Source: Paramecium tetraurelia (taxonomy: Eukaryota). Taken from it: a stretch of DNA of 64,000 bases. The position numbers and the translations under genes are program-made. Under the pieces are notes generated by a model, which ran no database searches, was not told where the DNA came from, and saw only the letters and a list, made by a program, of their open reading frames with translations. The stretch lies in NCBI GenBank assembly GCA_000165425.1, contig CT868027.1, positions 62,001-126,000 of the forward strand, written 5' to 3'. Shown one piece after another: positions 1 to 64,000 of this stretch (the stretch's first letter is position 1; every line of letters starts with the position of its first letter).

Positions 1-1418
1 ACTTTCAATTTCATAATTTAATTATTCTAGATTTTCAATACGACTTTGTTATTCCTCAGTTTATCTAAATTAAGTCTACTATATACTTTTTTAGTTATGA
101 CATTTAGTAAACACTTTAATTAAATTATCTACTTAATTCTCTATTTGCTTATTCGCATTCTAGTAACTTATTATTAGCTTCAGTCAATTATAATTAGAAA
201 CTCATGATTTCTTTTTATTTATCAGATATATTCTTTTGCAATTACTAAAATAGGCATAAACATATGAAATACTTTCTTAGAATTCTCTGCTGAAACAACA
301 TCATTCTTTTTCGATTATAATTCTTCTTCTAATTTACCAAGCTTTTCTTAGATTTATATCATTTTTTTAATTTATTCATTTGATGTTTCCGATTGTTTCT
401 TTCTCTCTTAATTCTCAAATTTCAACTTTTCGATTTACTGATTTAATTAATCAATTTATTCTTTTTGTTACTCAATATGGTCAATCAAAGCGTCTTTTTC
501 CTATTCCTATTGTTAAATCGTCGAATTTGCATGAGTTATGTTCTTCATTGCTTCTTACATAGATTGTGATAGATCTTCATTTTATTATTATAATTCATTT
601 TCATGTTTTTTCATTAACTCATTTATTTAATTTGATTATTTAAGTTAATTTTCTAAATGTTATATAATTTGATCTCTCTATTTAAATTCATTTTAGATTG
701 TTTACATCTATACTTTGTTGTGTTATAGTTCTAAATAGATATCTATAGCATTCTCATTTCTTTTCTTGTTTTTTGAATTAGTTATGAACACTCCTTAATT
801 ATACAATTTTTTCTCTAATTCCATTTTTATAATGTGATTATAAATTCTTAATTATTCCGAATTCAATCTTTCCTACATCAATTACTGTTCCAACTCTGCT
901 ACTGTACTTTATGGTTATTACTAGGATTATTATTACTAACGTTGTTGTTACTGTGAGAGTTAGGACATCTAGGATTGTTGAGATTATTGCACAAATTGAG
1001 GTAATTTCGATTCTTGAACTGGTGTTTTAACTGGACTTGAAGGTTGTAATTGTTATTTCTTTGAACTGTCAGGTCTTATTATCTGTACAACTTTTGGCAT
1101 ATTTTAATTACTAACTTACTATTTTGGTTGGAGAACTTGATTTTATTATTAATCCTGTTCATTGTTAACTAAGATCAATGGTCCTTTCTAGAAATTAGGA
1201 GAACTTACCGATTGAAATATACGATTTGTATCTTAAGATGCTAAAGACGATTTGAATTTATAATTACATGCACTGTATACAAGAGATTCTTGAGTGAATC
1301 TCTATTGTTATTATGGGATTTGTTGTTGATTTGGTTTGGTTGGAGTTGGTTGATCTCTCTCCGAATGCTCAGATGGCTGATATTCATAACCCTCATTCTC
1401 AAAATTGATTTAAGACAT
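1..1418 (-). CDS. Gln-rich coiled-coil protein (3' end outside window)
   Basis: ATG at 1418 (MSQINFENEGYEYQPSEH...). Open in code 6 with short introns; long Q/E/K heptad region runs off the window start. Exact intron boundaries are uncertain. Confidence 0.7.
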
Positions 1419-1485
1419 TAAATTTATTTATTAATAATTTTAAGGTTCCCCTTAACGATCTTTTTATTTGTAAAATTTATAGATA

Positions 1486-2748
1486 TCATTCATCGTAAAT
1501 AATATGTATCTCTCCTGAACCTCCGCAATCTGATGATGCCACCACAAAAACCATGTTGGTCCAACAATCTATTTATAGTTCTGCTTGAACAGGTTGATTA
1601 TATGCTTTATTTTTTACCATTTAAATTAGACCAGTGGCAGGATTTACTGTTAGGGTTAATTGATCACCTCTGTTAAAAAAAGGAAATTTGGAGGCCAAAA
1701 ATAATTTGTGTGGTTTGCTTGGATCCAATTCAACAGATCCTGTTTCACACACACCTATTTAAAATGTCTATAATATTTGTTGTTGGATGCTAAACGTTAT
1801 TGATTTTGGAGGCTTAAGAGGTCCCTCCTACAAACGAGGTCCTATTAGAGCCAATCTGGTCTTATTTGTTTTATTGCCTGTATTTGGGGGCACTAATAAC
1901 CTAGTTGGACTGATTAATTTGAATTAAGAATGCACTTATTTAAATGTAAATGGATTGAGAAAAGTTTTCGATAATTAACTGCTAAAAGTTGATATAAATA
2001 GTTATCTTTGACTTGGACTAACATTCATTGCAGGAGATGCGAACATTGATTAAGTCCCAATAAAAGGTTCAACATTGGATAATTTACGCGATATTGAATT
2101 ATTCTACATTGTTTGATTAAACTCCTCTATTTGTTATTGTATTTATGAAGTCATATCCTAAAGTGTTTCATCTAAAATGAGAAGTCTCTTATCTAATTTT
2201 TAATTAAAGAATGAATGCTCCTTTTGATTGCATGTTTATAGCAATTCATCATTTTAGAGTAATAAAAGGAGAGAAGATTTGAGATTATCAGATAATTAAA
2301 CTTATCTATCCATTTAAGTAACATCTTTTATTTTTGTTTCTGCTTTAGCCTCGCTTGTGAGATGCCTAATTATTCTCTCTATTTCATTCAATTTCTAGTA
2401 GTAAGTCTTTTATAAATTTTATGATTTCTAATCTCTTTCATTAATCTGAGACTCCAACGATTGTAACAGATTATTGAACACATCTGTAAATTATTGTAAT
2501 TTATCTTTTATTAACTGAGTTTTCTATTAAGGTTATTTCCATTCAAACATTATAAAATTTGTTAACAAATCTGAAGCTCTCTTCATTGACATCATTTATA
2601 GATGGCTATCAACCTCTATGCATTGTGTACAAATAAATGAATCACGAAAGTTGCATTTCATTTTAATCATTTTTGCCTTCTCTAATGGATGGCGATGGCA
2701 TCGTTATTATTCGATAAATTATAATACATATTCATTCAACGATTCCAT
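1486..2748 (-). CDS. B-box-like zinc finger / coiled-coil protein with SPRY-like C-terminus
   Basis: 1263-nt span (421 codons), no intron needed. N-term CHRHP..C..CTQC; C-term FQIGVCE...FNRGDQLTLTVNPATGLIQMVKN resembles SPRY strands. Confidence 0.7.
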
Positions 2749-3187
2749 TTTATTTTTATTATTTATATTTACAAATAAATAATTTTCTTATAAATTATCA
2801 GTCTCATAAACAGAATTTATTCATAATAATCAAATTAGTTTGCATATTTATAATCATAAAAATGGATCTAATAAGTTATCTACAAATCCTTAATATTATT
2901 TAGATAATTCTAATAAGTGGACTTCAATAAAACGCATTTAAATACTATTATAAGTACATCTATATATTCTATAACGTAATTTAAGAAAATAATAAATTAA
3001 ATCACATCATAACCAAATTGGAAGGTTTTAATATTTTTAATACTTGCCAAAATGTTTTGTATTCAAATTATAAATACTATATTATTAATAATTCAATTTT
3101 TGTTTAGCATGCAATTATTGATAATTCTAAGTTCTTCATTTTAATTTTATTGATGTGAATTATTAAAGTTAATTAATAATATTATAT

Positions 3188-6100
3188 ATGATAATACAAT
3201 ATACAATTGTGGCTATTCTATTGATTTTCACTTTGGCAAAAAGAATAATGCTCACTGAAAATTTCAATTCATTAAAGTTTAATTCAACAGGGTGGAAGTG
3301 TTTGCCCAGCAATATTGATTCTTTAATATACTTATGTAACAACGGGATGAATTTAGTTAAATTAAGTCAGGAATGCAATTAAATTGGTAAAACTTTTATC
3401 GATATTCCACCACACTTCAGTCTTTAACTTTATGTGGATTTCATTGCTTATAGGTCTATTGATGTAAACGAAAAAGCATTTATTAAAGTTGATAATACCA
3501 AGATTTACACTTATTATAATTAACAAGCAGGAAATCTTTATTATAGCAATTAATGTGAAACATCCAATGAAAAATTTAGTATGATCACGGCTATTTAGGA
3601 GTTCACTCATACAAGTACTTAATTAACAATAGAATTCTCAACTAGTTTAAATGAACCATTTTGGAATGAAGGTTATCCTTTCAGAAATTTATAATTATTC
3701 ATTAGTTAATGCCATTATACTTGCAAGACATGTTCGAGTGAAGCTTATAATTCATGTTTAAGTTGCTTCACATTGAATCCCTCGCCTACCCTCTGGTAAT
3801 GCCAAACCTGTAAAGATTAATAAACCTTAAGATTTTTATTAACAACTCAAGGATGCTTGTAAGAATGCCCTGATGGTTACAGTTATGATTAAGAACTTGT
3901 TTGTTAAAGAAATATAAGTAAAAATTTAGTTCTAAATAGAATTATTAACTCTTTCAAATCTAAATTAAATTCAACCCATGATTTCTTAAGACTTCCTTTT
4001 GATTACCTAAATTAATTTAGCATTAAGATCTCCTTTGGTTTGCAGTGCTACTGAGTAGTATTTACCATACTATCTAAATGAAATTTTATACCAAGTTCTA
4101 AACTTAGGCAGTTCATCAGTAGCCATTAGATTAAAAGTCACTATAATTTTAATAGGGACATGGATAGCAGATAATTCTGTCTAGATATAACTTAATGGTG
4201 AAATAATAGATACTATCAGTTTCAATAACTTGATAGTCACAACTTAAAAAAGTGTGATATTGTATTAAGATTAAATCAAATAAGTGTGCAATTTTAAAGA
4301 TGTATTTAAAATACGAGTCGAGCTTTATCAAGTCATTAATCAATAAACTTTAAATCTTTCATTTAATGGGAATAATTTGATTGGTCAATCTTTGTCTTGG
4401 TCTATTTAAGATGTAGATATAGAATAGGAGGTTTGTTCTCTGAATTGCAATTCATGTTCTAATAGATATAATTGCAATACTTGTATCCCATCCTTCTATT
4501 TGCATAAAGGCTAGTGTATTGTAAATTGTCCCTCCTTTTCAAGAAAAGTCGGTGGCTAATGCATCGATTTAGATGAAGAACTAATTGATTAAAAGAATTC
4601 AAAAATAGAATATTTAGTAAAAGAATTTTATGATGTTTCAACAACATAAGAGAGAGTAAATGAGTTATTTAAATTGGTTTCTAATAGTGCTAATAATTTT
4701 GCAAAAGGAGATAACATTTACTTCTCATATGTTCCAGATAAGAAAGTTTTTGGAGGAGCATTAGTTTGGATAGATGCAATATTTCAATTATAATTGGAGA
4801 TTCCAATGTATTATCACTAAGTAAGAGTTAAGTTTCAAGTAATTTTGGGAGATGATTTTAATACTGGAAGCTTCGTATACAAAATTAATAATAAGAGTGA
4901 TGTAATATTAACAAAATCAACAGCGAATCCAATATAAAATGTTTAAATTTGGGGTGATTCATAACCAGATTATGTTCTTTAAGTGGACGAAACAATAAAA
5001 AATGATGAAATTTATTAAAGGCAATTGATAATATAATTCAAATGTAACAATCCAAATCAATAGGTAAATAAATAGTTCTGTGCCATATAAGATTTATTCA
5101 TAACAGCTGAATATTATTGCACAAAGGAATATAGATTTGATATATTTAATTATCAGAATGGTTTGAATCCATGTGTTCCTATATGTGGAGATGGGTATGT
5201 AGTTGATGAAGAATAGTGTGATGATGAAAATCTAGATCCATTTGATGGATGTTTCAATTGTTAATATTAATGTGAAGAATTTTGTTAATACTGTGTTTAG
5301 GGTAAGTGCTTATTAAATTTGGAAGGAGGATATGAAAACTAAATGTTTTTAGAAAACATAATATTATAATAAGAGATTGTATACTATAATGATAAAATTT
5401 ATAATGAGTGCTAGATAGAATGTTTAATTTGTCATAATGGAAATTGTTATCAATGTATGGAAGGTTATATATTAGACGTAATCACATAGAATTGTTATAT
5501 GCTTATTATAGGTTGTAAGAATGTATAATCATATTGGAAAGAAATTTAAAATTATGCTAAAATAAGTATTTGTGAAAGTGATATCCCATATTCAAAACTA
5601 GACAATATTTATAAAGATCCAGATTATTAATGTATAAATTGCTTATCTTTTGAATATTAAAGTTGCAATAATAAATGCTCATTTTGTTATTAAGGATTAT
5701 GTTTTCAATGCCAATCTGGATATACACTTTATAATAACCTAGATTGTGTTACTATTTGTGGCGATGGTCTTGTTAATAAAGATAAGTTGAGCATTGAAAA
5801 TAATGAAGAATGTGACAATCCTTATATTGAAGGATGCCAAAATTGTATGATACAATCTGGATATACATGTATTTAAGAAGATAACTCAGTTTGTTGGACT
5901 TGCGATGCGAAATGTTTGAAATGCATTAATGATAGCAATACTTTGTTATGCCAACAATGTATTGATGGTTATTATGCTGTAAATAGTGTTTGTTACATAT
6001 GTGATGATAATTGTTTAACATGTAAAGATGATTCATCATTATGTACTTCATGCTTTAGAGATGATTGCTAAAAATGCGAAGATATTCCTGGTTTGTACAC

Positions 6101-7922
6101 AGATTATTAAATTAAGAAATGTGTGCCATAATGTGGAGATGGCATAAAGATGCAATTTTACGAGTAATGTGATGATGGCAATATAATTGATGGAGATGGT
6201 TGTGATTCTAATTGTAATTCAGAATTTGCCTAAGATTTATATTCGATTGAAATTCAACGACTTAGTGGAACAAATTCGAATGATTTAAATATTATTCATG
6301 ATTCCAAAGTTCAATTGGATTGTTAAAATACAAAAGTTACTATTGAAGGATTCGATTAGAAGGAGTTCCTCTATAAATCTACTATTAGTGATAGTGGTTG
6401 TCAAATTTCATTCATATTTTTTAAATCAATACGAAAAACCAATATGATACATATCTATATTTAATATCGAGAAGTTTAAACAAGAATTCTTACTGATTAG
6501 TACTAATAGTAGAAAGAAATTTAAGTGAACCCTATTGAATAAATAATTTTAGATGATAGCCAAAAATCTTAAGCTGATGCAATTTCTAATGCACAATCGA
6601 GTCTATCTATACTAATTTGGATTCTGGCACCACTTTCAATTCTTTTCGGTTTATTTGATTATTTATGGGCTGTCCTTGAAATCCTGAGTTGGATTAATAA
6701 CTTTTACTTTTTCAACGTTAACTTCCCTTTCAATGTTTAAACCTTTTTTTTGAATAGCGATTGGTCATCTATAATAAGCTTTCCAACCTATTAAGATTTG
6801 AATTAACCAGGTTGTGATTACTATTTTGAGTCTCCCCCTAGATTCACAGAAAAAGGAGTTGATCCATTATTCCTTAATAATGCCTAAGTGCCCATCTTCT
6901 TTATATTTACTTCAGTTTTACTCTATTTCGCCAGCTTTTTAATTTTATCATTATTCAAATTTATTGATTAGGCTACACTGATAAAAATACCAATCCATAA
7001 TCATTCAACTTTTTGTATTTAAAACTAAAAGGATATTCACTTGCATCGCTAAAATCAACCCTAGTTTTTGATTAAATCTAATATTTATATTGAGTTTATT
7101 GTATAGAAGCTGATAATCATTTCAAATAAGTTTTAAATTAGAATAAAATAAACAATCACCTTATGCTTATTAGATTTAACGATGGCAATAACCTTACAAT
7201 TAATCTATGGTAAACAATTTCAATACAGCATGATATTAATTAATACCATTTTAGCATTATTATTTTGTTGTTTAATTTTTTACTAACTAAGACAATCCTA
7301 TTTCGTAATAGGCATTCATAAAAATCTGGCTGAATTTCCACCTTTTAAATTAAAATATGGATGCTATTATGAGAATATCAACATAGACAATGCATTTGGA
7401 CTTAAATTTAATTTCTTCGGACTCATTCGAAAGATTACTTACATTATTTGCATTGTTTATTTTTATTACAATCCTCTTTTGCAAACTACTCTATGTTTCA
7501 TATCATGCTCTTCAGGAGTCTTATTGTTACTTTACTCTAATCCATTTGAAAGTAAAGGACAATTTTATAAATAATTAATTTCAGAAGCAGGATTAAGTTT
7601 GATTACTTGTGTTACTATTATACTTTCTATTGACGATATATTAAATCAAATGGAAGAAACAACAAAGATTAATTTAGGTTGGGTGATTATATCATTAGTC
7701 ATATTATGTGTTTTATGCGAAATCTTAACATTAATATTTGAAATTTGTAGACTACTTCATGAAATAGGAATCTAAATGATAATATCAATATTGAATAGAA
7801 ATAAAACCAATAAGGAAATTGAAACTAAAGCTTAAATCTAAGAATCAAAGCTACCAGAAATAATATTAGCAAATAAATTATCCTTTATTAACCATGGCCA
7901 AATTCATCAAATATTCATATGA
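3188..7922 (+). CDS. Large Cys-rich surface/membrane protein (Myxococcus-type Cys repeats, furin-like repeats, C-terminal multi-TM region), ~1570 aa
   Basis: Signal peptide MIIQYTIVAILLIFTLAK; 22-nt intron 3918-3939; CGDG..E(Q/E)CD repeats near 5185, 5757, 6132; CxxC repeats; hydrophobic helices ~6600-7750; TGA 7920-7922. Confidence 0.85.
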
Positions 7923-8315
7923 CTTTGTATTTAGTATTATATATTATATATTAACTTTATCTAAAATTTTAAAATATACCTTAATCAATTGATTCAGGTG
8001 CAATTGAATAAATAGATAACAGAATTCTTTTAATAAAGTACTTATGGATTTATGTATCAGCAAAATATTAATAATATTTTACAAATAAAATAGCAAGGGA
8101 TATATTTTTAATTTTCATATTTCTATATAATAAATTATACATTTTTTAAGGTATATATATATTTACTTTACTAACATATATATCTATGACTAGTGTTCGA
8201 TATTTCGCTAATATGAATTAGTTCTATTTCGGAGGTTATCTTCAACTTATTTTAGCCTTATTATTATAATTGACTGCTTATAAGTATTTTAAATATATTA
8301 TGATTGTTATTAATA

Positions 8316-8772
8316 ATGTTAAAATTTTAAAGAATCTGTCTAAGATAGTTTAGTTAAAAAAAAATATTAACTGATGAGTAAATAAAAGAAGGTCTTAGAC
8401 CTCTTTTAATGAAGGAGGGATACTTTGAAGATGATTAATATTTATATTACATTGATCGAGATAGCAGAGTCAGAAAAGTACCTAGAGAGTACTAAAAGAG
8501 AGAGTAAATAACATATTCTATGCCTTCTTAGTGGAATTTATAGAATTAAGTTTCTTGAACCTATATATAGATGGTGGATACGTAGATCACCAGACACTTA
8601 ATTTGCAATAATTCCTTATTTTTTATCAGCTCTCTTCTTTACTGTGATATACAATGGAGCAAATTTCATTATCGAAAGAGAAGATCAAATAGTAGAGAAG
8701 GCTAAAGTAGATCCAAACTTTAATAAAGAAAATCTTGCAAGATGGAAGAGCGAAAAGTAATAGGAAAAGTGA
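8316..8772 (+). CDS. Small single-TM protein with probable mitochondrial presequence (142 aa)
   Basis: MLKFQRICLRQFSQKK... ; intron 8504-8531; TM FAIIPYFLSALFFTVIY; TGA 8770-8772. Confidence 0.7.
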
Positions 8773-8800
8773 AATTAATAACCATTATTATTATTATTTA

Positions 8801-10694
8801 TCAATATGGATAAGGATGTTTCTCACTAAATTTAATGACACCTTCTATCTCTTTCATTACTCTAAGCACCATTTCTTCCTGATTGGGATATGAAATGACT
8901 TGAATGTTAACGGGTAATCCTTCAGCATTTTACATATTACGATTCATCATAATATAAACTAAATCAATAGTCCTTTCCTTGCCATCTATTTTTAAATCCT
9001 CTCCTCCTTGCACTCTTGTAATCGGCATACTTCCAGCTGGAACATCAACCGTATTCCACATCCATGTATACAATCTAATAATATAACAAATAAAGAAGTA
9101 CGCTGCCAAAGGAAGGACCTTGGATGCTCCGTGTTTAACTGCTGGACAACCAAATCCAGGTACAATTACAGCATCAATTTAGTTTTATTTCAAATATTAT
9201 AAAAATTGAAAATTCATTCTCTTTTGTTTTCCTGAATTTACCAAAAATTAATAAACGTCTAAACCATGAGTTTGTTTACTCATTACATATAAAGTTTTCT
9301 ATCCAAATATCCTTAATAAAGGTGCCAAAATATATGTTTATAAAAACACAGGTATTTTTGTTCCTGTCTCCATTAATTCATACTCTTCAATGATTTTTTC
9401 ACCTTTCAAATTTTCTCCAAAAGACTTAAATCCTCCTTCAGCTGCCACTAACCTTGGAAAAGCAACAGCTAATTCATGCTCCAATTCTGTATCCAAATTT
9501 ATTTCAACAATTTCATGTCCTTTGTCTTTCAAAGCCTAACAAGCTTCCTTAACAGCTCTTTTCATACAATTGGGTGGCAATAGATCATTGAATTACTCAA
9601 TATATCCTATTCTCAATTTATCCTTTTTAGCATTCTAAGTGAAATCAAGGTCTCGAGGGTACCAATAAGGATCTTAGATTTATGGTGGTAGTTCAGAATA
9701 ACTCTTAGAATCAAATAAGACTCTTAACATAACTATTAGATCATCTACACTACGACCTAATGGACCCTTGGATGGCCGTATGTTAACCATTCCACTAGCT
9801 GCTTTTTCAATCACTCCTTCACCAACTTCTGTTTATCTAACCATACTTGGTTTAAAACCATAAACTCCACAAAATGCAGCTGGTATTCTTATGCTTCCAC
9901 CAATATCTGAACCCATACCAATGACACTGCATCGAGCAGCTTGTAAGGCAGCTTCTCCTCCTGAGGATCCACCTACTGCTCTATCCTTATTCCAAGGATT
10001 AAGAGATCTCCCAAATATTCTATTAGTAGATTCAAAAGTCATTGCCAGTTGAGGTAAATTGCTTCTTACAAATATAATACCTCTAGCCTTTTTGATCAAA
10101 GATACTTAGATTCCATCATAGGTAGCTGGCTTATTCAATCGAGAAGCTAATCCGTAAGTGTTATCAAATCCTTTTTGGATGTAAGTGTCTTTAACTGATA
10201 CAGGGATTCCAAAAAGATCGTATTTATAGATAATTTGAGGGATCTATAGAAATTTCCTAATCTTGTCTCCTATGTTAAATCACTCTATAAATATACTCAG
10301 CCTCTTGTATTGCTTCTATGAAGTTGACATCTGTGATAAGATTCAAGTTATCCGAGGTTGCTACTGACAATGTTCTATTAATAAATACTAGCAACACTTG
10401 TTTAACTGTGGCCTTTTTTTCAAACAAAATATATTTAATGTCAGAAATTGTGAAATTTAATATATCCTTTTCCAATTGAGCATTTAAACCTGTGGACAAA
10501 TCATGTGATTATCTAAATTACTAAATAGATCTTTTGAGTTCCTCCCTCCTCTATTCACATAATTTATCATATTTTCTTTAAATTCTGTACTGGGCAACAA
10601 AGTTTGTCAGACCATAGAGTGCTAGTATCCCAAAAGCACCGAAAAGATACTTGTGTTCTTTTTTTGAGAACAAATTTTGTAATTTGAATTACAT
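8801..10694 (-). CDS. Amidase-signature family protein (fatty-acid amide hydrolase-like); apparent +1 frameshift at ~10240
   Basis: GIPVSVKD, GGSSGGE and GSDIGGSIRIPAAFCG motifs; N-terminal hydrophobic anchor; intron 10270-10296. Confidence 0.9.
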
Positions 10695-10883
10695 TAATAT
10701 ATATTTTAAATTTTCATAAGATATACTAATTAAGCATTCTTTTATAAAAAGTAGAGGCTTGCACTAAAAATGACATGCTTTAGAGCAATTTTAATTAATA
10801 TTTAGATATGATAGTTATTTCATACAGATTTCTGTGATATTTAAATCGATAAAAGCAGATTGATTTTTTTATTAAATAAAATA

Positions 10884-11644
10884 ATGGATTAGATCGAATA
10901 TGTGAATCTTGAAAAGAAGCCATAGACTAATAAAAATAATTAAAGAGGAAGATAAAATAATAGACCAAACAAAAATGATAGAAATAGAAGAAACCAAAGA
11001 GATAATAAACCATTCAAGAATTAAAGAAAGCAATGGAGAAACAAGGATTAATAGAGATAAAAAGTAGATTATTTATTTTAATCTTTAAGCGTCCATTTCA
11101 ATCTGAGAATAGGATTGTGGCAACTGGCCAAAAGAGAAGACAATTATAATAAAGAAAATTTACTTAAAGACCTAAAGCCCCCAGAAATATTTAACCAAAT
11201 GTCATCATAAAAGGATTGGATCCAAAAATGACAGAAGCTGGTTTACAAGTATAGAAATCATTTCATCCTCCTTTAGGAAGCATGCAAAGATTTTGGCCCA
11301 ATGAATATGTGTAAATTGGACAGAGATAACTTTGGATAAGTGAAGGTATTATTAATTATTAAGTTTTGAACAGCCAGAAGGAATTGGATTAGTTAGATTC
11401 ACAAGAGTAGAAGATGCCAAGGCTTGTGTCGAAAAGCTGGATGGTGTTACTGTGTAAATCATTGGGGAGAACAACAATGTAAATCATTGAAATAATCTAT
11501 AGGAAAAAGTAATATCTGCAACCTTCGTTGATGATTAAGAATAAGTTGACGATAATAGGAATAGAGGTGTATTGAACATTACTAAGAGATCAATAAATAA
11601 AAGGTATTGATTCAATAAAATTAAATAGAAACTGGAGAAGATGA
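10884..11644 (+). CDS. Single-RRM RNA-binding protein with basic N-terminus (ALY/REF/Yra1-like)
   Basis: NVIIKGLDPKMTEAGLQEACKDFGP...GIGLVRFTRVEDAKACVEKLDG after removing five 24-28 nt introns; R/N/Q-rich N-terminus. Confidence 0.75.
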
Positions 11645-12183
11645 ATTTGAATAAACACAAATATGTTATTTTAAACAATTCAAAAATCAATCATTTAGAT
11701 TTATTAATAAATAACTCATAACATTTTGATAATAGATTATGGATAAATCCTGAAAACAATTTATAATTTAGGAAATAAAAATACTCCAATTATCGGGGAG
11801 TTCAACTTATTTCTATATATTCGAGGCCTATTCATAATCTACTCTCTCACATTGTCCTGGTTTCAAATACTTTTTCTTAATAGTCAATTATTAAAATAGC
11901 CTCATTTTTGAATGAATATTAGATTTTTTAAATATTTATTTCGATACATTTTTAACTCAATCAATATCTGGCTAAATCGCTCAATTTCTAATCATGCTTG
12001 AATATATCACTCCACATTATTATTTTGATAATATTGTTTATCCTATAAATCAATCCTTAAATTATTTTACTTAATTAGATGATCTCCAAATCTCTAGAAT
12101 TTCGATTTTGTTTTTCAATTTAAGTCAGAAAAATTAGAATATTTGCATGATTATAAAATTAATTATATAAATTTAGAATAATA

Positions 12184-13923
12184 ATGCATATGATGAGGAC
12201 TAGATGTAACAAACACAAATAAAATTATATACAATTCATTTGCCTTTAAGAGGATTGTGAAATTAATAAATTGGGATGTATTAGTTGTTTTCCAGATCAT
12301 GATGGTCACACTAAACAAAATATGGAAATCTAACATTTCTTTGAAAAGATAACACAAAAAGATAGGGATCTTGAGTTAAAGTATCTATAACTAATTAATT
12401 CAAACTCAGCTAAGAAGAATAAGGAATAAATAATCAGATCTATTTAATAATAATGCAAAGCTATCTAAAGTAGGGCATTTAGTTTCATTGATCGTCACTG
12501 TGAAGCCTTAATAAACAGTGTTTAAAATAAGAATCTCAATGATTCAACTTCATAATTAAAGGTTAAAGGTTATCATGATGAACTTGAAAGGATAAAAAAT
12601 AAATCAACTTATACGTTAGAGAATAAAGTAATTTAATTTATTATATAAAATAGGAGATTGAATTCCTGATTAACTTTGTTTTAACAAATGATTATTCAGA
12701 AATGATTGCAAGTGCTTTTCAAATAAAGGAAAAAAACATTTAAGAATTCACATATGACATTAATCAGATAGTCAATTCAATAGATTATTAACTTTCTGAA
12801 CTTTACAATCAATTAGACTCACAACTTTCAGCTCAATAATTTGCCTCCTCTCCATCATTTGACCAAAAAAACAAAAGTTTTTAACACAATTATTCATTGA
12901 CTCTTGGAATTTTACCAAAAAGCCCAAATAGAAATTCCACTAAAGGCAAGTCAAAATCTCCTCTAAGATAAACATCAACAAATCAATCAAGAATGAAGAC
13001 TCCTGAATCAAACAAAAAACAAACTTATTCCATTGGATCCACCAGTAAAATTTAGATTTCAAAGTTCCTTATGACTTCTCCCTTAAAGGAGGAAGATGAT
13101 TTTATCACTAAAAATAAAAATCTAGAATCCTTAATTACAAATGTATTAATGATCCATCTGCCATTCAAATATTTAAATGATCACTTAGTGTTCTTAAAAA
13201 ACAATTATGTTGAGTTCTAAGATTATAATAGAATTACTCAATAGGAAAAAGTATAAATAATTGAAGAATCTAACTCTTAATTGCTATATGTTCTATGGGA
13301 TAATTTAATGATTGAGTGGTTAAAACCTCCTCTCAACTTTAGTATCATTTAAATTAAAGTTTATGAAGTTGAAAATAACTTTAATTCTTTTCTAGAGCTA
13401 TTTGATAAGCAATTAAAAATGCACGAATTCGTCGCTTATGTTATTAAATAGAAAATAATTAAACCAAAAGTTGATTATTAAACATGGTTCATTTTGGCTA
13501 GCAGAGCTACAAATTCATTTAAAATGTATAATATTAAGTCTAGTGGCAAGAAAGTAAATAGAGAAATGACAGTTGAAGATTAATCATTTTCTTGTGTTGA
13601 TCAATTAAAAGCTGCTAATGTCTACGCTTAATTTCCAAAAGTAATTCAAGACCATCTAAACGGGAGCTTTTCTATTGATAAGGATCTTAAAATTATTATC
13701 AAAGGAATCATGGATCCAAACTTCTAAACATAACTATTAGCAGAAAGATTACAAGTAAAAATTAAGTTTATTTTAGATTATGTTAAATTTGGTTACAAAT
13801 CCTTAAGTCGCTGCCAATCTAACATTCTAGAATATTGAGAAACACTTTGATCAAGTTTTGATCAATTTCAAGTATTTTATTAACTACCTAAATTTATCAT
13901 TAAAAGATACGCTATAAAACTGA
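12184..13923 (+). CDS. B-box-like zinc finger / coiled-coil protein
   Basis: MHMMRTRCNKHKQNYIQFICLQEDCEINKLGCISCFPDHDGH; introns of 26 and 22 nt; 564 codons to TGA. Confidence 0.75.
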
Positions 13924-14665
13924 TGTGTAAATATATAATCCACTTTAATAATCCTACATTATAAATCAATAATATATTAATTCTTATAGCAGCTTTCGAA
14001 ATTATCCTTAATTTTATTTGTTTCTTGTTAGAAAATATTAATAATGATTAAACTTAGTTTATTATTATTATTAAATTAAAGTATTATGAAATAATAAATT
14101 TGATGATTTTTACTTTGAATTGTTCAATCAATAAAATTATAAGTAAATCTTATCAAATTGTTCTAGTTTTATAATTATATTACTTTTTAATCATAAAAAT
14201 TCATTAACACTCAATTCATAAATGTAGTCTTCATTTACATACATAAATTATTTAGAATATATTGATAAAGTATGTCATTATACTTGTTTTATAAAAAAAA
14301 ATAAATTATATAATAGAATGGAAGGTGCCTAATTGGTTACAAATCTTATTTCATCTACTTTATGTAAGAGTAAATATATATTATATGTCTATTAATATCC
14401 AATGTATCTACATTATAAATCTTGGATAATAGAAGAGTATTTTCTCTAATTAATTGATTTAGTCACTTAATTATACTATCAAATCTTGAAATCTTTATTT
14501 TTATATATTCTTTTAAGCAATAGCAAATAAATTTATTAGTTCTTTTTCATGCTGGCAAATCCTATAATTTGAATTCAGAAAGTAAATACTTATAGAGGAG
14601 TATGGATAATATTCATTCTATTTTTACTGTGAAAATTGAATTTTAATTATATAAATTAAATAATC

Positions 14666-16752
14666 ATGTATGAGCTTCTTTAGAATGTGGATAACTATAT
14701 TTAATTAGGTTTTGCTAGCCTTTCGATCCTATTCTTTTATATTGTTTATTAGACAGATGTAATTGGGAATTATAATTCTTAGACATTCATGATATAAAAT
14801 GAAGAGAATTGGGATTACTTGAGATAGCAATATGCTCAATTGTACGATTCTTAGGAATTGGATAAATTTCATTTCCCGAATGAGATGGCTAGTTTTTGTT
14901 ATAAAATTTAAGAAAAAATAACATCAATATAATGGGAATACATTTATTTCATTTGCTTATCAGGATTAGTTTTGATGCTTTATTCAGTATTTGTTTGTTC
15001 ATATCCTAGTTTTTTTTTCTTGACAGCGGATTCTTATACTTCGGAATGAACATCATATTAGGAGGACTAACAATGTTTTACCTATGTTATTTTATAAATA
15101 ACGTATATTTGGGAACTGTTGTAAAAGTTCCATTGCGAGTAATTTGTATATCAATCAGACTGATCCTCTGCGCTGGGCCTATGGTAATGGATTCTTCTTG
15201 AGTCTATTTTGTCTGGGAATGCTAATAATTTCAATACTTTTAGTCAATCAAATAAATAAGTTCGTTTTCCACAAACCAATAGGCATAGCCTATGTATTAG
15301 GAGGTACAAAACGTCTGATTAACAAGGCTCGCTATCCTTATATTTTAGAAGAGAGTAGCAATCAATCCTGGGAAGAAGTATATAGATAGGAACCGATCTT
15401 CATGTAAAAGACAACCTAGGATCAGAAGGTGTGATGGATGTAATTGGATATTCTGAAAAGTTAGCATCTATAATGGGTCATATCTTAAGTGATAACCATT
15501 TGCTAGATCTAATAATTGTATTGTTATTGTATTTCACATTGCCGAGAGTATAAATTAATTATTAATAGATTTTTTAAATTGGAGCTATGAACACTAATGT
15601 TTACTCAATAGTAATGTTAATCAATTACTTTGCATAATTTATTATTTCATTTTTCATTTCCTCCTTTTAATCAGAAGATATAGCTAAGAATGTCTTATAG
15701 AATGTGAGAACCTAAATTATAGCTGCTAGTCTTTTTAGTATTATCTCATTAATACTATTATACATCTACAACTCCACATATATGAGTATAGCTAGTTTTG
15801 GCCTCATAACTAGTATGCTACTCATAATCTATTTGGAATATGTTACTAATCATTCATTTCCCTAAGTCAGGAACATTGCTTCAGCAGCCCTGAATGCGCC
15901 TATGTTAAATATTATGAATGGCAATTTTCTAGGAGACATGGGTTAGTTATTCTTTGTTGGCTTAACAGGATTATTCATCTTCATTTCTAAGGAAATTGGT
16001 GGAGATGAGGGTCTTTATGCTTTTTTGACTGGATTAATTATGAATGCCATAGTTATGACATCTATATAATTTAGTGGTAATTCGATAATGATTGGCTTAA
16101 GATTCGCTTAGATTGCCTAGGTGGATTCATTGCCTTTAGAAAAAGTATAACTAAAATATATATAAAAATAGATCAATTTAGCTGCATGCAATTATGGTTT
16201 ATATTTAAAAACAATTACGATTATTTGCTTGTTTTTGATCACAATAATATTTTTTCCTTTGTAAGAAATCTAGTGTTTTGCAGTGTTCATAGGACTCATA
16301 TTGGCTTACTTTTTCAAAGGGATTTTTCTAAAGTTTGTTGGAACTTAGATTGTTAGATAATTACGAGGGTTTTATGAGGGAACATTCTTGGAAGGGCAAA
16401 CTTACAATTTATGGGAATTAACTGGATTAATTGGTCTGGTAATATTAATTAATTATTATTCTATTAGCAATTTATTATTTTGAATTTTTTTAAATACTTC
16501 ACTTCTAAGTTTGGAATGTATTCATACGTTTACAGTTACACATAGATTGTGTTGATTTTAAGTGCCAGAGCCATTATAACTGGGAGCAGTCTTAAGAATG
16601 TGAGAGTTCTTGAGGGAACTCTAAAGGAGAACAAGATAATTTATTTATCTCATATGTATGCAGATATTCAAGGCATAGCTATGGAAGAATCTCCAGCATT
16701 GCCTTAGATAGGATTTTTAGGGATATCAATCGTGCTTGGGTTAACAATTTGA
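14666..16752 (+). CDS. Divergent membrane H+-translocating pyrophosphatase-like protein with degenerate catalytic motifs
   Basis: Intact ~650-aa polytopic ORF after five introns (23, 20, 23, 21, 29 nt). Colinear with mPPase segments: GGSLSLYFR..IGTDLHVK, LEYVTNHSFPQVRNIA, TGSSLKNVR, ADIQGIAMEES. Confidence 0.75.
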
Positions 16753-16857
16753 ATAATTCCAGTTTAAAATTTAATCGAACTTTTATTAAATGGATATTTA
16801 ATATTTATTATATTAATTCTTCTTTCTCCTCAGTTTTCACTTACATCATCAGAACGA

Positions 16858-17472
16858 ATGTCATCTCAAATTACGAAAAAGCCATCTTTAAAGCTCTAAT
16901 TAAACAAGAAGACATTGGATACTTTGGCTAAGGAGAAAACCAACATTCCTCCTAGTTCCAAATGCTCTCAAAAGACAGTCTCCTCTATTAACGTAAGATA
17001 TAACCTTAATAATCAATTTAGACAACTAGCTGCACATCTTCATCTTCCAAATAAAACTACCCATGTAAAGAATCAAAGTCAAATCCCTCCAAAAATTCCG
17101 ATTAACATTCATAATTAATTCAATATTTGCTCTAAGAAAATATAGAATTACAAAAGCAGAACTAAGACAAGGATTAATTGATAAATTTCTTGAGTACAAA
17201 ACAATCCCCCAAGAGAAGATCAATTTTAAATACAGAAAGGAGCACTGAAATCAAATCTTAAAAACTTCCTTAGATTTCATAGGCTAAAAATTCACTAGAG
17301 ATTGATAAGTATTTATTTCTTTAATTTCAATACTAGTTTAAACGAAGGAGTCTAAGCACCATTTTGTTTTACATTTTGTCAATAAGATACTCAGAGTTAA
17401 TAAAGTGTCAGAAATAAAAAATTGCCCAAAGAATTTTAAATTGTACCAAACAAAAAAAGATATTTTGTATGA
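16858..17472 (+). CDS. Small Ser/Gln/Lys-rich hypothetical protein with short coiled coil
   Basis: MSSQITKKPSLKLQL...QYLLQENIELQKQNQDKDQLINFL...KKRYFV*; introns of 29 and 28 nt. Confidence 0.6.
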
Positions 17473-18335
17473 TTATAGAAAGTTCATCAATGATGATATT
17501 ATATTTCAATTTATTTGTGTTTATATTCATAACAATTCAAAAAGTAATAACCCTCTTCACTTCATATTAAATTAACATTTATTGCCATCGTTTTTTTCTC
17601 TTAATCATAATTGAAACCAATGTTACTGCAGCTCAAATAAATAATTATTTTTGAATCAAATATCTAGAAATTACAATGTGTCTCGATCTTTGAATCTCTC
17701 AATTCTTTTTATAGAAGATATATCGATTGTCTAACACAATTGCATGATACAATTCGAGGAACCAATAAAATAAGTTTAAATTTCTTTATAAAACTAATAT
17801 AAAAACCAGCATATGATTTAATAAGTGTAACAATGTGGTGATATTTTCAATTAAAAACTTTAACATATATTCAACTTTTCAAGAAATAAGATAAGACACG
17901 CAATTCAGACAACCTCCAAGAACAATTTCCATATTCCTATTGATCATATTGAATACATTAAAATATAATGAGGTTGTTTATTCAAATATTATATAATTTT
18001 TTATAAATGAGAAGTTAATAAAGTAATATTTGTTTGATTATATCATATTATTTCTAATTACAAATCTTATGATATTGATTTATAAATGCAATAGGAATAG
18101 ATCATAGATTAGCATCATTTTAGATAAAAATAAACAATTGTATTAAGATTTATTTAATAAAATAATGTGATCGACTTTAACTTAATATTTTCATTCAATT
18201 AAAAAGGAGGGATTCCTCTTCTATTAATCATCTAACTGCCTTTTTTGCAAAATTGTGCTTCAAAAGACTATAATTTAATATCCTTTTTAATGGAAGATTT
18301 GATATTTTTCATGTTCTTTTGTTTTCATAAATAAA

Positions 18336-20695
18336 ATGAATTAAGAAATTTAATAATTTAGAGCCACTTTACCAATAAATGAATTCAAATAAGAAATTTT
18401 GAAATAGACTTTGGAAAATACTTTTATTATCATAACTGGTGACACTGGTTCAGGTAAGTCAACTCAATTACCATAATATCTATTGGATGATGAGAATTTC
18501 AGATTAAGCATTTGTGAAAAGAGAAAATAGTTTTTGGAGGAATAAGTTGAGGAGAAAGAGTAACCGAAGGTTTAGGGATTCTTGTCTAAGAAGTAGAAGC
18601 CATTTGTTCCAGAGGACAGAAAAAATTCAACTGATTTAAAGATTGTGGTAACACAACCCAGAAGGATGGCTGCTATATCAATGGCCAAAAGAGTAGCATT
18701 TGAGAGAAATGTATAACTATATCTTATATATCAATTAATAGCAAAACTTAGGCAGTGAAGTTGGATATTCAATAAGATTTGACAATTCCACTACTAATAC
18801 TACTTAATTAAGATATGTGACTGATGGTATATTGGTGAGAGAATGTTTGTAGGATAAGGATTTAACCGGATATGATGTTGTAATTCTCGATGAGGCTCAT
18901 GAGAGATCCCTATATACAGATGTTCTATTTGCATTGGTGAAGACAGCTGCAAAGAGAAGGAAGGGAAGTTTAAAAGTTATCATAACATCTGCGACACTAA
19001 ACATCAATATCTTTAAGACCTATTTTGAAGGTTGTCCCTATGTCAAAGTTCATGGTAAGTCATTTCCTGTTGAAGTGAAATATTCTGAGCATAATATCAC
19101 TTAATAAAAAAGAAATCATGATGCTGTGAATGCTGCCATCAGAATGCATTTGCATGAAGGTCCAGGAGATATCTTAGTATTTCTACCTGGGAGTGAGGAT
19201 TGCGAAGTTTGCAGAAAATTTTGTTATGAGAGATTAGCAGAAGTGCTAAACTCTGGAGTTGAAGTCCCAAGTGTATTATTATACACATTGTATGGCAGTC
19301 AGACTTCTGAAGACCAGAGTCAAGTATTTTAAAGAGCTGATGAACATACTAGAAAAATCATATTCTGTACAAATATAGCTGAAACTTCTTTGACTATTGA
19401 TAATATTGGATTTGTGGTAGATACTGGTTATGTTAAATAAAAAGTGTATAATCCAAGGACTGGCATGGACTCTCTCATCATTTAACCTATATCTAAGACT
19501 CAAGCCATTTAAAGAACAGGTAGAGCAGGTAGAACACAAGCTGGAAAGTGTTATAGATTATTTTCTAAATAGTTTTATGAATCACTTTCAGAGCACACAA
19601 CAGCTGAAATCATGAGAGTTAATTTAGCATCAGTGATGTTACTACTTAAATCTATGGGAATAGATGATGTAGTGAGATTTGAATTTATGGAACAACCCAC
19701 TCAAGAAGCTATTCTATAATCTTTGAGATAATTATATCTAATATAAGCAATTGATGAGGATGGATATATCACTCCTATGGGTTATGAGATGTCTAGATAT
19801 CCGTTGGAACCAAGTTATGCAAAAGCATTAATCACTTCAAAATTGATGGAATGTTCAAGTGAAATGAGTGCTATTGTGGCCATATTGTCTACAGAAAGCA
19901 TTTGGTAAAGAATTACCAGAGTAGATGTAGATGGATATTAAAAGTTACAAGAAACCCAGACTCAACATGCAGATCCTGCAGGAGATCACTTAAGTTTATT
20001 GAAAATATTTTCAGAATGGAGATAAGCAACATTTAACGAACAATTTGCTAAGGATACCCTTCTGAATTTAAGGTCTTTGAGATAGGCTGATAATATTCGC
20101 TAATAGTTATAATAATTAGTTGAAGGCACTAGTAGAAAGAAATGTTTACAGTTTTATGAATAGGATTATCTTTATAAATTGTTTAGAAAATAGAAGGATT
20201 CAAAGAAGTGGAATATCAATGAGAGTATTAAATTAGCATTATGTTCTGGATTTTATTTTAATACTGCTCGTAAGATGCATAATGGTGAAGATACCTACTT
20301 GATGGTGTATCCTGAGGGCACAGTTGTGGATACAGATCCATAGTCTGTATATACAGTGATCCAACAATACCCAGAGACTGTGATATTTACTGAATTGGGA
20401 GGTACATCGTAAGTGAGGGGAGTGATGAAATTGATTAGTGAAATCAATATAGAACTGGGTTAAACCCTACTTTTCAAATATGGTGAAGGTATGAAATGAT
20501 TGTTGATTTTAGGTTGATCTATTCAAATTGGCAAGAATTGAATTCCAATAAAGAGGAAGAGATGCAGTGCATGAAAGAAGACAAAAGAAAATATAGGAAT
20601 AAGAGAAGTAAAAAGAGTAGGAAGAAAAGGAGAAACTAGAAAAACGTTAATTATATAAGGCAAGATTCGAATAAAGAAAGAAGGTTAAAATGTGA
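18336..20695 (+). CDS. DEAH-box RNA helicase, DHX40/Prp22-like; apparent +1 frameshift at ~20452-20455
   Basis: [34 protein letters not shown] and QRTGRAGR motifs; HA2/OB regions; tail KARFEQRKK resembles DHX40. Confidence 0.92.
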
Positions 20696-20722
20696 ATAGA
20701 ATAATGTTATTGTTATAATAGA

Positions 20723-23700
20723 TCATTCTTTAAAGACTGATAGTCTCTTTTATACTGATCTTTTGTTCTCGTGATTCTCATCATACACTGATCCGATTCT
20801 GATACTACTCTTACGACGTAATTTACTGGCAATTGTTTCATCTAAATTCTCTTCTTCAATGCCTTCCTCAGCAAAGATATTGATGCCATTAAACCATCTG
20901 GAAGGTAGAGTCCTTACAAATATGGCTACGATCATGCCACCCAATGCAAATATCCAACAGAATATATGTTACCACACAGTTAATTCACATACAACTGCGA
21001 ATTTATCTCCAAATAGAATCAGAAGATATTGCACTGCTACTTCAATTAAATTTATCAACCAAAATAAGGAATTGTTGAATAATCCACTAAAAGGATTAAG
21101 AGACACTTCATCCAGTTTTCTGCAGCTGATCGAATTGCAAATTTACATCAAAACAAATGTTTAAAAAAACATTGTTAATCTTTATATTGGTCTGTCTTCA
21201 TATTCCTTATCCAAGGAGTCATCAAAATCAAATATTCTATCTGGAATAAACAAGATTAGACACAAAATAGCAATTTGATATATACTAGCTCCAATAACTG
21301 TCCTGTACATAATTGAATTGACAATGCTCTCTCTTTTACCATAAGGTTTCCTATTTAGAAGCCTATCACTGGGAGGTTCAGTTGCCAAAGCTAAGGATGC
21401 AAAAGTATCCATGATTAGATTCACCCACAGCATTTGAATACTTGTTAAGGGAGCTTCCTTTGTAACAGCTGCTCCAAGCACACTCATAAACAAAGCCACA
21501 ACATTGACAGTCAATTAAAACTAGATGAATTTACGAATACAATTATAAATATTTCTTCCCCATTTGCATGCAGTGATAATAGAACTGAAATTGTCATCCA
21601 ATAAAATGATATCCGCAGCATCTTTACAAACATCTGTCCCTGTGATACCCATAGCAAATCCGACATCTGCCTTTCTTAATGCAGGAGCATCATTGGTTCC
21701 ATCTCCAGTCACTGCAATCACATTATCTAATTATTTCAATCCTGTTGCCAATATAAATTTATCTTCAGGAGTTGCTCTTGCCAATACTTTTAAATGAACC
21801 ACAATTTCTTAAAATTTTAAGAGATCCTTGACTTCTTGCACTTCAACTCCATCCTTAATCACTTTATTCAAACCGCCAGTCAATTACCTAAATTAGGATC
21901 CTTCCATGGCTTCATATTCATGTAAGTCACTATCTGGTCCTAGAATTTTGCAATCTCTTGCAATAGCTTTTGCCTGTGTTAATGTTATCACCAGTTACCA
22001 TTCTGACTATTATTCCAGATCTATAACACTATTAAATAGCACTTGGAACATCCGGTCTTACAGGATCTTTGATTCCAGCTATATTTATTAAAGTTAAATC
22101 AGTTAAAAGATATTCTTCTGGAATAGAATCAAAATCATATTCAAGATGATAATTTAATATTTTGTATGCATTTCCTAGTGTTCTGAGTGCTTAACTAGCA
22201 TAGTCTTCTATTATTCATAACATGTTATTAGTATCCTAAGATGTCAATTTAGCTTCTTCTCCATTTGAGTTGATAAATTTAGAGCACTTTTTTAAAACCA
22301 TTTCAGGAGCACCCTTCGTAAACAAATATATCTTATTATTATGATGAACAAGGGAAATCATCATTTTTCTCTTTGAATTTAATGGAATCACTCTCAATAT
22401 ATTATCAGATGGTCTATAACTAGACAGCTAATAACCTAACATATCACAAAACTCTATCAAAGCACATTCTGTTTTGTTTCCTATTTATTCGAATTTACCA
22501 TTAATGCCTCTCTTAGGATATGCACTTGAATTATAGAGATTGCTGGCAGCCAGGAGATCTAAATAATCCTTTTCCAGATTCTTGATCTAGAGTAACTGGT
22601 AATCTTTGTAATTAGAACCATAACAAAATATTGAATTGACTTGCATTGTATTCATTGTCAGAGTACCAGTTTTATCACTACAAATATTGTTGACTCCTCC
22701 CATAATTTCACAAGAGGCAAGAGTCTTAACTAAATTTTATTCATCTTTCATTTTGTTCACCGAAAAGGCTAAGGTAATAGTAACAGCCAAAGGTAGACCC
22801 TCTGGAACTGCCACAACAATAATAGTAACACCAATCATGAAAAACTTGAGTATTTTTTGGAGACAATCAAGATGCCAAAATTATTCCCAAAATGTTTATT
22901 CATCATTCTATGCATATTCTATGAATAGTCGAACCAGCAGAATAACGAATGTTAATATTGCCACAATTACACCCACTTTACCTATTGTTTCTGCCACTCC
23001 TTCTAATTTCACTTACAAAGGAGTTGGTGTACTATCACTTTCACCAAGTCTCTTCATTTCATTCTGCACTGTTTTCTCACCCACTAATTTAATGTTTTAT
23101 ATCAATACCTTGCAAAACCAACATAACTCCAGTTCCCTCATTAACCTTAGTTCCTGACATCAAAAAAGGAGATTTCCCCTTCTAATCCTTCAAACATACA
23201 TCGAGTGGTGCCTTCAACATTTCATCAGACTCTCCTGTCATTGCTGATTCATCTATTTTCACTTCACTGCCACTCAAATATAATCCTAAAATCAAATTTT
23301 ATACTCACCATCCACATTGAAAATATCTCCTAATTAAAACAATAAGACGTCACCAACGACAATATCCTTATTGCTAATTGTTGTTATATTCCCCCCTCGC
23401 TTTACCTACACGTGTCCCTCGTCTAGCTTTGATTATAATTTAGCAAATTGTCTCTCTTTAGCATAATTGTTGCCTGCTGTAATTCCTATGATCAAGAAGA
23501 TTGCCAAAAATATCGTTAAGCTAACTTATCTGATCATAAATTTACCCCTCATACCATCCACCTTCACCCTCGATAATTCCCAATACAGTTGATACAATTG
23601 CAGCAACAATCAAGATTTGCAGCATTGTATCACCTAAACACTCTACTATTAATTTCCATAAAGGTGTTAATTCTTTTACAATAGGTAAATTAGCTCCGTA

Positions 23701-23949
23701 TCTGTTTCTAAGTGTACTCACTTGTTCTTCGTCTTGCACGCCTCTCTACACTTATAAATTAAATGATACCTTCAAATCAACTTAAAATATTTTCGCCAAT
23801 CCTTACTCTCCCCCTAATTATTACACCAGTCCTAACGAAACTCCATCTCTAATATTATCAAGTTTAAATAAATTTTTGAAGTCTGCTTCCTCTCCCTATC
23901 CAACTAACTCAGAATCAGAGTTCTTTTCGATGAGGTTTACTCTACTCAT
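20723..23949 (-). CDS. Plasma-membrane-type Ca2+-ATPase (P2B, PMCA); apparent +1 frameshift at 21973-21974
   Basis: [43 protein letters not shown] and [11 protein letters not shown] motifs; four introns of 23-25 nt. Confidence 0.95.
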
Positions 23950-24014
23950 TTAATTATGTATTTTATTAGAACTAAATTACTATTAATTAATATTTATTGA
24001 TACGAAACTTGAAT

Positions 24015-26850
24015 ATGGATCAACTAAATGGAATTTTTCTTAATTAATCTTTCTTTACTCTCCCCTTGATAATAGAACATCTTATTGAATTATATAATAA
24101 ACCAAGACTATCCATTGAAATTTGATGTTTCAAAAGAATTCAACTTTAGTTAAAGCCAAAAATAACATTATATATAAGTCGAATGCTAACCTTTACTAAG
24201 AGAACTAGGTATATGATTTATGAATCTTAATCAATTTATTGCCTAATGAGTCAACAGTGACATTTTTGCTGAAAAATATCGTTTTGCATCAATTGCAAAT
24301 ATTAAATTTAAATAGTCACTTATGAATGTTTAAATTCCAGAATTATCAATAATTTCCCTATAAGGATGAAAGAACTTTCATAGAGATTCCTTAATCGTTT
24401 AAACTTGTGATGGTTGGAAATTCATCAATAAATTTGACCAAACATGCTGCAATCATTAAGACTAAAATATAGCAGCAAATGTTTAATTTTATTTTTTGTT
24501 ATAGGATTTATTTTGTGATTTGTAAATATATATTGATTTACTTAGTGAATCTATTTTATATACAATAATAATTCTTTTTTATATTTAATTAACTTATAAA
24601 CACTCGTTTAGATTTTCTTAGAATTAATTAAATAATAACAAAATTTAAATACAAATAAAATTTAATTACTTTTTGACTTTATTCATCTTAAGAAACATCT
24701 ATTTTCGAAATCGAAAGCAGTGCTAAGACTAAATGTATTTACCTATTTTTCAAAAGATATTATAATATTCCAAATTATCTAAAATCTTATTACATCGATT
24801 TATTCTGTTTTTCACAAATCTTGATATTTAGACCTATCCTTATTAATTTATATATGAATATCTACCATTTTATAGTCCTTAAATTTTAGACAGAAGAAAT
24901 ATATTATAACAGTATTATTTGATAATACTAATTTAAGATATAATGAAAAGGATAAATAAAATTGTTAAATAATAGTAATAATTAAATTTGGCACGATTAG
25001 TAATAATAATGAAAAGATAACTTATTATAGCTATTTAAAAAACATTTAATTCCAAAAAAAGAGTATTTCAAAAATGTTTATTTAGGAATCAACTGATTTA
25101 AAGATTACATAGTTACTAAGTATAAAAAATTGTAGGACCTAGAACCTTTAGTATTAAAAGAGTAATCATTTGATTTGAATTTTATTATTTTTTTACATAA
25201 ACAAAGAGATCTTAATAAGAGAAATTAGGGGATAATATATAAACGACTTGGATATAAAGAATTGCCATTATTAGGGGTTTTGACTTATACAATTCTATAG
25301 TCTATAAATTTGCATAAATTTATTTATCAATTTTCATGCCAATATCTAATTATTGAATACAATTTCATTTGAATTTGAATGTTTATCCTAGGGTTCCTAG
25401 ATCATCTATTATTCACTACTATTTAATTCGATTCTAAAATTAATCCATCAAGAGTACATTGTATTTTTATGGTCAATATGAAAAATTAATTGAGTTTATG
25501 GAACTGCCTTGGGTATGACTTCAGGGAGGGCTCTCAAAATATTGATTTATGGATTTATTTTTTTGATATTAGGAGTTACTATAAATTCATAAGTGGTAAT
25601 TCCATTGATTATTAGATATATGTGAAAAATGAATAATTAGAGGAGTAGCATCGAAAAAATAATAGAATCTACAAGCATTATTAATGAGAGTGTGTACTTG
25701 ATTTCTAAATCGTTTTCTATAAAAAAATGCTTAATCTAAAATGAAATTTAATACAAACTTTTGAATTTCATTGTCTATTAATAACTTTTCATTCTATGTA
25801 TTATATAATATTATAATTCTGATATAAACAATCCAGTGTGTATATAAATTGTAACATGGTTGACGTTACCATCATCATAAAAATTTTATAATTTAAATCC
25901 CCAATGCAATTATTTACCCATTTACAATGATGATCAAAATCTTGACAACATCTAAGATAAGTATTTTTTACAACCTATTACAATGTTTACAATGCTTTGT
26001 ATTTTCTTTCACATAGGCTTCACAAATATCGCAGTAAGATTCCAATTTATAATTTTCATACATGAAATGTTTTCTTCATAATATAAATTTTAGTTTACCC
26101 ACGATTACGATATTCTAATTATAATAACAAAAATTGATCAGTGGGGCAGCTTAAAGTAGTCTTACCACTAGAAAACAATGATAGTGTAGTTAAAAGTCCA
26201 AGCATTATAAAATGTATAGCCTAAATGCTAATAACAAACTTACTGATTCATCCAGCAAAGATATTAATAGGAAACAGGTTAAGATATTTGGAAAGTAAAG
26301 CAAGTAAGTAAGTAATTGATAAACAGTTGGAAGTTATGAGCAACCATGCCGAATTTTATTATTTAATTTCATTATAAAATAAATATATAACTATTTTAGA
26401 TATATCATAAAATAAGTGATTGCTTAATGAATTAAATATCATAATCGAAGAAAATAGTAAGAGAACAATATAAATTAATGAAAAAAAGGATTCGATTTAT
26501 AATTGCAACTATTTGTATACATCTTAAAAACAGCTGAAGATGTAAACCAACTAAAAGATATAAGGTATCTCATAATATTACCAAATCATAAAGAAATTTA
26601 CTCAAATAGTTAGAAGGTTCGATCCAAAATAGAAATGAAAATCAAAGCTTGCTCTATACAAGATATAAATTACTTTAGAGTTTCATTTATGATCACTTTT
26701 CTCAAGTGTGTCATCAAATAGTAGGTTTTAACAAGAGTTTCTATGAAAAGTAAGACAATATGACTTAGGCTATTAAAATAATTGAAATAATTAGCTCTCC
26801 CAAAGATTTTACTTAATGATCTAAATACAAATCTTTATAATTACTTTAGT
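24015..26850. pseudogene. Gene-poor stretch containing decayed coding-like fragments
   Basis: Coding-like composition at ~24015-24500, ~25030-25700 and ~26130-26800, but the frames I tested are broken by TGA or frameshifts. No family recognised. Confidence 0.35.
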
Positions 26851-26961
26851 TTCAATGTAATAATGAGGATTGCTTTAGTTAAAAGTACAATTTATTTTAT
26901 TTTAATACTTCGCAATGATTAATAATCTTAATACTCCATATAGAAATTTTAGTAATATAAA

Positions 26962-28606
26962 ATGAATACTATAAAAAATAATGATAGTTCCTTCTATAGT
27001 GTTGTCTATCAAGATACGTATGATCCTTAACCATTATCTTCTGAGATACCATCATCTGAAAATGAAGTCCCATTTAAACAACTAAGGTTAGCATTGTTGT
27101 TATCAATTAGTGGTGATGAGGCGATAGAGAAAAGCTTCATGGAATCTAATTGTTAATCTTCTATCTGGGCGAAAAGAGGATCCAAAGCATCATTTTTATT
27201 GACGAGTATCACTATTATGAAGAGCATGGTTGGAGTTGGAATTTTAGGAATTGTACGTAGAGTTGTTATTTATAGCCAAATGTGATGAAAAATTTTGGTG
27301 TAATATTGACAATAGTTATAATGATTGCTGTTTATTCCTTAGGCATGACGACATCAAGAGTTCTACTTAAATGCAAGAATTTAAGCAAGAAAAGTAATTA
27401 TTCAACAATTGGATATTTTATATTTCGTCATAGTTGGATTATTTACACAGTTAATACTGTAATTACATTATCCAATATAACAACATGTCTTAGCGAATTG
27501 ATGTAAGAACCAATATCCAATATCATAGTATTTTCGGAGATGCCTCCCAATTGTTGATTAAGTTTTATAAGGGGTAGGATTACGAGGTTCCATTTTATTT
27601 ATCAAGAACATTTCTACTATGTATTCTTGGAGTAGTTCTTTCACCTCTTTTGATTGTAAAATCTATAGAAAAATTAAGATTTGTCAGTTTAACAGCCATT
27701 CTTTCTATAAGCACTTTCACTGTATTAGCATTTTACAACTTCTTTGGAAAGGATAAAATACCTGATGGTATCATAATTAATCAATTTAGGTTTTTCGTTG
27801 TTGCTTCCATCAACTTTCAATTTCAAAAATGCCATGTCTGCACTCCCTACTTTGCTATTGGCCTACAATTGGCAATTTAATCTATTTCCCATTTTTAAAG
27901 GAATGGAAAATCCTACAGATACCAAGATGAAGTATGCAATGTTCACCGGATATTCAATGGCTTCCTTTTTATATTTATGTGTGGGGATATTAGGTTATGC
28001 TACATATGGAAATGATGTATAGATAATTGATTAAACCACTAGATCTAAACTAATTATTTAAAGAGCATTAAATCTGAGGAGGTCGGATCAATATTGTATG
28101 TAATTTTGAATATCACCTTTGTTGTGTCGACCACATTGACTTTGCCTGTATTATTCTTTGGCGGTAGGAACAATTTCATTTAAATCTACAAACAGTTGAC
28201 TTCAGAGAAAAAAACGGTTTAAGAAGTTAAGAATTATAAAGAGTTTTTGGATGAGACCAATTCTAAAAGGCAGGAGAGACTAATAGAAATTAAGTTGAAA
28301 AAGAGATCACAAAAGCTTAGGTTTTATTTGTTAACTTTGACCCTTTTCATATTGTTGATGTGTGGGGCTATATTTCTAGATAACCTTGCTTTGGTGTTTA
28401 ATATCAAAGGAGCTGTGTTTTGTAATACGATTTAGTTTGTCTTGCCAACTATCTTCTATATAAAATTGGTAGAAAAGGTTAAGAGATACCGATTCAAAAA
28501 CAAATAGAAATAATATTTTTATTATGGTATAAAAGTCTTATTCTGCATGAGTTGGGTATTTTTGGTTACTTGCGTTGTGTGTGGAACCATGGCAGCAGGT
28601 CATTGA
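26962..28606 (+). CDS. Amino acid transporter (AAAP / SLC38-Avt family)
   Basis: KSMVGVGILGIP, LLAYNWQFNLFPI and GILGYATYG motifs; multiple TM helices; five introns give 508 codons. Confidence 0.9.
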
Positions 28607-28753
28607 TTTATTTAATTGTAATTTAAATTTATTATATCATTATTTAAGCCTTTTAATAATTGCTATCTTAAAGTGTTAAGCTTTAGTTTTGCAATGTTTT
28701 AATATTGAAAATTGAATTATTTTAGTTTAATAATTAAAACATTACTGTTATTG

Positions 28754-29659
28754 ATGAGTGATCACTCTTAATTATTTTATAATAAAGATGACAATACAGA
28801 TGACTTATTGTTATCACAATTTTCATATGAATCCTAATTCAGAAGCTAGGAATCATTGCCCTAAAGGAAGAAACGATAAAATCAATAAGCAAAATAAAAT
28901 CAAGTGATTCAAGAAGAAAATTCGAATTCATATATCATTGAAGATCAACAACACTCGTATTTAAAATCTCAACAGGAATCAAAGGAGGTTCAGCTCTTAA
29001 AATTGGCTTCTCATTTGAGATAACTCTTATAAAAATAACAATAGGAATTTTACGAAAAGGAACTTGGTTTTCAATAAAAACTATTAACTGTATAATAACA
29101 ACATGATAGTATGATTTCATTAATGAAAACCAAATATCAAATTATTATAGAAGAACTGTAATAAAAACTATCCATGTAACAAACAGAAAATGCAAATTTG
29201 AAATAATAAATATTCTAACTATAAGAGTAGTAACAAAATCAAGTGACTCAAAGAATTCATAAATCAAGTGGAACTGAAGCAAGCAAGGATGCAAATTGCT
29301 TTTTTACTTAGAGATAAACTCATCAGAACTCAAAATTGAATGATTACTATCAACCAGAACATGATGAGGATAAATTGCTCCAATTATACAAATAAGAAAT
29401 AGATAAGGTAAAATAATAGACTGCTGAATTCGAGAGAAAGTTTCAGAATGAAAAATAATCAATAAAACAAGAGATTAGTGCATTGAGAAACCAAAAACTA
29501 ATGCTTTAGACATTAATTACAAATAAATAAGTAACCAATCAAAGTACAGATAAACCTTACTCTCAAGGTATGAATTCAGAGCACAAAACCAATAAATCCA
29601 AAAGAGATAGTTAATCTAGAGCCTACAGTCATGTTTCTAAGAAGTCTTTTGATTTTTGA
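28754..29659 (+). CDS. Gln-rich coiled-coil hypothetical protein
   Basis: 906-nt intronless code-6 ORF, MSDHSQLFYNKDD...SKKSFDF*. Confidence 0.75.
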
Positions 29660-29711
29660 ATAATTACTATGTGATTTTATGTTATAAAGTAATAATTTTA
29701 CTTTTATAATT

Positions 29712-31807
29712 ATGGATTAGGGCGTTAGTCAAGGATTCTCTTTAAGAAAGATTTGTAAACAACGACTCAAGGGATTGTTTGTGTCACTGATTTAAACGAA
29801 TCCAAATGTTTAGAATTACTTTTTGATTGTGGATCAGAAAACAGTGAAAGTTGTATCTGCTTACATGAAAATGGCTGAGTACTTTATCTTTTTAGATGTT
29901 TAGATTGATGGAATTGGGAGTGAGTGCTGTTGAAAAACTGGAATTAGGCAGAAAGCCTTTTCCAAAATTACATGCTATTTATTTTATTTCACCAACATAA
30001 GATTCAATTCAAAGAGTTTTGGATGATTTTAAAGATAAAAAAAATCCACAATATGGGGTTGTTCATTTATTTTTATCCAATGAAATTGATTAAGGATTAA
30101 TGCAAAAAATTGCTTAATGTATGGAATGCATATATAAAATATAGGTAATTCATTGATAACCAAAATTGCCTCTTTCAAAATTGTGAATTTAGATTTTGCT
30201 TGCACATCTGATTAAGTGTTCACCATTGAAACACCAGAAATGTTGACTAAAGCCTATACCTCTTAAAGTAAATAAATTGCTGATACATTTTTAGATGTGT
30301 AATAATTATTAAAAGAAGCATCGTACAAATTGGCTACCCTCCTCATATCCTTTAACAAATTTTACTCTTTTGAATTTCTATATAACTAAGCAGAAAATAA
30401 ATTGTCAGAATAAATCGCCAAATTGGCAGCAGCAAGATTACAAGAATTATTAGCTTCTTTTGTTAAACAAAAAAATGAATAGTATGATAATATTGAAAAA
30501 GAAGCTGGGAAAATAACTGTGATGATAATAGATCGATCATATGATGTAGCCACTCCTTTGTTACATGACTTTTATTATCAATCCATGATCTATGATCTAT
30601 TAGATATAACAAATGACATATATGAAACTGAAGTTGAAGCTGGTGGAAAATAAATAAAATAGAAAGTGATATTCAACGAAAATGATGATTTATTCAATAG
30701 ATATAAGTACTATAATCTTCATTTATTCAAGATATCGACACATTATATAAGTGCTAGAAGGAATACCTGTTGAATTTAGAGAATTCATCAATAACAATAC
30801 AACTGCCAAGGTTTAGCAAGGATAAATGAACAATTTGGACCTCAATCAGATGTCAGAGATTGTCAAGACATTGCCTTAATATAATGAATTGTTGGGAAAA
30901 TATACCTTACACATGGTATGATATTTAAAATCGAATTTAGAAACTAATAGAGAAAAGTTGGTCTATTTTTGAAAATAAGGGTCTAAAGGAGATAGGAGAA
31001 ATCGAGTAAGGCTTAATTACTGGCATTGATGGAGCTGGAAAAAGTATTTCAACTACCAAAATTTAAAGTGCTGTTGCCACTAAATTAATGAGTGAAACTC
31101 TGGATGAGTATGATAAATTAAGATTAATCTTATTAAGTAAGTCATAAAATAAAGTTTTAGCCTCTATTGGTTTGGAAATGTCAGAAAAAGACAGAAAGAT
31201 ATTAACTGATAAAATTAAAGTTGAACATCAACAAGCAATCTTAAATTTAATTTATTTAGGTGTCAATCCATAAAAAGGTGGTCAGAAAAAGGTACAATTT
31301 ATATTATTAATCGTTAGTCTAAATCATCTAATAGAATAAATGATGATTTAAAAAAATAAGCCAAGCACAAATTGGCAAGTGCTTGTACAGAATTATCAAG
31401 AAATACTCCATTAATTGAAACCTTAGTGGAAGGCTTTGTTGAATCTAATTACAAAAAACCTTAGAAATTTGATTCTATAATAATAAATGAAGACGGTGCA
31501 GGAAGTAAAGGCAATGGAAAATCAATTAGAAAAGGAGGACAATTGGCTAGGATGATGCAAAACGAAGATAGTGATGACACCATTAATTACACTCCTAAAT
31601 TAGTATACTTGTTTGATTATCAATAGATTATTTTTGTGGTTGGAGGCATTAGTTACTCTGAGATAAGAAGTATCTTAAGTAATCAAAAAATCACCAGTTC
31701 ATAAATTACTGTAAGATTATTCATAATTATGTAAGTTGGTTGGTTCAACTAACATAGTAAAACCAAAGGACTTTTGTTAAGGACTATTAGGCATGAAGAC
31801 TATTTGA
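29712..31807 (+). CDS. SEC1: Sec1/Munc18 (SM) family protein
   Basis: RKPFPKLHAIYFISP, IIDRSYDVATPLLHDFYYQSM, YDKLRLI and IFVVGGISYSE motifs; nine introns give 623 codons. Confidence 0.93.
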
Positions 31808-31848
31808 ATAATATATTTATTAAATATATATATGCATATTTATCCTAC

Positions 31849-32918
31849 TCATTTGTATATAGGTGATCCTCTTGGCTTAGTTTGCTAGAAGTAGTTGATA
31901 GATTTGATACATTGTTATTAGAATTTTAATCCTTGTCTTTTTCAAATTCATCGTGGACCCATTTTGAATGATTTTGATAATTTCTCTAATCTTATAGTCT
32001 TCTAAATAAATATACTTCGATCATCTCCTTTTTGATCTCTGTCTTTATTATTTCTATCCCTATCGTTGTATCTATTTCTATATTTGTCTCTATTGAAACT
32101 ATTATTCCTATCATTCCTATCATTCCTGTCATTCATATCATTTCTTTGGTTTCTATCGTAATCACGTCTATCTCTTTTATCATATCTTCTTTAATTAGAA
32201 TTGTTAAATCTTCTATAGTTTCCTTGACTATAGTTTCTTCTTTCAACCTTATTAAATCTAAGAATTAATAATCATACTTATTAATCTTCTGCTTTTTTTT
32301 CTAAATTGACATTCATATCATTATTTGCTTATCCTTGCTCTTAAGCTTTATTTGCTTGGGATCTTTGTTTTTTTTTCATGATGGATTAATCAATTCTAAA
32401 ATTAATAAGAGTTTGAAGAAATACCTTTTCAGATAAGAATTGGCTTAACTAAAATCTTCATTCTTCCAACCACTTATTAATATCAAAACTAAACTTACAA
32501 AAGGCAACTATTCATGTGGCCCCTTCCTTTTTTTATAATGTTTGGATCATCCTTCGGTTAAGATTTAGAATGAGACTTCGATTTCTATTTAGATTTGGAT
32601 CTCGATCTTTAAGTTCTAAACAATCACAATTAAATACAACTTTTAAGATGCCACAATATCTAAATTCACAAAGTTTGAATTACTTTATGAATTCTTTTCC
32701 TTCCTTTCTTTCTTGTCTTTTTTCTGTTTCTTTTTCTTGTCTCCTAACAAATTAACCCAGAAATATACTTCTGGAACTACTTGATGAACTTGAATTCTTC
32801 CTATGATCTCTTTTGGCTTTTTACCTTAATAAATTAAAATAACTATTACTTGGAGGATCTATCAGATGATCTTGAGTCGGACCTTGTTTTGGTACTTATA
32901 CACAATATACCTTTTCAT
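31849..32918 (-). CDS. RS/RD-rich low-complexity protein with KKGRG and C-terminal WVHDEF motif
   Basis: MKRSDSRSSDRSS..., RSRSKSK, NDRNDR repeats, SKWVHDEFEK; many tiny introns; TGA at 31849-31851. Confidence 0.65.
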
Positions 32919-33713
32919 AATAGAGCAATTAATAAATGAATAAAATATTAATTTATTTGTATTATTATGTTAGAAACCTTTCAATAGAAATTGAAAACTG
33001 GATTTTGAATTATATGAACAAACTTAATGAATTTTTATCGTTAATCAAATGGATTCTATATAAATCAGAGTCATTCTTGGAGGTCATTCAAAAAATTTAC
33101 ATACATTTTTTGATCTCTATTTATTTTTAAATATACTGGATAAGGAATGCCCTAACTAGGTGGAATAGAATTTCAAAAATAATTCATTATTATTATACTT
33201 GTGATAAAATAGAAATGTGACATATAATTTTAATAGATTTTAAAACCATCATATATTGGTTGTAATTTCGATTGATTTTTATATTGACGGATTCTATCCA
33301 ATTATTTTAGGAATAACATTTTTTCCTAAAAATATGTAGTTAGAAGAATTCTTAATGAGGAAGTATTTCATAATATTAATTTCGTTTCAGTTAATTTTAG
33401 GATTATAAGAGTTCTAGAAGTAACAATATTTGAATCTCATCCTTTACTTTAATAATGCTTTTTTGCATCGTTGGTTTATTCTAGAAAAAAGAATTCAAAA
33501 GATTGAACAGAGGCTAGAGAATTACCTTCTTACTTATAAAAAAATGTTTTCAATTAATTTAATGATTTAACTAATTTCTAAATAAGTTAATTATTCAAGC
33601 TTTGTTTTACTCCTTTTTTTTTGTTGTTGATAAATTTGTACTTTTGTTTCATTCTGTATGTGAATTTTAATCTCATATAAAAAATTTATTTTGGATTTAA
33701 TTTAAAGTTTATA

Positions 33714-35092
33714 ATGAAAGAAGATCGAAAATAATAAAAAAACAATCAAGGATTGTACTAATGGGTTGTTCTTACAAGTTTTTGCTTGAATTCGTATCAA
33801 AGAATATATATTTTAGAATATCAAATATATTTATGTTTACAGGGTTAACACCAATTTGGTCTGAAGTGGCCATATATTATGGCACTACTGACTATGATTT
33901 AAATTGGTTTACAAACATGTACTACATTACTTTAATAATATTTTCCTACTTATTCAATCCTATCATCATTAAATACTTCGGAATCTCATAATTATTAAGC
34001 TGTTGCCTAACATCATTAGGACTTTGGCTGCTATATTATGTGAAACATAATTATTAGTTGGGACTTTTATGCTTTGGATTAATAGGCTTAGGAGAAGCCT
34101 TCTATTTCTAAGTCCCTTTGTGTAATAAATATATATAAAAATAGATTTATCCAAGCTTTGGTTCGCACATGATCAAAGAATTATATCAACATTTATTGCC
34201 TAATATTCGAATAATATAGGAATGCTATTAGGATATACAGTTTCATCCGTTTATTTTAATGATGTAACACTTATATTAATTAAGAAAGATTGATGAAAGT
34301 GAATTCGACTAGCGATTTGAAAATTTGATTTTATTTAATGCAATTTTAGCTACGATTGTTTTGGGATGTAATTTTACAACTTTAAAATCCCCTTCAATCC
34401 ATCTTGATATTATTGAAATCAGACTTTCTATTTGGGAATCTATAAAAAAAATTATAATGGCTGAAGAAGCTATATTTGATTTTTTGTCTATTTCTTCATG
34501 TAGATAATCTTAATATTCTTAGTTATAGGATTAAGTTGGTGCTACACAATACTATTTGGAACTCAATAATATTAATTGGGCTAAACTTATTTTTAAGTTA
34601 CTTAAACTAATATATACTTCTAAGTTGGGTAAATAGCGGCTGCTGCTTACTGTACATGGTAATTATAACGGTAGTCCAAAGCTGGAATTCAATAAGATTA
34701 TGATAAATAGATAAAAACTGTTATTAGTTTAGGATTTTGGATGCTAGTTTTCGAAATAATTTTATTTGAATATATCCCTTTCGTAATTTTAGTTTTCATC
34801 AATTTCTTTATTGGAGCAGGCCTAGGAGGATTATATTCAGTATTTTTGGAATCCTTAATGGAGAAGCATTTTCCAGTCTAAGAATTGGCAATTGGTTCTA
34901 TTTTTGCTTCCATTTCTAGTGTAATCAATATTCATTATTTAGACTGTTTCTCTCACAATAACAATGACATTAGTAATCCCTAAATTTCTAAAGTATGGAT
35001 TTCAAATATCTTGTTATCTGATGATTATACCGTTTAGCTACATAGTTTTATTCTACAAGACTCAATTTCGAAGATTTGAAGCCGAAGCTTGA
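33714..35092 (+). CDS. MFS transporter, FLVCR/SLC49-like
   Basis: QWVVLTSFCLNS..., YYGTTDYDLNWFTNMY, LSKLWFAHDQR, EKHFPVQE, KTQFRRF; five introns give 421 codons. Confidence 0.8.
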
Positions 35093-35664
35093 ATTAATCA
35101 TTTGTACCTAGAATTATATAATTTATATAAAAATAAAGTCGCATTATTTAAAAGTCTCTATATGGTAATACTGTAAATTTTTTTCATTCTATTGTTGAAT
35201 CTCTATTCATTTTGTCTCTCAAATTACTTTATTTTTATCTGAAGAAAATTTCCTATCTAAAATCCTAATTTTATTTTTTTTAGTTCTTATCAAGTACTTT
35301 TAGCGTTTTATTTAATCCTTTTTATAATTATATTTGTTATAGAAATTGACTAAATTTTTATTGTTGCTCTTTTCTTATTTTCCTATAATATTATTTGAAT
35401 TGGTTAAAGAATTATGTTGTATGAATTGTTAATATAAAATGTAATATCTTTTGATTTCATAAAGAATTTGACATAATTATAATCCTGATTTGTGAAATCC
35501 AATCTTTACCACATTATTAATTGACTTATTACTTATTCTTTGTTAAGGGAATATTTTAGTATAGATTTAATTTTAAGATTAATGATTTTTATAGATACAC
35601 AAAATAGACAAAATAAGTAGATAAAACAATAAATATGTGTTTAAATATAGTTTATTAAGAGAAC

Positions 35665-36737
35665 TCATTTATCTTATTATAAATAAGTCATTCTTTAAGT
35701 GGCACGACATGCTTCGAGTTCAGCTTATGCGAAACATAATTATTCTTGAGCTTTATGATATTTTTCATTTAAATCTTAGAAATTTCTTCTCCAATCTAAG
35801 TTTTCATTGTGGTATGAATCTTATAATTCTTAATTTTTGAGCAAAATGATTCTGTTTAATCTATCAATTTCTTTGTAGCCTTGCTCTAGAGCCAATTTTT
35901 AATTTCGATTTTCCTCATTTAATTACCTATTAAATTAAGTGACTTATTATAATTCATTATAAATATTCTCGACTTGTTTGTTTTACTATTACATGGAATT
36001 ATCTTTGTCTCTAAAATTTATTTGAATAATACTCTAAAATTTAAGTTAGAACATTTATTTAGCTCACTAATTAATCAATGTTTTTTTCTTGTTCTCTCAG
36101 TTTACCAGTTGGACCAATGTTCTCTCTTTATGTTGACTAAGTCATCTATAATTATTCTTGCAAATAAAAGATAGTTTTTTATTTGGTAATTAATTCATTT
36201 CGCAAATCTTCGACTAATTTCTAAATTGCTATCAGCTCTTAAGCTAATTGTTTTTAATCATTCTATCTTAAAATCTGCTCATTATCGTTGTATCTAATTA
36301 ATTAATAATTGTGAAGTCTTTCAATTTCCATACTCATTGCAACAACTTTGTCATTAGACTCTTTCAAAAGGTTCTAATGATAGATGCTATTTTCTCTGAA
36401 TTTAATTTCAAGTTCTTAGGATCTAAATTTATAATCTTCATTTTGCTGCCTTAGCATGTTGATATCATTGATAAATAGTTATTCATTTTGCACTATTAAT
36501 GAATTTGCAATGGTTACCTCTCTAATTGATTTCGCATTGCAACTACAGCTCCAATTAAGATGATCTCTATCTTTCCTATTAGATCTCATAACGCAAGTAT
36601 TAAACTTCTGCTTTTTCTTAACAGGGTTGGAGAACCTGATTTTCTAATTAGTCAGTTTTAAAAGTAAGATTTGGTGAGAATGGTCTGATTTAACTATTGA
36701 GTGCAGGTGTATTTCCTTTTCTCATGGATCTACTCAT
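35665..36737 (-). CDS. Coiled-coil hypothetical protein
   Basis: MSRSMRKGNTPALNSQIRPFSPN...YLQQDK*; Q/E/L heptads; at least one 25-nt intron. Confidence 0.7.
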
Positions 36738-36935
36738 TTTAACAGTTAAATATAAATTAATATTAAAAAATCTATATAAGTTTCAATAATGGGAAAAGGG
36801 AGAATTAATTCAATTGATGAAATCGAGAGAACATTGTATAAATAATATTGATTTAAACAATTTAGATTGGTTTACAAATCGAAATCTGAATTGATTATAA
36901 GTAAATAATTAAAAAAAAATTATATTAAAAAAACA

Positions 36936-37285
36936 ATGAGTAATGGATCTGTGAAAGACATTTTGAAGGATAAAAAGAAGGTCAGATTTGTTGCTGAGAG
37001 TGCTTTTAAGCAAGTTGATAAAGATGGTAAGTCATAAGAATTTATAAATTAAAGGTAGTGGCTATCTTGAAAGACCAGAACTTGAGGAGGTGATGAATAA
37101 TGTAGCAGCAGATTTGGGAGTCGAAGTAATTATTATGACTATTAAAATTGTAGCCTCCAACAAGTGAGGAAATAGATGAAGTACTAAAAGAATTAGATGA
37201 GAATGGGGATGGAAAATTGTCAATTGATGAATTTTAAGTTTTAATCGAATAGGTTCTAGAGATGATGGCAAAGGTCGAAGGTTGA
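36936..37285 (+). CDS. Small two-EF-hand Ca2+-binding protein (97 aa)
   Basis: Canonical loops DKDGSGYLERPE and DENGDGKLSIDE; two 28-nt introns. Confidence 0.9.
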
Positions 37286-37546
37286 TTTAAATTAAGATGC
37301 ACATTTCTTATTAATTTTAACATTCATAGTACGTTTCTCAAAATATACATATGCATTTCGATAAGCAATATTTTATAAGTGTTTTGTATGTATTTTAAAA
37401 TGATGTTATTAAAGATTAAAAACAAATTTTTTCTCAATTAATTTGATTGAATTAAATTTTATTTCTGTATGATACTATCAATATTTGGCGTATAAATATA
37501 AATCTTTTCAAGAAAGATCTTAATAATTTAATTAAGTAATTTGAAT

Positions 37547-38246
37547 ATGTCCTTTTATCCTGGCTACAGATATCCATATGCAGCACCTCTCACATCATCA
37601 TTTGCTGCCCCATTGACATATGCTCCCCAAGTATCATATGCTCCCCCCGTGTAATATGCTCCCCAAGTCTCATATGCTCCTCCAGTGTCATATGCAGCCC
37701 CAGTGCAATACGCAAGACCAGTCACTCAATCATACGTTTAACCAGTTTTACAACAATCTGTGATCGCATAACCAGTCGTTGCTCAACCAGTCTAACAACC
37801 AATCAAAGGAGAATCAAGAGTCGAATACAGAGAATACTAAAGACCCGTTGTAGAAATGGAAACTGAGACTGTTTAAGTCTAAGTCCCAAAAACAAAATAT
37901 GTTACAGATTACTATCCTGTTGAATACCAAACAGAATACATTCCTAGAACTGTATACGAGTAATAAACAGAATATGTCCCTGTAACAAAAACAGTCCCAA
38001 GAGTCGAATACGAAGCTTTCGAGAGAGAAGTTTAAAGAGTATAAACTAGTGTTATGTATATAGGCTCAACCAGTCGTTGTTTAATAACCAGTTGTTCAAT
38101 CTGTTGTGTAATAACCTGTTGTCTAACAGCCATTGTCATATTCATTGGTAAGACCAGCACCAACCTATGCTGCTCCAGTGGCTTATTCAAGTGTAGCTCC
38201 AGTGGGCGCTTATCCAAGCTATTATGGTGGATATAGACCTTATTGA
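37547..38246 (+). CDS. Epiplasmin (cortical membrane-skeleton protein), 224 aa
   Basis: Y/P-rich ends, QPV repeats, central KGESRVEY...VTDYYPVEYQTEYIP...TEYVPV; 25-nt intron at ~38039-38063. Confidence 0.9.
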
Positions 38247-39402
38247 GATTATTCAAATTCAACATTATAAATGCCCAACAAAAATTTATTCATCCACTTC
38301 CTTCTAGAAGCTGCTCCTTTTTATCATAAAATCTCTCCTCTAAACCCCATGATAAAATATAGCAGACTTATCATCACATCAACAAAATGTGGCTTAATTT
38401 TATTTTATGATAGCCAATAATCATTATTTTATGTTTTTTCGGCCATGGAATTACCCCTGAGAATTTCTTAGATTTATTTGAAAACCTCAAGAGTTAGGCC
38501 TACCTCCTTAAAGCATATATAAATTACGCAATTTTGAATCCACAAATGATGCTTATTTTTAGGTTGCTTTGAACTCTGGTATTATGAGAACGATGAAACA
38601 TTTAATAGGCTAAAAGTACTTGGAAATACAACTAGAAAGGAACTCAATATTATTCATTAGGAAAGGAGAGAAAAGTCAACGATATTTTATTAAGTAAGAA
38701 TTCAAGGCATTTCCTATAAAATTGATGAATTATATAGGATAATCTAAACAAAAGAAACATTATTTCAGGTTTGGAATATTTTCAAGCATGAACATCAAGA
38801 ATATTTGAATTTCCTTGTTAGATTTAACCTACTCTGATAAATGGAGGAAATAAATTATAGTAATGATGTCTTTATCAAAATAGTCATTTAATTATCATAC
38901 CATAATAAAAGCAAAAAACTTTAGGTTTATCAAAGAAATTCTAAGCTTTCTGAAGGATGCTAACTAAATATAAACGGAAAAATAATATTTACATAAAATG
39001 CCACCAATCACTTTATTATTATTTATTAAACAAAACGAAAGTTGGCATCGGTTTCAATAATTCCACGAAGTAATATCGACCTTTTATGAATTGATTGTAT
39101 TTTTATTTAGCACAAAGTGTTCAATATAAATGCATAAAATATTAAGGAATATTGACAAAACTTAATAAATAAAATTTATTAATATCAAAAATATTAATTA
39201 TATTTTATTTCATTTATTTCTGTTTAATAAAAGTTGTAGTTATCTAAAATCAATATAATTATTTTGCGGTAATTCTATAAAAAAATTTTAGGTTCATAAA
39301 TTCATAACAATAAAAAGGAGAATTCAGAATTCAAACGTTGAGATCGAAATACAATTTATAATTTAGAATTTGTCTAGGGGATAATATATATTTATTTTGA
39401 AA

Positions 39403-40786
39403 TCATTATTGTTTGAATACAAACTCCCATTTCTTCAATTATTATTTATCTTATGGGGGCTTCTCTGCGAATTTGGCACTATTAGTAGATTCCACTAAGG
39501 AAACATCATTAATGGATATTCTAGACAAAATACTAATTGTTTCATCAGGTAAAGGTTATTGTTATTGGAAATGTAATGTTTAGCTTCGATTAATCATTTT
39601 AAAACTGTCCTTCTTGCCACTATTGCTTATACTATTTGTTTTATTGTGAGATAGATTTAGTTATTATTGTTTGGATGCTAATGGTTATTATTATTATTAT
39701 TATTCTTATGAAATGAAACTGGAACTTAATTATGGTAATTCTTTCAGAAAGGAATCATCTATGTTAAATTGACCATTTAATTTTTATAGTTGTTATTTAA
39801 TCCAAAAAATACTTTTCCCACCTTGTTAGGGCAATCGAATAATATCAGGGTTGAAAGAGTCAGAACCATTGTTCAACGATTAAAAAAAATGATTCAATAT
39901 AGAAATTAATGTACTTAAGGTATCCTGTAAAGAGCATACTTCATCAATTAGGCCTTTTCTTGTAGAGACCCATGTGTCAAAACCATTCTATTATGATATC
40001 TAGGTTTTCAATGGGATTACGTCATATTTATTAGCATAATTGATTCTATCTTTGCTTCTTAACTATGTGTTATTGTATTATACAAACCTAATCTTTCATT
40101 TTTAAAAATTCCAATTCTTTTTTTTTGAACTCACTCTGCATCAATTGCACTTTGTTTTGAATTTTAATAACTTTTTAATTCAATTCTTCCTGTCTATTAG
40201 GTTAATTAATACCTTTTCTGAGAGAAGTTTATCATTTACGAGTTTATTGGATTTATTCAAAGAAGTAATTTAGTTTTCAAGTTACCCAATTTGTTTTATT
40301 CTATTCAAATATATGAAATAGAATTCTACTTTTAATCTATTTCTTCTTACAATCGTTTAGCCTTAACCTTTAAGGATTCGTTGTCACTTCTGATTTTGAA
40401 AAATTCATCTTCATGATTGTTAAGGTTTTTCATTGTGGCTGATTTAAATATAAAAACCGCATGTATTATTTCATACACTTTTGACAAGTATAAGGGTATG
40501 TTAAAATTATCCTCTGGAAAAACAGGCATTTCTATAAAATGAATTATTTTTGAAAAGTACATTGCTAGTTTAAAATTCCATTAAATTATTATAGCATCTG
40601 CATCCATTCTAAAACATTAATTAAGATTATACTTTTAGTTTCACATACCATGCAAGATTCCGATATTTTACATTCGCATCTATAATCCTCTATCTCATCA
40701 ACCATTTTTTCAAGGAAGCTTGACATCTGAACTTTCTCCGAAAAGATGATCTTAATTAAATTTGAAATTCTATACACTCTACTCAT
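39403..40786 (-). CDS. Coiled-coil protein, possibly SSX2IP/ADIP-like
   Basis: Several tiny introns; QSEFKKKELEFLKMKDQL resembles the ADIP-domain end; poly-Q encoded by TAA runs; start codon uncertain. Confidence 0.6.
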
Positions 40787-41199
40787 ATGTGTTCGAAAAC
40801 ATTATTAATTAAATTATTTAATATATGTTAATCAATAAATACTATTTCAAACAAACTTTAATTATAGAAATCCATAATACTTATAATTCTATAGAAAAAA
40901 ATAAGCTATTTTTACATGAATTTTCCCTCTTTTTTAAATTTAACACACATTATATAAAAAACCGCAAACTCAACTAAAAAATATGACAGACGCTTTTAAA
41001 ACAAATTCGATTTTTTAAATTCCGAATGATGAGACTACTTATTAAAGGAGCATGCTTCCTTATTTATTTGTTTTTGGTTATAGATAATAAATAGATTTGG
41101 ATATCATTCATATTAGAAAAATTAAATCATTTTCAAAACTTAATCAAAAAATAAAAGAATGGATTCTGTTTGATTAATAGAACAAAATTATCAATGCAA

Positions 41200-42590
41200 T
41201 CATAGTTAATCATCTTCCTCAAATGCCATTTCCTGTTCAGCGACATCATTTTTGCAAATAGGGCATGTAGTCATTTGTTTAAACCATTTTGAAATGCATG
41301 TCTTATGAAATCTATGTATGCAAGGAAGTAGAATTAATTCTTCTCCATCTTCATAATCAGTTAAACATATTGTGCATTATTTATATTCTTGAGCAAGACC
41401 ATCGTATGGTACATATTTGATAACAGCTAAATTTGTTAATTCTTAAGGAACTTGATGTAAGAATGAAGAATTCCTATAATAATAATTGAAATTACGTCAT
41501 TGGCATGAAAATGTTATTTCTTAACCTCGGTTAATTAGAAAAGACATTTGTATTAAAAACTTAATCAAAAAAAGAAACTAGATTTCCACCTTAATTTTAG
41601 CTTTAAAATGATCCACCAAATGGCACTTATGGAAATTATTATGGATATTATTATTATTACAATTATTATGGCATATGAACTGTTTCAGTTCTAGTTCTAA
41701 CCTCTCCTGTAACAAAATTTGTAGTAGTGATTGACTTTAAAATCGATCCATCAGGCAGAATTTCTTCTCGAATTTATGTAATATAATTAGAGTTTTCATT
41801 GTCAGATGAATCACTACTATCCTCATATTATTGTGGTTAATTCTAATCTTAATTAACTTCAGAATCTTAAGAGTCTTAATTATCTTAGAATTCTTAATTA
41901 TCTTGGGAGTCTTAATTATCTTGGGAGTCTTAATTATCTTGGGAGTCTTAATTATCTGATTCATCTTAAAAATCTTGTTGATTTTAAGCTTGATAATGAT
42001 TATTCTCATGCTAGTCTTCAGCTAAAGTTAAGGATTCAATCAGTATTTTAGCTTCGCATAAAGGATAATGTTATTCAAGAATTTAAATAGGGTATTCTTC
42101 ATCGCAGTATTCGCATTTCCTTTAAGCTTATTTCAACAATGATTCCGTATATAAATTGCTACTCTATTTATTAGATTGTTGTATTTCTTATTTGTTATTT
42201 TGTTAAGGAAAGTTAGAGTGACTGCGATTATTCATGGATTATTATTATTGTATTTTGCTTGGTTGTATTGAAGATTATATAAATGATTCTACAAACTGAT
42301 CAGGTTATCTTGATGAACTTTATTGATCATTTATTTCTTAATTTGTAACCTTCTGTTTTTATAATTGGGACTGATTTGATAACACAACCGATTTGATTTG
42401 CGAGTTAAAGTTGGGATGATTTGATGAATTGCATTCTAGAGTGTGGGCATACATCTAAATTACATGTATTCTTTCTTTGCAATACTTGCATTTCACGTGA
42501 TCTTGATTTTGCGTTTACATTGTATTCGTCACTTTATTTAATTACTTAGAAAATAGAAAGTATTAGATTTTACATCCTAAATTGTTTCAT
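41200..42590 (-). CDS. RING-H2 E3 ligase with two N-terminal C2HC zinc fingers and an acidic repeat
   Basis: [51 protein letters not shown] and CEYC..HYPLC; start may instead be 42520. Confidence 0.85.
41867..41956. repeat. 18-bp coding tandem repeat x5 (DNQDSQ-type) inside the RING-H2 gene
   Basis: TTGGGAGTCTTAATTATC perfect at 41903, 41921 and 41939; degenerate copies at 41867 and 41885. Confidence 0.9.
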
Positions 42591-42740
42591 AATAGAATTA
42601 ATTTGGTATGAGAGGTGTCTTATTTTGTGGAATCGATTATTAAAATTATATTGAAGATCTTTTTGGTTTTAATTGATAAAGAGAGCATATTGCCAATTTA
42701 TTTATAAATATTTCAGAATTCATCAATTAAATAAGCAAAG

Positions 42741-43126
42741 ATGGTTGAGAAATCTACAATGAGATGGTTATGTGCTGTTTGTACTTGCTGTTGCTGGCTT
42801 AATTATTATGGCTTTTTAAACAATTGTGTAAGAGGATGCTAAATTTGTATAGATGGTAAATTGATTAATTATTTCAAGTTTTTGATGCAACTGCTTCAGC
42901 TGTTTGGAAAGGGATATTTTGTATATTCATGTGTTGTTGTTTTGGGTTTGAATGTGTGGCATGTGTGTTGTGTATCTACTCATGCATTGAATTATTCAAC
43001 GATCCATGTTAAAGATATTAAGCTGAAGATTCATGGATCAATGCTTTTTGGCAGTTGGTATATCTAAAGGATCTAGAAATAGAAGGAACAGTTAGAGAGA
43101 AACTTAAGGAGATATTTGCTAAATGA
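42741..43126 (+). CDS. Small hydrophobic Cys-string protein (120 aa, 17 Cys)
   Basis: MVEKSTMRWLCAVCTCCCWL...IFCIFMCCCFGFECVACVLC...; one 23-nt intron. Confidence 0.8.
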
Positions 43127-43159
43127 TAAAATGAATAATATATATAATGGATTGCATGT

Positions 43160-44480
43160 TCATTCATATTTTAAGTTTATTTTATTTCATATACAACTTG
43201 ACAATTCCTAAAAGATACCTACATAGTTTATAAAAATAATTCAATTACCTCCTGGCGTTTCTAATTTAATCCTCCTATTAAAGTATTAACAATACATTTC
43301 CGATCATCTTTCCAAAATTCCATCATCTCTTATAAATAATTCAAACCAAGGACAGATTTCATTTGAATATCTTTTAACTCAAATCTAAAGGTTCCCTCAT
43401 CAAAAATTTAATATATCAGAATCAATAATTGCAGTATTCTGTTATTGTATTTCTTGTTTAGAATAAAATAGTAAATTTAGTAAAAGAAATCTTATTTATT
43501 TTGAGACGATTAATTAAAAGCCCATACATCATCCTAATAATAACATTAATTCGTCCCATATCTGGAGAGATAATTCAGAAATTATTGTCATTTGATAATG
43601 ATTTACATTTAAATATTTAATGTTGTTGGAGGCACTTAAGATTGTATGATGAATCCAACATTTCTGAAACTTAATTTTACTAGATAACTTATTCTATAAT
43701 TAATTTTATATAATCTTCAAGCAAAATTAAATCAAAAATGTTTTGAATGCATCATTAAACAATTATATAAATTTACAATTATTTCTTAATTGTTTTAACC
43801 CAATAATATAACTTTAAGAAATAATAAGAAATTAGAATCATTCATTTTGGATGTAATTATTAAGACTTATGAATTTTCAGGATAAAGTTCTCGCATTCAT
43901 ATTCAAACTTTAGAGAATGAGAAAAATAATTCTTTAATGATTTTCCTTATTTTCCTAGTTTCTCTTAAGTCATATAATATTTTAATGTGTTACCATCATA
44001 ATACTTAAATCAAGAGGATTCAAATCCAAATAATTAATAATGTTCACTTTTCCATATTTTATAATTGTAAGCATATTTTCATATTACTAAAGTAAAATTG
44101 CAAGGATAACATACTAAAAAGAGGTTTGATATTTATTTGTTATATACAATTTAGATTTAATAAAGTCCACAAAATTCTATGATAATCTTGGATGTAAATC
44201 ACAATCATAAGTATTTCAATAGGCAACATTATGGTTGTTAATTGTATTCATGGCTTATCTAATTAAAGTGAATTTCTTGAAATATAATCATAAGCAATGA
44301 TATTCCTAATTCTAAGAAAAATTAAGAATAATAATATTGGAATTACAGATAATTTTATTGATAGAAAAGAACATAGGAATTGACTCAATTAAGATAACCA
44401 AATAATATTAAGAATTAAATAAGAACAGCAGTCTTAATAATGTCCTCAAACTTTGTGTATTTATTTATTTTAATGGCATA
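43160..44480 (-). pseudogene. Decayed gene, possibly a histidine-kinase/response-regulator receiver protein
   Basis: Fragments in different frames with TGA breaks; QDDVWAFNQ and LKDIQMKSVLGLNYLQEM resemble receiver-domain motifs. Confidence 0.4.
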
Positions 44481-44649
44481 TTGTAAATATAAAATATAAA
44501 ATAATTTATTTAGTTTTTTGTCTAACATCTACCCTACTTAGGTTTAATATACTTACATAAACAAAATTACATAAGTATTAAAATCTGAGTATTACTAATG
44601 GGATGGTATTGATTGTTATAATTCATTAAAATAATATATCCTAAATCCA

Positions 44650-44688
44650 CCAATCAAATGAGAGTTTCGATATTTTTTGTGTGCCAAT
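44650..44688 (+). promoter_or_regulatory. Two CCAAT boxes upstream of histone H3
   Basis: CCAAT at 44650-44654 and 44684-44688, within 70 nt of the H3 ATG; CCAAT boxes are typical of histone promoters. Confidence 0.4.
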
Positions 44689-44715
44689 TTTTGAGTAACA
44701 TTTTTAATATTAAAA

Positions 44716-45138
<423 letters not shown>

Positions 45139-45447
45139 TATTTATTACAGAAAATTATTATATAAGATTTCATAAATCTTTAAATTTAAATTGCTATTAT
45201 ATGAATATTCAATTGATTCCGTAAGAATAATATCAGTTGTTTGTCGATTCCAATTTGAATTCTTGATTCCCTCCTATTTTTATTAAATGTTTTATTGTTT
45301 AAAAATATAATATTTGATTAGATTAAGAACTATATATAGATATATTATTGAGCCTTAATTATAAATATATCGGAGAAAATTTGTATAAATTAATTGCCTA
45401 ATAACTTTATAATTTGTATATTAATTTTATAAGTAATATATCAGAAT

Positions 45448-47483
45448 ATGTATTTTGAATGTCCATGCTCCTTTAGAAAGGAATTAGAACAAGAAAATCA
45501 AATAATACAACACATAGATAATTGTGAACAATTTAATAGTGACAGTCCTCTATGCAATATGTACAAAAGGGGGAATGTTGATGAAGCACCAATTGAATAA
45601 CTAGTAACTTTTTTATGCGATCTCAAATTGCAGGTTGAAAGAATAGAAAATGTTTTAAGAAGACGTATAATAATATAAGCTTAATTTAGGTGGCTATAAC
45701 AAAAAGACAGCCTCAAATTAACAAGAATTAAATTTTGATCATTATGCTAAATACACCTCGAGTTCCAAAATCCGATCAAATACTTCTGGAGTGAAATAAA
45801 ATGGAATCACAGTCAAGATTGTTTCTCATAACATCTCAAGTGAAAAATAACAAGGCTAAATTGAATAAGAAAATCTAAACTAAAATAATTAGCTGCCTCC
45901 TACTCCTCCTCTATCACCTAGTCGATTTGAAGAGGAGAGAAACTAAAATACATTTACAGCTCATTAACCAACCATGTTAATTGAAGAATAACCAAAAACT
46001 AATGGCCAATAGCAATAACTATAAAAATAGCCATCAGATTAAAAGGTTGCTTGTGAAGCATGTAGAAAAGCCTTCTATTTCAATCAAGATTTTGAAAAAT
46101 TATGGTTTTTAGAACATTGTGGACATGTAATGTGTAAATTATGTATTCATCGATTGGCATAAGAAAAATTTGTTGAAAATGATGGAAGAATAATGTGCAA
46201 GGAAATCGGATGCATTGCAAGGATTACATACTTCGAATTAAAATAAATACTTGGAATTGATAAATTCAATGAATTGGATAAAAAATTAGCTCTTAAAAAT
46301 TAAAATATCGTTGAATGCATTAAATGCTAGTCTCAATTCTCTTTTGAAAAAGGTAATCCTAACGAATAAGTGAAAGATTAATAAGGTAAAAGTATAAGTG
46401 GTGATGCACTAGTAAATTATGCTAATAATCGATTTATTTGTAAATAATGTAAGACTGAACAATGTAGATAATGTAATTCAGTACCATTCCATATTGGAAT
46501 GACCTGCTAATAATATAAGACTAACTAATAAGCAAATAAATGTATTCTTTGTGATTTCCCTTGTGAAGGAAAGGTTTGTAATTAGGAAGATTGTTAAAAA
46601 AGAATTTAAAGATTATGCCAAAAAACCTTAGATTGTGGTCATGAGTGTAATGGAGTAAAGGGTGAAGAATGCTTATGCTTACGATGCTCAAAACAAGAAC
46701 CTGATGACTATTGCAATATGTGTTTCACTGAAGCCTTAAAGAGTGCTCCTTGCATTAAAACAGAATGTGGGCATATTTTTCATGAAGAATGCATAATGAA
46801 GAAACTAGATGCCAAATGGAATGGACCCAGAATTGTGTTTCAATATTGTACATGCCCTTTATGTAAGAAATGGTTGGATGTTAAACATAAGGAAATTTAA
46901 GCAAAGTTAAATGTGGCTTAATAATTAAAATTATAAATATAGGATTTGTGTACAGAAAGATTGGATATAGAAGGATTGAAATAAGCAAAAGAATTAACAG
47001 ATCCTAAAAGCTAGTATTATTAAAAACCTCATGAATTTGCGATGGATAAATTTTGTTTTTATGAATGTTTTAAATGTAAAAAGCCGTATTTTGGAGGAAT
47101 GAAAAATTGTTAAGCTGCTGCAGAGAATAATGACAGAGCATAATTCAATAAGGAAGACTTAATATGCTCTAGTTGCTGTCCAATCTCTTTTGAAGCTAAA
47201 TGTAATAAACATGGAGTTAAATATATCGAATTTAAATGTCGATTCTGTTGTTCTGTTGCTGTATGGTTTTGTGGGTAAGCATATTTTATATATAATTTTT
47301 AGAGGAACTACTCATTATTGTGAACCATGCCATAGTGGAAGAAATCCGAACATGAATAAACCTTGTCCAGGACAAGAAAAATGCCCATTGGGAGTCAATC
47401 ACAAACCAACTGGTTAGGAGAATGCATTAGGCTGTGCACTTTGTAGGTCTTAAAGAGTTGATGATATTCTTAAAAAAAACTGA
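45448..47483 (+). CDS. E3 ubiquitin ligase: RING1-IBR fused to MYCBP2/Highwire-type RING-Cys-relay module, 660 aa
   Basis: [89 protein letters not shown]; introns of 25 and 28 nt. Confidence 0.9.
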
Positions 47484-47760
47484 TGTATATAATTAATATT
47501 TTATGTAATAACTATTTCTTAACTATTCCATATAAAAGTATATTTCAGATCTATTTGTAAACTCCTTTAATAATATATGCAGTAGGAATTGTAGATTTAT
47601 AAAAATATTAGATAGGATGATTTTTGAAAAATTATTCATATATCTATATATATATACTATTTTTGAATTATCAACTACCCATAGATCAGAAATAAGAAAT
47701 TGAATGTACAAATACAGACTGATTCGTGTATGATTAATTCTAAAGTTTAATTAATTAAAT

Positions 47761-50159
47761 ATGCGTTCTAATTAACCAAAAGCCACAGAAAATGGGTCTA
47801 AGCCATCACAATATTTTGAGGGCAATAGAAAAGGAGAGGTAAATGAGTTGAAAATGTATCAATATATTCATTGAATATGTAGATTGGTTAAGAATACAAT
47901 AAATGAAAAGGATGACAAAAAGAAACGAGAAGTAGTTAAGAAGGTGATTGCTTACATGACATTGGGTAGTATTAGATTCTAAAATAGGAATCGATGTTTC
48001 TAAATTATTCCCAGAAATGTGCATGGCCTCTTATACTAATGACTTGGTATAAAAAAAGATGATATATTTATATCTGACAACATATGCAGAATAGAACAAG
48101 GATATGGCATTCATGGCCATTAGTACATTTCAGAAGGATTGCAAACACAATGATCCCAAAATTCGTGGATTTGCTTTGAGAAATTTGTGCTCTCTTAGAT
48201 TTAGTGGTGCAATAGAATTTTTAATGCCTGCAATAAAGGAGGCCTTATCAGATATTGATGCATATGTCAGAAAAACAGCTATAATGGGATGTGTAAAAGT
48301 TTTCTACATGCAACCAGAGTAATTAAATAATATTGAAGACCAATTATATAAAATGATTAGTGATAATGATCCTCTAGTAATTATAAATGCCATTCATGCA
48401 CTCAATGAAATTCTAGCACAAGAAGGTGGAATGGCATTATCAAAAAAGATGGTCGATTATTTATTAGGGAGGTTGAAAGAATTTAATGAATGGGGATAGG
48501 CCACCATTTTAGATGAGCTTTCCAAATACTCTCCAAAAGATGACAAGGAAATGTTCAACATTATGAATCTATTAGAAGAAAGATTGAAACATTCCTGTTC
48601 AGCAATTGTTTTAGGAGTTATCAAGGTTTTCATGAATTTTACTAAAAATAAACCTTAAATATATGAATAAGTCATTACCAGAGTCAAACTACCATTAGTC
48701 ACTTTAGCTTCTATTAGCGAAGGCAATTTTGAAATAATGTATACTATTTTGTGCCACATCAAATATATTGCATCCAAAGGGTACAATTCTGTATTTGCTT
48801 CCGATTACAAATCCTTTTATTGCAGAGTAGACGAACCCACCTACATTAAATTACTTAAACTTGAAATTCTATCATAAATCGCATGTGATTTTAATTTAGG
48901 AGACATGCTTAATGAACTAGGAGAATATGTTACTGACGTTGATCAAGAGATCTCTAAAAAGTCAATCTAAGCTTTAGGTGCTATTGCCATAAGACTACCT
49001 GATTTAGCAACTGCTATTGTAAAATAATTGTCATCCTTTGTAACTTTATAAGACTATATTACAAACGAAGTCATTCTAGCATTTAAAGACATTTTGAGAA
49101 AAGATCCAAAACACATTAAGGACTGTTTAGAAATTATCCAATCTGATAATATAACAGATTCAAATTCAAAAATTGCATTGATCTATATTCTTGGTCAATT
49201 TGGAAGCCAGATTCCTTTGGCTCCATATATTCTAGAAACATATATAGGGGCCCAGGAATCTGTAGAATTAAAGCATACTCTGCTTACATCTTGCTTGAAA
49301 GTGTTTTTTGTTAGAGCACCAGAAATGCACTAAGTCTTGGGTAAGCTATTTTATGTGATCATTAATAATGAGAACGAGGATATCGATTTGAAAGATAGGG
49401 CTGCATATTATTATAGAGCATTAAAATCAAATGCTAATGAAGTTAAGTAATTTTGGTAATATAACATTAAAGTCGATAAATTCCTTGAAGAAACTATCAT
49501 AAATAAAGAAGCTCTACTATTTGAATTTAATTCTTTGTCTGTCATTTATGAGAAAAATGTAAACAAATTCATAAAGCCAATTGAATACTTTAATAATCTT
49601 AGAAGCAAGGAGTTACAAGATCTTAATTAAGAATAGTCACAAACCCAAACAACTTAGGAATAGACCTCAGATGTTATAGAAAATCCATAATCATAACCTT
49701 ATGGCTAAACAAATGGCTAAACTAATGATCTCCTTGAAATTTCTGAATAACCTCAATAACAGATGTCTCTTAGTGTAGATAGTTTCATAGTCAACTTTGC
49801 AATTGATGCTGATCATTTTGAAAATATGTGGACCAATTTAAACGATGGGTAATCTGTCTATCCTTTATATTAGGGCAACGTTTACAAGGATGTTAGTGCG
49901 AAATGATATTGCCAACGAAACCTCAATTGAATAACTATTCAAGCAATACAGACTGTATAATATCGCTGCAGGAGAAGAAGAGAACGTATTGAAAATGTAT
50001 TTCTACGGGTCACATTAATGCTAAGTCTTTTTTGAATTTGAGATTAACAAGAATCTTAGTACAGTTATACTAAATACAAGATCGGAAATAGAGGATCAAG
50101 CATATTTAGCATCAAAATATGTTGAAGATTTTCTTAGATAAGTTCATTTAATTGAGTGA
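47761..50159 (+). CDS. AP4B1: Adaptor complex beta subunit, AP-4 beta-like
   Basis: KKVIAYMTLGIDVS, DPKIRGFALRNLCSLR (AP-4 type), FYCRVDEPTYIK, DLKDRAAYYYR; three introns give 775 codons. Confidence 0.85.
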
Positions 50160-50316
50160 TCATATTACATTAAATATATATATTAGAGTCAATCATTCAC
50201 TTGTTTAACCACAAATAATTTTCAAATAACGATCTGATTAAAACTATGATTAAAAATTTAAAATTAATGTATATAAACGATTTTTATTATATACAATATA
50301 TAATATAATTAAACCG

Positions 50317-51883
50317 ATGTACATTTATATTGGAATAGGTGTTTCACTAATTTTATTATACACTTTGGTGATTAAACCATTAATCTCGCTTTTATTGATC
50401 AAAATCAAATTTGGAAAATAGGCTAAAATAATTTTTTACCCAATTGTTGGAGACATTATGGAAATCGAAGGCTCTTTTAAAAAATACAACGATCATTATG
50501 AATCCTTAAGAAGATACTTTACAGAGAACAAAGACTTAAAATTTATTTTGTTAAATGTCTTCAAAACTCCTCTCATCCTAATTGGAGACCCTGAAATCAA
50601 TAAGATGATCCACCAAGATCATGAAAACTATAAAAAAATTGATTTTTTAAACAATAAGTAAAAAATATCTAAATTATAAGTTCTCGTCTTATGGGACAGG
50701 GTCTACTGTATTAGTCTGGTTAGAAATGGAAGAGCCAAAGAAAATTATTGGGAAAGCCTTTTGATTATGACAAATTAAAAGCAAGAATTCCAATGATGAA
50801 TTAAGTCGTCAAATAAAAATTGAAAAATACTTATAACAATCCTTTAGATTTAACCAGATCTATTGCAGGGGAAGTTGTAATATAGACATTCTTTGGATAA
50901 GAGGCCTAAAATGCATAACTTAATAATAGAGAGGCTCAAGCTGAAATTGTCGAACTGTTTAATGATGTAGCAGAAGCAATATATGGTTCAGTGTATGGTT
51001 TTCTGAAATGGATGATTTTGGGAGAAAAGCAATGGAAGTTATTTCCTAATAAACTAGAAAGGGACATCAATAGAAGAATAGATGAACTTACTCAATTTGC
51101 TAGAAAGGTTATAGATAATAGGATTACAAGCATAAAGCAGGAAGGATTTAAGAAAAATTAAGATGATTTTGATTTCTTGGATATTCATTTATAAGAATTT
51201 TTAGGATCTAAGAATGAGAGTGGAATCACCAAAGATGAAATAATATCTTAGTTTATCACTTTATTTTTTGCTGGAACTGATACCACATCGAGCGTTGCCG
51301 CTATGTGTTTATTTTATTTAGCTTAAAATCCAGATGTTTATGATGCATTGATTAAGGAACTAGAGAATGTAGTTGGTGATGGTGATGGTGATGTTCTTGA
51401 TTAGCATCTTCCAAAATTATAAGAATTGAATTCATTCATTTGGGAAGTATTGAGAGTGAGAAATCCAGCCAGTGGACCTTTAGTGAGAGTGGCTAAATAA
51501 GACTTGGTGCTAAAAGATTTGCATATCAAAAAAGGATGGATTTTAATGCCAGCTAATTTTGTGTAATAATAAACAGATAAGTACTTTGAGAATTTTAAAG
51601 AATTTGATCATAAAAGATTTTTGAAGGCATAAGCGATAAAAGAAGATAATGGTTATGTTAATATTCCATTTTCTGCAGGCCCTAGAAATTGTATTGGACA
51701 AGTAATTTAATATTCTTATATATTTAGCATATGGCACTCATGGAAATTAAGATTATCTTATGCCACATTTTGAGAACTTTCAAAGTTATCACAGTGCCAG
51801 ATAAGATAAAGGATTTAAAATGGAGAGCCAAGTTTTTGTATTTCTACGAACCTTTAGATTGCATATAATTAGTCAAAAAATGA
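50317..51883 (+). CDS. Cytochrome P450
   Basis: N-terminal anchor, WKSQR, FAGTDTT, EVLR, heme motif PFSAGPRNCIGQ; two introns give 506 codons. Confidence 0.95.
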
Positions 51884-52041
51884 AGATTGATTAACATTAA
51901 TCCATATTCAAGAGATAAATTATTTGAATTTTAAATATTATTATAAAAATCTATGGGATCCTTGGTTTATATGATTTCCTTTTATAAGGATGATAATTAG
52001 CTATGGAGTTTATTTATTTTAATTTTATATTTATAAAAACT

Positions 52042-53478
52042 ATGTCACTGTAAAGAGAAAATACATTAATTAAGGAAAATAGGTTAAAACGGATTCAAAA
52101 ACTATTTGTCGCGCGTAGTTTGGCGATGAATGAACCATAAACTCAAAGTGACAGAAATATTTTCTAAGAAATCAATGATGAGTTCAATATTGATAAAGGT
52201 CCAAAGTATAATTAAAAGGGTGAAATCATTAAGCATTCAATAATAGGAAAACCTGATTGGTTCAATAAAACAAAGTATGGAAAAAAATAGACTTAATTCG
52301 ATGAATTCAATCTTCGATAACTCCCACAAAAATCACAAACTCGAATTGATTAAGATTAAAAATCAATGGCCAAAAGCGATGTAAAAAGTTTATAAAAAGG
52401 TGGAGGTTCTGGAAAATTCAAAAAGGAGAAGAGAGATTAATTAACTACCAAAACTCAGTTACTTGAAGAATTGGAAAAGATTAAAGACAGAATTGAATTA
52501 AATAAAGAAATAGAGCAAAGAAAAATCAAGTAACTATTAAATTCTAAGTTTAGGGAACTGTAACTTGTTGTTAGATGCAATGCTACAAAGTAGGAAAGAG
52601 TAATGGATAAACATACTAAGATGGAATAATACTGGAATGATTTCACTTATAAATAAGCAAATCAATTAGGTAGATTTCCTTCCGATTGTCAATTGATTTA
52701 AGCCGAAAATTATAGAACAAGATTAGAAGCTGCTGCAGCATTTGATGCTCTCAAAACAGACTATGAAAGATTTGGACCAAGAGTTTGGTAAATGACTCTA
52801 AGAAAACCTGATTAATCAAATGAAATGTTACTTAAATTAAAGGATACATAAATGATTGTAGAAAATGAAATAAAATATGATTTTATAGTGGTAATTAATA
52901 TTAAAGATATTCAGGGATCTGACTTGCCGAATGCTTTTACAGAGTCATCTGTGTGTGGACATAAGGGTGGCATAGAATACTATAGAAAACCCAATTTTCT
53001 GCCTGATAGCAGTCAATTAACATTCTCCAGTAGATTCAGAAAATCTACAGACTCGGAAATGAATTAAAGCTCGCTTCCTTTTAAAAGTTTTAGAAGCGAA
53101 GAATATTTGATGAAAAAAATTGAAAAACAAAAAAGTTAATTCAACTAATCTCATATGTTATCGATCGATAAGACTGATGGATATGATTAATTAATAATAT
53201 TGGGAAAGAATTAGTATGAAATAGAAAAATAAATGTTGCTGCATGATGGAACAGACAATACGGGAGTATATCGTAAGAACATTGAAAAGATACCTGAAGA
53301 ATTAACTAAGGAATAGATATATGAGTAGAATTTCACTGGGACGTAGAGATTGATTCTGCCATAGATTTACAAGACATAAATGTCAAGAATTAAAAGGCAA
53401 GGATCTGCCACCAGTAGAAGTTAGGACTCAAGGAGCAGTCAGGACTTTCAAACAGAAAATTAAACAGTTATATAATGA
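52042..53478 (+). CDS. Protein resembling the N-terminal half of MYCBP-associated protein (MYCBPAP)
   Basis: GPKYNQKGEIIKHSIIG and QLGRFPSDCQLIQAENYR resemble remembered MYCBPAP segments; open frame to TGA 53476-53478. Confidence 0.6.
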
Positions 53479-53539
53479 ATAGAAAGATTTTGATTTTGTA
53501 TTTCACATGATTAATATACTTATTTTATATTAAGCTTTT

Positions 53540-54049
53540 TCATTTTTTCTTGTTTCCTCCTTTAGCTTAAGCTGCTGCTTTTCCACCTGTATTATTCTTT
53601 CTCAAAGATTTAAGTTAGGTACTGAGGAGTGCACTTCTCTATTTTTATAATTGAAAATAGCATTACTCTCTTTCTGAGAATCATAACTCTAAATCTATCA
53701 AAATCTGTTAATTTAGCTCTCAAAGCTTTCTTGGCAACTTTCTTGGCAGCAATAGTATTTTGATATTGTGCAAATGGGTCACTCTTTTTAATTGCCTTGG
53801 TAATCACACCAGTTCTAGCACCTCTTGTGGCACCTTTAAGATTGAATTTGGTAAGTGTCAATCTTCTGATTGGGATGACCTATCTTTACACACCTGTGGT
53901 TGGTCCATCAATGAGGACTCTCTTGTCGTTGAGGATTTCAACAATAGTGGCCAATTTGCCTTCTTATGGACCATAGTTGATCTTGACAACTCTTCCAACT
54001 TCAGCAAACTTCCCAAGCACCTAGAAAAATTAATGGATGTTCTTACCAT
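53540..54049 (-). CDS. RPL14: 60S ribosomal protein L14 (eL14)
   Basis: Intron directly after the ATG; FAEVGRVVKINYGP, KRVLIDGP, LTDFDRFRVM; second intron of 28 nt. Confidence 0.95.
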
Positions 54050-55158
54050 CTCTAATAAAACAAATTTTTTTTATTATTTAAAAATCCTTTTAATCTTTTT
54101 AAAAAGAGGTGTTAAACTAATATATAATATATTATAAATTATCTTCACTCAACCTAAGTCTTCTCTCTTACAAATACATTTAGTCTAAATACGAGAATCA
54201 TTTGTAGAATTCACACTTGGGTAAATAAATTATATAATTATATAAACTTCAAATGCTTTATTTTTATAGAAAAAATATGATACTCCTCATAATGCTACAT
54301 TCCTTTCATTTATGTCTAATTTTAGAATTATTTACTAAAATCCTAATTTCAAATAAAAATAATCATTTTTAATGATGATGCAATATAAAATGAATCTTTG
54401 AAATCTCTTAAAACTATACTAAATAATGTGTATTGCCACTTTAATATTTAAACATTAGAAGTTTATTAGTAAATATTAAATACCATTTTGAAATGGGATG
54501 AAAAATGTAATGGCAATTATATTAACCAAGAAGATAGAAGGTTCATTTAAATTTAATATATTTTAGATAATATAATTAATATTAAACTAATAAAAAATGA
54601 AATAGAATCAGAATTAAATAATTGTATCATATCATATCAAGTCAAATGAAAATCTTTAATTTACTATCTAATTAAAGAGGTTTATTTTAATTACTATATA
54701 TAAATTTACTTAAAAAAAGCTAATTATTTAAATGAAATAGAGGTGCTAATCTTGTTAAATTAATATTTAAATAAATGATTAAATTTAAATAAATTCCCTC
54801 ACTAAATTTCCATAGGATGAAATAATAATCAGATAAAAATGTAGAATTATTTTTATATCACTATCCTTTACATGAATACTATGTGTTTATTAATTCAAAT
54901 TTAATAATTAAATAATTAATCAAGTTTTTTTGAATTGTGAATGTCTTCATCATGCATCTTTCTCTTTAATTTTGTCATCAGAAACTATTCTCTTTGAGCT
55001 ACTCCCAATAAGGATCTCTATCTTATTTTATTAAATTTTAATCCTTCATAGATCTTTCTTCAAATTATCCATTTTTTCATAAAAGTACTTTCTTTAGGGG
55101 ATTGTGTTATATTTATTAAGAGATAAGGAAAGTTATTATTAATTATTGTAAAATTATA

Positions 55159-57821
55159 ATGGCAAATACTAAACAAAATATGAGACCATTACGGCCTAAC
55201 TTTAATATAAAAAATACTTCTTAAGTTTCAGAATAGGAGCCTCCACAACCAACTCTTGAAAATAGAGAGTACAAAGCTACAGAGCCAAAAATTAATTTAA
55301 GACCTTTCGTACGTCCGCCTAGTTCAAAAAAAGATGATGTTCAACAATCGTAATAGTTTTAAGAATCAATAATGGATTCGAAAGTGGATGATTAAAAAAA
55401 CACATAACAAAGTAACAGATTCCACTTACATTTAAAGGAAGAACACCAGTAAATGGATTTAGAAAATTTAATCTACAAGCTGCTGCACCTATCTCATAGA
55501 ATGAAGAGGTCTTGAATGTGCCTTAATAATATTAAGGACCAGCCATTAATCTATTTGCTAATAAAGAAAAAATTTAATAAGAAGTTAGTCAAATCAAATA
55601 AAAAGAATTAAGGCAAATGGTGCAAGTGCAAATGAAACAAAGACCTCTGAATGCACCTGAAACGAACATGTTTGCTGGTAAAGAGTCAGTTGATGGTCAG
55701 GATACTTTCAAGAAGATGAAACCCATTAAACCAACAAACAATAAAGAGCCAATCACCAAAGACACTATCAAAGTAGCAGAGCTTTTGGAAAACAAGATTC
55801 AGTTTCAGGCTCCCTAGGAAGATCAGCAGATTGAAACCAAAAAGGTTCCTAGAACAAGAGTTAAGTAAGCAGTTCAGGAATAGATTGATATCGAATAGTT
55901 GAATAATAATTAGTAATAGAATGCAAAACAACAAGGGGAGGATACAATGATGGAAAAGACTCAGAGAGAGATGAATAAAAATATAAGTAAGAAAACTGGA
56001 AAGACTAATTAGATTGCATAGTAATAATAATAAAATGTACAACCAGAGGAAACTAATAAATAATTAGCATAAACAAAAGAAGCAATCCAGAACCCTTAAT
56101 AAACTGTCACTTCAATAGATGATTACAAGGAGAGAGTAAATAATACATTAATTATTCAATAGACTATTTAATTTAATACTAATACTACAAAAAATGTGTT
56201 GTAAGGCAAGACAGAGGAACAAAAGAAAAGAGTAAAGGAATTGCAACAATTAATAACGTTAGAAGTAGATGATTATAGCAATTAGTTAGCGATTCAACCA
56301 AGAAGTAAGACAATTCACTATATATTTAATAGCTGAATATGAAACCTATCTCAATCATATCAAAGCAAACATAATCAGAAATTCTTGTGATCAAGCATTT
56401 GATGACCGATTAACAGTGGATACTTAAACAGATGAATTTTAAACAAATGATTTCGGAGGACAATGTCCAGAAGACTATAATAGAACATTCCTTGCTCACA
56501 AACAACAATATCAAAAGGACAATCGTCTATGTGAGTTCATTGAATAAGCTTGTGAGATTTTTGACGAAATTCTTAATATTGGAAACAGAAACCAGATTCA
56601 GTTTGATTAAGAACAGTTGAATCATAAATTTCCTGATAAAATAAAAAGTGCCTTCAAATGCAAGTGCTTAAACATCGTAGCTCATTAAATATATAATAAT
56701 CAATTGGAAATATTTGAAACCTATTACATCGAGAGTGATAAATTTAAGTGGCTCAATGGCTCATTGATAATTTAATACCCCTAAAATGTGCTTTACTATA
56801 TTCCTTCAAAAGTAACATGTTTGATTTGTGAATAAAATTTATTGATTTGTGGAAATGCAGACGGATAATTGGCTGGATGGAGTATAAATGATGTTGGGTA
56901 CAACAATAAGTATATTGATAAAATGAGAGAACTTTTGTAGAATGAATTTAAAATAAAAAGTATTAACTTTGCTTCAGAATGGAATCTCTCAATTTTAGAT
57001 TAATTTAGCGATACGAATATGAACTAATTGTCATAAATACAATAAATAACCCATAACTCATTTATCAAATTGATTTTTGAAATAGTTGTAATGGATGTAT
57101 TTGGAAATATATAAATTTGGGAGGTTTAAGATTTGAAATATAATGAATAAGAAAAGCTATATGTAGATTTAGGAATAAAGTCAAAAAAGAAATTAGTATT
57201 ATTAAATACAATCAGCAAGAACCTGACAAAGATCTACAGTTGTATGAGTATGGACATAGATAAGTAATATGAATAATTTAATATTTTATAGTATTCTTAT
57301 TTGTGGACCCTCAAAAGTGATTAATATTTCTCAATAACGATCCTATTTTGATGATTCAGATATGCAACCCTGTGTTATTGGCAATATCTATTATAATTAT
57401 TTTTGTGTTGGATATATTGATGGTCATATTGCGTAATCAAAAATTTATATTTTGTAGAGTATTTCACAAAGACTTTACCAAGTCGATTTGGTAATTGAGA
57501 ATTGGATTAAAGAAGATCATTTGGATCAGAATTCTTTCTGATGGTTTGATAGGTGCCATTGATAGTGAATAGAATATATATGTATATTGTGCTAAGGATA
57601 ATTCCTAAATGGTAGGAAAGTAATTGGCTGATCAAGATCGTTGGAGATTCAACTATGCTTAGTATGTTTTTATAATTAATTCAAGCTAAAATGGTTAAGA
57701 GTTGACAATAGTAGGAAAAGATAAAAATACTGATTTGCAATTGATTAAAGAGAGATTAGAATTATAGGGAACCAAAACTGACATTTTCGATAACATTTAT
57801 TTGGATTATTATGGATAATGA
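55159..57821 (+). CDS. WDR60: Dynein-2 intermediate chain WDR60-like (divergent WD40)
   Basis: Low-complexity N-terminus; QKKRVKELQQLITLE..QPRTEYETYL..QAFDDRLTVDTQTDE matches the WDR60 pattern; C-terminal WD strands; five introns give 844 codons. Confidence 0.7.
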
Positions 57822-57851
57822 AAAATATATAAATAAAATTATTAAATAGAT

Positions 57852-58474
57852 ATGTCAAGAACAAACAAATAGGTTGAATCATAGCCAGTCCCAAACAAGA
57901 AGGTCTAAGCACCAGCTAAGCCTTAAAAACCAAAGGAGAATTATTTGACTCCAGAGGAAATCAATGATTTGAGAGTAAGAGTGTTGTTAATTATAAAAAG
58001 GAAACCTTTGATTTGTTTGATGATGATAAGAGCGGCACAATAGATGCACACGAAATTAAAAAAGTGCTTGAAGATCTAGGTGTTGATGCTAGAAACAAGT
58101 TCGTGTATCAAATGGTATAAGATTTGGAAAAGTATTCATTCACATATTAAGGTTAGTTTTGGAGGCTCAATTGATTTTGATACTTTTGTGAATATTATAT
58201 CAGATAGATTGGGAAATAATAAAACAAAAGATGGTGCATTCAAATTGTTCCAAATTTACGATCCTGAAGATACTGGGTTTATATTTGAAGATATTTTAGA
58301 TTCATTGATTTCACAAACCTAAAACGTGTGGCTAAGGAATTGGGTGAAACTCTCAATGATGATGAATTGCATGAAATGATCCATCACATTCACATTCTTA
58401 GAAAAACAGAGAGCCCAGAATAAATCTCATTTGATGAGTTTTACGAAATCATTACCGCTCCAAGAAGATATTGA
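57852..58474 (+). CDS. Centrin (infraciliary-lattice type, divergent)
   Basis: ETFDLFDDDKSGTIDAHE, YDPEDTGFIDFTNLKRVAKELGETL; three introns. Confidence 0.88.
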
Positions 58475-58653
58475 GAAAATAAAATTACATATATATTAAA
58501 TCATCATTTGGCATAGATATTTCTACTTTCAAACTATAATTCACTACTTCAGGATAAGCAATATGACCTAAAGACTCCAAATATTATACTATTAAACAAA
58601 TTAGTATGCATTGTTAGAAAATTCATAATCAAAAATAATTATTATTATTATAT

Positions 58654-59250
58654 TCAAACCCATTTGATATCTTTACATATAGCTTATGCATCACTTAAAG
58701 AACAAAGTACTTTTCCAAAATCCTCCTTCAACTTCTGCATCTATCCATTTATTGCAATAGAAGGAACATAACCCAAATTTGGAGTTCTCAATCTATTTGC
58801 ATATAAAAGTTCAATTCCTTAGGGCCCATTAGCACAAGCTTTAACCAGCAACTTTTATTGCGTATTCTCTAAACATTTATCGATTTACTCCTGAAAATTT
58901 TATTTATAAGCTTCTTTAAAGAAACATCTCACAAATTTAGTACTAGAAACCTAATCTTTTTGCAATTATAGACCACATGCTAAAATCATATTTCCATAAC
59001 ACTCCTCCTCGCTATGCTAGCAATTTGTGATATATGTATTGGCTTCATATGAATTTGAATTCAATTTTCCTGAAGGTATAAATTCAACATTTGCCAATTG
59101 ATCCAATGAGTCGATTGTTGCATTCGATATACCTCTCATCATTGCTGCTGTATCAGGACAACGTGACTCTATGTATATTTTTACATCTGGCAAATCCTAT
59201 GCGTTGCTAATCAACGTTAGTGTAATGAATATAAGGGTAATATTAATCAT
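58654..59250 (-). CDS. GILT-like lysosomal thiol reductase (198 aa)
   Basis: Signal peptide; YIESRCPDT, CQHSEEECYGN, YVPSIAING; intronless 597 nt. Confidence 0.88.
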
Positions 59251-59262
59251 GAGAATATTATA

Positions 59263-60744
59263 TCAATTTTATGATTCTACAATGCCATCCGATTAAAAAC
59301 ATAGGTTTCTATTTGCCCGATTCTCTGGAGACCCTTCAAATTAAAGTATGGGAGGTGAATTTTGTGCCTAAGGAGAGGAATCCAATTCGATCTTTAACTA
59401 AGTTCGAAAAGGAGAGGATGATAATTGAAGTAAAGGAAAATTCCTATAAGTTTGTGATTGTGGATCATCCTTAGATTTCAGAGCTTCCTCTATATTTAAG
59501 TCTTCGACATTTCGATTTCCTTTGTTCTTGATTTCCATTAATTCATTAATTTCTTTTTCAAGTAAACCTTATCTACAAACTGGACAATTGGCTTATTTTG
59601 TTGTCCTGTGATAGAATATTAATTTAATACCAATCAACTAAGCATTATTCATGGAAGACATGTCTGCAAGGAGTTTGGCAATATTTATCTTTTAATTCAA
59701 ATTAAACTAAACAAATTGAACATGTATCTTTAATCATTTTGGAATCTGCTTTTTATGGAGGCATATATTTCTTTATTACTTTTTTATCCAGAGCTGGTTT
59801 TATTTAAGTTAATTTTTTGTATTATCGTCTAAAAAGAAGTAGAATTATTAACAATAGGAGCATACCAAAAACTATTATAGATATCAAAAGCATTGTGACC
59901 CAAAAAGGAAATTCTTCACTCTTTAATCCAGCTCTAATTTGTAATTAGCTATATACGTAAGCGTGATAGTGATTTCTTGAATTTAAGTTGAATTGAAATT
60001 GAACAAACCAATGATATAGACGTTATTCTAATCATCTTCAGATCTATATATTTAGATTTCCTTTTCTTCATTATTTTATTCCAAAACTACAAAATTTTAT
60101 AAAAATGATGGAAGGATAGTAACATTTAATTTGTTAATTGAAACTATGGAGACACCAAATAAGGATTCTCCATTTTAGACAATAACCTAACAATAATAAG
60201 GTAGAAATTACTTCATAATCATTATTTTCAAGTATTGCGTAAGCATACAACCAAGTATTGTTTAGAATTAAGATTGTCACAGAAAATTCCTTTTAGATTT
60301 GCAAAATTGAAAGACTACAGTTTTAACCATAATGGGGGAATTAACATAAAATTGAAGAATGTTATTTCTAATATTTGAAATTAGATTTACAGCATCATTA
60401 AGAGTCAAATTAAAATGCATAGTTTTATTGATGTTTTTTGGATTTTTAAAGTACTCCAACATATTACAATTTACTTTGATAATGACACTTCCAGTTCCAT
60501 TAATATATACTTTTTGAATTCTAGCCCTAACAGAATATGCCTATGAGTCATTATAAATTTCGTTATTTATGATAACTTAAAGCAAAGGTAAGCAATAATT
60601 ATTTTATGGGAATTGCGTTATTATCATAGATAATAAGTATGTCTTGGAACTATTCAAATTAGTATGTTGGATTTCCATTTAATCAGTAACGTATTAAGTA
60701 TTAAAGTTAGCTAAAACATATGAGATGCATAATAAAAATATCAT
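59263..60744 (-). CDS. Type-I transmembrane RING-H2 E3 ligase
   Basis: Signal peptide MIFLLCISYVLA; luminal domain; TM FPFWVTMLLISIIVFGMLLLLIILLLF; CSICLVQF..PCRHVFHEQCLVDW..CPVCR; four introns. Confidence 0.85.
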
Positions 60745-60751
60745 TAAATTA

Positions 60752-61885
60752 ATGTATAGAAATTTATTGAAATTGCGCTACGCCTATCAATAATGTATAT
60801 TTTTTGCATCATGCTAGAACCAACACAGTTAACTCCTATAAAAATGACTGTGAGAGAAGCAATCAATCTGGCCATGGATGAAGAACTTGCCAATGATCCA
60901 AATGTTTTTCTGATAGGTAAAAGATTCACACAAATATCTTTAGGCGAAGAAGTTGGGCAATATCAAGGGGCTTATAAAGTGTCAAAGGGGCTGTTCCAAA
61001 AATATGGAGGAGAAAGGATTATTGATACACCAATAACTGAGGCTGGGTTCACAGGAATCTCAGTTGGAGCTGCTCTTTATGGATTAAAGCCAATAGTTGA
61101 ATTTATGACATGGAATTTTGCTATGCAAGCTATTGATCATATAATAAATTCAGCAGCCAAAGCTCATTATATGAGTGCTGGTGATTAAAAGGCATCCATT
61201 GTTTTTAGAGGAATTAATGGGTATTAAATGAATAATATGATTCAGAGCAACTGCATATGTGGCTGCCCAACATTCTCAATGTTTTGCTTCTTGGTATAGT
61301 AACGTCCCAGGATTGATAGTGTTATCTCCGTATGATTGCGATGATGCAAAATCATTATTGAAGGCAGCAGTCCGTAATCCTAACCCTGTTGTATTTTTGG
61401 AGAACGAAATTCTATACAGTGAATCATATGAATTATCTGCAGAAGCCAGAGATCCAAATTACATTGCTCCAATTGGAAAGGCTAAGATAATGAGAAAAGG
61501 AGAACATGTTACAATTGTGGCATTTTCGAAAATGGTCGAATATTCACTTAGAGCTGCTGAATAACTATTTCGAGAGGGCATTAGTTGTGAAGTCATTAAT
61601 TTAAGAAGTTTAAGGCCATTAGATAGAGAAACTATTATTGAGAGTGTAAAGAAAACAGGAAGAGTGGTTTGTGTGGAAGAAGGATGGCCATAATCTGGAA
61701 TTGGAGCTGAGATCACTGCTCATATTATGGAAGGAGGAGCTTTCAAATATCTGGATGCTCCAATCTAAAGAGTCACAGGTGTTGAAATACCAACACCATA
61801 TGCTTTCAATTTAGAAGCCATAACATTTCCAAAAACAGAACAAATTGTTGATGCTGTCTTAACAGTATTAAAAGGAGCTCGTTGA
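60752..61885 (+). CDS. PDHB: Pyruvate dehydrogenase E1 beta subunit, mitochondrial
   Basis: [48 protein letters not shown]; presequence [12 protein letters not shown] joined by a 23-nt intron. Confidence 0.96.
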
Positions 61886-61907
61886 TTTATAATAATTAAA
61901 TTATAAA

Positions 61908-62960
61908 ATGGATCAATTTACAATTCTTGGTCAAGGGGCTGAGAACATTGTTTATCAATATATTGGGGATGATCCCACTCTAAAAGATAAGGTTATCAGA
62001 ATTCGTAAACCAAGAGAAATATGTGAGATAACCAAAAATCTCATTCTGCCTTATAATGATACAGATTGGACTCCTCTCAAAAAGCATTTCATAAAATAAT
62101 AGCCATATGAAATTGGAGATTAAAAATGCTTAATTATGGACAATCTATTATATAATATTGCTTTTGCCTGTGGAAATCAAACCCAAAACATTCTTACCCA
62201 TTTTATCAATGAAATAAGTAAATAAAGACCTAGACGATCCTAAGAATCAAAGGTTTTTTATGATTTCATTGTTAAAAGCTTAAAGGAAATTAAAAAAAGA
62301 AGATAAAGATATTTATAAATGTTCAAAAGAAGAAATCGATCCAATAATCTCAAAATATGATCCTCGAAAGTTTTATAATTGCAATGTATAATCTCTATTC
62401 GATTCTATTATTGATTTATCAGTTGTTCCTGACAGCAATCTAAAATTGTTTAATAACCAATAACAAAGAGTTTAAAATATTCCAGAGTTTAATATTGAAG
62501 ATGTAATACATTTAATAACTTCAAGATAGCTAAGATTATTAGTGAGACCTTGCTTTAAGAAGGTATCATTTAATAACTGAACGGTTTTTTCCAAATGTTG
62601 TCCTAAATGAATTTTACAATTGAGTAAGCATTTGAAGCATATGAACAATTAAAATAAAGAAATCTGACCAATAAGTAATTCTCAGAGATTGTGGAAGGCA
62701 AGTGCTAAGATCCTGAAATATCAAAACTAGCCTCTAAATTATAGACCTTTTCCTCCTTACAAGCTTTAAGTGATTTATCCATTGTAGGAAGTTTCAGGAA
62801 GGAAGGATCAGGCAAATTTATTGAGATTGGCAATCAGAAATTGTTTTATTAATATACAATAATCGATTGTGATTTAAAGCCACTCAATAAAATTACTGAT
62901 TACATGTCAACCATAGATGAATTAATCAAATTGAGAGATTATTACAATTCTCTTAAATGA
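61908..62960 (+). CDS. IPK1: Inositol-pentakisphosphate 2-kinase (IPK1/IPPK)-like; apparent +1 frameshift at 62167-62168
   Basis: LGQGAENIVYQY..KVIRIRK, VEIKPK, YDPRKFY, SNLKLF, DLSIV, IIDCDLKP; one 23-nt intron. Confidence 0.8.
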
Positions 62961-62976
62961 AATATTTTATATAAAA

Positions 62977-63960
62977 ATGAATAAATTATTACCAGCCATA
63001 GTGTCTGACATTGATGGAGTTTTGATAAGGGGGAAATCAACAATTCCAAATTCAGACATTGTCGTTTAGGAACTATTGAATTGTCATTACACAAATGGAG
63101 AAAAGCATAATATTCGGATTCCCTTTTACTTATTGACAAATGGAGGAGGATGCACAGAATTGGAGAAGGCCAATTCTCTGAACAGGATCATGGGTTCCAA
63201 TTTTGATAGGCATCATATCTTTCTGAATTATACTCCTCTAAGACCAATAATGAATGAATATTAGAATAAGCTAATACTACTCTGTGGAGCAGGCCACCTA
63301 ACAGAAATAGCCAAGGATTGCGATTTAAGATATTTTTACACAATTGATGAATATTCGGCTTTGTTTGATTAAGTTGAATTTAAATAATATGATGATGGGG
63401 TAATCAGATAATACGAAACTGATATTAAGTAAAGAAACATGGAATAGATGAAAAATCAGTAGATCGAGGCAGTGTTTATAGTGTTTGATCCGATAAAGTG
63501 GGAGGAGAGCATTTAGACAATATGTAAATTGGTTAAAGAGAAGAAGGATTTACCTATTTATGTTGTGAATAACGATGTAACTTATGCAGACAATTTTAAA
63601 TTACCTAGATTGGCATTTGGAACATTCACTAATGCCCTCATTTCTATTCTAAAAAAAGAATATAATATAAATCCAAATATCATTTATTATGGAAAACCAT
63701 CGCTTAATACATACAAATATGTATAAGAATATATACATGAGAAACATGATAATATTGGTAACATATATATGATTGGTGATAACCCTGCTAGTGATATAAG
63801 GGGAGCAAATCTAATTGGATGGCCATCAGTATTGGTGAGGAGTGGTGTGTTCAGAGGAAGGGATAATGATCCACAAGATCCTGGGAAATATGTGGTGACA
63901 GATTTAATGGATGCGTACAATAAGATATTGCAATTGGAAGGCTTAAAAGTTGTTTAATGA
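62977..63960 (+). CDS. HAD-superfamily IIA hydrolase (CECR5/HDHD5-like)
   Basis: DIDGVL, LTNGGG, GKP, MIGDNPASDIRGAN; intronless, 328 codons. Confidence 0.92.
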
Positions 63961-63984
63961 TGTTTTAACTATATAAATTTAAAA

Positions 63985-64000
63985 ATGGGTGCTAATTCTT
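63985..64000 (+). CDS. Probable start of next gene (MGANS..., possible N-myristoylation site)
   Basis: ATG in an AAAAATG context 24 nt after the previous stop; truncated by the window end. Confidence 0.35.

Follow-up and report, generated by a model that had tools for sequence, protein, structure and literature searches.

A conserved Paramecium tetraurelia gene for a membrane pyrophosphatase homologue that is very probably catalytically dead

The gene, its introns and its transcripts

Analysis of a 64,000-nucleotide stretch of P. tetraurelia DNA (the window) revealed a complete gene, GSPATT00033436001, on its forward strand, with an ATG at 14666 and a TGA at 16750–16752 (Table 1). A preliminary description, made from the letters of the DNA alone, had placed five introns in this gene; seven were found, and the product of the seven-intron model is a protein of 639 amino acids. 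The database protein (P0141, 647 amino acids), which UniProt has automatically named 'H(+)-exporting diphosphatase', is this product with eight additional residues, VIGNYNSQ, from intron 1, which the public P. tetraurelia model wrongly retains. Similarly, the P. primaurelia model P0012 retains intron 5 as VQINYQQ. The spliced coding sequence contained no internal in-frame TGA, whereas the other five frames contained 8–19; 13.4 were expected (P about 1.5e-6). A search of all ORFs in the window with a canonical profile for membrane pyrophosphatases (mPPases) using hmmsearch showed no second mPPase-like gene.

Table 1. Coordinates in the window of the gene, its introns and the protein segments discussed
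Feature	Position	Strand	Remarks
Whole gene, ATG to TGA	14666..16752	+	P. tetraurelia GSPATT00033436001 / XP_001430981.1 / UniProt A0BYG6
Intron 1 (24 nt, GTA..TAG, 3n, no in-frame stop)	14759..14782	+	Removed in X17
Intron 2 (23 nt)	14987..15009	+	Removed in X17
Intron 3 (20 nt, GTAA..CAG)	15139..15158	+	Inferred from orthologue models; retained in assembled RNA
TGA reached after 162 codons when intron 3 stays in	15199..15201	+	ORF 14884..15201
Intron 4 (23 nt, GT..AAG)	15304..15326	+	Removed in X17 and X20 record 5 (reported at 15302)
TM5/loop 5-6/TM6 motif remnant QIGTDLHV-KDNLGSEGVMD	15383..15439	+	Canonical DVGADLVGKVE[17 aa]...DNVGDNVGD, loop lost
Intron 5 (21 nt, 3n, no stop)	15548..15568	+	Removed in X17
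EYVTNHSFPQVRN, cytosolic end of TM10 and loop 10-11	15836..15874	+	Best-conserved stretch
QFSGNSIMIGLRFAQIA	16067..16117	+	Colinear with canonical DAYGPvaDNAGGIAEMA; Asp/Glu all gone
Intron 6 (27 nt, 3n, no stop)	16145..16171	+	Removed in X17
Intron 7 (29 nt)	16439..16467	+	Removed in X17 (reported at 16438)
GSSLKNVRV	16582..16608	+	Colinear with canonical GGAWDNAKK
ADIQGIAMEES	16660..16692	+	Low-confidence counterpart of canonical GDTVGDPFKDT, from the global alignment alone

The assembled RNA contig X17 covered 14667–16780 and was missing six of the introns, its gaps totalling 147 nt. Expression was evident from an RNA contig with introns removed, whose word depth was 31, and from 82 and 97 oligo-dT RNA-seq reads. 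An alternative intron at 15355–15389, used in the first model, was ruled out in favour of intron 4 on RNA and orthologue evidence. Intron 3 was present in both RNA contig sets that covered it (X17 record 1, and X20 record 4, which aligned over 15026–15188 with no gaps), and no read or contig with its productive junction was found among the RNA contigs covering the site. The uninterrupted ORF of about 650 amino acids claimed in the preliminary description therefore holds, at 639 amino acids, if all introns are spliced, but it depends on an intron 3 splice that was not observed, because the retained intron ends the frame early. As assembled contigs lose rare variants, a form spliced at intron 3 may nevertheless exist.

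In the gene models of five of six species, ...VPLR is joined to (T/D)DPLRW across this site. The P. primaurelia annotation is split at intron 3 into two genes, P0143 (162 amino acids) and P0012 (484 amino acids), and the tail VICISIRLILCAGPMVMDSS is common to the frame that retains intron 3 and to the C-terminus of P0143. Table 1 of PMC5663052 gives a mean intron-retention rate of 3.3% for P. tetraurelia, and against this figure a mostly retained intron would be unusual. Output of the full-length protein is probably limited by inefficient splicing of this 20-nt intron. Programmed frameshifting at intron 3 was considered and dropped, as the RNA fold of 15100–15230 was unremarkable (z -0.83; 36 of 200 shuffled sequences were as stable) and gave no sign of a frameshift-type structure, and no slippery heptamer was seen by eye.

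Relationship to membrane pyrophosphatases

The only Pfam family matched was PF03030 (E 1.5e-6 to 1.1e-4), and it was matched by all seven sequences scanned (the window piece, P0001, P0002, P0141, P0142, P0144 and P0012). The profile check proposed in the preliminary description thus returned the anticipated family, but at scores of 21.4–27.6 bits, which are under the curated cut-off of 29.7 in all seven. Against NCBIfam models, P0141 and P0002 scored 10–16 bits where the cut-offs are 546–975, and the range for the equivalogs as a whole is 546–1321 bits; a canonical control (L001) scored 957 bits. Comparison by hhalign of 11 family sequences with 30 canonical mPPases gave a probability of 96.3% and an E of 1.6e-9 over 422 columns, the best alignment running colinearly between family residues 144–592 and canonical residues 118–602. 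Another hhalign comparison of the family with canonical mPPases gave a probability of 93.5% (E 2.3e-7), and a global alignment was colinear across residues 1–639 (553 columns, E 8e-6). The reversed canonical alignment, used as a control, aligned over a single column (E 0.7).

When segments were compared separately, 261–430 was the sole significant one of those tried (probability 94.4%, E 9.4e-8); 1–143, 144–260, 420–520, 500–639 and 431–639 were not significant by hhalign (E 0.03–0.3). Residue assignments outside 261–430 rest on the colinear alignment and differ between the two alignments. A search of the PDB with the family profile matched the H+-PPase of Vigna radiata at residues 321–557 (E 5e-7) and a second family profile gave an E of 3.3e-4; the central exon had no phmmer match in the PDB. 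When 1.84 billion representatives were searched by phmmer with the central region, nine matches were obtained, all of them fragments of 54–269 amino acids. The nearest ESM Atlas clusters, which serve as a lead only, were all PF03030 (0.89 for the whole protein, where they were Myxococcota H_PPase clusters, and 0.82 for the C-terminal half). Hydropathy profiles correlated along the global alignment with an r of 0.76, a value reached by none of 203 shifted controls, although this carries little weight because the alignment is fitted. Judged by these comparisons, the GSPATT00033436001 protein is a distant but genuine mPPase homologue by common descent.

An AlphaFold2 model of the 639-residue protein, built from an alignment that included 30 canonical mPPases, had a pLDDT of 74.6 and a pTM of 0.80; a model built from the family alone was unusable (pLDDT 42.3, pTM 0.45). 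All 36 Foldseek matches to the confident model at E<=0.001 were mPPases, the next match having an E of 0.06. Using VIA-align, the model superposed over its full length on 21 mPPase entries with Z 25.6–30.7, and the next unrelated chain scored Z 7.0. The predicted fold, with canonical mPPases in the folding alignment, is thus the 16-helix one with inner and outer helix rings kept.

Among solved structures, the K+-dependent H+-PPase of V. radiata (PDB 4A01, 5GPJ, 6AFS–6AFZ) was the best sequence match. Superposition on this mung-bean enzyme (4a01_A), which the preliminary description had suggested, aligned model residues 1–639 with residues 3–751 in the same helix order (Z 27.8, rmsd 3.2 Å, 548 residues), and agrees with the mPPase fold that it had proposed. 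Identity between the two proteins is 12–14%, and the Paramecium protein is about 100 residues shorter. The K+-independent H+-PPase of Pyrobaculum aerophilum (8B37) has the same fold (8b37_A, Z 30.7, 2.7 Å, 509 residues), as does the Na+-PPase of Thermotoga maritima (4AV3, 5LZQ; Z 25.6–27.6), although the sequence-profile match to 4AV3 had an E of only 2.5. Passages of PMC5150537 present the T. maritima and P. aerophilum mPPases as active pumps that form homodimers and whose hydrolytic centre and gate are complete. Philasterides dicentrarchi, also a ciliate, has two members of the same superfamily, PdVP1 (746 amino acids) and PdVP2 (810 amino acids; lengths as given in part of PMC11210485), both described as functional enzymes; the phylogeny text of PMC8055999 assigns relatives of each type to P. 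tetraurelia.

The catalytic centre and the ion gate

The hydrolytic centre of mPPases is formed by conserved Asp and Lys residues that bind Mg2+ and PPi. Relative to 52 canonical mPPases, the Paramecium protein kept 45 of the 176 columns that are at least 95% conserved and 9 of the 34 conserved D/E/K/R columns (8 of 34 in the P. bursaria orthologue), which bears out the earlier claim that most of the Mg/PPi-binding Asp and Lys residues are gone. The WDN, GD..GDP, DNVGD and GNTT motifs, each found in all 52 canonical proteins, were absent. Residues 431–639 contained two Asp, whereas the last 230 residues of canonical mPPases contain 8.9 on average. Both alignments showed a 17-residue deletion that removes loop 5-6 (canonical GKVE..IPEDDPRNPA), a loop which, according to passages of PMC5150537, closes over the substrate.

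All five peptides cited in the preliminary description were found in the sequence. QIGTDLHVKDN (15383–15415), SIMGHILSD (15467–15493) and QFSGNSIMIGLRFAQIA were exact under translation table 6, and GSSLKNVRV and ADIQGIAMEES, which had been given without coordinates, were located in the last exon. SIMGHILSD, however, is not the counterpart of DNVGDNVGD that it was taken for, as both profile alignments place KDNLGSEGVMD (15407–15439) there. The remaining four assignments stand; in the C-terminal third they depend on colinear alignment, as similarity there is not significant by itself. The EYxT segment, said to remain, was indeed found at the end of TM10, as in mPPases.

The V. radiata enzyme illustrates the extent of the loss. 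In addition to EYxT, equivalents of its R242 and D279-N280 are present in the Paramecium protein. As mapped by the alignments, the equivalents of K261, E263, E268, D269, D270 and R272 (loop 5-6), D530 and N534 are deleted, and D253, D283, D294, E301, D507, K541, D691, K694, K695, D727, K730 and D731 are replaced. At the ion gate, for which passages of PMC5150537 assign roles to the inner ring and to Glu 6.53/6.57, Asp 6.50 and Lys 16.50, the alignment places G241 at Glu 6.57 and E234 (Gln in P. bursaria) at Asp 6.50. The last helix, PQIGFLGISIVLGLTI, has no Lys, where canonical proteins have Lys 16.50, although the alignment of helix 16 is of low confidence. Acidic residues are still present at D214, D219, D228, D611, E354 and E594, as is R199. 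From these losses we infer that the protein would neither hydrolyse PPi nor pump ions.

Conservation and possible function

The P. tetraurelia protein shared 98.6% identity with its octaurelia orthologue, 97.7% with that of pentaurelia and 94.5% with that of sonneborni. The syntenic neighbouring amidase shared 88.5% (pentaurelia) and 84.5% (sonneborni), such that the protein changes 3–5 times more slowly than its neighbour. The P. bursaria orthologue was full length (638 amino acids) with 43.6% identity. Two metagenome scans (queries A3 and P0013) gave no confirmed loci with orthologous DNA. Conservation was highest in helices 10–12 and the cytosolic loop 10-11, and between the aurelia species and P. 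bursaria 91 of the 170 residues from 261 to 430 were identical. Within EYVTNHSFPQVRN, E354 and T357 are common to mPPases, and H359, V364 and R365 are invariant in the family, including all seven fragments that cover them. Conservation was lowest in the last 119 residues (521–639; 30 of 119 identical), which align with the canonical C-terminal end including the pore-lining helices 15–16.

The gene very probably encodes a catalytically dead mPPase homologue that is under selection. Enzyme ancestry, loss of catalytic residues, purifying selection and transcription, by which a pseudoenzyme is recognised, are all indicated by the sequence data. The core of the preliminary description, an mPPase-fold membrane protein with its catalytic centre erased and not decaying, therefore stands on homology, fold, residue loss, constraint and splicing. 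Since nearly all residues for splitting PPi and gating ions have been lost, yet the protein is conserved and transcribed, the scaffold of the pump has probably been put to a new use. The protein would be a non-catalytic mPPase descendant kept as a pseudoenzyme. It may act through contacts, either as a regulatory partner or as a scaffold that dimerises in the membrane, and its cytosolic face, where His359, Arg365 and Asn378 are invariant, would have been remodelled to take the place of the PPi site. With helices 10–12 and loop 10-11 the most conserved and the pore-lining end the least, contacts rather than conduction are the most likely role, as far as conservation patterns can indicate; the statement as a whole, a selected dead homologue that serves as a scaffold or partner rather than a channel, is one we lean towards. 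The mPPase homodimer forms through helices 10, 13 and 15. Passages of PMC5150537 give helices 10 and 13 as the main interface, and conservation in the Paramecium protein peaks around helix 10, which is only suggestive of a dimer contact. There is a parallel in the inactive rhomboids (iRhoms), conserved proteins with a polytopic enzyme fold that have lost catalysis and act via protein contacts; their fold is unrelated and the likeness is one of analogy.

It is unlikely that the protein is instead a repurposed passive transporter or channel, in which the mPPase core conducts an ion or small solute without hydrolysing PPi. The full 16-helix architecture is kept in the model, and several polar or charged residues in or close to helices are shared by aurelia and bursaria (D219-N220, R199-E200, D301, K304, R311, D387 and E411); the aligned gate positions, however, are lost, and it is the segment aligned with the pore-lining helices that has diverged most.

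Less probable again is that the gene is effectively non-productive or decaying in P. tetraurelia, with intron 3 kept in most of its transcripts and at best a short N-terminal fragment made from them. The retention of intron 3 in the X17 and X20 contigs, unusual beside the mean rate in Table 1 of PMC5663052, and the annotation of P. primaurelia as two genes are what such a gene would be expected to show. Against this, the 477 downstream codons are open across four further introns, and conservation is equal on both sides of intron 3: among four aurelia species 8 of 143 positions varied before the site and 35 of 496 after it, and P. bursaria was identical at 63 of the 143 N-terminal positions. 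The loss of rare variants from contigs also leaves room for a spliced form. The earlier statement that the gene does not look like a pseudogene agrees with the strong constraint on both sides, but is qualified by an intron that assembled RNA retains and that must be spliced for the frame to be intact.

That the protein is still active, as a strongly diverged pyrophosphatase or pump using a different ligand set, is highly improbable: D214, D219, D228, D611, E354, E594 and R199 persist and UniProt's automatic name implies activity, but the protein lacks 25 of the 34 conserved charged columns and the whole of loop 5-6, the DAYGP..DNAGG equivalent has no Asp or Glu, the C-terminal 209 residues contain two Asp, and which acidic positions are retained differs between aurelia and bursaria at the equivalents of K250, D253, D257, D283 and D287.

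A more far-reaching form of the scaffold or partner reading, which we regard as doubtful, is that of an old ciliate-wide family of dead mPPases in which a conserved 'poison' micro-intron gates output. Intron 3 would be kept in most mRNAs of at least two aurelia species until a splicing switch allowed the full-length protein to be made; this might then pair, via helices 10 and 13, with an active H+-PPase or with itself and so regulate an acidic compartment such as the acidocalcisome or contractile vacuole.

The literature searched (main texts of open papers) contained no mention of GSPATT00033436001 and, among the matches listed, none of A0BYG6 or XP_001430981; the mPPases described there were all enzymes, and no non-catalytic mPPase was found in it or in the passages of reviews covered. 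Research on mPPases treats them as primary ion pumps, as protist drug targets and as tools for crop engineering. A protein that has lost catalysis and gating, is nearly unchanged among the aurelia species and persists to P. bursaria would mean that the 16-helix scaffold has a second use, and the name given to A0BYG6 suggests that working pumps are over-counted in databases. Paramecium, in which GFP tagging and feeding-based RNAi are standard methods, would be a tractable system for finding this use. Intron 3, 20 nt long and weakly spliced, may also allow a test of whether minimal intron size is linked to the control of protein output.

Gene model and transcription

The composition of the window was Paramecium-like, with a G+C content of 28%, TGA as the sole stop codon and introns of 20–30 nt. 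The membrane pyrophosphatase (mPPase)-like gene ran from an ATG at 14666 to a TGA at 16750–16752 and, after removal of all seven introns, would encode a 639 aa product. Its spliced frame contained no internal TGA compared to 8–19 in the other five frames (expected 13.4, P ~1.5e-6). The five peptides read from this gene in the preliminary description were all present; the three given with coordinates translated exactly there and the other two were in the last exon.

Coordinates of the introns of the mPPase-like gene and of neighbouring genes in the window
Feature	Position	Strand	Observation
Intron 1	14759–14782	+	24 nt; gap in RNA contig X17
Intron 2	14987–15009	+	23 nt; gap in RNA contig X17
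Intron 3	15139–15158	+	20 nt; spliced in orthologue gene models, retained in RNA contigs
Intron 4	15304–15326	+	23 nt; gap in X17, confirmed by RNA-seq library X20
Intron 5	15548–15568	+	21 nt; gap in RNA contig X17
Intron 6	16145–16171	+	27 nt; gap in RNA contig X17
Intron 7	16439–16467	+	29 nt; gap in RNA contig X17
Amidase (PF01425)	8804–10279	-	exon 98% identical to P. tetraurelia protein
Next gene downstream	16804–16900 and onward	+	starts ~50 nt past the mPPase-like stop
DEAH-type helicase (Helicase_C, HA2, OB_NTP_bind)	18403–20499	+	
P-type cation ATPase (E1-E2_ATPase, Cation_ATPase, Cation_ATPase_C)	20726–23159	-	

Clustering at 90% identity placed the gene with P. tetraurelia GSPATT00033436001 (XP_001430981.1, UniProt A0BYG6; P0141, 647 aa); it is already public under an enzyme name, A0BYG6 having been named automatically by UniProt as 'H(+)-exporting diphosphatase'. 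A literature search, with subscription journals and supplements outside its scope, found no paper on this gene or on any non-catalytic mPPase. P0141 corresponds to the window model plus eight residues derived from intron 1. As this intron was removed in RNA contig X17, in the P. octaurelia, P. pentaurelia, P. sonneborni and P. bursaria models and in the P. primaurelia half-model P0143, the deposited model is probably 8 aa too long. Introns 1, 5 and 6 (three of the seven) had lengths divisible by three, lacked an in-frame TGA and would thus escape nonsense surveillance if retained. Intron 5 was kept by the second P. primaurelia half-model, P0012, with the same translation as in the window, which indicates a near-identical intron sequence in the two species.

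A 1967 nt X17 contig (word depth 31) aligned to 14667–16780 with exactly six gaps, totalling 147 nt. As these gaps were introns 1, 2, 4, 5, 6 and 7, the contig came from spliced RNA of the plus-strand gene. The gene following it was far commoner in the RNA contigs (word depth 400–770, compared to 31); one X17 contig carried a G>C variant at 16852, and the ORF piece at 16855–17181 matched no Pfam family. Raw oligo-dT RNA-seq reads on the mPPase-like gene numbered 82 (X23) and 97 (X24), the first mate being mostly on the minus strand; they had no depth at 15067–15147 and are therefore uninformative on intron 3. This intron was not removed in X17 or in X20 record 4 (15026–15188, gap-free), the only two contig sets covering it, and its retention leads to a TGA at 15199–15201 that closes the frame after 162 codons. 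P. primaurelia is annotated with two genes, encoding a 162 aa protein, whose tail is exactly the intron 3 read-through tail of the window, and a 484 aa protein from an internal Met. The public models of five of the six species (P. tetraurelia, P. octaurelia, P. pentaurelia, P. sonneborni and P. bursaria) splice intron 3, joining ...VPLR to (T/D)DPLRW. Rare variants are dropped from RNA contigs, so a rare spliced form would go unseen. Passages of published reports give 18–33 nt as the range of P. tetraurelia intron lengths (PMC8997360), 3.3% as the mean retention per intron in this species (PMC5663052, Table 1) and poorer splicing for P. bursaria introns <23 nt (PMC12862383). We read intron 3 as a real intron that is weakly spliced.

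Relationship to membrane pyrophosphatases

In Pfam, H_PPase was the sole family matched, at 21.4–27.6 bits in all seven sequences, below the cut-off of 29.7. NCBIfam scored proteins of this probably catalytically dead family at 10–16 bits compared to 957 for a canonical control, and phmmer against the PDB gave no match; the match by single-profile tools was weak. A family profile searched against the PDB found the V. radiata H+-PPase at E 5e-7 (second profile, E 3.3e-4). Using hhalign, three full-length members matched 30 canonical prokaryotic mPPases with 93.5% probability (E 2.3e-7), and 11 family sequences did so with 96.3% probability (E 1.6e-9) over 422 colinear columns (residues 144–592); a global alignment was colinear over the full length. 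When the canonical alignment was reversed nothing aligned, and rotated versions recovered the colinear part every time. Segments tested singly had significant similarity only for residues 261–430, the first 143 and last 200 residues being assigned through colinearity and fold and not through their own similarity. At the sequence level, these profiles settle the window protein as an mPPase homologue. The nearest ESM-Atlas clusters to the orthologue P0001 were three Myxococcota-dominated H_PPase clusters (score 0.88–0.89).

An AlphaFold2 model from the family plus 30 canonical sequences had a pLDDT of 74.6 and a pTM of 0.80; the family-only alignment gave an unusable model (pLDDT 42.3). The fold assignment thus leans on the canonical sequences; it is consistent with the profile result without being an independent confirmation. 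Foldseek returned 36 chains at E <= 0.001, every one an mPPase (next, E 0.06). In VIA-align, the model scored Z 30.7 against P. aerophilum 8b37_A (2.7 A, 509 residues) and Z 25.6–27.6 against T. maritima entries, compared to 7.0 for the highest-scoring unrelated chain. The model (1–639) also superposed on mung-bean H+-PPase 4a01_A (Z 27.8, 3.2 A, 548 residues).

Loss of catalytic and gate residues

Among 52 canonical mPPases, 176 columns were >=95% conserved, 34 of them D/E/K/R. The window protein kept 45 of the 176 (P. sonneborni and P. bursaria, 44 each) and 9 of the 34 (P. bursaria, 8). In V. radiata numbering, with window residues in brackets, the kept positions included R242 (R199), D257 (D214; Glu in P. 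bursaria), D279-N280 (D219-N220), D287 (D228; Asn in P. bursaria), E423 of EYYT (E354) and D723 (D611). Replaced positions were K250 (R207), D253 (Q210), D283 (S223), D294 (E234), E301 (G241), D691 (K588), K694 (R591), K695 (V592), D727 (I615), K730 (M617) and D731 (E618). Additionally, K261, E263, E268, D269, D270 and R272 were deleted with a 17-residue loss of loop 5-6. D530 and N534 were also deleted; D500, D507 and K541 had no acidic or basic counterpart, two alignments differing in detail. The preliminary description had equated DNVGDNVGD with SIMGHILSD; the profile alignments instead placed KDNLGSEGVMD there. Independently of alignment, WDN, GD..GDP, DNVGD and GNTT, present in 52/52 canonical sequences, were missing, and residues 431–639 held two Asp compared to a mean of 8.9 in the canonical last 230 residues. 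Passages of PMC5150537 describe a hydrolytic centre lined by conserved Asp and Lys, pumping that requires loop 5-6 closure, and a gate of Glu 6.53/6.57, Asp 6.50 and Lys 16.50.

Conservation and possible role

The window protein shared 630/639 residues (98.6%) with its P. octaurelia orthologue, 624/639 (97.7%) with P. pentaurelia, 604/639 (94.5%) with P. sonneborni and 271/621 (43.6%) with P. bursaria. The neighbouring amidase, on the same contigs as the P. pentaurelia and P. sonneborni orthologues, served as control and gave 538/608 (88.5%) and 514/608 (84.5%) respectively (no P. bursaria counterpart was found); the window protein thus changes 3–5 times more slowly than this ordinary enzyme. 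In P. pentaurelia and P. sonneborni the amidase has retained whole-genome-duplication paralogues. The mPPase-like gene, by contrast, was seen as a single copy per species, with no second cluster in a word-based search that could miss one. Nothing about the amidase, helicase and ATPase pointed to a functional cluster with this gene.

Protein fragments matching at 54–84% identity point to further Paramecium-like species. The 269 aa fragment P0008 matched the family (97.1% probability, E 4.9e-11) and canonical mPPases at only 6.7%, so the dead family extends beyond close Paramecium relatives. In the distant Logan/ENA fragments P0008, P0010, P0011 and P0017, E(W/Y)LTSHG..(V)(R/K) replaces EYVTNHS..VRN and the acids of DAYGP..DNAGG are missing; by sequence, they probably represent the same dead family in other organisms.

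Identical positions between the aurelia species and P. bursaria (263/639) were densest in residues 261–430 (91/170) and sparsest in 521–639 (30/119). Invariant also in every covering fragment were G342, E354, T357, H359, V364, R365, N378, G412 and G434. Conservation was strongest in helices 10 and 11-12 and in the cytosolic loop 10-11, where new His, Arg and Asn residues are invariant. It was weakest in the last 119 residues, whose canonical counterpart in the alignment is the C-terminal end, pore-lining helices 15-16 included; a repurposed channel appears unlikely. That the gene is non-productive appears less likely still: four aurelia species had 8 variable sites in residues 1–143 and 35 in 144–639, which indicates constraint on both sides of intron 3. 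A still-active enzyme, as the public name implies, is highly improbable, and we infer that the protein neither hydrolyses PPi nor pumps. The mPPase dimer interface is described in part of PMC5150537 as mostly helices 10 and 13. Given this and the distribution of the most and least conserved parts, we favour over these three alternatives, with some confidence, a role in which the window protein would be a dimer-forming scaffold or regulatory partner that may present a remodelled cytosolic binding face.

Follow-up and report, generated by a model that had tools for sequence, protein, structure and literature searches.

A predicted 660-aa ubiquitin ligase of Paramecium tetraurelia joins an RBR-type RING1-IBR unit to a MYCBP2-type RING-Cys-relay module

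Within a 64,000-nucleotide stretch of Paramecium tetraurelia DNA (the window), positions 45448-47483 of the + strand, read in the ciliate code, form one gene with three exons that encodes a protein of 660 aa. The C-terminal half of this protein is homologous to the RING-Cys-relay (RCR) module of the animal ligase MYCBP2 and its N-terminal part carries the RING1 and IBR domains of RBR ligases; the key residues are conserved, the product is encoded by a single transcript and the family to which it belongs is wide. We consider it likely that the protein is a ubiquitin ligase of the RCR class that works by transthiolation and has a front end of RBR type. In the mechanism proposed below, the E2 docking site, the relay and the acceptor chemistry are inferred, as is what RING1-IBR does.

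Results

All features described here lie on the + strand. Exon 1 (45448..45664; 72 codons plus 1 nt, with the ATG at 45448) supplies the N-terminal region, which is helical and contains a CxC..H..C motif. It is followed by intron 1 (45665..45689; 25 nt, GT..AG), which shifts the frame by +1 and whose excision fuses two open frames, giving the same protein as the ortholog; the exon 1/exon 2 junction (..LRRR/GY.., slash at the junction) agrees with the Paramecium primaurelia ortholog P0004. No spliced read for intron 1 was among the 58-nt RNA reads listed, and the bin containing it shows only a dip in RNA depth. Exon 2 (45690..47274; translation P0001) has continuous strand-specific RNA coverage and encodes, in order, a low-complexity linker, RING1, the IBR, a pre-RING zinc knuckle, the RCR RING, linker helices and the start of the tandem-cysteine (TC) domain. 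Intron 2 (47275..47302; 28 nt, GT..AG) splits the motif around the downstream relay Cys (VWFC/GGTTH). RNA reads with loose ends at 47274 and at 47302 continue there with the sequence of the exon edge across the intron, which matches its removal, and the ortholog protein reads ..VWFCGGTTH.. uninterrupted across this position. Exon 3 (47303..47483; translation P0002) completes the TC domain, contributing the His of CEPCH, and closes with a TGA stop. Gln is written as TAA or TAG at 44 in-frame codons, 1 in exon 1, 41 in exon 2 and 2 in exon 3. Every Cys motif quoted in an earlier note on this DNA (RING1, IBR and the two relay sites) is in frame under the ciliate code. The length of 660 aa given there also holds, for the full gene model, which begins outside the range 46045-47483 of that note.

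Poly-A RNA from three of three oligo-dT runs with the same species label maps to one strand only and covers ~45443-47470 with both flanks empty, and RNA 5' ends accumulate at 45443, near the start codon. One could suppose that an adjacent RING-IBR gene and RCR gene have been read as one, given that exon 2 is a single long frame, that open frames are easily over-extended where the code has a single stop codon, and that this frame extends upstream of the real start as far as 44957. Such an artefact is hardly credible: the pooled depth of three RNA runs stays above zero throughout 45454-47455 and drops to zero on either side, the IBR runs into the pre-RING without a stop or gap, the domain order recurs within one protein in 141 of 157 relatives, and the AF2 model of the ortholog is confident across the IBR/pre-RING junction. 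On RNA coverage and on relatives with the same domain layout, this is a single expressed gene and not two, which goes against the split into two genes that the earlier note had named as its refutation.

In phmmer searches, window exon 2 matched the MYCBP2 structure 5o6c with E=1.1e-50, and the full-length ortholog did so with E=7.7e-63 over residues 403-648. For comparison of folds we used an AF2 model of the ortholog, predicted from a 123-row alignment, with a block-mean pLDDT of 94-98 over residues 191-540. Foldseek matched this model to MYCBP2 (E 1.7e-21, TM 0.73 on target), and VIA-align superposed its residues 402-649 on the MYCBP2 RCR with Z 18.1 and 233-236 aligned residues. The C-terminal half is thus a full RCR module, as had been claimed. 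It has in common with the RCR of MYCBP2/PAM/Highwire/RPM-1 (5o6c, 6t7f) the pre-RING knuckle, the RING-H2, the helical linker and the TC domain, at ~40% identity over ~250 residues, and both relay Cys and the His are also present in the Paramecium protein.

The RCR RING (46712..46864), of RING-H2 type and the presumed E2 dock, aligns to the 5o6c RING and scores 29.1 bits against the Pfam model zf-RING_5 (cut-off 27.9; P0001 residues 341-393). A helical linker (46865..47065), likewise aligned to 5o6c and containing helices at 470-496 and 516-523 of the ortholog model, leads to the TC domain (47066..47444), which was recognized by phmmer against 5o6c/6t7f, includes intron 2 and is covered by no Pfam model. 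Both relay cysteines lie at the codons that had been claimed for them. The upstream Cys, in FGGMKNC (47108..47110), aligns to the Cys of MYCBP2 FGGEARC at 5o6c chain position 143 and is the equivalent of human C4520; the downstream Cys, in VWFC (47270..47272), aligns to that of MYCBP2 VFFC at chain position 195, equivalent to human C4572. Counted over an alignment of 148 family sequences, on which all column counts are based, each position is Cys in 146. The His of CEPCH (47331..47333), predicted to be catalytic from its alignment to the His of human CNACH, is conserved in 142. An Asp (47156..47158; KEDLIC, human PRELIC) stands where MYCBP2 has the Glu that we take to complete its triad, in a column with E in 82, D in 45 and H in 11 of the 148 sequences. 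The downstream Cys is followed by Gly in the Paramecium protein; human MYCBP2 has Phe there, presumably part of its Thr pocket, and 103 of the 148 relatives have Trp.

Upstream of the RCR lies a RING1 of the C3HC4 RBR type (46052..46213; CEAC..CGHVMCKLC..CKEIGC), with the spacing C-x2-C-x18-C-x-H-x2-C-x2-C-x18-C-x4-C, and an IBR (46316..46507; CIKC..CKQC..CRQC..PFHIGMTC; PF01485). Scanned as a fragment, the IBR gave 25.7 bits with Pfam (E=1.2e-5; cut-off 24.3), in a 222-aa piece 24.8 bits and in the full-length ortholog 21.4 bits, the last being below the cut-off; 23 of 50 relatives matched the model at E<=1e-3. RING1 scored weakly from its own sequence (Pfam E 0.002-0.02; TRIM32 RING E 0.027) and is clear because of the family profile and the predicted structure. 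When the family profile was compared with the PDB, the top matches after MYCBP2 were RBR ligases over RING1-IBR, with E values of 2.2e-11 for HOIL-1, 2.7e-9 for ARIH2, 2.1e-7 for RNF216 and 4.3e-6 for HOIP (RNF31). VIA-align of the ortholog model gave Z 10.5 for HOIL-1 RING1-IBR (model residues 186-351 against HOIL-1 277-420), 10.4 for RNF216 and 8.5 for HOIP; for the RING1 fold, Z was 8.4 with HOIP RING1 and 6.8 with RNF144A RING1. The RING1-helix-IBR unit of HOIL-1 (RBCK1), RNF216, HOIP and ARIH2 is therefore matched in both profile and predicted fold, and the zinc ligands of RING1 and IBR are strongly conserved in the 148-sequence alignment. We regard RING1-IBR (46052-46507) as a genuine remnant of an RBR ligase. 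This bears out the RBR-type assignment of the N-terminal Cys clusters, with the IBR over its cut-off and RING1, weak by itself, recognized by profile and fold.

In contrast to RBR ligases, no RING2 (Rcat) was detected after the IBR by Pfam or by RBR profile and fold alignments: Pfam found only one stretch matching the IBR model, no RBR alignment, by profile or by fold, extends beyond the IBR, and the relay cysteines lie in the TC domain, ~200-250 residues downstream. The RING2 position is occupied by the pre-RING, a Cys-rich zinc knuckle (46541..46687) with ~11 conserved Cys/His, whose ligands are kept in 140-148 of the 148 sequences; this includes a position with Cys in 113 sequences and His in 33. 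It has no Pfam family (no match at E<=10) and, when folded alone, reached Z>=2 with one of 48,161 PDB chains (Z 2.2), which is no fold match. Readings of the pre-RING as a RING2, a B-box or an NF-X1 finger found no support in Pfam, RBR alignments or fold. A RING2 remodelled into the pre-RING may be compatible with the failure to detect one. PHR-type giants match the family profile from the pre-RING onwards, and since this knuckle is common to the animal PHR giants, we place the module boundary upstream of the RCR RING. The earlier view that the RCR replaces RING2 agrees with the absence of a detectable RING2 and with the completeness of the RCR, but it had missed the conserved pre-RING between IBR and RCR.

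The residue two after the first zinc ligand of a RING (C1+2), when hydrophobic, and a Pro following the seventh (C7+1) are its usual E2 contacts. In the RCR RING of the window protein these are Met and Pro; among the 148 sequences C1+2 is Ile in 130 and C7+1 is Pro in 126. In Paramecium RING1, C1+2 is Ala in the window protein and Gly in ortholog P0004, and C7+1 is Lys or Gln, whereas those relatives that have a RING1, to which these counts apply, mostly carry L/I/V (69) at the first position and Pro in 86 at the second. Judged from these residues, the RCR RING, and not RING1, is probably the main E2 dock of the Paramecium protein. The earlier proposal of two E2-binding RINGs thus fits the RCR RING, which keeps both contact residues, and is uncertain for RING1, which has neither.

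The family is large, with 714 cluster representatives matching at E<=1e-30, and 141 of the 157 proteins examined contain both IBR and RCR. The window protein is 89% identical to an unnamed Paramecium primaurelia protein. The Paramecium proteins P0004-P0008 and P0011 ('RING-type domain-containing protein') are orthologs or paralogs, 50-89% identical and of the same layout, and carry no functional annotation; P0011 (1065 aa) contains a partial repeat of the module. Among the matches listed, the named homologues are Paramecium relatives, two RBRs, one EukProt protein and one JGI protein. This fits the suggestion of the earlier note that similar protist proteins may be in databases. Ciliophora is the commonest phylum among cluster members whose phylum is known (35, 8 and 3 members), and the taxa known so far are mostly ciliates. 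RanBP2-type zinc fingers occur in 2 of 50 relatives and an N-terminal ubiquitin-like domain in 1 of 50, a likeness to HOIL-1, which carries a RanBP2-type zinc finger and a ubiquitin-like domain at its N-terminus.

The Paramecium protein differs from PHR-type representatives in size, with 660 aa compared to ~3,600-4,000 aa. At E<=1, Pfam found no RCC1, PHR or SPRY domain in exons 1-3, and the same tool found such domains in the giants P0118, P0142 and P0157. The giant size and the RCC1-like and PHR domains typical of PHR proteins are thus absent. Upstream of the pre-RING, where the Paramecium protein has the IBR, a B-box is present in the PHR-type giants and in shorter relatives that lack an IBR. 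In a FastTree phylogeny of the RCR part (153 rows; P0011 left out by choice and three others by length or score filters), 10 of the 12 long IBR-less forms cluster and adjoin an IBR-bearing protein, with a group support of 13 in an unrooted tree, so that the direction of change is not settled by it. The word 'chimeric' in the earlier note is apt in that an RBR front end is joined to an RCR; the fusion that it implies is one possible direction of evolution.

Discussion

RCR catalysis, as the consulted parts of PMC9527308 present it, combines a RING, two relay cysteines and a Cys-His-Glu triad and leads to Thr/Ser esterification. By analogy, E2~ubiquitin would dock on the RCR RING (46712-46864), and ubiquitin would be transferred as a thioester onto the upstream Cys (47108-47110) on a flexible loop and relayed onward to the downstream Cys (47270-47272). 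Discharge to a substrate nucleophile would be aided by the His (47331-47333) and the acidic Asp (47156-47158). A hydroxyl group, of Ser/Thr or another, is the probable acceptor, and the product would then be an ester as in MYCBP2. The most likely role of RING1-IBR (46052-46507) would be that of an accessory platform, either for binding ubiquitin or a second, open-state E2~ubiquitin, or for regulating the relay.

The conservation of RING1 and IBR ligands in most relatives points to an important function of this unit, possibly E2 binding, and the assignment of the RCR RING as main dock is therefore not secure. It is conceivable, though we think it improbable, that RING1-IBR receives E2~ubiquitin in the open state from a Cys-reactive E2, as in RBR ligases, and passes ubiquitin to the upstream relay Cys, which would stand for the RING2 catalytic Cys, with the RCR RING being structural or an alternative entry. 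The L/I/V and Pro found in RING1 of many relatives would suit such an entry, and the nearest solved relatives of the unit are RBR transthiolation modules, those of HOIL-1 and RNF216 in E2-Ub complexes. Against it are the Ala/Gly and Lys/Gln of Paramecium RING1, orthologs included, the RCR RING with its Met/Ile and Pro, ~half identical to the MYCBP2 RING, and the animal PHR proteins, which function without RING1-IBR.

Docking on the RCR RING thus remains our preferred reading, and the relay could also run as in MYCBP2 and end on an amine (lysine or N-terminus) or a non-protein hydroxyl in place of Ser/Thr. We hold this to be a minority possibility. With Gly at the presumed Thr-pocket position, in place of Phe or Trp, a preference for Thr or even for hydroxyl is unreadable from sequence; the aligned acid is Asp rather than Glu, and C2 lipid-binding domains in 5 of 50 relatives hint at membrane-proximal targets. 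Cys, His and an acidic residue are nonetheless all kept, and MYCBP2 has no activity on lysine according to PMC9527308. Loss of activity, with the protein retained for binding only, is very improbable for the window copy, which has every catalytic and zinc-binding residue checked. The idea draws on the Paramecium octaurelia ortholog P0007, which has Ser at the upstream relay Cys position and an altered GTTH motif, and not every copy need be active. By analogy with MYCBP2, we retain ester formation on a hydroxyl as the probable outcome for the window protein.

How the two halves came together can be answered only tentatively. The RCR class may be a derived branch of the RBR ligases in which RING2 was remodelled into the pre-RING and a RING with a tandem-cysteine relay was gained, a scenario that we rate as possible rather than likely. 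If true, the compact RING1-IBR-RCR form would be ancestral, and animal MYCBP2 would have branched off late, losing RING1-IBR and taking up a B-box in its place. RBR and RCR, two transthiolating E3 classes now kept apart, would then be linked.

MYCBP2 is described in the consulted parts of three reviews as a ~510-kDa animal protein with a link to axon degeneration, and those parts report RCR catalysis for MYCBP2 alone (PMC9120709, PMC9527308, PMC13061254). Literature searches, at the level of titles and abstract openings, brought up no paper about RCR ligases of protists or about hybrids of RBR and RCR. A family of 500-800-aa proteins that combine the relay with an RBR front end would mean that animal PHR proteins are not alone in having the relay. 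The whole MYCBP2 enzyme is hard to handle because of its size, and compact full-length enzymes would be tractable for studying relay loading and the determinants of ester versus amide formation. A common origin of RCR and RBR ligases becomes a testable question. By analogy with MYCBP2, the Paramecium protein predicts non-lysine ubiquitination in ciliates, and RNAi in Paramecium could yield a phenotype.

A single expressed gene encodes the ligase

Read with the ciliate nuclear code (table 6), in which TAA and TAG specify Gln, the region described in the earlier note (46045-47483) sits inside a long open frame, and the true gene extends beyond it. Sequence and translation place the gene on the plus strand as exon 1 (45448-45664), a 25-nt GT..AG intron (45665-45689), exon 2 (45690-47274), a 28-nt GT..AG intron (47275-47302) and exon 3 (47303-47483), which ends in a TGA stop. 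Introns of 25-28 nt are very short and are typical for Paramecium. Both exon junctions recreate the annotated P. primaurelia ortholog P0004 (657 aa; 89% identity), which places the origin of the window in the aurelia group of Paramecium. Joined, the three exons give 660 aa, the length the earlier note had proposed, and on translation every motif it quoted, together with the Cys codons at 47108-47110 and 47270-47272, was found where it had placed them. A histone H3 gene of 140 aa (44716-45138, plus strand; Pfam Histone E=4.6e-43) lies directly 5' of the ligase gene. Since the ligase's table-6 frame extends back over this gene, the raw ORF (44957-47323) is misleading. The downstream neighbour, an adaptin-type gene (48017-49906, plus strand; Adaptin_N E=1.5e-77, profile positions 53-522 of 524), probably has its true start farther upstream, with an intron.

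Three oligo-dT RNA-seq runs carrying the same species label were mapped to 45300-47600, yielding 225, 269 and 198 mapped reads. In every read pair of the three runs the first mate lay on the minus strand, as expected for transcription from the plus strand. All bins across 45454-47455 had coverage in each run (the minimum for any bin in one run was 0.09, at 46301-46377), and depth was zero over 45300-45376 and 47533-47600. Read ends piled up at 45443, 5 bases upstream of the ATG. Loose read ends at 47274 and 47302 carry letters of the opposite exon edge, the pattern predicted by removal of intron 2; intron 1 appears in these data as a dip in depth only. The locus is thus one expressed gene: unbroken one-strand coverage between silent flanks argues against two separate genes.

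Exon 1 also carries an N-terminal C-x-C ... H-x3-C motif (FECPC..HIDNC; 45460-45525, plus strand), conserved in Paramecium orthologs and in P0008, a 50%-identical paralog. It may be a small zinc finger; it had no Pfam match at E<=1, and model pLDDT there was 59-77.

An RBR front end precedes a MYCBP2-type RING-Cys-relay module

Exon 2 alone matched the crystallised human MYCBP2 RING-Cys-relay (RCR) fragment 5o6c at E=1.1e-50, and the full-length ortholog at E=7.7e-63, with residues 403-648 falling on chain positions 5-260. Chain positions 143 and 195, the Cys of FGGEARC and of VFFC (C4520 and C4572 by the numbering of the entry), both align with the Paramecium relay cysteines. An AlphaFold2 model of P0004, built with 123 aligned relatives, had a mean pLDDT of 81.4 and a pTM of 0.64; block means were 94-98 at residues 191-540 and 65 at 541-550, the block directly following the first relay Cys. 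This model matched 5o6c/6t7f with a Foldseek E of 1.7e-21 and a VIA-align Z of 18.1 over 233-236 residues. The C-terminal half of the protein is an RCR module.

By its own sequence RING1 is weak (E 0.002-0.03), and the Pfam IBR scored 25.7 and 24.8 bits on fragments against a cut-off of 24.3, and 21.4 bits, slightly under it, in the full-length ortholog. A family profile of 50 diverse relatives was searched against PDB sequences: after its top match, MYCBP2 (1.7e-106), came RBR (RING1-IBR-RING2) ligases at profile positions 87-234, namely HOIL-1 (2.2e-11), ARIH2 (2.7e-9), RNF216 (2.1e-7), RNF144A RING1 (1.6e-6) and HOIP (4.3e-6). VIA-align matched model residues 186-351 to HOIL-1 277-420 (Z 10.5), RNF216 512-654 (Z 10.4), HOIP 697-849 (Z 8.5), ARIH2 (Z 8.0) and Parkin RING1-IBR 233-378 (Z about 7), and all these RBR alignments stop at the end of the IBR, with none reaching the RING2 region. 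These matches identify the N-terminal half as an RBR front end. Profile matches, the 5o6c match and the predicted fold together support the architecture read earlier from the sequence, an RBR-type RING1-IBR ahead of a MYCBP2-type RCR.

The RING1-IBR-RCR layout is conserved among relatives

When 1.84 billion cluster representatives were searched with a profile, 3,017 matched at E<=1e-3, 1,936 at <=1e-10 and 714 at <=1e-30. Using sub-HMMs cut from a Paramecium/EukProt alignment, we classified 157 proteins, comprising the best 150 of the 3,017 hits and 7 other relatives from homology searches. IBR and RCR occur together in 141 of the 157; the 16 IBR-less proteins comprise 4 short ones, which begin at the Cys-rich pre-RING stretch and may be fragments, and 12 longer ones that include PHR-type (MYCBP2/Highwire/RPM-1) giants. 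In a conservation alignment of 148 proteins of <=1,300 aa, 146 retain the upstream relay Cys and 146 the downstream one, whereas 111-124 show the RING1 ligands (the remainder being mostly gaps). Of the eight IBR ligand columns, six are conserved in 143-145 sequences (the first column in 140); the first IBR CxxC pair has no clean single-column alignment.

Pfam scans of 50 relatives gave an IBR in 23, C2 in 5, RanBP2 fingers in 2 (P0009 being one) and a ubiquitin-like domain in 1, the extra domains being N-terminal. The RanBP2 fingers and ubiquitin-like domain resemble the domain order of HOIL-1, which matched best among the RBR ligases and, by the title of PMC6613137, forms esters itself. Relatives with organism names are all Paramecium except one EukProt and one JGI protein; in the Atlas the commonest phylum of matches, from few records, is Ciliophora.

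Two relatives have unusual features. P0007, the P. octaurelia ortholog (644 aa) and one of the 150 best hits, has Ser at the upstream relay Cys position (FGGIKNSQ), CLGKIH for CGGTTH and an early end; it may be a copy left by the Paramecium whole-genome duplications that is decaying or inactive. The other, P0011 (P. primaurelia, 1065 aa), runs RING1-IBR-preRING-RING and then a second, partial IBR-preRING-RING-TC (TC, tandem-cysteine domain), which reflects either duplication within the gene or an annotation that fused two tandem genes.

A Cys-rich knuckle lies where an RBR ligase would have RING2

The pre-RING stretch (46541-46687, plus strand; ortholog residues 354-402) starts 11 residues past the last IBR Cys. 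It has 11 conserved Cys/His positions, ten of them Cys or His in 140-148 of the 148 sequences and the remaining one Cys in 113 and His in 33. No Pfam family matched it at E<=10. Folded by itself (pLDDT 81.4), it gave a single match at Z>=2 among 48,161 PDB representatives, and that one scored Z 2.2. The knuckle may be either a remodelled RING2 or an unrelated insert.

It is not confined to the IBR-RCR hybrids. Three giants with RCC1 and PHR domains by Pfam (P0118, P0142 and P0157) share it, matching a pre-RING sub-HMM at E 1.6e-9 to 9.7e-9, and they enter the family-profile alignment exactly there, at profile positions 345-350. Since their matches start at the pre-RING, the unit common to the Paramecium protein and animal PHR proteins is pre-RING + RING + TC. 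Pfam found an IBR in none of nine IBR-less proteins scanned; in three of the nine (P0142 and the cluster representatives P0121 and P0139) a B-box precedes the pre-RING.

Predicted E2 docking and relay chemistry

Two positions are key to RING-E2 contacts: a hydrophobic residue lies two places beyond the first Cys, and Pro follows the seventh ligand. At these positions the RCR RING has Met, where 130 of 148 sequences carry Ile, and Pro, which 126 of 148 carry. The corresponding RING1 residues are Ala and Lys in this protein, and Gly and Gln in P0004. Because the contact residues are kept in the RCR RING and absent from Paramecium RING1, the RCR RING is favoured as the putative E2 dock in this protein. 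Ubiquitin loading through RING1 in the manner of RBR ligases would suit the relatives, whose RING1 contact positions are mostly L/I/V (69) and Pro (86); for the Paramecium protein, with its substituted RING1, we consider it unlikely. With the RCR RING as dock, RING1-IBR would have an accessory role, either in binding (of ubiquitin or of a second E2~Ub) or in gating the relay.

In MYCBP2, as outlined in PMC9527308, E2 on the RING loads the first Cys, from which ubiquitin passes over some 24 A to the second, and a Cys-His-Glu triad passes it to Thr or Ser, not Lys, a hydrophobic pocket taking the Thr methyl group. The CEPCH His of Paramecium aligns with the human CNACH His, and KEDLIC with PRELIC, so the acid here is Asp, not Glu. 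Since Cys, His and an acid are retained, there is good support for a predicted relay that finishes with attack by a nucleophile; an ester product is proposed by analogy only. The human residue after the second relay Cys is a Phe that helps to form the Thr pocket; the Paramecium protein has Gly there, and among the 148 sequences 103 have Trp and 27 have Phe.

Evolution of the family

A quick FastTree, unrooted, was built for the RCR part from 153 rows, with P0011 excluded by choice and 3 others by filters on length or score. In it, 10 of the 12 long forms that lack an IBR cluster beside an IBR-bearing protein (group support 13, parent node 89). The unrooted tree is compatible both with loss of RING1-IBR on the animal lineage and with its gain elsewhere.

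In passages of PMC9120709, PMC13061254 and PMC9527308, the RCR is described for MYCBP2 only. Among the titles and abstract openings from a full-text literature search, no protist or IBR-bearing RCR form appeared; supplements to Pao 2018 and Mabbitt 2020 may mention non-animal homologs. Databases label these Paramecium proteins only as "RING-type domain-containing protein". Collectively, our results support reading the protein as an RCR ligase that carries both an RBR front end and the shared pre-RING knuckle; its family is large and uncharacterised.
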